Source of the DNA: Candidatus Methanogasteraceae archaeon UBA261
Lineage (GTDB): Archaea > Halobacteriota > Methanosarcinia > Methanosarcinales > Methanogasteraceae
Length of the DNA: 30,424 nucleotides
NCBI GenBank assembly: GCA_002506015.1
Contig: DAWR01000136.1
Coordinates: 1 to 30,424, forward strand
Reading direction: 5' to 3'
Of this stretch, positions 1 through 30,424 are shown piece after piece (position 1 is the first letter of the stretch; the number at the start of each line of letters is the position of its first letter). The notes under the pieces were generated by a model that did not search any database, had not been told where the DNA came from, and saw nothing but the letters and a program-made list of their open reading frames with translations. Both the position numbers and the translations under genes were made by a program.

Positions 1-7
1 TGACCAG

Positions 8-60
8 TACTCACAAATCCCATCTTAAAACAGGTTACATCTCTCTGTGCCCTCTGTGGC
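8..60 (+). repeat. Family-2 palindromic intergenic repeat, right part (truncated by window edge)
   Basis: tactcacaaatcccatcttaaaacaggttacatctctctgtgccctctgtggc aligns with 19710-19763 (tactcacaaattccatcctaaaatttgttacatccatctatgaccctctctgga). Its end ctctgtgccctctgtggc is a near reverse complement of gccacatagagcacagag at 19675. Confidence 0.75.
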
Positions 61-110
61 AGTATGATGTGTACCCATGAAAATCGCAGTTTATGCTGGT
101 CGCTGAGTAT

Positions 111-123
111 AGCTAAACACGAC
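111..123 (+). repeat. Shell-I right arm (agctaaacacgac)
   Basis: Reverse complement of the gt(a/g)cgtgtttagct motif at 15003, 22697 and 23771. Lies 33 bp beyond the GGR stop. Confidence 0.5.
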
Positions 124-155
124 GTGAAAGTATATCCATTTAGCGTTAATGAATG

Positions 156-1334
156 TTAAAACAGCTTCCGCAAGCTCCATAGCATCTTTGGGTTCCTGCG
201 AACCAGTATTACCAGCAGTCCGAAGACGTCCATCGTGCTGAAATCGACATCCTTGACAGAATACGCGAGCTTGTTTAAGTCATCGTCAGCCATCGTCACG
301 AAACGATTCTTCACGGCAAGCGATCGCTTCAGCCGTTTGCCATGTTTCTCCCGCCAGATGGTATCGTATTCCCGCAATCTCGCCTTTGATACGTTTCCTT
401 CCTCAATTGCGTGCACTGCGACCTCTCCTGCGATTTTTCCCGCGTCCATCGCATTGATGATGCCGCCGCCTGTGAGCGGATCTGACTGGCGTGCCGCATC
501 GCCTACCAGCATCAACCCATCCGCAACCATCTCATCGAGCGGTCCCGACGTTGGCACGCCGCCGACCACAATCTCGAGGATTCTGGAGTCGTCGTACCTC
601 GTCTCCACGAAATCACGCAAAAGATCGATCGGGCGATTTTTGGAGCACGCATCACCGCCTATTGCAAGCCCTATATTTGCAGATCGCTCTCCCTTCGGAA
701 AGACCCAGAGATACCCGGTCGGCGCTATCGCGTTTCCGAGATAAAATTCACAGAAGTCCTGGCTGATATCGATGTTTGTAACAAGAAACTGCGCACCGGA
801 CTCAAGCTCGGATGGCTGAAGCGTTGTATCGATTCCAGCCCAGCGACCGATCTTGGATTCAACGCCGTCCGCACCGATCACGATCTTCGCACGAATCTCG
901 CGCTCTTCGCCGATATGCATCGCTGTTATGCCCCGGACATATCCGCCTTCGATTATCACACCTGTTGCCCGTGTCTTGACGCGCACCTCTACCCCGGCGA
1001 GTGCTGCCTCGTTGGCGAGTGCACGATCAAAAATCTTGCGTTCGAGCGTGTAGCCGACCTCCGCTCCCGAAACATCCTCTGATAGCTCAACAGGTGTTCC
1101 ATCCGGCGCAAATATCCGCGAACCTTTGACCTCTGCTGCGATCCATCGCGTGTCCGGTTCTATGTGTCTTTTGAGCTGTAGTTTCGCAACTCCCTCGGCG
1201 CATCTGACCGGATCTCCAATCTCCTGCCTCTTCTCAATCATGAGCACATCGAGCCCGTGCGAGGCGATGGTCTTTGCGGTGATCGAGCCAGCCGGACCCG
1301 AGCCGACGACAATGACATCGTATTCCTCTTTCAT
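156..1334 (-). CDS. Digeranylgeranylglycerophospholipid reductase (geranylgeranyl reductase family flavoprotein)
   Basis: N-terminal FAD motif DVIVVGSGPAGS, plus RCAEG, YLWVFPKG and LVGDAARQSDPLTGGGI motifs. ATG at 1334 (MKEEYD) is preferred over the TTG at 1349. Confidence 0.93.
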   Translation of the reverse strand: MKEEYDVIVVGSGPAGSITAKTIASHGLDVLMIEKRQEIGDPVRCAEGVAKLQLKRHIEPDTRWIAAEVKGSRIFAPDGTPVELSEDVSGAEVGYTLERKIFDRALANEAALAGVEVRVKTRATGVIIEGGYVRGITAMHIGEEREIRAKIVIGADGVESKIGRWAGIDTTLQPSELESGAQFLVTNIDISQDFCEFYLGNAIAPTGYLWVFPKGERSANIGLAIGGDACSKNRPIDLLRDFVETRYDDSRILEIVVGGVPTSGPLDEMVADGLMLVGDAARQSDPLTGGGIINAMDAGKIAGEVAVHAIEEGNVSKARLREYDTIWREKHGKRLKRSLAVKNRFVTMADDDLNKLAYSVKDVDFSTMDVFGLLVILVRRNPKMLWSLRKLF

Positions 1335-1355
1335 CTCAAAACCTCTCAAACGCCT

Positions 1356-1526
1356 TTACTCCAGAATCTCAATCGCGCCGACTGGGCAGACATTCACACA
1401 GGTCCCGCATTCGGTGCAGTCGTCTGATATCTCAATCCAGGTCTCCACGAGTTCGATTGCGCCAACTGGGCAGACCGAGACGCATGCACCACAGTATCCG
1501 CATTTGTATCGATTCACGCTGATCAT
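1356..1526 (-). CDS. 2x[4Fe-4S] ferredoxin, 56 aa (absent from the ORF track)
   Basis: Hand translation: MISVNRYKCGYCGACVSVCPVGAIELVETWIEISDDCTECGTCVNVCPVGAIEILE*, with two CxxCxxCxxxCP motifs. GGAGG SD upstream; its ATG overlaps the gatE stop (ATGA). Confidence 0.93.
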   Translation of the reverse strand: MISVNRYKCGYCGACVSVCPVGAIELVETWIEISDDCTECGTCVNVCPVGAIEILE

Positions 1527-3421
1527 AACAACTCCTCCCGGATCCTCTCAGCAAGCATCCTGTTGATCAATTTACCGTCCACCTTGCCTCGCAGCTCCTG
1601 CATCACAACACCCATCAACGGTCCGAGCGCACCCATCTCGCGCTCATGCACAAAGTCACGCCGCTCGGAAACAACTCTCGCAACCACATCTGCGACGGTC
1701 TCTTCGTCCGTACCGACGAGGCCGAGGCTTGCAGCGGCATCTTCCGCCGAGCGATCCGGTTGCTCTGCAAGTATGCGTAATATCTCAATTATCCCCTCTT
1801 TCGCAACCTTGCCATCTGCTATTAAGCCAAATAATTCTATGAAATGATTATTCTGTAATTTTTCAACAGAGATTCTGTCTTTCGTAATTTCGGTCAGGGT
1901 CGCGGTCAGAGTTCGCACCACAAGCGTAGCATCCACGCCCACGCTCACCGACTTCATGATATCTTCAAAGAGACTCAGGTTCCTCGAATATACGATCTGT
2001 TGTGCCAGATCCTTGGAAAGCTTGTACTCTGCTACATACCGGTCTTTTCGCTCTGAAAGCAGTTCAGGAACCGGTATCCTGTCGATTCTGCCCTGTATCG
2101 GAACCGCTGGAACATCGGTCTCGGGATACATCCGGGCAGCGCCCGGGAGCGGTCGAAGATAAGCAGTGGTGCCATCCGCAAGCATCTTCCGGGTCTCCTC
2201 GGGTACGCCGGATAGTGCCTGCTCTGCCCTCTCGGAGACCCCGTGCAGCGCATTCACTGCCCGGTCATGCGAATCAGCGATAATCACCACGCAATCATCG
2301 GGTCCCGCACCAACCTCGCCACGCAGTGCCGCAACTTCAGCAGCCGTGATTCCGTACGCTGGCAGCTCATCGGTGTGGAATATACCGCCGACTCCTGCCT
2401 TCTTTGCCCGGTCAGAGAACTCGGATCCGAGGCGGCGGTCTGGCTGAATCTCCTGCCCGACCATGCCAGCAAACCCGCGGAGCGTGAGCGCAAGCACACA
2501 CCCCTTCGCAACCGCACGTTTGATGATCGCTGACTCCGAATCCTTGAAAAGGTTGGTCACATCCACAATCCCGCCAGCGTCAACCCCGGCGCCTCTCTTT
2601 ACAAGTTCATCCTTGATCTCAAGCAGCCGCACCTGGCGCAGCGCCTCCAGCTCAACGATCGTCTCGATTAAATCCAGTTCCTGAACGCCTTTGACCTCCA
2701 CCCTCGCGCCCTCTGCAATCGAAATGTTGACGTCCTGACGGATAGTGCCAATCCCGCGCTTCACAGCGCCCGTCGATCTGAGGATCATTCCGATCTGTTC
2801 AGCCGTCTCTCTCGCGTGCGCCGGTGAGACAATATCAGGAGCGGTCCCGATCTCAACCAGTGGAATTCCGAGGCGGTCGAGCGAGAAGACGACGACATCC
2901 TGCTTCTCCTCGACTCGCTGGCATGCCTCCTCCTCAAGGCAGAGCACGTCCACGCCAACCCTGCCCTCGCTGGTCTCGAGATATCCGTCCGTTGCCGCAA
3001 GCGACGTGCGCTGGAACCCGGTTGTGTTCGAGCCGTCAATTACGAGCTTGCGCATGACATGGAGCTCGTCAACAGGACGCATCTTCAGCAATCTGGCGAC
3101 CATGAGTGTGATATCGATCGCCTCCTCGTTCAGCTCGCGGGGAGGTTCTTCATCATTTTCGACGAGACAGGTGCTCGGATACGCTTTGTAAATGAATTTG
3201 CGGATGTGCTGCACTTCTTCAAGCGCTGCCCTGTCGGTTTCGCCCATTTCGCTCTGCGTGGGGCGGAGGTATCTGTAGAATTCGTAGTTTGATTCGCTTG
3301 TGTCCCGCAGGAGGGTTGGGCATCTGCAGAAGAGTTTGTGTGCGGAGTTGAGTTGCTGGTGAATCTCCAGTCCGGATTTGAGCCCGAGCTTTCTGTAATC
3401 GAGGTTGTTCGAGTCTGTCAT
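1523..3421 (-). CDS. gatE: Glu-tRNA(Gln) amidotransferase subunit E
   Basis: LGLKSGLEIHQQL, KLFCRCP, RKLVIDGSNTTGFQRT, LDRLGIPLVEI and GAARMYPETD motifs. Start placed at MTDSNN (3421). Confidence 0.96.
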   Translation of the reverse strand: MTDSNNLDYRKLGLKSGLEIHQQLNSAHKLFCRCPTLLRDTSESNYEFYRYLRPTQSEMGETDRAALEEVQHIRKFIYKAYPSTCLVENDEEPPRELNEEAIDITLMVARLLKMRPVDELHVMRKLVIDGSNTTGFQRTSLAATDGYLETSEGRVGVDVLCLEEEACQRVEEKQDVVVFSLDRLGIPLVEIGTAPDIVSPAHARETAEQIGMILRSTGAVKRGIGTIRQDVNISIAEGARVEVKGVQELDLIETIVELEALRQVRLLEIKDELVKRGAGVDAGGIVDVTNLFKDSESAIIKRAVAKGCVLALTLRGFAGMVGQEIQPDRRLGSEFSDRAKKAGVGGIFHTDELPAYGITAAEVAALRGEVGAGPDDCVVIIADSHDRAVNALHGVSERAEQALSGVPEETRKMLADGTTAYLRPLPGAARMYPETDVPAVPIQGRIDRIPVPELLSERKDRYVAEYKLSKDLAQQIVYSRNLSLFEDIMKSVSVGVDATLVVRTLTATLTEITKDRISVEKLQNNHFIELFGLIADGKVAKEGIIEILRILAEQPDRSAEDAAASLGLVGTDEETVADVVARVVSERRDFVHEREMGALGPLMGVVMQELRGKVDGKLINRMLAERIREELL

Positions 3422-3509
3422 TTGATGCTTATATCGTTGTGCTAGATGGTATATAATTACATCGTTTCCGTGGGGCTGCCGGGTTAGGTGGCGCCGGATC
3501 ATTCCACGG

Positions 3510-4151
3510 TCACAGCGTCCTCTGCGCTGCGGATGCGATCACGTTTCTCGCGGTCTTCCACGAATGCCGCACACAATCCGGGAGACTCCCGTTCTCACGG
3601 TACCACCCCTTCAGGAACCGGATTGTCACCGGATCGGACGGATAGCCACTGCCGATCTTTCCGATCTCGCTCTGCAGTGCATCGATCGCACGATCTCTGG
3701 CAACCTTTGCGATGATGGATGCTGCGGCAACGATCGGGTACGTATCATCGGCTCTGTGCCGCGAAGTGACTGCGACTGCGAGTTTGCATTCTTTCTGTAC
3801 GTTTCTTCCGAAGCGCGCCTCGTTAACGTCCGCAGCATCCAGAAACGCGTGCTCCGGTCGCAGATGTTCGAGCACTCGGGCATTGCAGATGACCACGATC
3901 TCGTTCATGGTCTTGATTGTGCGCAGTTCATCGATCTGCTGCGCACTCACCTCGAAAACGAAGACGCCGTCGGCGATCTCTCTGATCTTCTCATCCAGAA
4001 GCGTGCGCCTCCTCGGAGTCAGCTTCTTGGAGTCTTTTACGCCGCATGCTTTGATCAGATGCACCCGCTCCTCGTCAATTGCCACGCCTGCGACACACAT
4101 CGGTCCGATCACCGGACCCTTGCCAGCCTCGTCGATTCCCGCGATCTTCAT
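3510..4151 (-). CDS. rnhB: Ribonuclease HII
   Basis: AGIDEAGKGPVIGP, GVKDSKKL, DAAD, HRADDTYPIVAAASIIAKVARD and GSGYPSDP motifs. Confidence 0.96.
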   Translation of the reverse strand: MKIAGIDEAGKGPVIGPMCVAGVAIDEERVHLIKACGVKDSKKLTPRRRTLLDEKIREIADGVFVFEVSAQQIDELRTIKTMNEIVVICNARVLEHLRPEHAFLDAADVNEARFGRNVQKECKLAVAVTSRHRADDTYPIVAAASIIAKVARDRAIDALQSEIGKIGSGYPSDPVTIRFLKGWYRENGSLPDCVRHSWKTARNVIASAAQRTL

Positions 4152-4278
4152 GGATAAGTATGATCGGTTGAGCGGATAAAGATGATCCGGTGGCCCGGTC
4201 GAAAGTGACTGTCCGATGAGGGCAGCTATTCCAAGGAGTGATTGCGAACCATTGCAATTGCAAGAATCGTAACGATAT

Positions 4279-4426
4279 GGTACTTACTCAATATTAGGTG
4301 GATATCCGCCATATAAAACCATGAGATTACACAAGATTGACACAGAAATCTTGTGGAGATGGCTGCGCCACTGCTTCGCAGACTGTGCAATCTTGTGGTT
4401 CCCATCATATAGTAATTGAGCATGTT
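4279..4426 (-). repeat. Family-1 palindromic repeat, copy A (84-bp core 4317-4400 in shell II)
   Basis: Reverse complement of the core reads aaccacaagattgcacagtctgcgaagcagtggcgcagccatctccacaagatttctgtgtcaatcttgtgtaatctcatggtt, collinear with 8692-8775 and 15022-15105. Both flanks also match copy B. Confidence 0.9.
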
Positions 4427-4449
4427 CACAATGTGGCTACTGGAACGAG

Positions 4450-4893
4450 TCACCCAAGTTCATCCACAAATTTGAGCAAAGCGTGAGCGTCCCTGATCTT
4501 TTTTCGCACTTCCCTTCTGCGAAGGTCTTTATCAGGATTCCGTCCCTGCTCAATCTCCTTTAAGTCCATAATCGCACGCAACAGTCCGGAAGCTTCATTG
4601 TACAGGGTATATGCATCTTCCTCAGTGAGGTTTGCTTTTGCGATACGACGCTCATCGCATGCTTCTTTCTTCTCAAGAAATCTGATCAGCGATTCGATCC
4701 CGGCAATCTCCCGGTCAGTCAGTTCCCTCTTATTGAAGAGCTTCCAGATCAATTCGTGAAGTGAGATACTCCGTCCATTGATCTCAACCACATCAGGTAT
4801 CTCCGCGCCGACCCAGACCAGATATCCATGCAGTCTGTGCAACAATCTCTCTCGCTCGTGCGTCGAGAGCGCCTCTTCATCGTGTGGCGCCAT
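4450..4893 (-). CDS. Conserved archaeal hypothetical protein (DUF5788-like)
   Basis: 147-aa helical ORF ([22 protein letters not shown]) overlapping the lonB stop. The DUF label is from recall and is unverified. Confidence 0.7.
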
Positions 4894-6796
4894 AGGCAGG
4901 AGTTGGTAAACTGAGCTCCGGGAGCGGGATGTTCACTTTCTTTGTTGAGAATTTCTTGATTCGCTCAATCAAACTATCTTTTCCGGCTCCGACCAGACTG
5001 AGTTCAAGCACCTCGCTGATCTTTGAGACCGGGATGATCTTCACCATCTCACGATAGCGGTCCTCGATTAAGACATCATCCTCGTTCGCCTTGGGTATGA
5101 TGACAGTCTTGATTCCAGCCTGTGCGGCAGCCTCGATCTTGTATGTGACGCCGCCCACGGGTAGCACGTCGCCCCTCACAGAGAGAGATCCGGTCATTGC
5201 GACTGACTGATCGATCGGGATTCCTTCGAACGCGGATATCACCGCCGTTGCTATGGAGATTGATGCGCTGTCACCTTCCACGCCCTCATACGTGCCTATG
5301 AACTGGACATGAATGTCCATATTCGTCGTACCGGTGCCTGTGACCTTCTTGATCAGTGCGGAGACGTTCTGCACGGCTTCCTTTGCGATGTCCTTCAGCA
5401 TACCTGTTGCGATCAGGTTTCCTGCGCTCTTGGATATCGCTGGCGTGACCTCTGCCATGATCGGCAGAACGATTCCCGAATCGCCGCCCATGATCGCAAG
5501 TCCGTTCACCCGTCCGACCTCCTCGCCCTTCTTCTGGTACATCTTGTAGTCCATGCGCCGCTCAAGATACTGGTCTGCGAGTTGCTGCTCAACCGACCTC
5601 GACATATGCTTTGCAGCAAGAACATGTGCCGATGTCACAACCGGCGCCAGCTCCGAACGGGCGATGTCGCCTGACACGCGCACAAGACCGCCGAGATCTC
5701 GCAGTTTCAGTGTGAGGTGGTCTTTTCTTCCGGCACGGCGTTTTGCTTCACGTAGTATTTCCATAAGAGCGCTCTTGTCGAAATGAGGAATCTTTCCGTC
5801 CTTCTCGACCTCCTGTGCAACAAATCGGACGATCTTTCTCCGGTTCTCTGGCGTATCTTCCATCGAATCACGCATATATATCTCGTATCCGTATCCCTTG
5901 ATCCTCGACCTGAGTGCAGGGTGCATGCCCTCTATTGAGTCCAGGTTCCCCGCTGCAACCATGATAAAGCCACACGGAACCGGCTTTGTCTTGACGAGAG
6001 CGCCTGAACTACGTTCTGACTGTCCTGTGATCGAATACTCCCTCTCCTGCAGTGCAGTGAGCAGGCTCTGCTGGGATTCGGGGCGCAGAATGTTGATCTC
6101 GTCGATGAAGAGCACGCCTTTGTGTGCTTTGTGGATGTCTCCTGCCTCCACACGATCATGGGACGGCGTCTCGAGTCCACCTGACTGGAAGGGATCGTGC
6201 CGCACATCGCCGAGCAATGCTCCTGCGTGTGCACCTGTCGCGTCCATGAACGGTGATGTGTCCTTGTTCGCGTTGTTCACGAGCAGCTTCGGTACGATCG
6301 CTTTTCCGCCCTGCACGAACTGCCTGCCGATCACCATGATTAAGAGAACAGCAAGAATCCCCCACAGCAGAGCCATTCCGCCGAGTGTTGCAGCATAGAG
6401 GAGGATGCAGAATCCGACTATCAGTAGAATTGTGTTTCTGACCTGTGCCTTTTGCTGAGCTTCAATTTTATGGGCGTTGACGATCTGTATTCCTTTCCCA
6501 GCCCGAACCTCTCGGATCAGCGGGTTATTTGCATCTTCCGGGTTGTGATAGACGAGTACGTCTTTTAATTCTTCCTTTGGAAGGAGTTCAGCCATCGCCT
6601 GGGCTAGCATCGATTTTCCGGTGCCAGGAGTTCCTATCAGCAATACGTGCCTCCGCTGCTGTGCCGCCTTCTTGATGATCTCGCTGGCATCTTCTTGCCC
6701 GATCACCTGATCAATCAAGAGCGGTGGAACTTCAAGATCCTTTGTCGATTCGATATCCGCTCCGCCGAGCAGATCACCGTTCGGTTCGTCGCCCAT
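4877..6796 (-). CDS. lonB: Archaeal membrane-anchored ATP-dependent protease LonB
   Basis: DQVIGQ, Walker A GTPGTGKS, two-helix hydrophobic insert, Walker B VLFIDE, catalytic EGDSAS Ser and downstream Lys (YKIEAA). Start at 6796 is likely; the track uses 6847. Confidence 0.95.
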
Positions 6797-7035
6797 ATAG
6801 AACAGTCCATCGATCGGCACATAAATGTTCGCTCCAGTCCGAGCCATATAAACAGATCGTTCGGATTTGTAATGATGCGGTCAATAACCATAATTGGGAT
6901 AACAGACATAATGGAATTGAAGGAGATCAAATGAAATCAAATGTTGAAAATCAAGGATCTAAAGATATGCATCTTTTGAAATTAGAGATTAAAACGGATA
7001 ATTACAAAAAATAAGATACCACAGGAGATGATTTT

Positions 7036-8529
7036 ATGTCCCACTTTGAAACCATGCACAAGGACTCAGCAGGCAGGATCGGTAGATTGTACACCGGACA
7101 CGGGAGAATCGAGACTCCCACAGTCATGCCTGTCATCAACCCAAATATACAGATGATACCTGCCTCCGAACTTGCAAAATTCGGAGCAGAGATCGTGATC
7201 ACCAACGCATACATCATATACCGAAATCCGGAACTGATGGACCATGCAATCGAAAAAGGTGTGCATTCCCTGCTCGATTTCGATGGTGCGATCATGACCG
7301 ATTCAGGATCGTATCAGCTATCGGTGTATCATGATATCGAGATCACATCAGACGAGATCGTCCGTTTTCAGCAGAAAATCGGCTCTGACATTGGCGTGCC
7401 GCTCGACATCCCGACGCCGCCAGACGTATCGCACGAACGCGCCGAATCCGAGATGAAGACGACGATTGCGCGATGCAGAGAGGCGCGTGGACTGGTACAG
7501 GAAACGATGCAGCCAGGGGCGCAGTCGCAGGAAACGATGCTCCTTGCAGGTCCAGTTCAGGGCGCAACTCACCCGGATCTGCGATATGAATGTGCACGCA
7601 CGCTCTCCGAGACCGGATTCGACATGTATCCCATCGGTGCGGTTGTGCCGCTGCTCACGAGTTACCGGTTCGCAGAGATGGTGGATGTGATCGTCGCAGC
7701 AAAGAAGGGGCTCCCGCCGGCTGCGCCCGTTCACCTCTTCGGTGCGGGACATCCTGCGATGTTTGCGCTTGCCGTTGCACTCGGATGCGATCTCTTCGAT
7801 TCGGCAGCTTATGCGCTCTACGCAAGGGATGGGCGATATATGACCGCCAGCGGGACGTATCATCTGGATACTCTCCAGCATCTCCCGTGCTCATGCCCAA
7901 TCTGCACGTCATACACCGCAGACGAGTTGAAAAGTGAGTTTGCTAACGGTAACATAATTCCACTTGCAAAACACAATCTTTACGCAACGTACGCAGAGAT
8001 CAACACAATAAAGCAGTGCATAATCGAAGGGAACCTCTGGGAACTCGTTGAACGCAGATGCAGGGCGCATCCGAGGCTGCTCGACGGGCTGAGGCGTGCG
8101 GTTAGCCACGCTGACTGGATCGAGACGCTCGACCCGGTCCGGAAATCGACGTTCTTCTACTGCGGAAGCGAGTCATCACGCCGTTCAGAGGTTTTGAGGT
8201 TTGGAAATCGGCTTGACCGGTTCGATCTGTCCGGAACCGTGCTCATCCGCACGCGGAAGGTCAAGAGAGAGGATGAGTTCGATCATGTTCTCGATCTTAA
8301 ACCGCCGTTCGGTGCGTATCCTGTGGAACTCGGCGAGACATATCCGTTCAACGCGGAGGTTTCGAAGTTTCCGGATCACGATGCGATCGAGTCTGCGCTC
8401 CAAAATGTGCTTCGGCTGATTGAACTCAATTCAGATGCGGAGTTTACGGTTGTATGCGGATGGGATCATCCGTTGATAGCTGATATAAGGGGTCTTCCGA
8501 ATGTGCAAGAAGTTGCGGCGTTGTGGTAG
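7036..8529 (+). CDS. tgtA: Archaeosine tRNA-guanine(15) transglycosylase (short form without C-terminal PUA domain)
   Basis: GRIGRL, ETPTVMPVINP, IMTDSGSYQL, HLFGAGHP, GCDLFDSAAY, Zn site CSCPIC...HN and LVERRCRAHP. SD ggaga upstream. Confidence 0.95.
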   Translation: MSHFETMHKDSAGRIGRLYTGHGRIETPTVMPVINPNIQMIPASELAKFGAEIVITNAYIIYRNPELMDHAIEKGVHSLLDFDGAIMTDSGSYQLSVYHDIEITSDEIVRFQQKIGSDIGVPLDIPTPPDVSHERAESEMKTTIARCREARGLVQETMQPGAQSQETMLLAGPVQGATHPDLRYECARTLSETGFDMYPIGAVVPLLTSYRFAEMVDVIVAAKKGLPPAAPVHLFGAGHPAMFALAVALGCDLFDSAAYALYARDGRYMTASGTYHLDTLQHLPCSCPICTSYTADELKSEFANGNIIPLAKHNLYATYAEINTIKQCIIEGNLWELVERRCRAHPRLLDGLRRAVSHADWIETLDPVRKSTFFYCGSESSRRSEVLRFGNRLDRFDLSGTVLIRTRKVKREDEFDHVLDLKPPFGAYPVELGETYPFNAEVSKFPDHDAIESALQNVLRLIELNSDAEFTVVCGWDHPLIADIRGLPNVQEVAALW

Positions 8530-8668
8530 CCAGACTCGGTTGTATAAGCCGCGGATTGTGCGGTATCGGTCTAACATAAGATTTATCCGAAGAATTCCGT
8601 ATGATATTTGAGTGTGTTTGAATCAATGAGTAAACAGGTCTCGGTTTGTAGGACACCACACAAAAATA

Positions 8669-8812
8669 AATATGCTCAATAACGTGATAGGAACCATAAG
8701 ATCACACAGTCTGCGAAGCATCGGCGCAGCCATCTCCACAAGATTTCTGTCTTGATCTCGTGTAATCTTGTGGTTTTATATGCGCACATCCACACAATAT
8801 TGAATGAGTGCC
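8669..8812 (+). repeat. Family-1 palindromic repeat, copy B (84-bp core 8692-8775 in shell II)
   Basis: Core aaccataagatcacacagtctgcgaagcatcggcgcagccatctccacaagatttctgtcttgatctcgtgtaatcttgtggtt. Flanks atgctcaata and tattgaatgagtgcc. Lies between the convergent tgtA and DUF2103 genes. Confidence 0.9.
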
Positions 8813-8859
8813 CCCAAAAATCTCATATACATCAGCACAAGCGAACGAAACAGACGCCT

Positions 8860-9174
8860 TCAACGGTCCAGTGCATCCGAAAGCATCTCATTCAGCTCGC
8901 GCCGGAGCAATTCTCCCTGCTCGAAATTCTCCACCGTCGTTACGATGCGCAGTTCCTGTGCTGATGTTCCGGATGAGATCAAGAGACGGAGATTGCCTCG
9001 CGCATCGGGGCGCAGCACCTTGGCTGTGGTCTTACCGCCGGCGTGCCCCTTGACACTGATAACCGTGGGAACGATCCGCTTTACCAATGGATGTTTTGCT
9101 ACGATTCTCACTACCTTCTTTCCGGTTCGTCCACTGATTACGGTGCTGTGTGCGCCGCCGAGTTTGTCAGGCAT
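8860..9174 (-). CDS. DUF2103-family protein
   Basis: KLGGAHSTVISGR, HPLVKRIVP, GNLRLL and QELRIVTT pattern. Start at MPDKLGG with ggaga SD; the track uses 9252. Confidence 0.8.
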   Translation of the reverse strand: MPDKLGGAHSTVISGRTGKKVVRIVAKHPLVKRIVPTVISVKGHAGGKTTAKVLRPDARGNLRLLISSGTSAQELRIVTTVENFEQGELLRRELNEMLSDALDR

Positions 9175-9358
9175 TCGAATCTCCAATTCACATTGGGTCA
9201 TGCATGATCGTAATATTTCCTGTAACACCACCCCGAGAGGGGCATCAACCAAATCTTTTTATTCATCTGATACGAAACAAAAACCGTTGCGTCCCCCAGC
9301 GTGTCACCGGATGAAAGATCGAGACGGGGCAGGAAACTGACTGGAACAGGAGATAGAA

Positions 9359-12300
9359 ATGGGAGAATCGTTGCCATTGCAGGAATTAATCGACTTTGAC
9401 GAGCTTCAGGACATTCAGGACGGATTTGCAAAGATTATCCGCGCATCTTCAGTGATCTTTTCACCGGAAGGGGACGCCCTGACCCGTTTCAGCAACCCAA
9501 CCGGTTTTTGTTCGCTGATCCAGTCAACCAAAGAAGGGATGCGGTGCTGTTTCCAGTCATTCACAGATATGGGTCGAAAAGCCCTCGAGTCAGACGAGCC
9601 TGTGATTATGCGTTGCTTCGCGCACGGCGTCCACTTTGCTGCGCCGATCATAATCGATTCTGAGCGCAAAGCAACGATGTTCATGGGACAATTCATAACA
9701 GAGGAGTTCTCTCCCGATCAATTGAAGGAACTCAGAGAAATCGCTGCGCAGATCGACGTGGATCCGGACCGGCTGGTCGCAGAAGCAAAGAAGATGCGGG
9801 TGGTCACAGAAGACGTGGTCCGGAATTATACAACCTCACTGTCACAGACTGTCCGGGCTATTGCGATGCTGGGCGCGCAGGCGGTCGAACTCATGCGGGC
9901 AAAAGACGCTCTCCAGGAGTCACACGACGAACTGGAGTCCCGCGTAAAAGAGCGCACCGCTGAACTCGCTTCAGCAAACACCGGGCTGAAGCGAGAGATT
10001 GCCGAGCGTGAGATTGCCGAAGATCGTATTGATCGCCTGAACAGCGTTCTTAAAGCTATCAGGAATGTTAATCAGTTGATCGTGTCTGAGAAGGACCGAG
10101 ACAATCTCCTCCAGAAAGCCTGTGACATCCTATTGGAGGCGCGGGGCTACGACGCCGCTTGGTTCGGGCTCCTGCGGGAAGATACGACCTTCGAGAGGGT
10201 TATGGGTTCTGACTCAAGACGCGATCCGCCCCGCTTCTGCGATGATATGGTTGACAGGAGTCCTTCACCGTGTTTCAAAGACGCGCTTACCCAGAAAGAG
10301 AGGATCGCGATCGTTGACAAATCCAAAGATTGTGGAGATTGTCCTTTTGGAAGCGCTTATGCCGGAAACGCAACTGTGCTCATCCGTGTCGAACACGCTG
10401 GAAAGCTCTTTGGGCTGCTCGCAATCGCACTTGCCGCCGATGTCGATGTCGATGTCGATGCCACTGCCGATGAGAAAGAACTCCTCAAGGAGGTTGCTTC
10501 CGACATAGCGTTTGCCCTCCATGACATTGAACTGGATGAGGCACGTAAAGCCATTGAGAACGCGCTCCAAGAGAGCGAGGAGAAGTACCGCACCCTAATT
10601 GAGAATGTTCAGGATGGTGTATTCCTCATCCAGGACGGGGAGCTCAAGTTTGTCAACGAGGCATTTGCCAGAATACCCGGCTACACCGTGGAGGAGATCC
10701 GCGGGATGAATTTCGGGGGACTTGTTGCGCCAGAGGACATGGATATGGTTGCTGATCGCTACACCAGGATGATGGCAGGGGAAGATGTGCCCCGGGAGTA
10801 TGAGTTTCATGGCATACGGAAGGGCGAGGATACGCGAACCACCGTTCGTATGACCGTTGGGCTCACCGAGTGTCAGGGTAAGCCGGCAGTGATTGGAACG
10901 GTGAAGGACGTAACCGAGCGCAAAGCGATTGAAGATGCGCTCCGGGAGAGCGAGATTATGTATAGGACCCTTTACGATTCGTCCAGAGACGCTATCATGA
11001 TGCTGACGCCAGAAGAAGGGTTCATAGGCGGAAATTCCGCCATTCTGGAGATGTTTGGGTGCAAAGATGAGACAGAGTTCACGTCCATGACCCCGGCTGA
11101 CAGCTCTCCCGAATACCAGCCGGACGGATCTCTGTCCCTGTCAGAATCTCAGAAGGCGATGGCGATTGCAATGGAGAAAGGATCGCATTACTTTGAGTGG
11201 AAACACAGACGGGTGGACGGGGTGGAGTTCTTTGCTGATGTTTTACTGACCAGAGTGAAACTCGATCACAAAAATTTTTTGCAGGCGACAGTCAGGGACA
11301 TAACCGAGCGTAAGATTGCAGAAGCGGCTCTGCACGAGAGCGAGGCGAAGTACCGCCGACTCACAGAGACAATAGAGGACGCGATCATATCGTTCGGCAT
11401 GGATACGCGTGTCACATATCTCAACCAAGCGGCGATAGAACTGGGAGGTTATAGTGAGGCAGAGGCGCTGCAGATGAAGATCACAGATATACTGCCCGAA
11501 GATCAGATCTCCGAATTCTATGAACGTTTTTCCAAGCGTGCTGCCGGTGAGAATGGACTTTTCATCTACGAAGTGGATTTTATCAGCAAGGCAGGAGAGC
11601 GGATACCGGTGGAAGTGAATTCCTCGATGATTGTAAAGGACAATGAACAATCGGGAATACTTCTCGTCTGCCGCGACATGACCGAGCGAAAAATCGTGGA
11701 TCAAGCGCTGCGCGAGAGTGAGGAGAAGTACCGCACCCTAATTGAGAATATTCAGGATGGTGTATTCCTCATCCAGGACGGGGAGCTCAAGTTTGTCAAC
11801 GAGGCATTTGCCAGAATACCCGGCTACACCGTGGAGGAGATGCTCGGGATGAATTTCGGGGGACTTGTTGCGCCAGAGGACATGGATATGGTTGCTGATC
11901 GCTACACCAGGATGATGGCAGGGGAAGATGCACCCATGGAGTATGAGTTTCATGGCATACGGAAGGGCGAGGATACGCGAACCACCGTTCGTATGACCGT
12001 TGGGCCCACCGAGTATCAGGGTAAGCCGGCAGTGATTGGAACGGTGAAGGACGTAACCGAGCGCAAAGCGATTGAAGATGCACTTTTTGAGTCGGAGGAA
12101 AAATACAGGGTGATGTTTGAGACTGCTAAAGACGCCATATTCCTGTCTGACGAGACCGGGAAGTTCGTGGATGTCAATCAGGCGGCTTGCGAATCGCTCG
12201 GCTACAGCAAAGAAGAATTGCTAAAACTGACCGATAGGGAGATTGACGCAGAATCAACAGGATACAAAGCCTTCCAGAAAGTTCGGAATGGTGTGGAGAA

Positions 12301-14131
12301 AGCGATCTTTCGAGTGAACCAGCAGAAGAAAGATGGGGCACTCCTGCCCGTGGAGATCAGTGGAGGACTCCTCAACATTGGAGCTAAAAGAATCTTCCTG
12401 GCAATTGCTCGTGACATCACTGAGCGCAAGAAAGCAGAAGAAAAATTAAAAGAATCCGAAGAAAAATACAGGGAGCTTGTGGAGAGCGCAAACAGTATTA
12501 TTCTGCGGTTGAGCGCCGATGGTAGAATCCTGTTCTTCAACAAATTTGCGCAGAGGTTCTTCGGCTACACAGAGGATGAGATTCTGGGCAGAAACGCAGT
12601 CGGAACCATTGTGCCCGAGACGGATACCATGGGGCGCGATCTTAGGGCGATGATTATGGATATCGGGCAGAATCCTGAGCGATACACCACACATGAGAAC
12701 GAGAACGTGCGCCGGAACGGTGAACGTGTCTGGGTCTCATGGACGAACAGGGTGGTTCGTGACAGCGAGGGGCGCGTCACAGAGATGCTCTGCATCGGAA
12801 ACGACATCACAGAGCGCAAACAGCTCGAGGAGCGGATGTGCCGGGTAAACGATGAACTGGAGGAACGGGTGGAGGAGAGGACGGTTGAACTAAAACGCGC
12901 AAACGAACAGTTGAACGCGACGATTGCGCAGGGGTATCATGCGCAGAAGATGGAATCACTGGGGATTCTTGCCGGAGGGATCGCACACGACTTCAACAAC
13001 TTCTTAACCATAACTCTTGGCAACATCTCTATTGCAAAGACGGTTGCAGACCCAAATGGAAAGCTGTTCGGGATGCTTTCCGATGCAGAGAAGGCGTCGC
13101 TTCGTGCGAAGGATCTGACCTTGCAGTTACTCGCATTCTCCAGAAGTGGAGAGCCTATCAAGAGAACAATCCGGATCGCAAAGCTGATCGAGGACTCCAC
13201 AATCTTCGCACAACGGGGCTCTAATGTGCAGTGCGAGTTTGAGATACCGGACCATCTCATGAGCGTGGACGCTGACGAGGGGCAGATCAGTCAGGTCGCA
13301 AGCAACATCATAATCAATGCCTGCCAGGCGATGCCTGATGGCGGCACGATCAGGGTCAAGTGTGAGAATATGAAGATTGAGGCGGTTGGGGCAGTAGCCG
13401 GCGAGGCAGGAGAGTCCATACCACTTGCCGGGGGCGACTACGTGAGGATATTGATCAAAGACGAGGGAACCGGCATCCCCGAAGAGCAGATCAACCGGAT
13501 ATTCGATCCGTTCTTCACGACCAAAGAGGAAGGAACTGGTCTCGGGCTTGCAACAGCGCACTCCATCATCGAAAAACACGGCGGATACCTGACCGTCGAA
13601 TCCACGGTCGGTCTTGGATCGACGTTTTATGTATATCTCCCGGCTGCAAAAGAGGGGGTACTGGCAGAAGCGGCTCCGGAGACCTCGGCGGGGGACGGTC
13701 ATGGTGCCGATGATACCGGCGTCAGTGCCAGTGGGCGGATTCTGGTACTGGATGACGAAGAAGATATAAGAGAGCTTCTTGGCATGATCCTTGTGCGTTT
13801 CGGATACGTCGTCGAGTTCTCAGTAGATGGTGCTGAGACGATTGCGATGTACAGAGGAGCCATGGGTTCAGACCATGCGTTCGATGTTGTGATAGTCGAC
13901 CTCACAATCCCGGGCGGGATTGGCGGGGGGGATGTTATCAGAGAACTGACCCAAATTGATCCTACTGTCAAAGCGATCGTCTCAAGCGGTTACGCGAATG
14001 ACCCAATGATGTCGGACTACCGAAAGTATGGTTTCTCAGGGGTGATCTCCAAGCCTTACGAGGTCAGGGATTTGATCAAGACAGTTCGGGAAGTGATAGG
14101 TGTGGCAGAAGGGAGTCATGAACCTGATTGA
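9359..14131 (+). CDS. Hybrid sensor histidine kinase: PocR - GAF - 6x PAS - HisKA - HATPase_c - receiver
   Basis: PocR-like start (LQELIDFDELQDIQDGF...FCSLI...CFAHG), six PAS/PAC units ending DVTERK/DITERK, H-box GIAHDFNN, N/G boxes (IIINACQAM, DEGTGI, FFTTK, GTGLGL), receiver VLDD...VDLTIP...SKPY. Confidence 0.95.
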   Translation: MGESLPLQELIDFDELQDIQDGFAKIIRASSVIFSPEGDALTRFSNPTGFCSLIQSTKEGMRCCFQSFTDMGRKALESDEPVIMRCFAHGVHFAAPIIIDSERKATMFMGQFITEEFSPDQLKELREIAAQIDVDPDRLVAEAKKMRVVTEDVVRNYTTSLSQTVRAIAMLGAQAVELMRAKDALQESHDELESRVKERTAELASANTGLKREIAEREIAEDRIDRLNSVLKAIRNVNQLIVSEKDRDNLLQKACDILLEARGYDAAWFGLLREDTTFERVMGSDSRRDPPRFCDDMVDRSPSPCFKDALTQKERIAIVDKSKDCGDCPFGSAYAGNATVLIRVEHAGKLFGLLAIALAADVDVDVDATADEKELLKEVASDIAFALHDIELDEARKAIENALQESEEKYRTLIENVQDGVFLIQDGELKFVNEAFARIPGYTVEEIRGMNFGGLVAPEDMDMVADRYTRMMAGEDVPREYEFHGIRKGEDTRTTVRMTVGLTECQGKPAVIGTVKDVTERKAIEDALRESEIMYRTLYDSSRDAIMMLTPEEGFIGGNSAILEMFGCKDETEFTSMTPADSSPEYQPDGSLSLSESQKAMAIAMEKGSHYFEWKHRRVDGVEFFADVLLTRVKLDHKNFLQATVRDITERKIAEAALHESEAKYRRLTETIEDAIISFGMDTRVTYLNQAAIELGGYSEAEALQMKITDILPEDQISEFYERFSKRAAGENGLFIYEVDFISKAGERIPVEVNSSMIVKDNEQSGILLVCRDMTERKIVDQALRESEEKYRTLIENIQDGVFLIQDGELKFVNEAFARIPGYTVEEMLGMNFGGLVAPEDMDMVADRYTRMMAGEDAPMEYEFHGIRKGEDTRTTVRMTVGPTEYQGKPAVIGTVKDVTERKAIEDALFESEEKYRVMFETAKDAIFLSDETGKFVDVNQAACESLGYSKEELLKLTDREIDAESTGYKAFQKVRNGVEKAIFRVNQQKKDGALLPVEISGGLLNIGAKRIFLAIARDITERKKAEEKLKESEEKYRELVESANSIILRLSADGRILFFNKFAQRFFGYTEDEILGRNAVGTIVPETDTMGRDLRAMIMDIGQNPERYTTHENENVRRNGERVWVSWTNRVVRDSEGRVTEMLCIGNDITERKQLEERMCRVNDELEERVEERTVELKRANEQLNATIAQGYHAQKMESLGILAGGIAHDFNNFLTITLGNISIAKTVADPNGKLFGMLSDAEKASLRAKDLTLQLLAFSRSGEPIKRTIRIAKLIEDSTIFAQRGSNVQCEFEIPDHLMSVDADEGQISQVASNIIINACQAMPDGGTIRVKCENMKIEAVGAVAGEAGESIPLAGGDYVRILIKDEGTGIPEEQINRIFDPFFTTKEEGTGLGLATAHSIIEKHGGYLTVESTVGLGSTFYVYLPAAKEGVLAEAAPETSAGDGHGADDTGVSASGRILVLDDEEDIRELLGMILVRFGYVVEFSVDGAETIAMYRGAMGSDHAFDVVIVDLTIPGGIGGGDVIRELTQIDPTVKAIVSSGYANDPMMSDYRKYGFSGVISKPYEVRDLIKTVREVIGVAEGSHEPD
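10571..10938 (+). repeat. Intragenic PAS duplication, copy 1
   Basis: 368 bp, with 10 mismatches by manual count to 11714-12081 (offset 1143 bp, in frame). Confidence 0.95.
11714..12081 (+). repeat. Intragenic PAS duplication, copy 2
   Basis: About 97% identical to 10571-10938. Confidence 0.95.
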
Positions 14132-14945
14132 GACGATAATGGGGCGTGCAAGGGCAGAGAAAGCCCGCGTCGGAATTGGAGTAGGCGCAGGCTCGATCAG
14201 CGAGTCAGTACAGAGAGACATCGAGAGTGCGTGCGAGTTTGCCGATGTTGTTCTGATCCGGGACTCTGCAGGATCACGTGCGACAGAGATCAAGACCGAT
14301 ATCGAGATCATCTATTCGGAAACCCCTGAAGAGAAACTGGTGCGGATGCTCATGAACAGGGAGATCGATGCCTGCGTCCGCGGCACACTCAGCGCAACAA
14401 AGACACTCGCATACCTCAGAAGCGCGCTCGGAGTTGCGAGACTGCGGAGACTGTCTCTTCTCACAACCGCTAACAGAACGCCTTTCTTCCTTGCGCCGGT
14501 CGGAATCGACGAGGGGAGTACTGCCCGGGACAGAATCGATCTGGCATGCGAGGGTGCATCCTACATCGCGCGGTTTGGCGTGAGAGCAAAAGTAGCGGTC
14601 ATCTCGGGCGGCAGATTCGAGGACCGTGGCAGAAGTGAGATTGTGGATCGGAGTTTAGCTGACGGTGAAATTGTTGCAGAGGGTCTTCGTTCACTTGGAA
14701 TTGATGCTGAGCACTACGGAATTCTGATCGAGGATGCGGTAGGGGGTGCAGACTTCATCCTTGCGCCTGACGGGATTACTGGCAACCTGATCTTTCGCAC
14801 CCTCACGTTTCTTGGCGGTGGCGGCGGATTCGGCGCACCTGTTCTCACAGACGAGGTGGTATTTGTGGATACCTCGAGGGTGAAGACGAAGTATTCGGAC
14901 GCGATCATGCTTGCGAGCGCTCTCGTGGGAGATGTGGATCGGTGA
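14118..14945 (+). CDS. mtxX: Methanogenesis marker protein 4 / MtxX-like (phosphotransacetylase-like fold)
   Basis: VRGTLSA, LAPVGIDEG, GGRFEDRGRS, ILIEDAV, APDGITGNLIFRTL and VFVDTSR. Start MNLIET with ggag SD, overlapping the kinase 3' end. Confidence 0.85.
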   Translation: MNLIETIMGRARAEKARVGIGVGAGSISESVQRDIESACEFADVVLIRDSAGSRATEIKTDIEIIYSETPEEKLVRMLMNREIDACVRGTLSATKTLAYLRSALGVARLRRLSLLTTANRTPFFLAPVGIDEGSTARDRIDLACEGASYIARFGVRAKVAVISGGRFEDRGRSEIVDRSLADGEIVAEGLRSLGIDAEHYGILIEDAVGGADFILAPDGITGNLIFRTLTFLGGGGGFGAPVLTDEVVFVDTSRVKTKYSDAIMLASALVGDVDR

Positions 14946-15002
14946 ATCACTCTTGCTGCGTGAGAGCTTTGGAGCTTTATTCACATTCGCCGACCAAAAA
15001 AG

Positions 15003-15130
15003 GTACGTGTTTAGCTTAGCTAACCACAAGATCACACAGTCTGCGAAACAGCGGCGCAGCCATCTCCACAATAGTTCTGTGTTAATCTCTTGAAATCTCG
15101 TGGTTTTTTCGTCTCAGCTGAACACATACG
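15003..15130 (+). repeat. Family-1 palindromic repeat, copy C (84-bp core 15022-15105 in shell I)
   Basis: gtacgtgtttagcttagct - core - cagctgaacacatacg. Lies between the convergent mtxX and rpl14 genes. Confidence 0.9.
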
Positions 15131-15152
15131 AAAAAAGTTATCCCTGATCCGC

Positions 15153-15551
15153 TCAAACGACGATTGACGCTGCTGATGCGATCTTCGGGAACCGCTCTGC
15201 CACCTCTCTTGCGACCGGTCCTTTAATCTCTGTTCCTTTTGGTATGCCATCGTCGTCGGTGATCACCACTGCATTGTCCTCAAAGGAGACGCGCATCCCG
15301 TCCGGGCGTTTGTACTCCTTCTTCTGCCGGATCACAACAGCACGCATGATCTGCTTGCGCATATCCGGAGTCCCTTTCTTCACGGATACAACTAGCATGT
15401 CCCCGATTCCGGCTTTTGGATAGCGGTTCTTCACGCCACGGTACCCAACAACCGAGATGACTCCGACAACCCGTGCGCCGGTGTTGTCCACGCAGTTTAG
15501 TTTCGCGCCGGTGTTGAGCGGGCGGGTCATTGATGCACGTATGCCTTTCAT
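15153..15551 (-). CDS. rpl14: 50S ribosomal protein L14
   Basis: [32 protein letters not shown] and [16 protein letters not shown]. Start at 15551 overlaps the rps17 stop. Confidence 0.97.
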
Positions 15552-15868
15552 GCCCGCGCCACCACCACAAAGGACTTGGTTTTGCTTATCGGGCGACATT
15601 CAGCGATCTTGACGACGTCGCCTTCTTTTGCATTGATGCATGGCGGATTGTGGGCGTGGATCCTCGATCTGCGCTTTTCGTACCGCTCATACTTGAATAC
15701 TTTCTTCTCGTAACTGCGCTCGACCACTACGGTCTTGCCCATCCTGGAACTGATGACAACACCATCCAGCGTCTGCCCGCGAACCGGAAGTGTGCCATGG
15801 AATGGACAATTCGGGTCATCGCATTCCGTTGCGGGCACAGGCACACTCAATCCAATATTTCTGGTCAT
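15548..15868 (-). CDS. rps17: 30S ribosomal protein S17
   Basis: [27 protein letters not shown] and [14 protein letters not shown]. Confidence 0.97.
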
Positions 15869-16194
15869 CGATTACTCCTTAATTTCTTTGCAATTCTGTC
15901 TTCCGGACGTGCGACCAGCAATCCTCCGTCGATTTTGGTCTTGCTGCCATCCGGCAGACCGAAGATGAATGTAGCATGTGACTTCGGGACGATCTTGTCA
16001 GAGAACCGTGTGCTCAATTCACAATCGCCCGAATAAGAGGGGGATTGTGGGTTGACGATGAGCGTGTTTCTTGTCTCATCAACCACCGTACCCGCAATTC
16101 CGATCATATCAGCGTTTGAACTATCCACAACCGCAGTCTCGAGACCGATTAAGGTATGGAATACCACGTTCTCGGGAGTGATTGCGTATGTCAT
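15865..16194 (-). CDS. rnp1: Ribonuclease P protein component 1 (Rpp29/Pop4 homolog)
   Basis: [19 protein letters not shown] and [13 protein letters not shown]. Canonical position between rpl29 and rps17. Confidence 0.92.
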
Positions 16195-16391
16195 ACTCCT
16201 CTCTCTTTCTGAATCGTCTTAATCCGCGCAATGGTGCGCCTCAGGTTCCCAATCAATCCGGGGTTCTCGGGCGCGCCGCCGGTTGCAGCAAGCGCGCGTT
16301 CCCGGATCAGGTCCAGGCGCAGTGACTCAAGCTCATCAAGCATCTCGTGCGGGCTCATGTTCCTGATCTCTTCTGATCTCAAAATCGCCAT
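16191..16391 (-). CDS. rpl29: 50S ribosomal protein L29
   Basis: [18 protein letters not shown] and RRTIARIKT. Confidence 0.96.
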
Positions 16392-16395
16392 CTGC

Positions 16396-17571
16396 TCAAG
16401 CCTCCTCTGTCTCCTTGTGTACGACTGCCATCACATGCCAGTCGGTGCCATCGTGCCTGTGCTCCCAGGTACCATCGACATTGCGGATCTCTGGTTTGCC
16501 AGCAGGCAACCCCTCTGTTTCAACTGGAGATTGTTTTGGTGGCGTGATGTCGGTGCTGTCGTCATCGGGGATGCCCTTTGTTTCAACTGGAGACTCAATG
16601 TCAGGTGTTATGGTATCCGGTGTCATCGCCTCGGCGAGATCAGTCTCTGCTTCGCGCTCGGTGTCTGTCACCTCGTCAGCGACGGTTTCCTCGATTGTGG
16701 ATGGTTCCGGTTCCCCGGTAACTTTCACAGTGTCGAGAGCCTCTTCGGCAACGGTTTCTGCGATTTCAAGTGTCTCCTCAACAACGACTTCCTCTGCAAC
16801 GGGCGCCTCTACCGCCCCGGTAACAGGTGCCTCCTCGATTGTAGATGGCTCCTCAATTGCATCCTCAATGCCAGGTGCCTCGTCAGAAACGATCTTCTCA
16901 ACGTCAGGGGTGTCTTCTGCAACCACCGACCCGGCAACTAGTTCACTCACATCTGCAGCTACAGCCTCAGGTGGTTCGACCTCCACGAGGGCAAAGACAT
17001 CCGGCAGCACAGTACCCGGCAGCACGATCTGGATGCTGCACCCGATCGTGCCAAGCTTCATGACTGCTGTTGCAAAACCGTGCTGAACGATCTGCTCCGC
17101 GGGCTTCCCGGCATGCACGATATAGCCATCGACGATCTTCTCAACCCGCGATCTCGGACCGGTAAGCTTTCCGGAGAGCACAATCCTGCACCCAAGCGCC
17201 CTTGATTCCATGATCCTGCGGAGCGTTGAGTGTGCCGCCTTTCTGAAGTACCAGCCGCGCTCGAGCGCGCTTGCGATCCGGGATGCCATCAACTGTGCAT
17301 TCAGCTCCGGGACATTCACATTCTGCACATCAATCTGCGGATTATCAAGATCGTAGAACTGATTCAGATCCCTTGTCAGCTGGCGAACCAATTTTCCGCC
17401 CTTTCCGATAACCATTCCAGGTTTCTCTGCAAAAATCGTGATCTGAGTTCCCATCGGCGTCCTGTTCATCGTCATTCCGGCGTAACCAGCACGATTGAGT
17501 TGCCTGGCAAAGTATTCACCCATTCTCGCCTTGGTGAGACCTTGTTGCACAAACTTTCGTTCGACTGCCAT
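16396..17571 (-). CDS. rps3: 30S ribosomal protein S3 with long acidic C-terminal extension
   Basis: [35 protein letters not shown] and [11 protein letters not shown], followed by about 190 further residues that are mostly E/A/T/P/V-rich. Confidence 0.96.
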
Positions 17572-17572
17572 G

Positions 17573-18025
17573 TTATAACTCCTCCAGGATCAGTTCAACT
17601 GTCACCGTTTCGGTGTTCTTCGCAGTTGCGCGTCCCATGGCGCGTGGCATGATTCCACGGATCGTTCTGCCTCTCTTTATTGCAGCGTGCGATATTCTCA
17701 TGCGGTCGGGCTCGAGACCTTTGTCCTCGGCGCTGTTCTCAGCGTTGGTGAGAATCTTGAGTATCTCAGATGCCGCACGCACCGGATACCTGCCAGCAGC
17801 CATCTTGCCACGACGGTGTCCGACACCGTGGTTATAGCGTTTGAATGGAACCGCCTGCTTGAGCACTACTACGTCTTCGAGGTACTTCTTTGCAGCCGGT
17901 GTGCGCATATTCTTGATCGTTGTGCATATCTCCCTCGAGTGCTTTGGTGAGATATGCAGTTCATAACCCATCGCTTTTGATGATCTCGTCGGATCTGACT
18001 TGCATGAATACTTGACCCTTGCCAT
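17573..18025 (-). CDS. rpl22: 50S ribosomal protein L22
   Basis: [25 protein letters not shown] and PRAMGRAT. Confidence 0.97.
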
Positions 18026-18131
18026 TGTATCTCCTTATTGTAACTTTTCACTGTACTTCGGTGTATTTTTCTGCTGATCTGCCGTTTTAATCACTATTTA
18101 ATTGATGTTTTGCAGTGTATCATATCTCACA

Positions 18132-18545
18132 TCACTTAAGCGGCACGAACTTGCTTGATCTTGTCGCACCAACGCCCGCGCTGCCGTGCCTCACAATATG
18201 CCGGGTAAGCGAATACTCGCCGAAGTAATGACCAATCATCTCAGGTTGCACCGATACTCTATTAAACTGTTTACCGTCGTGGATTTCAAGTTCAATTCCA
18301 ATCATGTCCGGAAGAATGATCATGTCTCTGAGATGTGTTCGTAGTATGGTGTCTCCGTCCTTAACACGCTGCATCAACTGCTTATGCTTGTCGTTGAAAC
18401 CTCTTCGAATCTTTCTGCGCTGAGATGCAGGCAGCAGATCCGCAAACTCATCCATGGACAACTTCTTCAGGCTTTCGACAGTATGCCCCTGGTACGTGAA
18501 TTCGCCCTTCCTTCTCGGTATCTTCTTCTTTGTCTTCTTAACCAT
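18132..18545 (-). CDS. rps19: 30S ribosomal protein S19
   Basis: [25 protein letters not shown] and [18 protein letters not shown]. Confidence 0.97.
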
Positions 18546-18563
18546 GTTTTGCCACCCCGTAAT

Positions 18564-19274
18564 CTAACGCTTTCCGGTACGCCTCGATGCGATGCTTCCG
18601 ACCTTCCGACCTGGCGGTGTCCTTCTACTTACGCTCTTTGGACGCCCGGGATGCTTCCGATTGCCGCCACCGAATGGGTGATCGATCACATTCATGGCAA
18701 CTCCGCTCGTACGTGGATACTTCGCTGCGCGTGTCTTGAGCTTGTGGAACTTCTTGCCTGCCTTAACAAATGGCTTATCAGTACGACCGCCACCAGCAAC
18801 CACGCCGATCATTGCTCTGCAGCGTGGGTGTAGCCATTTCACCAATCCGGATGGCATCTGCACCAGTGTCTTACCAAGATCGTGGGTGACCAGAAGCCCA
18901 TAAGCACCGGAAGCCCTTGCAAAATGCCCGCCGTCTCCAGGATGGGACTCGATGTTGCACACAGGCGTGCCCTCTGGAATTTCAGCCAGCGGCAGCGTAT
19001 TCCCAAGCTTAATCTCAGCTCCTATGCCACACTCGATCTCCTGCCCGACAGACGTCCCCTCACACACGAGAATCAGACGTTCTTCGCCGTTTTCAAAAGA
19101 AATCCGTGCTATAGGCGCGGATCTTGCCGGGTCGTGTAAGATCTCGACAACCTCCGCAACGATTGTGGTATCGCTCATTCGCGGGTGAGTAAGCTTTGCC
19201 TTGTACTTGTGAGAGGGTGCCGTGTATGTCGGCGTTCCGCGCCCCCTGTTCTGTGATATAAGTCGTTTTCCCAT
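18564..19274 (-). CDS. rpl2: 50S ribosomal protein L2
   Basis: [32 protein letters not shown] and [14 protein letters not shown]. Confidence 0.98.
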
Positions 19275-19284
19275 TACTACTCAC

Positions 19285-19533
19285 CTAAAATAATCCTATT
19301 CTGGTGGCAAGATCATTCGCTGCATCATCCTCTGCAAACGTCACGATCGCTTTCTTCTTGCCCTTTGGTGTGATCATTGTCCTGATTGAAGCTACATCGA
19401 ACCTGTATATCTCTTCAATGTCTCTTTTGATCTGGTTCTTGGTTGCGTTCACGTTCACGATGAACTGGAGTTTATTGTCCTCCTCCAGTTGTATAGTTGC
19501 TTTTTCTGTAATGAACGGGTATTCGATTGTCAT
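19285..19533 (-). CDS. rpl23: 50S ribosomal protein L23
   Basis: YPFITEKA, NKLQFIV, ATKNQIK and TPKGKKKAIV. Confidence 0.97.
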   Translation of the reverse strand: MTIEYPFITEKATIQLEEDNKLQFIVNVNATKNQIKRDIEEIYRFDVASIRTMITPKGKKKAIVTFAEDDAANDLATRIGLF

Positions 19534-19636
19534 GGCATCACTCTTGTATTTCCATACATAGTGATTGCTGTGTACTTTAATATTTGTAATGGGTCAGCCG
19601 AGACTCTTACCGGGTTACCAGCACACAGTCGATAGA

Positions 19637-19656
19637 AGTATATAAAACTTATTATT
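19637..19656 (-). promoter_or_regulatory. Putative BRE/TATA promoter of the rpl23-led block
   Basis: Minus strand reads aataataagttttatatact, about 105 bp upstream of the rpl23 ATG. Confidence 0.55.
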
Positions 19657-19674
19657 ATGTCTTATATGGAATTA

Positions 19675-19763
19675 GCCACATAGAGCACAGAGTTTTCCCG
19701 GTCACACATTACTCACAAATTCCATCCTAAAATTTGTTACATCCATCTATGACCCTCTCTGGA
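19675..19763 (+). repeat. Family-2 palindromic intergenic repeat
   Basis: Imperfect terminal inverted repeats gccacatagagcacagag and catctatgaccctctctgga. The interior matches 8-60. Confidence 0.75.
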
Positions 19764-19879
19764 TCTATACTCATTGTTTTATCCAAGATAGGGTCATAAA
19801 AGTGCACAATGATAGATTAAAAGTGCTGGCGTTGAATAAAAGAGATTACTTTTGTGCATGGTGACATAGATCGGCAAAC

Positions 19880-19987
19880 ATGGTGATTAAGTGTAAGTAC
19901 TGTGAAGATCGCTTGCGGTTGCTTAACAGAACAGAGATGTAGTATGTCCCATGTTCCGGGTGTTTCCTGTATAGTGAAGTCCCATGA
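19880..19987 (+). pseudogene. Zinc-ribbon-like microORF interrupted by an in-frame TAG
   Basis: MVIKCKYCEDRLRLLNRTEM*YVPCSGCFLYSEVP*, a CxxC-x16-CxxC pattern with TAG at 19940-19942. Confidence 0.4.
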
Positions 19988-20106
19988 TAGTGTTTCAGGC
20001 ACTTGAGTGGTTACAAAATTTAAAAGTCTCCTGCGTGGATGGATAAAACTTATGTGTATAGAGCTTCTACAGTGCACACCGGAGGCGAACCGGAGGCGTT
20101 ATCACC

Positions 20107-20613
20107 ATGACTAGTACGGACGAGTTACAGGTACAATCATTACAAGATGAACTTGAGGACTGCAAGGCGAATAACAGAGCATTGACGATACTTGCTGGCG
20201 AAGTTTCGATGATACTCGACGAGATGGCAAAGACGGACGAGGCAAAGAGTATCTGTAGGATTATGGGAGAAGATGCGGGAAGACGTCTTGGCAAGAACAC
20301 GAAAGATCGCTTTGGCGCGATTGCCAAGGTGGAGGAAGCTCTGGACATTCTCCTATACCATACCGAATTGTTGCGCGGGTACCGTATCGAGATTGATCAT
20401 ATCGAAGATGGTACGATCTATATCAACGTACTCTCATGTTTTGTGCGAAACATTCTCAGGGATCGCAAACTCCTGACAGCATCCCCACTCTGTAGCATCA
20501 CGCGCGGATATCTCGAAGGAGCGTTGGAGGAGCTCACCGGAAAAAATGTGAGCGTAGAGATTGCGTACGGAGACGTGGACGGTGTGTGTCGGGAAAAGAT
20601 TATCATTAAGTGA
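20107..20613 (+). CDS. V4R/MetOD1-like small-ligand-binding domain protein, paralog 1
   Basis: MGEDAGRRLG helix, SCFVR, SPLCSITRGYLEGALEELTG, GVCRE. Three Cys at 111, 129 and 161. SD ggagg upstream. Confidence 0.75.
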   Translation: MTSTDELQVQSLQDELEDCKANNRALTILAGEVSMILDEMAKTDEAKSICRIMGEDAGRRLGKNTKDRFGAIAKVEEALDILLYHTELLRGYRIEIDHIEDGTIYINVLSCFVRNILRDRKLLTASPLCSITRGYLEGALEELTGKNVSVEIAYGDVDGVCREKIIIK

Positions 20614-20771
20614 ACTGGAGATTTTCCCACTGCATTGGATACCACTCTTGTAGCACATGACGTTCCAGTGGCATAAACGGTGCCATATTGATTTGTGGAC
20701 GCAAAGCAACGCTCATAGGCGTTGGTCTAACAGTATGTATCTAACACTGGAAACCCCTCGCTAAATAACAT

Positions 20772-20779
20772 TTATATGA
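20772..20779 (+). promoter_or_regulatory. Putative TATA box for paralog 2 / radical SAM unit
   Basis: tttatatg about 35-40 bp upstream of the ATG at 20813, followed by SD ggag. Confidence 0.5.
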
Positions 20780-20812
20780 AAGTAACCATACCAGTAGGTT
20801 GGAGATGTTACC

Positions 20813-21319
20813 ATGCCCAACACCAAACAGATGCAGATAGATTCACTGGAAGATGAACTAAAGGATTATAAAGCCCTTACCAAGGCATTAACGATACTCG
20901 TTGGTGAAGTTTCATGTATAATGAATGACATGGCAGAACCAGAAGAGGCTGCAAACTTCTTCGTGCATATGGGCGAAGCTTCGGGAAAGCGGCTCGGGAA
21001 AGCGACAAAAGAGCGTTTTGGCGAGATTGAAAACGTGGAAGAGGCTCTTGACACGTTCATTCATCACACAGACATGTGGTATGGATATAAGATGGAACTC
21101 GACCACATAGAGGGCAACGAGATACACATCAATATATTCAAGTGTTTCATACGTGACATTCTCAGAGATCGCAAACTCACGACCGAGTCCCCGCTTTGCA
21201 GCATCACGCGCGGGTATCTCAGAGGAGCGTTGAAGGAGCTCACCGGAAAAAATGTGGACGTAGAGGTTGTGTATTGTGACGTAAACGGTGTCTGTCGAGA
21301 GAAGATCATAGTCGAATAA
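20813..21319 (+). CDS. V4R/MetOD1-like protein, paralog 2
   Basis: Same length (168 aa) as paralog 1 and 102/168 identical by manual gap-free alignment. Has an extra Cys at 155. Confidence 0.78.
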   Translation: MPNTKQMQIDSLEDELKDYKALTKALTILVGEVSCIMNDMAEPEEAANFFVHMGEASGKRLGKATKERFGEIENVEEALDTFIHHTDMWYGYKMELDHIEGNEIHINIFKCFIRDILRDRKLTTESPLCSITRGYLRGALKELTGKNVDVEVVYCDVNGVCREKIIVE

Positions 21320-22521
21320 TGATGGATGCGAAGATCAAGGCGATTCTCATAGCAGAGGGCTCGGCGGAGATCGATCCGGAGATGTCTGGCAGCCTACCAG
21401 CGTCGGTGCTGGCATCGAAGTCGACTGCAGGACCTGGCGCGGGGGTTGCTTCCTTCTTCTTTGAGTCGAATGGGCATCGTGTTCGGCTGGATGCTGTGGA
21501 TGACCCGGAGGCACTGCTCAAGGTTCGTCGGCTGAGCCAGGGGATGGCAGAGGCAGATCGTAGCATGCGTATGGTTGACGCGTCACAACCTCAGCAAGAT
21601 GTGGAGTGGAAAGGAGATGCAAAAGCATATAGTCGTCTGTCACTGTCGGAACCGCCCGCAACCTCTGCCACCAGTGAAATGCAATCCCACATGGAATCAA
21701 TGAGCAAGGGTTCCTGTAGCGAAACCGACGAGGTTGCAATCTTTTACGATGGTAGAGAGCTTGTGCGCGGCAGAATCGAGCCCGCGCTGCTACACTGCCC
21801 AGGGCAGGCATACATCACCATGAGCGAATCCTGTGTCTTTGACTGTACATTCTGCCCGGTTCCACGGCTTGCTGGCAGGACCAAATCCATAGAAGAGATT
21901 GTGGAGATGGTTGATTGTGCGTACCGGACAGGAGAGTTGCACGCGATTGCACTCACGTCAGGAATCGAGCGTTCACCCGAAGAAGAAGTCGCGCGGGCTT
22001 GCACGGTTGTGAAATCGCTCACAACGTACAACGTCCCGATTGGGGTATCTGTGTACCCGACCAGTGACTCGTCCCTGCGCCTGAGAGCAGCTGGCGCTGT
22101 TGAGGTCAAGTACAACGTGGAGACCATGGATCGAAGAATCTTCAAGCGCGCGTGCGCTGACATGGATCTCGATTTTGTGCTTGCAGCACTTAGGGAGGCT
22201 GTTGCAATCTTCGGCAGAAACAGGGTCTTCTCAAACTTCATAATCGGTCTCGGGGAGTCAGACGAGACCGTGAAGAGTGGTGTTCGGGAGCTTGCCGGAC
22301 TGGGTGTGATCCCGATTCTTCGTGCGCTCAATCCCCACCCGCTCCGCCCTGACCTGTTGGATACCTGCCCGGATGCAAGACGTCCGGATGCTGATCGACT
22401 GCTCAGACTTGCACAATTCGAGCGCGAGGTTCTGGATGCATGCGGCTTGCGCGCTGACGTCGCGGAGACCATGTGCCTGCCGTGCGGAGGATGCGATCTT
22501 GTGCCGCACCGAGATGTGTGA
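21319..22521 (+). CDS. Radical SAM protein, biotin-synthase-related (COG2516-like), with internal insertion
   Basis: CVFDCTFC (CxxxCxxC), STAGPGAG, LLHCPGQAYIT, VKYNVETMD and C-terminal CLPCGGCD. TAATG overlap with the upstream gene. Confidence 0.88.
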   Translation: MMDAKIKAILIAEGSAEIDPEMSGSLPASVLASKSTAGPGAGVASFFFESNGHRVRLDAVDDPEALLKVRRLSQGMAEADRSMRMVDASQPQQDVEWKGDAKAYSRLSLSEPPATSATSEMQSHMESMSKGSCSETDEVAIFYDGRELVRGRIEPALLHCPGQAYITMSESCVFDCTFCPVPRLAGRTKSIEEIVEMVDCAYRTGELHAIALTSGIERSPEEEVARACTVVKSLTTYNVPIGVSVYPTSDSSLRLRAAGAVEVKYNVETMDRRIFKRACADMDLDFVLAALREAVAIFGRNRVFSNFIIGLGESDETVKSGVRELAGLGVIPILRALNPHPLRPDLLDTCPDARRPDADRLLRLAQFEREVLDACGLRADVAETMCLPCGGCDLVPHRDV

Positions 22522-22696
22522 GAGCAGGAGTTATCCGGCTGCCTCACGAAACAGCGATACCTTTGAGATGGGCAACTACCCTGAAATGGCTCCTGCATGC
22601 CAGCCTCCGCATAAATACGCTTGGGACAATTGGAGTGGTGATATGCTGGCACTCTCAATTCCTGGATATCCAAAGTCTAAAATCTGTCGAAGAGAC

Positions 22697-22722
22697 GTAC
22701 GTGTTTAGCTAACCAACATACG
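22697..22722 (+). repeat. Apparently empty shell-I element
   Basis: gtacgtgtttagctaaccaacatacg: left arm as at 15003 and 23771, directly followed by a degenerate right arm with no core. Confidence 0.6.
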
Positions 22723-22757
22723 AAGAGACAAGAAATGATCGTGGAGAATGTATCGAA

Positions 22758-23075
22758 ATGAACGACAACCCAATCGATTTCAAAAACATGGGCTGGGAGA
22801 GTCCCGCACCAGGAATTCGGTACAAAGTGTACGTCCGGGGCGATCAGCGGATACGGCTGGCGGAGTTTTCAGAGGATTTCAGTGAGCCAGACTGGTGCAC
22901 CAGAGGGCATGTTGGATATGTTCTGGAGGGGAGAATCGCAATCGACTTCAATGGTGAAATAATCGACTTCAGGTCCGGCGACGGGATTTTCATTCCGGAG
23001 GGTGAAGAGAGCAGGCATAAGGGCAAAGTCGCCAGAGGCGAAAAGGCGTTGATAATTCTATTTGAAGAGGCGTGA
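22758..23075 (+). CDS. Cupin-fold protein
   Basis: 105 aa with WCTRGHVGYVLEG, FRSGDGIFIPEG and RHKG cupin-like motifs. Confidence 0.8.
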   Translation: MNDNPIDFKNMGWESPAPGIRYKVYVRGDQRIRLAEFSEDFSEPDWCTRGHVGYVLEGRIAIDFNGEIIDFRSGDGIFIPEGEESRHKGKVARGEKALIILFEEA

Positions 23076-23261
23076 GCGTCCTGTTCCGGGATCCACGATC
23101 ATTCGAACCATTGATCAAATTAAATCCATACGGCTGTAGGAAAGCTTCTGCTAACGGCGCTCTCTTGCCATAAGGGTCCTGCACTATGTGTCACGTCGGA
23201 CCATGTATGCAGGCAAACCCGCGTCCGCGCCGACCCGCGTCCAGAGGTAGCATACAATGAA

Positions 23262-23399
23262 TCAGCTGATCCCTTCCAGACAGTCAGTCATGAATATGCA
23301 GGTGAGGCACAGGGACTGCAGGTCTTCATGCCACTCTGACACGTACCGCTTGTCATACGCCTCAGCACGCGCATCGGTTGAGGTTTTATCTCTGTTCAT
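23262..23399 (-). CDS. Possible 45-aa Cys-containing microprotein
   Basis: MNRDKTSTDARAEAYDKRYVSEWHEDLQSLCLTCIFMTDCLEGIS*, with tttata about 30 bp upstream of the ATG. Confidence 0.3.
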   Translation of the reverse strand: MNRDKTSTDARAEAYDKRYVSEWHEDLQSLCLTCIFMTDCLEGIS

Positions 23400-23476
23400 C
23401 TCATAGATATATTTCTCGCGAGAGGTATAAATAGACATCTGATCGCAGGGGGTTGTAGAGTTACAGGTGACGCATC

Positions 23477-23737
23477 ATGGCCAACAAAATGAAAAAAAGA
23501 GATAATCCGTGGGCGTATGTCAAACGGAAGTACAGGTTGAATGCTCGCCATATAGCGATGGCTAAGGAACTTGGGATACGTCCCAAGAAGTTCGGAAGCA
23601 TGGCTCCCAATAAGTCTGAGCAATGGAAGGGACCGCTTGGAGAGTTTATTGAGGAATGCTACTACAAACGGTTTAAAGACAAGGAGCCGGAGATATTCAA
23701 TCCAAATGAGACGAAGAAGGGTCAAAAACAGAAATGA
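23477..23737 (+). CDS. Small basic conserved hypothetical protein
   Basis: 86 aa. The W..KRKYRL..RHIAMAKELG..PKKFG...EQWKGPL.EFIEE.Y.KRF pattern resembles a widespread uncharacterised family (from recall). Confidence 0.7.
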   Translation: MANKMKKRDNPWAYVKRKYRLNARHIAMAKELGIRPKKFGSMAPNKSEQWKGPLGEFIEECYYKRFKDKEPEIFNPNETKKGQKQK

Positions 23738-23770
23738 TTTGGTGAAAGCGACCAATCAAATTATTTAGCG

Positions 23771-23868
23771 GTGCGTGTTTAGCTAACCACAATATTACAC
23801 AGATTCCCACAAGATTTCTGTCTTGATCTCGTGAAATCTCGTGGTTTTCGCCTTATCTAAACACATAC
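23771..23868 (+). repeat. Family-1 palindromic repeat, copy D (62-bp internally deleted core 23785-23846 in shell I)
   Basis: gtgcgtgtttagct-aaccacaatattacacagattcccacaagatttctgtcttgatctcgtgaaatctcgtggtt-...-atctaaacacatac. Lacks the inner ctgcg/cgcag hairpin. Lies between convergent genes. Confidence 0.88.
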
Positions 23869-23903
23869 ATTCAAAAAGCAAGGACAACCGCTCTAAGATT
23901 AGA

Positions 23904-24215
23904 TCATCCCGGGCAGATCTCGCAGTGTTCGTCCTCCCTGATCTTCCTGCAGATCTTGCATATTCTCATCATCAGATAATCGGTCTCGCCTCTGGCGATA
24001 TCGGCTGCAAGATCGGCTATGGCATCCTTGACACCATCCTGCAATTCGATCTTGGATCCCCTTTTGTTGGATACATACTGTGACACCGCTGCCTGCGTGA
24101 TTCCAAGTATCTCTGATATCTCTTTCTGGGACATCGCCTTCACGAGTTCTTTTGCCAGTTCGGATCTGATGGCAGGGAGCACATACCATACCACGTTTTC
24201 GCAGGGGACTTTCAT
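23904..24215 (-). CDS. Xre/HTH transcriptional regulator (COG2522-like) with Cys-rich C-terminus
   Basis: PCENVVWYVLPAIRSELAKEL, HTH MSQKEISEILGITQAAVSQY, and tail CKIC...HCEIC. Confidence 0.88.
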   Translation of the reverse strand: MKVPCENVVWYVLPAIRSELAKELVKAMSQKEISEILGITQAAVSQYVSNKRGSKIELQDGVKDAIADLAADIARGETDYLMMRICKICRKIREDEHCEICPG

Positions 24216-24240
24216 ACTACAATCACAACCTTTATATGCT

Positions 24241-24252
24241 TAACAATTGTTA
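24241..24252. promoter_or_regulatory. Perfect 12-bp palindrome TAACAATTGTTA, candidate operator
   Basis: Sits between a minus-strand TATA (tataaa, 24231-24236) for the HTH gene and a plus-strand TATA (tatataaaa, 24268-24276) for ycaO. Confidence 0.5.
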
Positions 24253-24314
24253 TGTTAGCGATACTCGTATATAAAAGAAGGCGTTGTCGTCTTCGAAGTG
24301 AACGAGGTGATCCA

Positions 24315-25550
24315 GTGAGACTAAAATCATGTATCAAAAAATATAGAAAGGACACACACAGAGCGGTCCCTCCGGAGGAGACGCTCTCCCGCATCGAGTC
24401 GAAGATGGTGGCGGCTGGCATAACAAGGGTTGCTGATATAACAGACCTTGACAGAATCGGCATACCGGTCTTCTCAAGCATCAGACCGACCGCAGATGAC
24501 GGCGCAATCTCCGTCTACAATGGGAAAGGTGCAACGCCGGCAGAAGCCAAGGTCTCGGCGATGATGGAGGGCATAGAGCGCTACTCGGCAGAGGTTCATG
24601 ACAGGGAACTGGTGAAGGGGCGGTTCTCGGAGTTGAGCAGTGACAGAAACGCTCTCAATCCTGGTGAACTGATCCTGCCGCACCCATCAGACCACGATCA
24701 GAGTATCCAATGGATCAACGGATACGATCTGGTGAACGACGAGGAGATACTCGTGCCTGCCGATGCGGTATTCCATCCACTCCCGCTCTCCGGGGACAAT
24801 GGCGCACTCTTCCGGACGAACACGAACGGTCTGGCATCAGGAAACGAGATCGAAGAGGCGATATTCCACGGGCTTTCAGAGGTGATCGAGAGGGATGCAT
24901 GGTCGCTCATCGAGGCGTCTCGAAATACCGGTCCGAACATCACAATCCCCGAGAACGGAATGATCAGAGATCTCCTGGATAGATTTGCGGATGCAGAAGT
25001 CTCGGTGCAGATCAGAGATATGACAAGCGACATTGGGATCCCAACGTTTGCTGCAGTCTCGGATGACACCCTGCTGAAAGACCCTGCGCTTCTCACAATC
25101 GGGATGGGGACTCATACGGACGCGCATGTTGCGATGTTAAGAGCGATAACAGAGGTTGCCCAGAGCAGGCTGACCCAGATACACGGCGCAAGAGAGGACA
25201 CAACAGTTGCAGAGTTCCGGAAGAAGATCGGCTATGAGCGGACAAAGAGGATCAACAGATACTGGTTTGACATATCTGATGAAACCAGAGAGAGCAACTT
25301 CGATTGCGGTACATCGTTTGAGAGCGATGATTTTCTGGACGACATAGAATACATGAATAGGAATCTTGGAGACGCCGGTCTGGAGCGGATGATCGTTGTG
25401 GACCTGACAAGGGACGAGATCAATGTTCCCGTTGTCAGAGTGATCGTTCCGGGGCTGGAGGTCTATGCGATGGATTCTGAGCGGATCGGTACGCGGTGTA
25501 AAGATGAAAGAAACAAGAATCGCCGTTTTCATAGGTCCAAGCGTGGATAA
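24315..25550 (+). CDS. ycaO: YcaO-family McrA glycine thioamidation enzyme
   Basis: ITRVADITDLDRIGIPVFS, VYNGKGAT, MEGIERYSAE, TNTNGLASGN, EVIERDA, EVAQSRLTQIHGAREDT and VVRVIVPGLE. GTG start after the strong SD gaggtga. Confidence 0.95.
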   Translation: MRLKSCIKKYRKDTHRAVPPEETLSRIESKMVAAGITRVADITDLDRIGIPVFSSIRPTADDGAISVYNGKGATPAEAKVSAMMEGIERYSAEVHDRELVKGRFSELSSDRNALNPGELILPHPSDHDQSIQWINGYDLVNDEEILVPADAVFHPLPLSGDNGALFRTNTNGLASGNEIEEAIFHGLSEVIERDAWSLIEASRNTGPNITIPENGMIRDLLDRFADAEVSVQIRDMTSDIGIPTFAAVSDDTLLKDPALLTIGMGTHTDAHVAMLRAITEVAQSRLTQIHGAREDTTVAEFRKKIGYERTKRINRYWFDISDETRESNFDCGTSFESDDFLDDIEYMNRNLGDAGLERMIVVDLTRDEINVPVVRVIVPGLEVYAMDSERIGTRCKDERNKNRRFHRSKRG

Positions 25551-26175
25551 GGAGACTGCAAAGGATATCCTTGATACGGAGTATGATATAGAGTACCTGC
25601 CGCCTGCAAAGCGAGGAGACGTTTCTAGAGCGGCTAACGATGGTGTAGAGATTGTATGTCTCATAGATGGAGTATTTTTTCAGGATTCTGCAGTAGCTCA
25701 CCGAGAGATCCTCTATGCCCTTAAGAAAGGGGTTAATGTGATCGGATCATCGAGTATGGGGGCACTCAGGGCATCCGAACTGGATCTGTATGGGATGGAG
25801 GGGGTTGGAAAGATATATGAGTGGTACAAAAGCGGAAAACTCGTATCAGACGATGAGGTTGCTCTCTTCTTTGACCCGGTGTATTTCAAGCCCCTCTCTG
25901 AACCACTGGTCAACATACGGCACAATCTCGAGATAGCAGAAGCAAAAGGGGTGATCGATGGGGATGCCTCCAAGAAACTTCTAAAGATCGCAAAATCCAT
26001 GTACTTCCCTGATAGAACATACCAGCGGATACTCGATGATGCGGAAGGCGAGATAGATTTTGAGGCGCTCAAGCGTTTCAGGAGGTTCATCGATCAGGAA
26101 AAGAGGGATTTGAAGATGGAGGACGCAATCGAGGCGCTGGAGCGGATAAATGAGATATGTGGAGTCATAAAATGA
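25504..26175 (+). CDS. tfuA: TfuA-related McrA thioamidation protein
   Basis: VFIGPS, PPAKRGD, IDGVFFQDSAVAHREIL, GSSSMGALRASEL, DDEVAL and PLSEPLVNIR. Overlaps the ycaO 3' end. Confidence 0.95.
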   Translation: MKETRIAVFIGPSVDKETAKDILDTEYDIEYLPPAKRGDVSRAANDGVEIVCLIDGVFFQDSAVAHREILYALKKGVNVIGSSSMGALRASELDLYGMEGVGKIYEWYKSGKLVSDDEVALFFDPVYFKPLSEPLVNIRHNLEIAEAKGVIDGDASKKLLKIAKSMYFPDRTYQRILDDAEGEIDFEALKRFRRFIDQEKRDLKMEDAIEALERINEICGVIK

Positions 26176-26453
26176 TTATTAAATTAAAAGCATTCGCAAT
26201 CTTCGGAGAGGTTCTCGGAAAGGAACGTAGCGTCGAACTGGGCGGAAAAGCCACTGTGTCGGATCTGCTCACCGAGCTGTGCACACCTCCTGGTGATGGC
26301 GCATACGATCTGATATTCAACGGATCCGGTATGATCAAGAAGCATGTGCATATACTGATAAACGGGAGGCATATCCTGTCCTTAAGCGGGATTAAAACCG
26401 AACTTGTGGATGGCGACGAAGTTGCGATATTCCCCCCCGTGGCAGGTGGTTAG
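26172..26453 (+). CDS. Ubiquitin-like sulfur carrier, ThiS/MoaD/SAMP family
   Basis: 93 aa beta-grasp pattern ending DGDEVAIFPPVAGG with a free C-terminal GG. ATGA overlap with tfuA. Confidence 0.93.
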   Translation: MIIKLKAFAIFGEVLGKERSVELGGKATVSDLLTELCTPPGDGAYDLIFNGSGMIKKHVHILINGRHILSLSGIKTELVDGDEVAIFPPVAGG

Positions 26454-26454
26454 A

Positions 26455-26847
26455 ATGATCGAGGTTACAGAAGACGATTTCACAATCGATGAGATTATTG
26501 GGAAAGCGAAGCATCCTGATTCCGGTGCGATCGTCACATTCCTTGGCATCGTGCGGGACGACGAGATCGTTGGTATGGAGATCGAGGCGTATACGGAACC
26601 TGCCTTGCAGGAACTCGGGCGGATACGAGACGAGGCACTCGAGCAGTTTGATCTGACCTCGCTTGACATCATCCACCGCACAGGAACGCTCTCTGTGAGC
26701 GATAACATACTGCTCATCGTGTGCGGCGCCCCGCACCGGAAGGATGCGTTCGCTGCATGTGAGTATGTGATGGACGAATTGAAGGAACGGGTACCTGTAT
26801 GGAAAAAGGAACTATCAGAGGACGGGGGGCGATGGGTGAATGGATGA
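26455..26847 (+). CDS. moaE: Molybdopterin synthase catalytic subunit
   Basis: GAIVTFLGIVRD, IIHRTG, APHRKDAF and ELKERVPVWKKE. Start MIEVTE 1 bp after the moaD-like stop. Confidence 0.93.
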   Translation: MIEVTEDDFTIDEIIGKAKHPDSGAIVTFLGIVRDDEIVGMEIEAYTEPALQELGRIRDEALEQFDLTSLDIIHRTGTLSVSDNILLIVCGAPHRKDAFAACEYVMDELKERVPVWKKELSEDGGRWVNG

Positions 26848-27151
26848 ACTTGTTGTAATCCTCTGCGCAGCACCGCTCGATCAATCAGAAGAGATAGCGA
26901 AAGCTCTTATCGAGGAGAGACTTGCAACATGTGTGAACATTACTGGAGTTAAATCATATTTCAGGTGGGAGGGGGGATTTTGTGCTGAAAAAGAGGATTT
27001 GTTGATCATTAAGACAAGAAAAGATCGAACGAAGGAAATCATTTCGAAGATAGCCGAATTGCACAGCTACGAGGTTCCTGAGATACTTGCCCTCCCTATA
27101 ATCAAAGGATATGACAGGTATCTGGAATGGGTTGGAGGGGAGGTGCGGTGA
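26840..27151 (+). CDS. cutA: Divalent-cation tolerance protein CutA
   Basis: EERLATCVNI, SYFRWEG, IIKT, HSYEVPEIL and YLEWV. Confidence 0.93.
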   Translation: MDELVVILCAAPLDQSEEIAKALIEERLATCVNITGVKSYFRWEGGFCAEKEDLLIIKTRKDRTKEIISKIAELHSYEVPEILALPIIKGYDRYLEWVGGEVR

Positions 27152-27152
27152 A

Positions 27153-27836
27153 ATGAGCATCCGCAAATCTCCGGCAATTCGCGTGAACAATAATTGCGCG
27201 ACAGAGACCATTGATGACGTCTGCATCGAGGAATCTTTTCAGTTATACTTGAACAACAAGTTCATCGGTGAGTTGATCGCAAGTCCGTCCCAACTCGAGG
27301 AACTGGGAGCAGGTCATGTCATCTGCGAAGGGCTTGCATCCGGTGTTTCTGGTGTGCAGGTATCAGGGGACGAGATACGCGTGTATGTAGAGACGCCAGA
27401 TGAGAAGTGCACGACCGGATATCCCGTTACAATCGAAAAAGAGCATATTTTTGAGGTTATGGATTCAATCATCTCTGAAATCTGGGAAAGAACCGGAGGA
27501 GCGCACTGTTCTGTTCTTTTCTCTGATGGAAGGATGATTGCAAGGAGCGAGGACATAGGACGGCATAATACGGTTGACAAGGTTGTCGGATATGCCATTC
27601 TTAAGAATATCGATCTATCCACTTGCGTTCTCGGATGCAGCGGCAGGCAACCGACAGCGATGGTATCAAAAGTCGCCAATGCCAAAATCCCGATCGTGAT
27701 ATCGAGATCTGCCTCGACCGATAAGGGAATTCGTACGGCGGATCTGGCAGGAGTGACGCTGATATGCTTTACAAGGGAGAATAGGTTCACGGTGTATACC
27801 CATCCCGGTCGAATCATACTGCATCAAGGAGTGTGA
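27153..27836 (+). CDS. fdhD: FdhD-family sulfurtransferase / formate dehydrogenase accessory protein (short form)
   Basis: ASPSQLEELGAG, RTGGAH, EDIGRHNTVDKVVG, SGRQPTAMVSK, SASTDKGI and LICFTR. Confidence 0.9.
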   Translation: MSIRKSPAIRVNNNCATETIDDVCIEESFQLYLNNKFIGELIASPSQLEELGAGHVICEGLASGVSGVQVSGDEIRVYVETPDEKCTTGYPVTIEKEHIFEVMDSIISEIWERTGGAHCSVLFSDGRMIARSEDIGRHNTVDKVVGYAILKNIDLSTCVLGCSGRQPTAMVSKVANAKIPIVISRSASTDKGIRTADLAGVTLICFTRENRFTVYTHPGRIILHQGV

Positions 27837-27841
27837 GGACT

Positions 27842-28558
27842 ATGCTGACAGGAGAGAGATACGACAGGCAGATACCGCTATTCGGAGATGACGGCCAGGA
27901 GCGGATCAGGGATGCAAGCGTCTTTATCGCGGGAGTCGGCGGACTTGGTTCTCCATTGGCTATCTATCTTGCGGTAGCAGGTATCGGCAGTATCGCAATC
28001 GCGGACTTCGATACGGTTGACGTGAGCAATCTGAACCGACAGATCCTGCACTGGAATGACGACGTTGCGCGGATGAAGGTAGATTCCGCCATAGAAAAAT
28101 TGATAAAAATCAATCCTGATGTTGAAATAGACGCCATATCCACGAAAATCGATGAAGACAACGTCTTCAAGCTTGTTGGCGGTTCTGATCTGATCGTTGA
28201 TGCGATGGATAACTTTAGTGCAAGATACCTGTTGAATAAGGCGGCGATAGCAAGGAATACCCCGCTCGTCCATGGGGCAGTTCACGGATTGGTTGGACAG
28301 GTAACAACGGTAATTCCGGGAGAGACTCCATGTCTGCGGTGCATAGTTCCAGACGCCCCTCCGGAGGGCATTTTCCCGATCATCGGGGCAACATGCGGCG
28401 TTGTGGCAAGCATTCAGGCGAACGAGGTTCTGAAGTATATCACAGGCACTGGAACCCTCGCATCGAACAGACTCCTGTTCTGGGATGGATCGAATGCGAC
28501 TATGAGCGAGATACCGATAGAACGGGATCCCGGATGCGTCGATTGCGGAGGCTTTTAA
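27842..28558 (+). CDS. ThiF/MoeB/HesA-family E1-like adenylyltransferase
   Basis: RYDRQI, GVGGLG, DFDTVDVSNLNRQ, DAMDN, and Zn pairs CLRC and CVDC. No rhodanese domain. Confidence 0.93.
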   Translation: MLTGERYDRQIPLFGDDGQERIRDASVFIAGVGGLGSPLAIYLAVAGIGSIAIADFDTVDVSNLNRQILHWNDDVARMKVDSAIEKLIKINPDVEIDAISTKIDEDNVFKLVGGSDLIVDAMDNFSARYLLNKAAIARNTPLVHGAVHGLVGQVTTVIPGETPCLRCIVPDAPPEGIFPIIGATCGVVASIQANEVLKYITGTGTLASNRLLFWDGSNATMSEIPIERDPGCVDCGGF

Positions 28559-28614
28559 CAACCGGTCCACTGACCCACACTCCCGTTTTCTTCTACTCGA
28601 AGTCTCGACTTCTT

Positions 28615-30090
28615 CTACTCAAAATCAGATGTGAAGCAGTCGTCAGGATCGCTGAAGACGACATATTCCGCATTGAAGTCTTCAGGATCGTACCCTTCAC
28701 CGATCCAGTCCAGCAACTCTTCATTGTCCTCATTCTCCGGGTCTTTCCGTGCATCCAGTATGTCTGCATAGCCGCCTACACCGCCACAATCCTCGGGCGG
28801 GCATGCTCGCTTTCCTTTAAGGCATATTGGGTATGAAACCACCTCCTCTCTCGGAAGTATCTTCTCCAGAAGTATCTTGTGCCCCCAGCAATCTCCAAAA
28901 TCGTACAGATAGTTGGCAGACCGGCTTTCCATGGAAAAATGCTTGGCTATCTTTTGTTTGTGTTCCGGAAGAATATCTCTACCGAATTCGTCGTCCGAAT
29001 GCCCCATAGTCAGCTTTGAGGCGCTCTTTGGGTCGGGCACCTCAAACTCGTGAAGATGGCAGCCAGACCACTCCATTGCATCCTGGATTGCAACATGCAG
29101 GTCCCGGAACGTGTAGTTCCCAGGAACCTGTATTCTCCGCCAGATCGGCGGTCTGATGCCTTTCAACGTGATCTTGAACTGATACACCTGCTCGAATTCG
29201 TCTCTGTGATCCTTGCCATCGTACATATCCCAGTCTTCGTCCCAGTCATCATCGTCAACGAAATACTCGCCATACTCCTCGTCAAAGGTGTCCTCCCAGC
29301 CAAGCTCCCCTCCCGAGAGCGCATTCATGATGGCTCCGGTAGGAGCTATGATATCGAGCACTTCCAGAGGTAGATACCCCTCATCAGCCCTCCCCATAAT
29401 TATCCTACCGATTGCGATCTGGCATATCTTGTAATCGGCATATTCTTCTGAAAATACGTCTCTCGCATCTCTAATGTGTGGTATCGCTCGCTTATCCTGC
29501 TGTCGCACCATACAGTCAAGGAGATGGAACATATCCACGTTTACGTACTTCCAGTCGTATGTTGTCGGGTCAAAAGGTCCGTCCGGCAGTTCTGACATGT
29601 ACTCGTCCAGCAGCCTGTTCAGGAAATCAATCGACCTGTCGCACCGTATCTCACCGATAGTGCTCAATGTATCGGCTGTTATGCGATCCACTCCACTTCC
29701 TTCCCTTATCGGATGTGCAATCCTGTATTCCACCTTTTTTATCACTTCCGGAATGCACATCTCTCCTATTTCCTTAAGGGCGTCTTTGGCATATTCGCCC
29801 AGTTCGGATTCTTCCAGTGCATCGACGAGTGGGGCGATCGCCCTTTCATCTCCGATTGTTCCCAGCGCGCAAGCCGCAAAATGACTGCTCCAGCTGTCAG
29901 GATCGTTTAGCACATCTATCAACTTGGAAACAGCGGGTTCTCCAATTAATACCAGCTTATCCACGACTTTTCTCAGCTCAGCTTCTCCCTCCCTCGAGTA
30001 ACCGGCTTCATCATACTTCTTCAGATCCAAGGTCAGCTTGTTGATCATTTCTTCGATCTCGTTCTCTGTTCTTTTGCCTTTTTTGGGCAT
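28615..30090 (-). CDS. HEAT/PBS-lyase-repeat protein fused to a plasmid pRiA4b ORF-3-like domain
   Basis: N-terminal repeats (IGEPAVSKLIDVL, AACALGTIGDERAIAPLVDAL) and an acidic linker. C-terminus has YQFKITLKGIRPPIWRRIQVP, LHVAIQDAM, HLHEF, YLYDFGD and ACPPEDCGG. Confidence 0.85.
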   Translation of the reverse strand: MPKKGKRTENEIEEMINKLTLDLKKYDEAGYSREGEAELRKVVDKLVLIGEPAVSKLIDVLNDPDSWSSHFAACALGTIGDERAIAPLVDALEESELGEYAKDALKEIGEMCIPEVIKKVEYRIAHPIREGSGVDRITADTLSTIGEIRCDRSIDFLNRLLDEYMSELPDGPFDPTTYDWKYVNVDMFHLLDCMVRQQDKRAIPHIRDARDVFSEEYADYKICQIAIGRIIMGRADEGYLPLEVLDIIAPTGAIMNALSGGELGWEDTFDEEYGEYFVDDDDWDEDWDMYDGKDHRDEFEQVYQFKITLKGIRPPIWRRIQVPGNYTFRDLHVAIQDAMEWSGCHLHEFEVPDPKSASKLTMGHSDDEFGRDILPEHKQKIAKHFSMESRSANYLYDFGDCWGHKILLEKILPREEVVSYPICLKGKRACPPEDCGGVGGYADILDARKDPENEDNEELLDWIGEGYDPEDFNAEYVVFSDPDDCFTSDFE

Positions 30091-30298
30091 GGCACCACAT
30101 CCTTTAACTGATCACAGGATGCGGAGTCTGCGGACATAAAACTTTGGAACATGCTCAATAGTTCTAAGGATCAGGTGCGAAGTGCCGTAGAGCAGGATTG
30201 ATGCATTACTAATTATTACATGACTTTAGGCTAAATCAAATTTCTTGCCATCCTGAATGAGATACTTTTATATAGGATGAGCACATATTCTATACTGA

Positions 30299-30424
30299 AT
30301 GTCAGAAGAGGAGAGAATATACGAAATTCTAAGCACTATCCGCAAGATCGATGAGTCAGAACAACCTGTTAGTGTCTATTTTAACCAGAATTCCGTCCCG
30401 TTTTCTCTCGCACAATACTATCGC
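30299..30424 (+). CDS. Partial ORF truncated at window edge, possibly a transposase/HTH N-terminus
   Basis: Open frame MSEEERIYEILSTIRKIDESEQPVSVYFNQNSVPFSLAQYYR..., with ttttatata 25 bp upstream (leaderless spacing). The function is a weak recollection only. Confidence 0.5.
   Translation, partial: MSEEERIYEILSTIRKIDESEQPVSVYFNQNSVPFSLAQYYR

Follow-up and report, generated by a model that had tools for sequence, protein, structure and literature searches.

Two kinds of inverted-repeat shell enclose one palindromic core in the DNA analysed here. Sequence comparison indicates, with a probability of roughly 0.85, that these shells are the TIRs of two related single-ORF insertion sequences (ISs) of the IS66 family (ISBst12-like), the units of shell plus core being non-autonomous MITEs. 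The window, i.e. the whole stretch of 30,424 nt that was analysed, is contig C208 of genome G000 (2.37 Mb in 224 contigs, 50% GC). The nearest named relatives of this genome are MAGs of ANME-2 and Candidatus Methanogaster, and its host is a methane-oxidising archaeon that looks ANME-2c-like. No ANME-2c archaeon has been cultured; the group has a key role in marine methane oxidation and is known genomically only from fragmented MAGs.

The ~84-nt core is found four times in the window. The two shells, the single core and the four copies (A to D) reported in the initial annotation were all recovered, with refined limits. Shell II, with outer arms GWACATGCTCAATA...TATTGAGTAAGTAC, is common to copies A and B, and shell I, with arms GTRCGTGTTTAGCT...AGCTRAACACATAC, to copies C and D. 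The palindromic core AACCACAAGATYACACAG...CTYGTGNAATCTYGTGGTT, common to all four, is a hairpin with five copies of the motif ATCTYGTGG/CCACRAGAT and an optional module M2 of 22-26 nt. In the window M2 is a 26-nt inner hairpin (TCTGCGAAGCAGCGGCGCAGCCATCT), present in A, B and C and missing from D. Single-strand folds displayed three nested hairpin levels, corresponding to shell, core and M2.

Copy A (8668-8813, forward strand) is a shell II MITE with core and M2. Its left TIR lies at 8668-8685, the core hairpin at 8692-8775 with M2 at 8710-8735, and the right arm, holding the TATA-like TTTTATATG and the TIR, at 8776-8813, all on the forward strand. The flanking 8-mers ACAAAAAT (8660-8667) and CCAAAAAT (8814-8821) match at 7/8 positions. 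This copy stands between the 3' ends of an ORF at 7036-8529 (forward strand) and a DUF2103 gene at 8860-9252 (reverse strand). A role of copy A as promoter was rejected: the ORF at 8804-9340 that overlaps it has no family match, its ATG at 8804 is a spurious start, and the true neighbour, the DUF2103 gene, is on the opposite strand. Copy B (4280-4427, reverse strand), likewise of shell II with core and M2, is flanked by CACATTGT (4435-4428) and CATATCGT (4279-4272), which match at 6/8 positions. It has the stop of a DUF5788 gene on one side and, on the other, the start of the RNase HII gene, upstream of which it lies. At the corresponding site of a 94%-identical relative (L004) there is a different repeat, and the contig ends at the same place.

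The shell I MITE copy C (15003-15129, forward strand; TIRs at 15003-15016 and 15116-15129) contains core and M2 and has a target duplication of 7/8 (CAAAAAAG / GAAAAAAG). Like copy A, it is placed between convergent gene ends. Copy D (23771-23868, forward strand), also of shell I, has the core without M2. Its target duplication matches at 4/8 only, and it is an older insertion.

The core-less shell described at 22697-22722 exists at 22697-22721 on the forward strand (termed E), but its arms do not strictly abut. This 25-nt shell I remnant, GTACGTGTTTAGCTAACCAACATAC, begins with the left TIR, continues with the 5 nt at the start of the core (AACCA) and ends in the final 6 nt of the right TIR, so that the right arm lacks its first 8 nt. 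The 8-mer GAAGAGAC stands on both sides of it (22689-22696 and 22722-22729) as a perfect duplication. Given this duplication and the 5 nt of core that were kept, E is probably an internally deleted MITE, and its sequence is compatible with the loss of DNA between two imperfect direct repeats, AGCTAACCAC and AGCTAAACAC. A second remnant of this kind is present on contig C173 of the same genome.

Both lone arms of the initial annotation could be located. The one at 111-123 (reverse strand) belongs to shell I and has lost 1 nt. A nested miniature element of family Y (TACTCAGCRACCRGCATAAACTGCGATTTT...) adjoins it at a TA, occupying positions 1-110 and extending to the contig start. This arm is conserved in L004, but the repeats beyond it differ. 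At 30150-30163 (forward strand) a solo shell II-like arm, GAACATGCTCAATA, was found with neither core, partner arm nor adjoining repeat, and it could be either the residue of an element or a match by chance.

Two gene features of the window were also observed. A 1590-aa ORF (9359-14131) contains internal DNA repeats at 10544-10843 and 11687-11986 (94%) and shorter ones, which a recently duplicated repeated-domain gene would explain; its domains might be PAS-type sensors. Two adjacent ORFs of 168 aa (20107-20613 and 20813-21319), which may be tandem paralogues, share a 189-nt stretch (20415-20603/21121-21309) with 79% DNA identity.

By BLAST, the core and its shells were found at 198 loci of the 2.37-Mb genome, i.e. 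as a family of about 200 copies. The shell I 13-mer GTAYGTGTTTAGC occurs 135 times in this genome at ≤1 mismatch (expected <1), and k-mers of the family dominate the high-copy 14-mers. The nested-repeat pattern is therefore far beyond chance. The units are, as is usual for MITEs, short (25-190 nt), non-coding and multi-copy. Apart from G000, 23 of 24 genomes from its taxonomic family, which cover four genera, contain the elements, as do 2 of 3 from a second taxonomic family. None was found in the 13 other genomes of the same order that were searched.

DNA runs of public sediment and seep metagenomes displayed spikes in depth at the elements, with a 10- to 400-fold increase, as well as breaks in the Logan contigs, and no clean empty alleles. 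Several contigs of related MAGs likewise terminate within or next to these repeats. The MITE community thus explains assembly gaps.

Shells as ends of IS66-family insertion sequences

The shell I arm continues into many different sequences: the left end of the core (at least 39 times), its right end as reverse complement (at least 46 times) and at least six unrelated repeat families. This variety pointed to a shared transposon terminus and not to a target. The 8-bp duplications together with ends beginning with GTA suggested the IS66 family, for which a target duplication of 8 bp is typical.

A Pfam search for DDE_Tnp_IS66 revealed a single truncated transposase gene in G000 and many genes in the other genomes of the same taxonomic family, with hits in 18 of 26. 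At four loci of same-family genomes, IS66 transposase genes (PF03050) are bracketed by perfect inverted GTAYGTGTTTAGC arms: L099 (128-1571), L100 (939-2381), L102 (1072-2517) and L120 (1400-3028). These IS copies measure 1.44-1.63 kb each, and a fifth bracketed copy (L112) is deleted to 841 nt. The 1443-nt element of L100 has a single long sense ORF (1123-2325, 400 aa) matching DDE_Tnp_IS66 with E = 3e-41 and zf-IS66 weakly. Shell I is thus exactly the 13-nt TIR of a 1.44-kb single-ORF IS66-family IS. The TIRs of the ISs start with GTAY; beyond the 13-nt TIR, MITE and IS have almost no sequence in common. None of the five bracketed copies in the relatives displays a target duplication of the IS itself.

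Shell II leads to a second, distant transposase of the same type. The first 24 nt of the shell (GTACATGCTCAATAACTTGTGGTA) form the end of that element: an IS66-type transposase ORF (L126) has its stop 23 nt away from them, and this end was detected at six further places in five genomes. Among 27 genomes of the family no full-length shell II IS was found, the copies being one-ended or degraded. The right end of this IS, which was seen at one end only, would be ...TATATGCGGATATCCACACAATATTGAGTAAGTAC. The assembled G000 has no intact shell I or shell II IS. It retains remnants of both IS ends and the truncated transposase, which is 82% identical to that of L100. The IS256 and ISL3 transposases of G000 were considered as partners as well and were rejected, no shell arms being present at their loci.

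A third IS66-type subfamily with the TIR GTAACTACTCAcC, which is nearly the TIR of the Deinococcus element ISDge4, was observed in relatives (L105 481-2044, L108 658-2195 and L101 737-2291). The k-mer GTAACTACTCAGGTA, with about 11 copies in G000, matches this subfamily. This suggests a third MITE shell.

Target duplications were evaluated over shell pairs. For shell I (n = 34), 7 pairs have a perfect 8/8 duplication, 5 match at 7/8 and 1 at 6/8, against 0.2, 0.2 and 0.4 expected from shuffled pairings; in sum, 13 of the 34 pairs reach ≥6/8, with about 0.8 expected. When all registers were scanned for shell II, only the register GTAC...GTAC gave a signal: on average 4.26 of the 8 positions match, as opposed to about 2.3, and 6 of 38 pairs reach ≥7/8. 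Shell II copies of other genera have intact duplications of 8/8 and 7/8. In both shell types, the 8-bp duplications flank the shells. Around the core, a reading of the core-shell junctions revealed neither a TA nor any other duplication, and the core has no terminal-repeat signature of its own.

On these grounds, mobilisation in trans by an IS66 transposase appears likely. The IS-encoded DDE transposase would move the MITEs through their 13-24-nt ends, insertion would produce the 8-bp target duplication, and the palindromic core would travel as internal cargo.

Mosaic structure and conservation of the core

The initial annotation had proposed to collect and classify arm pairs and their contents. 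A blastn-short search gave 24 I/I and 19 II/II pairs together with 7 chimeras (5 left-I/right-II and 2 left-II/right-I), and core-less shells and other fillings exist as well. Shells and core therefore do not co-vary as two monolithic subfamilies. One chimeric I/II element has a 7/8 duplication, which makes its movement as a single unit probable. Variants of the core and shell types co-vary only in part: ATCTCGTGAAAT is found in 12 of 16 shell I cores and 2 of 14 shell II cores, M2 in both shell types, and a long internal module in shell I only. Some cores are inverted relative to one arm.

The elements form a length series of 142, 119, 109, 97, 87 and 55-59 nt, with breakpoints within the repeated motif CCACRAGAT/ATCTYGTGG. 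At least six core-less shell II elements of 52-59 nt were counted. Shell I has several unrelated fillings, among them that of a 188-nt element with a perfect 8/8 duplication and quite different content; copies of its family on contigs C149 and C220 are inside shell II elements. Families Y and Z, with ends TACTCAGC... and TACTTCAC..., have TA before 6/10 and 25/31 ends, respectively, which suggests a TA duplication like that of IS630/Tc1. Both recur where shell I meets the core, at the TA within AGC-TA-ACCAC. The chimeric shells, the different fillings and the nested TA-duplicating MITEs reveal a community of MITEs that recombine and nest.

The mosaic would fit deletion between short repeats and recombination or conversion via the palindrome as sources of variants. 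Deletions between short direct repeats could give the length series and the "empty shells", whereas ectopic recombination or gene conversion via the core could account for chimeras, inverted cores and module differences. The third apparent source is the genuine insertion of other MITEs into the elements, which does occur.

Further repeats were observed in G000. Families Y (TACTCAGCRACCGGCATAAACTGCGATT...) and Z (TACTTCACACCGCCACAACTTGAG...) occur at window positions 1-110 and across the genome, for example at C157:13628, C114:12873 and C143:4126-4283. The repeat GGCACYGTCGATTTTTCCAGTG GAATCGCCATGCC... is a recurrent host of shell I MITEs at the same 8-mer, TTCCAGTG (C103:4883, C157:30347, C143:4409, C220:4194, C56:15162 and C127:79), which could reflect target preference or composite amplification. 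A 32-nt sequence, ACGCAGAGGGTTGAAAACGGTCTCAAAACTCT (about 10 copies), lies within other nested repeats, including the insert of copy C in the relative G001, and may be part of a CRISPR array or a further miniature element.

The core is more conserved than expected for passive cargo. In other genera it is about 90-92% identical to that of copy C, while a single protein compared across the genera is about 76% identical. The difference between ~90% core identity and ~76% protein identity is beyond simple neutral cargo. A possible though unlikely explanation is that the core is a conserved functional hairpin array, which ISBst12-type transposases would need in cis, as subterminal binding sites, or which the host would select as an RNA or protein-binding element. 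It would spread between different IS66-type shells by gene conversion, so that core-less shells could be refilled.

It is improbable, too, that the core is a host-selected module hitch-hiking in the MITEs, an explanation that is compatible with the shells being IS66 ends. Such a module might act as a structured small RNA or as an array for protein binding; in shell I units, the hairpin followed by a T-run could serve as a terminator, and TTTATATG in the right arm of shell II as a portable promoter. This explanation would agree with the identity of ~90% over four genera, with the presence of the core in two TIR families and with the five ordered copies of its 9-nt motif. However, this conservation could also be attributed to recent amplification or to transfer between co-resident ANME-2c, and the copies decay and drop parts of the core freely. 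The fold of copy D is better than that of its shuffles (z = -3.7), but the folds of copies A and C are not (z = -1.1 and -1.5), and across the whole window no Rfam match reached the gathering score. Divergent intergenic regions contain 3 elements against about 8 expected, a mild deficit (tandem 21 and convergent 13, against about 20 and 9), but the gene contexts come from crude ORF calls, and neither this deficit nor the convergent excess is significant. Only two metatranscriptome runs contained 5-7% of the words.

Insertions at orthologous sites

Filled and empty sites were compared with two further genomes, G001 and G003. In G003, which is of the same genus, the site of copy C contains a single AAAAAAAG and neither shell nor core. 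In G001 the same site is filled, without M2 and with ~400 nt of further repeats nested inside. At the site of E, G003 likewise lacks the element and one of its duplicates, 33 nt in all. A core-less shell II element of 59 nt on contig C165 of G000 lies within a perfect duplication, CCTGTTTG, whereas neither G001 nor G003 has any element at this site. From this duplication and the unoccupied sites it follows that core-less shells are insertions themselves, which moved as such or lost the core very soon after. The units of copy C, E and C165 are thus present or absent as wholes at orthologous sites, which is the behaviour of MITEs. Copy D is common to G003, where 23 nt more of the core have been deleted in place, and copy A has an orthologous filled copy in G001. 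The G003 sites orthologous to copy A and to the core-less elements on C206 and C57 of G000 have other repeats or are rearranged.

Module differences were also seen between orthologous copies whose flanks are 94% identical. M2 is present or absent between copy C and its orthologue on G001:C168, and an arm subvariant (CAATAACA vs CGGGTAACT) distinguishes G000:C57 from G001:C110 and G003:C67. This suggests gene conversion among dispersed copies.

The locus on C57 deserves separate mention. Its allele bears the core in one of the three genomes and is core-less in the other two, and the local tree would favour a gain of the core. Since the locus is rearranged in G003, it is not decisive for such a gain, and it hints that core-less shells may regain a core. 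Beside the rearranged orthologue, on G003:C420 (L165), positions 1230-1500 hold a short lysine/arginine-rich coding-like fragment, after which comes the DNA polymerase II DP2 gene; the G003 locus seems to be rearranged at the repeat.

These sites bear directly on the model of the initial annotation, in which a mobile cassette, the core, inserts site-specifically into the middle of palindromes that already exist, empty shells being targets not yet used. The constant core-shell junctions, the existence of core-less shells and the C57 allele would all agree with it, and in shell II the direct repeat CTYGTGGT brackets the core and could be read as an 8-bp duplication. However, CTYGTGGT belongs to the motif of the palindrome itself, and in shell I no duplication flanks the core; the duplications are found at the shells. 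The empty orthologous sites of copy C, E and C165 lack shell and core together. The shells cannot be regarded as passive targets either, being IS66 TIRs around transposase genes, and E and the C165 element are themselves insertions with perfect duplications, E being a recent one that keeps bases of the core. Left-I/right-II chimeras also misfit a central insertion into one palindrome. The cassette model is largely refuted for copies C and E and is very improbable. The modules do recombine, but the direction of that model is wrong: the core rides inside IS66-type ends.

REP/BIME-like palindromic units moved by a RAYT (an IS200/IS605-type tyrosine transposase) would also be intergenic mosaics of short palindromic modules in both orientations, but REPs are 20-40-nt hairpins without target duplications, whereas the units found here measure 100-150 nt, have TIRs identical to those of DDE IS66 elements and are flanked by 8-bp duplications, which leaves this explanation a negligible probability.

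Comparison with known systems

MITEs as such are known, and the elements described here are no new kind of mobile element; the host group is one for which no published description of them was found. A literature search on ANME and MITEs gave no paper describing MITEs in ANME archaea, and the part of the literature covered by a limited search on IS66, MITEs and archaea contained no statement on IS66-derived MITEs. The MITE community makes intergenic regions strongly different between near relatives, and its insertion polymorphism could supply markers for strain tracking. Furthermore, an apparently active transposition system of the ISBst12/IS66 type in archaea may serve as a guide to the mechanism of a poorly understood IS family.

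The elements resemble the Sulfolobus SM elements, RUP/IS630-Spn1 and Correia elements in being short, non-coding and intergenic, with TIRs identical to those of an IS, a duplication of fixed length and ~200 copies. Insertion polymorphism between close relatives and nesting are further common features. Unlike these systems, they have a partner from the IS66 family (ISBst12 group) and reside in an uncultured ANME-2c-like archaeon; one hairpin is common to two TIR types, and chimeras are frequent.

Among autonomous elements, ISDge4 of Deinococcus geothermalis (ISBst12 group) has a single ORF, the TIR GTGACTACTCAGCA and an 8-bp direct repeat (PMC12898284). The present system agrees with ISDge4 and the ISBst12 group in the single DDE_Tnp_IS66 ORF and in TIRs of 13-14 nt beginning with GTA/GTG; an 8-bp direct repeat was seen here for the MITEs but for none of the five bracketed IS copies. 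It differs from ISDge4 in its TIRs, GTAYGTGTTTAGC and GTACATGCTCAATA, and in its archaeal host, and the window has miniature derivatives only.

Combinatorial mosaics of palindromic modules in variable number are also typical of BIMEs and the pneumococcal BOX elements. These lack the TIRs of DDE ISs and the 8-bp duplications that characterise the present elements, and the mosaic is explained better by deletion, recombination and nesting of true MITEs than by a BIME- or BOX-like organisation.

Follow-up and report, generated by a model that had tools for sequence, protein, structure and literature searches.

A seven-gene ANME-2c operon that probably joins McrA thioamidation and molybdopterin synthesis around one ubiquitin-like sulfur carrier

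Genes of the operon and its upstream region

The window, i.e., the whole stretch of 30,424 nucleotides that was analysed (contig DAWR01000136.1, assembly GCA_002506015.1), comes from a Methanogaster-related MAG of the methane-oxidising ANME-2c archaea (2.37 Mb, 86% complete). Seven genes on its plus strand follow one another in the order ycaO-tfuA-carrier-moaE-cutA-fdhD-thiF, with every junction overlapping or no more than 5 nt wide. All seven ORFs were named from Pfam and NCBIfam profile matches, which agreed with the names in the first-pass annotation; its description of genes overlapping or lying within 5 bp of each other also held, the best-supported starts giving junctions that ranged from a 47-nt overlap to a 5-nt gap.

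The first gene, ycaO (24315..25550, +), starts at GTG 24315 behind the Shine-Dalgarno sequence GAGGTG and is of the McrA-glycine thioamidation type, as indicated by a TIGR03266 score of 505.1 bits (equivalog cut-off 365), a PF02624 score of 337 bits and an overlapping tfuA partner. The latter gene (25504..26175, +; NF033432, 289 bits, cut-off 235) starts at ATG 25504 and shares 47 nt with ycaO. An ATGA overlap leads from tfuA to the carrier gene (26172..26453, +; ATG 26172), the product of which was placed in the ThiS/MoaD family of ubiquitin-like sulfur carriers by its PF02597 match (52.5 bits, cut-off 22.5), its length of 93 aa and the C-terminal Gly-Gly of its tail, FPPVAGG. The start of moaE (26455..26847, +; ATG 26455), for the large subunit of molybdopterin synthase, lies 1 nt past the carrier stop codon; MoaE was below the NCBIfam equivalog cut-offs (86 vs 175), though its PF02391 match spanned the full domain (114.2 bits, positions 1–114 of 114). 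Next come cutA (26840..27151, +; ATG 26840), which overlaps moaE by 8 nt and encodes a CutA1-family protein (PF03091, 106.6 bits; 96.6 vs an NCBIfam equivalog cut-off of 120), and, after a 1-nt gap, the gene for a short FdhD-family protein (27153..27836, +; ATG 27153; TIGR00129, 153.5 bits, cut-off 140.9). The last gene, thiF (27842..28558, +; ATG 27842), follows after 5 nt and encodes an E1 adenylyltransferase of the ThiF/MoeB type (238 aa; PF00899, 241 bits) with a GxGGxG motif and two CxxC pairs in its translation. No rhodanese domain of the kind found in MoeZ/MOCS3 was matched in this E1 by Pfam or NCBIfam profiles, and thiF was the sole real ThiF-family gene found by local HMM search of the window's genome (86% complete). 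The operon ends at 28558, with a T-rich stretch and then a convergent gene downstream. The identical order with similarly tight junctions recurred in about 20 related genomes and is thus non-random.

Upstream and divergent from ycaO lies a gene for a candidate HTH regulator of 103 aa (23904..24215, −), recognised from weak HTH Pfam matches and ending in a CxxC...HCxxC pattern. This gene, about 100 bp from ycaO, was present at 77–93% identity in 20 of 20 ycaO-bearing ANME-2c loci, those of the ANME-2c genus with a split operon included. Between the two genes is the palindrome TAACAATTGTTA (24241..24252), which was invariant about 70–130 bp upstream of ycaO at every ANME-2c ycaO locus and was not found upstream of the separate moaD-moaE-fdhD-thiF operons of ANME-2c. 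These observations suggest that the divergent HTH protein probably controls the operon via this candidate operator. A multi-site palindrome regulon was considered and rejected: the 12-mer has a single exact copy in the 2.37-Mb genome, and hence no regulon can be claimed there.

Number, lineage and neighbourhood of the carrier

Scores of the carrier were above the cut-offs of moaD_arch (62.2 vs 49.5) and SAMP1 (65 vs 60) and below those of the bacterial-type MoaD equivalogs TIGR01682 (24.5 vs 66.15) and NF008347 (24.7 vs 94). Its gene was the only PF02597 gene detected in the window's genome (86% complete), in agreement with an unfiltered local HMM search, although a very divergent carrier could escape both. 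One PF02597 gene was likewise found in each of five Methanogaster MAGs (73–94% complete) and two or three in each of five complete genomes of other lineages; given that every ANME-2c genome is a fragmented MAG, another small carrier gene may be missing from the assemblies. According to Makarova and Koonin (2010; PMC2948915), most archaea encode both ThiS-type and MoaD-type carriers. The archaeal SAMP/UbaA system resembles the present one in that a single E1 and versatile beta-grasp carriers serve several sulfur pathways, and differs from it in that only one carrier was found in the window's genome.

In a tree of carriers, those of ANME-2c formed one clade (93/96) that was sister to the TfuA-linked carriers of Methanotrichaceae (97/98), and no grouping with moaE-linked carriers, as expected of a MoaD orthologue, was seen. 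Identity of the carrier to its Methanocrinis counterparts was 50% for the TfuA-linked and 30% for the moaE-linked protein, and 37% to the moaE-linked carrier of Methanoculleus. The ANME-2c carrier thus stems from the TfuA-linked lineage and seemingly took the place of a separate MoaD. A split operon was noted in ANME-2c genus g125, where ycaO-tfuA-carrier and carrier-moaE-fdhD-thiF are found apart and each half has its own copy of a duplicated carrier; the two copies, about 91 aa long and 73% identical, form a duplication clade with moderate support (48/86).

The first-pass proposal that one carrier is shared between MCR modification and Mo/W-pterin supply is favoured, at the level of comparative evidence, by the number of carriers, their lineage and the split operon, and we consider with moderate confidence that a single carrier would serve both YcaO/TfuA and MoaE. 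Free sulfide is usable by YcaO in vitro and ANME archaea inhabit sulfidic sediment, so that thioamidation may not strictly depend on TfuA and the carrier. The carrier might be a MoaD for MoaE alone, with YcaO taking free sulfide, TfuA filling some other role and the genes joined for co-regulation by sulfur status, as would fit the sulfidic habitat, the MoaD-like tail, the moaD_arch score and the lack of a carrier near ycaO-tfuA at 35 of 40 phylum-sample loci, from Methanosarcinaceae and many other groups. This explanation is nonetheless unlikely in view of the TfuA-linked position of the carrier in the tree, the carrier copy that ycaO-tfuA retains, still attached to tfuA, where the operon is split, and the frequent position of a carrier directly after tfuA elsewhere, 42 of 67 loci having one within 5 kb on the same strand. 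Conversely, the carrier might act for TfuA/YcaO alone while MoaE uses another MoaD that was unassembled or undetected, which is compatible with its TfuA-linked phylogeny, with the incompleteness of the MAGs and with the two distinct carriers in a single Methanocrinis cluster. Such an arrangement seems very improbable, however, since no second PF02597 gene was found in six ANME-2c genomes (73–94% complete), moaE begins immediately behind the carrier gene, and moaE in g125 is preceded by a second copy of this carrier type.

In Methanotrichaceae and Methanomicrobiales, linkage of ycaO-tfuA with sulfur and molybdopterin genes was common. Nayak et al. (2017, eLife; PMC5589413) listed thiF, sufS, moaD, moaE and moeB as neighbours of ycaO-tfuA in several methanogens. 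The seven-gene operon is thus a tidy variant of an already published gene linkage, and because that basic linkage is published the gain is incremental; new here are the in-operon fdhD, the single detected carrier, its TfuA-linked lineage and its duplication upon operon split. Among surveyed loci, in-operon fdhD was confined to the ANME-2c family, where every cluster seen had it except that of the nearest relative, L030, the operon of which lacks cutA-fdhD; cutA was sporadic, being present in the operon at 5 of 13 ANME-2c loci. The cutA/fdhD linkage is accordingly not unique to one genome, and these genes are, as first suggested, the unfamiliar part of the operon. In the window's genome cutA is a single-copy gene, and none was found anywhere in five genomes with an operon lacking it; judged from gene content, cutA is dispensable. 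A second YcaO paralogue, at a contig end (contig C60 of genome G000), was considered as a possible sign of a hidden tfuA-carrier set and rejected, because in three congeneric genomes it is solitary, without tfuA or carrier.

The FdhD-like protein

Like E. coli FdhD (PDB 4PDE), the product of the sixth gene belongs to the FdhD Pfam/TIGRFAM family and has its conserved C-terminal domain, the nucleotide/cofactor-binding one, which matched PDB 2PW9 (E 2.9e-16) and 4PDE (E 6.5e-11). It differs in length (227 as opposed to 277 aa) and in a deletion of about 23 residues at the SGCGG position of canonical archaeal FdhD, which removes the catalytic loop containing Cys121 and Cys124 in the E. coli protein. 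A lone Cys near the deletion was not conserved, being Tyr in several orthologues, and the subfamily keeps motifs of its own, GG-x-HCS and GC[ST]GRQP.

The proposal that FdhD donates the persulfide with which the adenylated carrier is charged in both branches was prompted by the lack of a rhodanese or desulfurase within the operon, which was borne out by the profile matches of the seven ORFs. An E1 without a rhodanese domain, the position of fdhD directly before thiF throughout ANME-2c, the conserved cysteines of the subfamily and a subfamily relative following sufC-sufBD on a metagenome contig are all in keeping with such a role. The deleted loop, however, is the one that acts as the persulfide relay in E. 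coli (PMC13653126), and the domain conserved instead is that for nucleotide/cofactor binding. Furthermore, the Methanoculleus, Methanocrinis and L030 clusters combine carrier and E1 without fdhD, the L030 genome (87% complete) yielded no FdhD gene at all, and the window's genome has genes for a NifS/IscS-like desulfurase and for rhodaneses at other sites. The donor proposal was thus not upheld; we give it little credence, and the carrier is unlikely to draw its sulfur from FdhD.

As to the client of this protein, formate dehydrogenase was rejected: PF00384 had no match in the window's genome at E ≤ 1e-5, and TIGR03129 identified FwdB genes there and across the ANME-2c family, one of them with an in-frame TGA, so that the client is likely to be Fwd/Fmd, i.e., formylmethanofuran dehydrogenase instead of the formate dehydrogenase of E. 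coli. Within the window no formate or formylmethanofuran dehydrogenase genes were linked to fdhD. The sister genus G404 has the order fwdA-fwdC-fwdD-fwdB-fdhD, in which fdhD is of a different subfamily, and other members of the window's subfamily adjoin suf genes or cutA, not Fdh/Fwd genes. A metagenome scan for distant FdhD relatives gave five loci. On the basis of family membership and the one G404 neighbourhood, of that different subfamily, the loop-less protein would most likely act downstream, by binding, sulfurating or chaperoning the W/Mo-bis-pterin guanine dinucleotide cofactor destined for formylmethanofuran dehydrogenase. CutA would be an optional accessory that tends to travel with FdhD.

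Proposed sulfur relay and related systems

In anaerobic methane oxidation, MCR is the entry enzyme and formylmethanofuran dehydrogenase that of exit. The operon probably unites their two sulfur-insertion pathways, for MCR and for the Mo/W cofactor, around one carrier and one E1. From what is known of the families, the E1 would adenylate the C-terminal Gly-Gly of the carrier, and the adenylate would be converted to a thiocarboxylate with sulfur from sulfide or from persulfide of NifS-like or rhodanese proteins encoded elsewhere. Comparative genomics suggests two fates for the charged carrier: hydrolysis by TfuA, releasing sulfide to YcaO for thioamidation of the McrA glycine, or use by MoaE, which would take two charged carriers to form the dithiolene of molybdopterin or tungstopterin. 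Coordination of both ends of the C1 pathway, at MCR and at W/Mo formylmethanofuran dehydrogenase, is plausible.

To our knowledge, ANME-2c cannot be grown in pure culture, and operon logic is therefore among the few handles on maturation of these enzymes. If one carrier does serve TfuA and MoaE, the operon would offer a natural minimal sulfur relay for heterologous expression of ANME-type MCR and a clear case of one ubiquitin-like carrier supplanting another, and would set up a straightforward reconstitution experiment. The loop-less FdhD subfamily raises the concrete question of how sulfido ligands are formed in sulfidic anaerobes. There is a slim chance that a TfuA-type carrier which ousted MoaD is the only sulfur carrier of the cell and feeds the MCR thioglycine, the pterin dithiolene and, via a loop-less FdhD with new active-site cysteines in place of the IscS-persulfide loop, the terminal sulfido ligand of W/Mo formylmethanofuran dehydrogenase; all special sulfur in the enzymes that open and close reverse methanogenesis would then be supplied by one regulated relay.

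The locus in which McrA thioamidation by YcaO/TfuA was described (Nayak et al., 2017; PMC5589413) likewise has overlapping genes of these YcaO and TfuA families. The ANME-2c genes differ in that all are translationally coupled in one operon around a single carrier, and in the embedded cutA and fdhD-family gene, fdhD having no mention in that paper (0 occurrences). Delivery of sulfide to YcaO by a thiocarboxylated ThiS homologue and the hydrolase TfuA (Liu et al., 2021, Nat Chem Biol, summarised in PMC13063428) is matched here by a GG-ending carrier directly after tfuA and an E1 in the same operon, the difference being that the ANME-2c carrier also lies directly before moaE and that a separate MoaD was undetected. 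The cluster of Methanocrinis/Methanothrix harundinacea (ycaO-tfuA-carrier-thiF-DUF1894-carrier-moaE) contains the same families with one E1 for both branches; it differs by the absence of fdhD and cutA and by two specialised carriers, 33% identical, with tails FPAVVGG and LPPFSGG. Clusters of the Methanoculleus type (thiF-carrier-moaE-ycaO-tfuA) share the single carrier adjoining moaE, but differ in gene order, in a carrier of another lineage, in the absence of fdhD and cutA, and in the second carrier present elsewhere in complete genomes.

Organization of the operon and its upstream region

Profile matches on the forward strand at 24.3-28.6 kb (positions 24315-28558) identified, in order, YcaO of the type that thioamidates the McrA glycine, TfuA, a ubiquitin-like carrier of the ThiS/MoaD family, MoaE, CutA1, FdhD and a ThiF/MoeB-type adenylyltransferase (E1). 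With start codons picked by model coverage and Shine-Dalgarno-like sequences upstream, ycaO and tfuA overlap by 47 nt, tfuA and the carrier gene share an ATGA, moaE begins after a 1-nt gap, cutA overlaps moaE by 8 nt, and gaps of 1 nt and 5 nt precede fdhD and thiF, respectively. The seven-gene operon described in the first-pass annotation was thereby confirmed, its coordinates and gene identities being correct. The carrier is 93 aa long and ends in VAGG, and E1 (238 aa) contains two CxxC pairs and lacks a rhodanese domain. The source MAG (2.37 Mb in 224 contigs, 86% complete), of which the window is contig C208, comes from a member of the ANME-2c family (Methanosarcinales) that oxidises methane anaerobically.

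Divergent from ycaO is a gene (23904-24215, reverse strand) whose 103-aa HTH product carries C-terminal cysteines, and between the two genes lies the 12-mer palindrome TAACAATTGTTA, which occurs once in the host genome. Both the HTH gene and the palindrome were kept at every ANME-2c ycaO locus, including those of the genus in which the operon is split (g125), and no copy of the palindrome preceded the separate moaE operons. Further upstream (20107-23075) are two V4R-like genes, a radical SAM gene and a small cupin gene, the last two of which are syntenic in the nearest relative, locus L030 (88% and 85% identity). At the other end, thiF is followed by a T-rich stretch and a convergent gene (28615-30090, reverse strand) encoding HEAT/PBS-lyase repeats and a PRiA4_ORF3 domain, which was conserved in L030 only.

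Variation within ANME-2c and linkage in other lineages

Loci were collected from the surroundings of fdhD in 20 family members and of ycaO in 80 named genomes and 40 phylum-wide genomes, and were scored with HMMs made from the window proteins. The gene order in genus g124 (Methanogaster) was ycaO-tfuA-carrier-moaE-(cutA)-fdhD-thiF, with cutA present in about half of the loci, while g125 carried two separate units, ycaO-tfuA-carrier and carrier-moaE-fdhD-thiF. The embedded fdhD recurred in both genera. Since L030, from a genome of the window's own genus (G403; YcaO 95% identical), shares the flanking genes but reads ycaO-tfuA-carrier-moaE-thiF, with neither cutA nor fdhD, the embedded fdhD is a family trait of ANME-2c that can be lost. 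Presence of cutA in the operon is optional; the operon copy is the sole cutA of the host genome, and cutA was not found anywhere in five genomes that lacked it in the operon. In one ANME-2 MAG, a 248-aa ORF sits between tfuA and the carrier gene (L035:8066-8959) and looks like a mobile-element insertion; the carrier's initial residues are duplicated on either side of it.

Among loci outside ANME-2c (Methanotrichaceae, Methanomicrobiales and others), the carrier, moaE and thiF were located within 5 kb of ycaO and on the same strand in 42/67, 35/67 and 27/67 cases, respectively, and the 40-genome phylum sample had ycaO neighbours that included thiF (8), carrier (4) and moaE (4). Typical layouts were thiF-carrier-moaE-ycaO-tfuA in Methanoculleus and ycaO-tfuA-carrier-thiF-DUF1894-carrier-moaE in Methanocrinis and Methanothrix harundinacea; in clusters of the latter type (L053:11391-11669, L072 and L124), the DUF1894 gene separates thiF from the second carrier gene, which is moaE-linked. 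Neither thiF, the carrier nor moaE was a neighbour at the surveyed Methanosarcinaceae ycaO loci. Outside ANME-2c, fdhD was near ycaO at a few loci, on the opposite strand every time, and cutA was not seen within 5 kb of ycaO at any of these non-ANME-2c loci. Nayak et al. (2017; PMC5589413) had already placed thiF, sufS, moaD, moaE and moeB near ycaO-tfuA, with no mention of fdhD. The general linkage is therefore known, as the first-pass annotation had stated for ThiS/ThiF neighbours, and the present operon is a lineage-specific variant of it.

Carrier number and descent

The interpretation placed on the operon by the first-pass annotation, that one carrier is shared between McrA thioamidation and molybdopterin synthesis and that FdhD may be the persulfide donor, was partly supported. 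The host genome yielded a single PF02597 gene and a single real ThiF gene, and an unfiltered local HMM search covering every ORF turned up no others. Each of five Methanogaster MAGs (73-94% complete) likewise contained exactly one PF02597 gene, the operon copy; five complete genomes of other lineages had two or three each. In an IQ-TREE phylogeny, all ANME-2c carriers fell in one clade (SH-aLRT 93, UFBoot 96), with the carriers linked to TfuA in Methanotrichaceae as its sister group (97/98). The window carrier is 50% identical to the TfuA-linked carrier of Methanocrinis, 30% to the moaE-linked carrier of Methanocrinis and 37% to that of Methanoculleus. This tree and these identities indicate that the gene preceding moaE is, by descent, a TfuA-type carrier and that the ordinary MoaD lineage is missing.

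A carrier gene in each half of the split g125 operon, as was found, is expected if both halves need this carrier; these copies share 73% identity and cluster together, with moderate support only (48/86). The second YcaO paralogue in the window's genus is solitary, without a concealed tfuA or carrier. Gene counts, carrier descent, the split operon and the solitary paralogue together favour, to a modest degree, the reading that one carrier serves both TfuA/YcaO and MoaE, a plausible proposal for which the comparative results fall short of proof, the limits being incomplete genomes and short carrier proteins. Very large surface-type proteins flank the second YcaO (C60:187-1472 in the host genome, L159; also L156, L157 and L158), which scored above the TIGR03266 cut-off in three congener genomes, as did the partial host copy.

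The FdhD-like protein and its possible partners

By score the operon FdhD falls within the family, and its C-terminal domain can be aligned to the solved FdhD structures 2PW9 and 4PDE. In the collected loci, canonical archaeal FdhD proteins contain an SGCGG loop corresponding to the Cys121/Cys124 loop of E. coli FdhD, which is thought to accept persulfide from IscS and hand it on to the cofactor (PMC13653126). About 23 residues that include this loop are deleted in all operon-encoded ANME-2c proteins, in which a single Cys near the deletion is not conserved. The subfamily to which the window protein belongs has the invariant motifs GG-x-HCS and GC[ST]GRQP, and in its longer members the loop is often Cys-free. 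The clusters of Methanoculleus, Methanocrinis and L030 are without fdhD, the L030 genome has no FdhD match at all, and the host genome encodes a NifS/IscS-like protein and rhodaneses outside the operon. In view of the missing loop, the clusters that lack fdhD and these other genes, it is unlikely that FdhD donates sulfur to the carrier.

A possible role downstream, on the W/Mo cofactor, has support from two sides: the cofactor-binding domain is conserved, and in an operon of sister genus g123 (L012, 1-4069) fwdA-fwdC-fwdD-fwdB is followed after a 4-nt gap by an FdhD-family gene. The g123 protein, however, belongs to a different Cys-loop-less subfamily, with a THSS motif, and two relatives from the window protein's subfamily, both on metagenome contigs, follow sufC-sufBD and cutA, respectively, rather than neighbouring Fwd or Fdh genes. 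FwdB genes occur across the ANME-2c family and in the host genome, where one (C128:3512-4655) has a single in-frame TGA near model position 110 that probably specifies a selenocysteine metal ligand; genome G424 showed the same layout.

Recurrent pairing suggests that MoaE, the FdhD-like protein and CutA may work together in some way. A second moaE in the host genome directly precedes a second short fdhD (C206:5788-6597, L003), with no carrier or thiF beside the pair; this fdhD is in two reading frames, with an apparent frameshift near 6283, and ends at the contig edge, and an intact orthologous pair is present in same-genus genome G401 (L010:6216-7284). One of the two metagenomic fdhD relatives mentioned above is paired with cutA across a 2-nt gap, in an unrelated contig (L163:4222-5252). 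The other lies in a contig that carries sufC-sufBD-fdhD-nadA (L160:3939-7607), and a TPR-fused YcaO is encoded 2 kb upstream of these genes.
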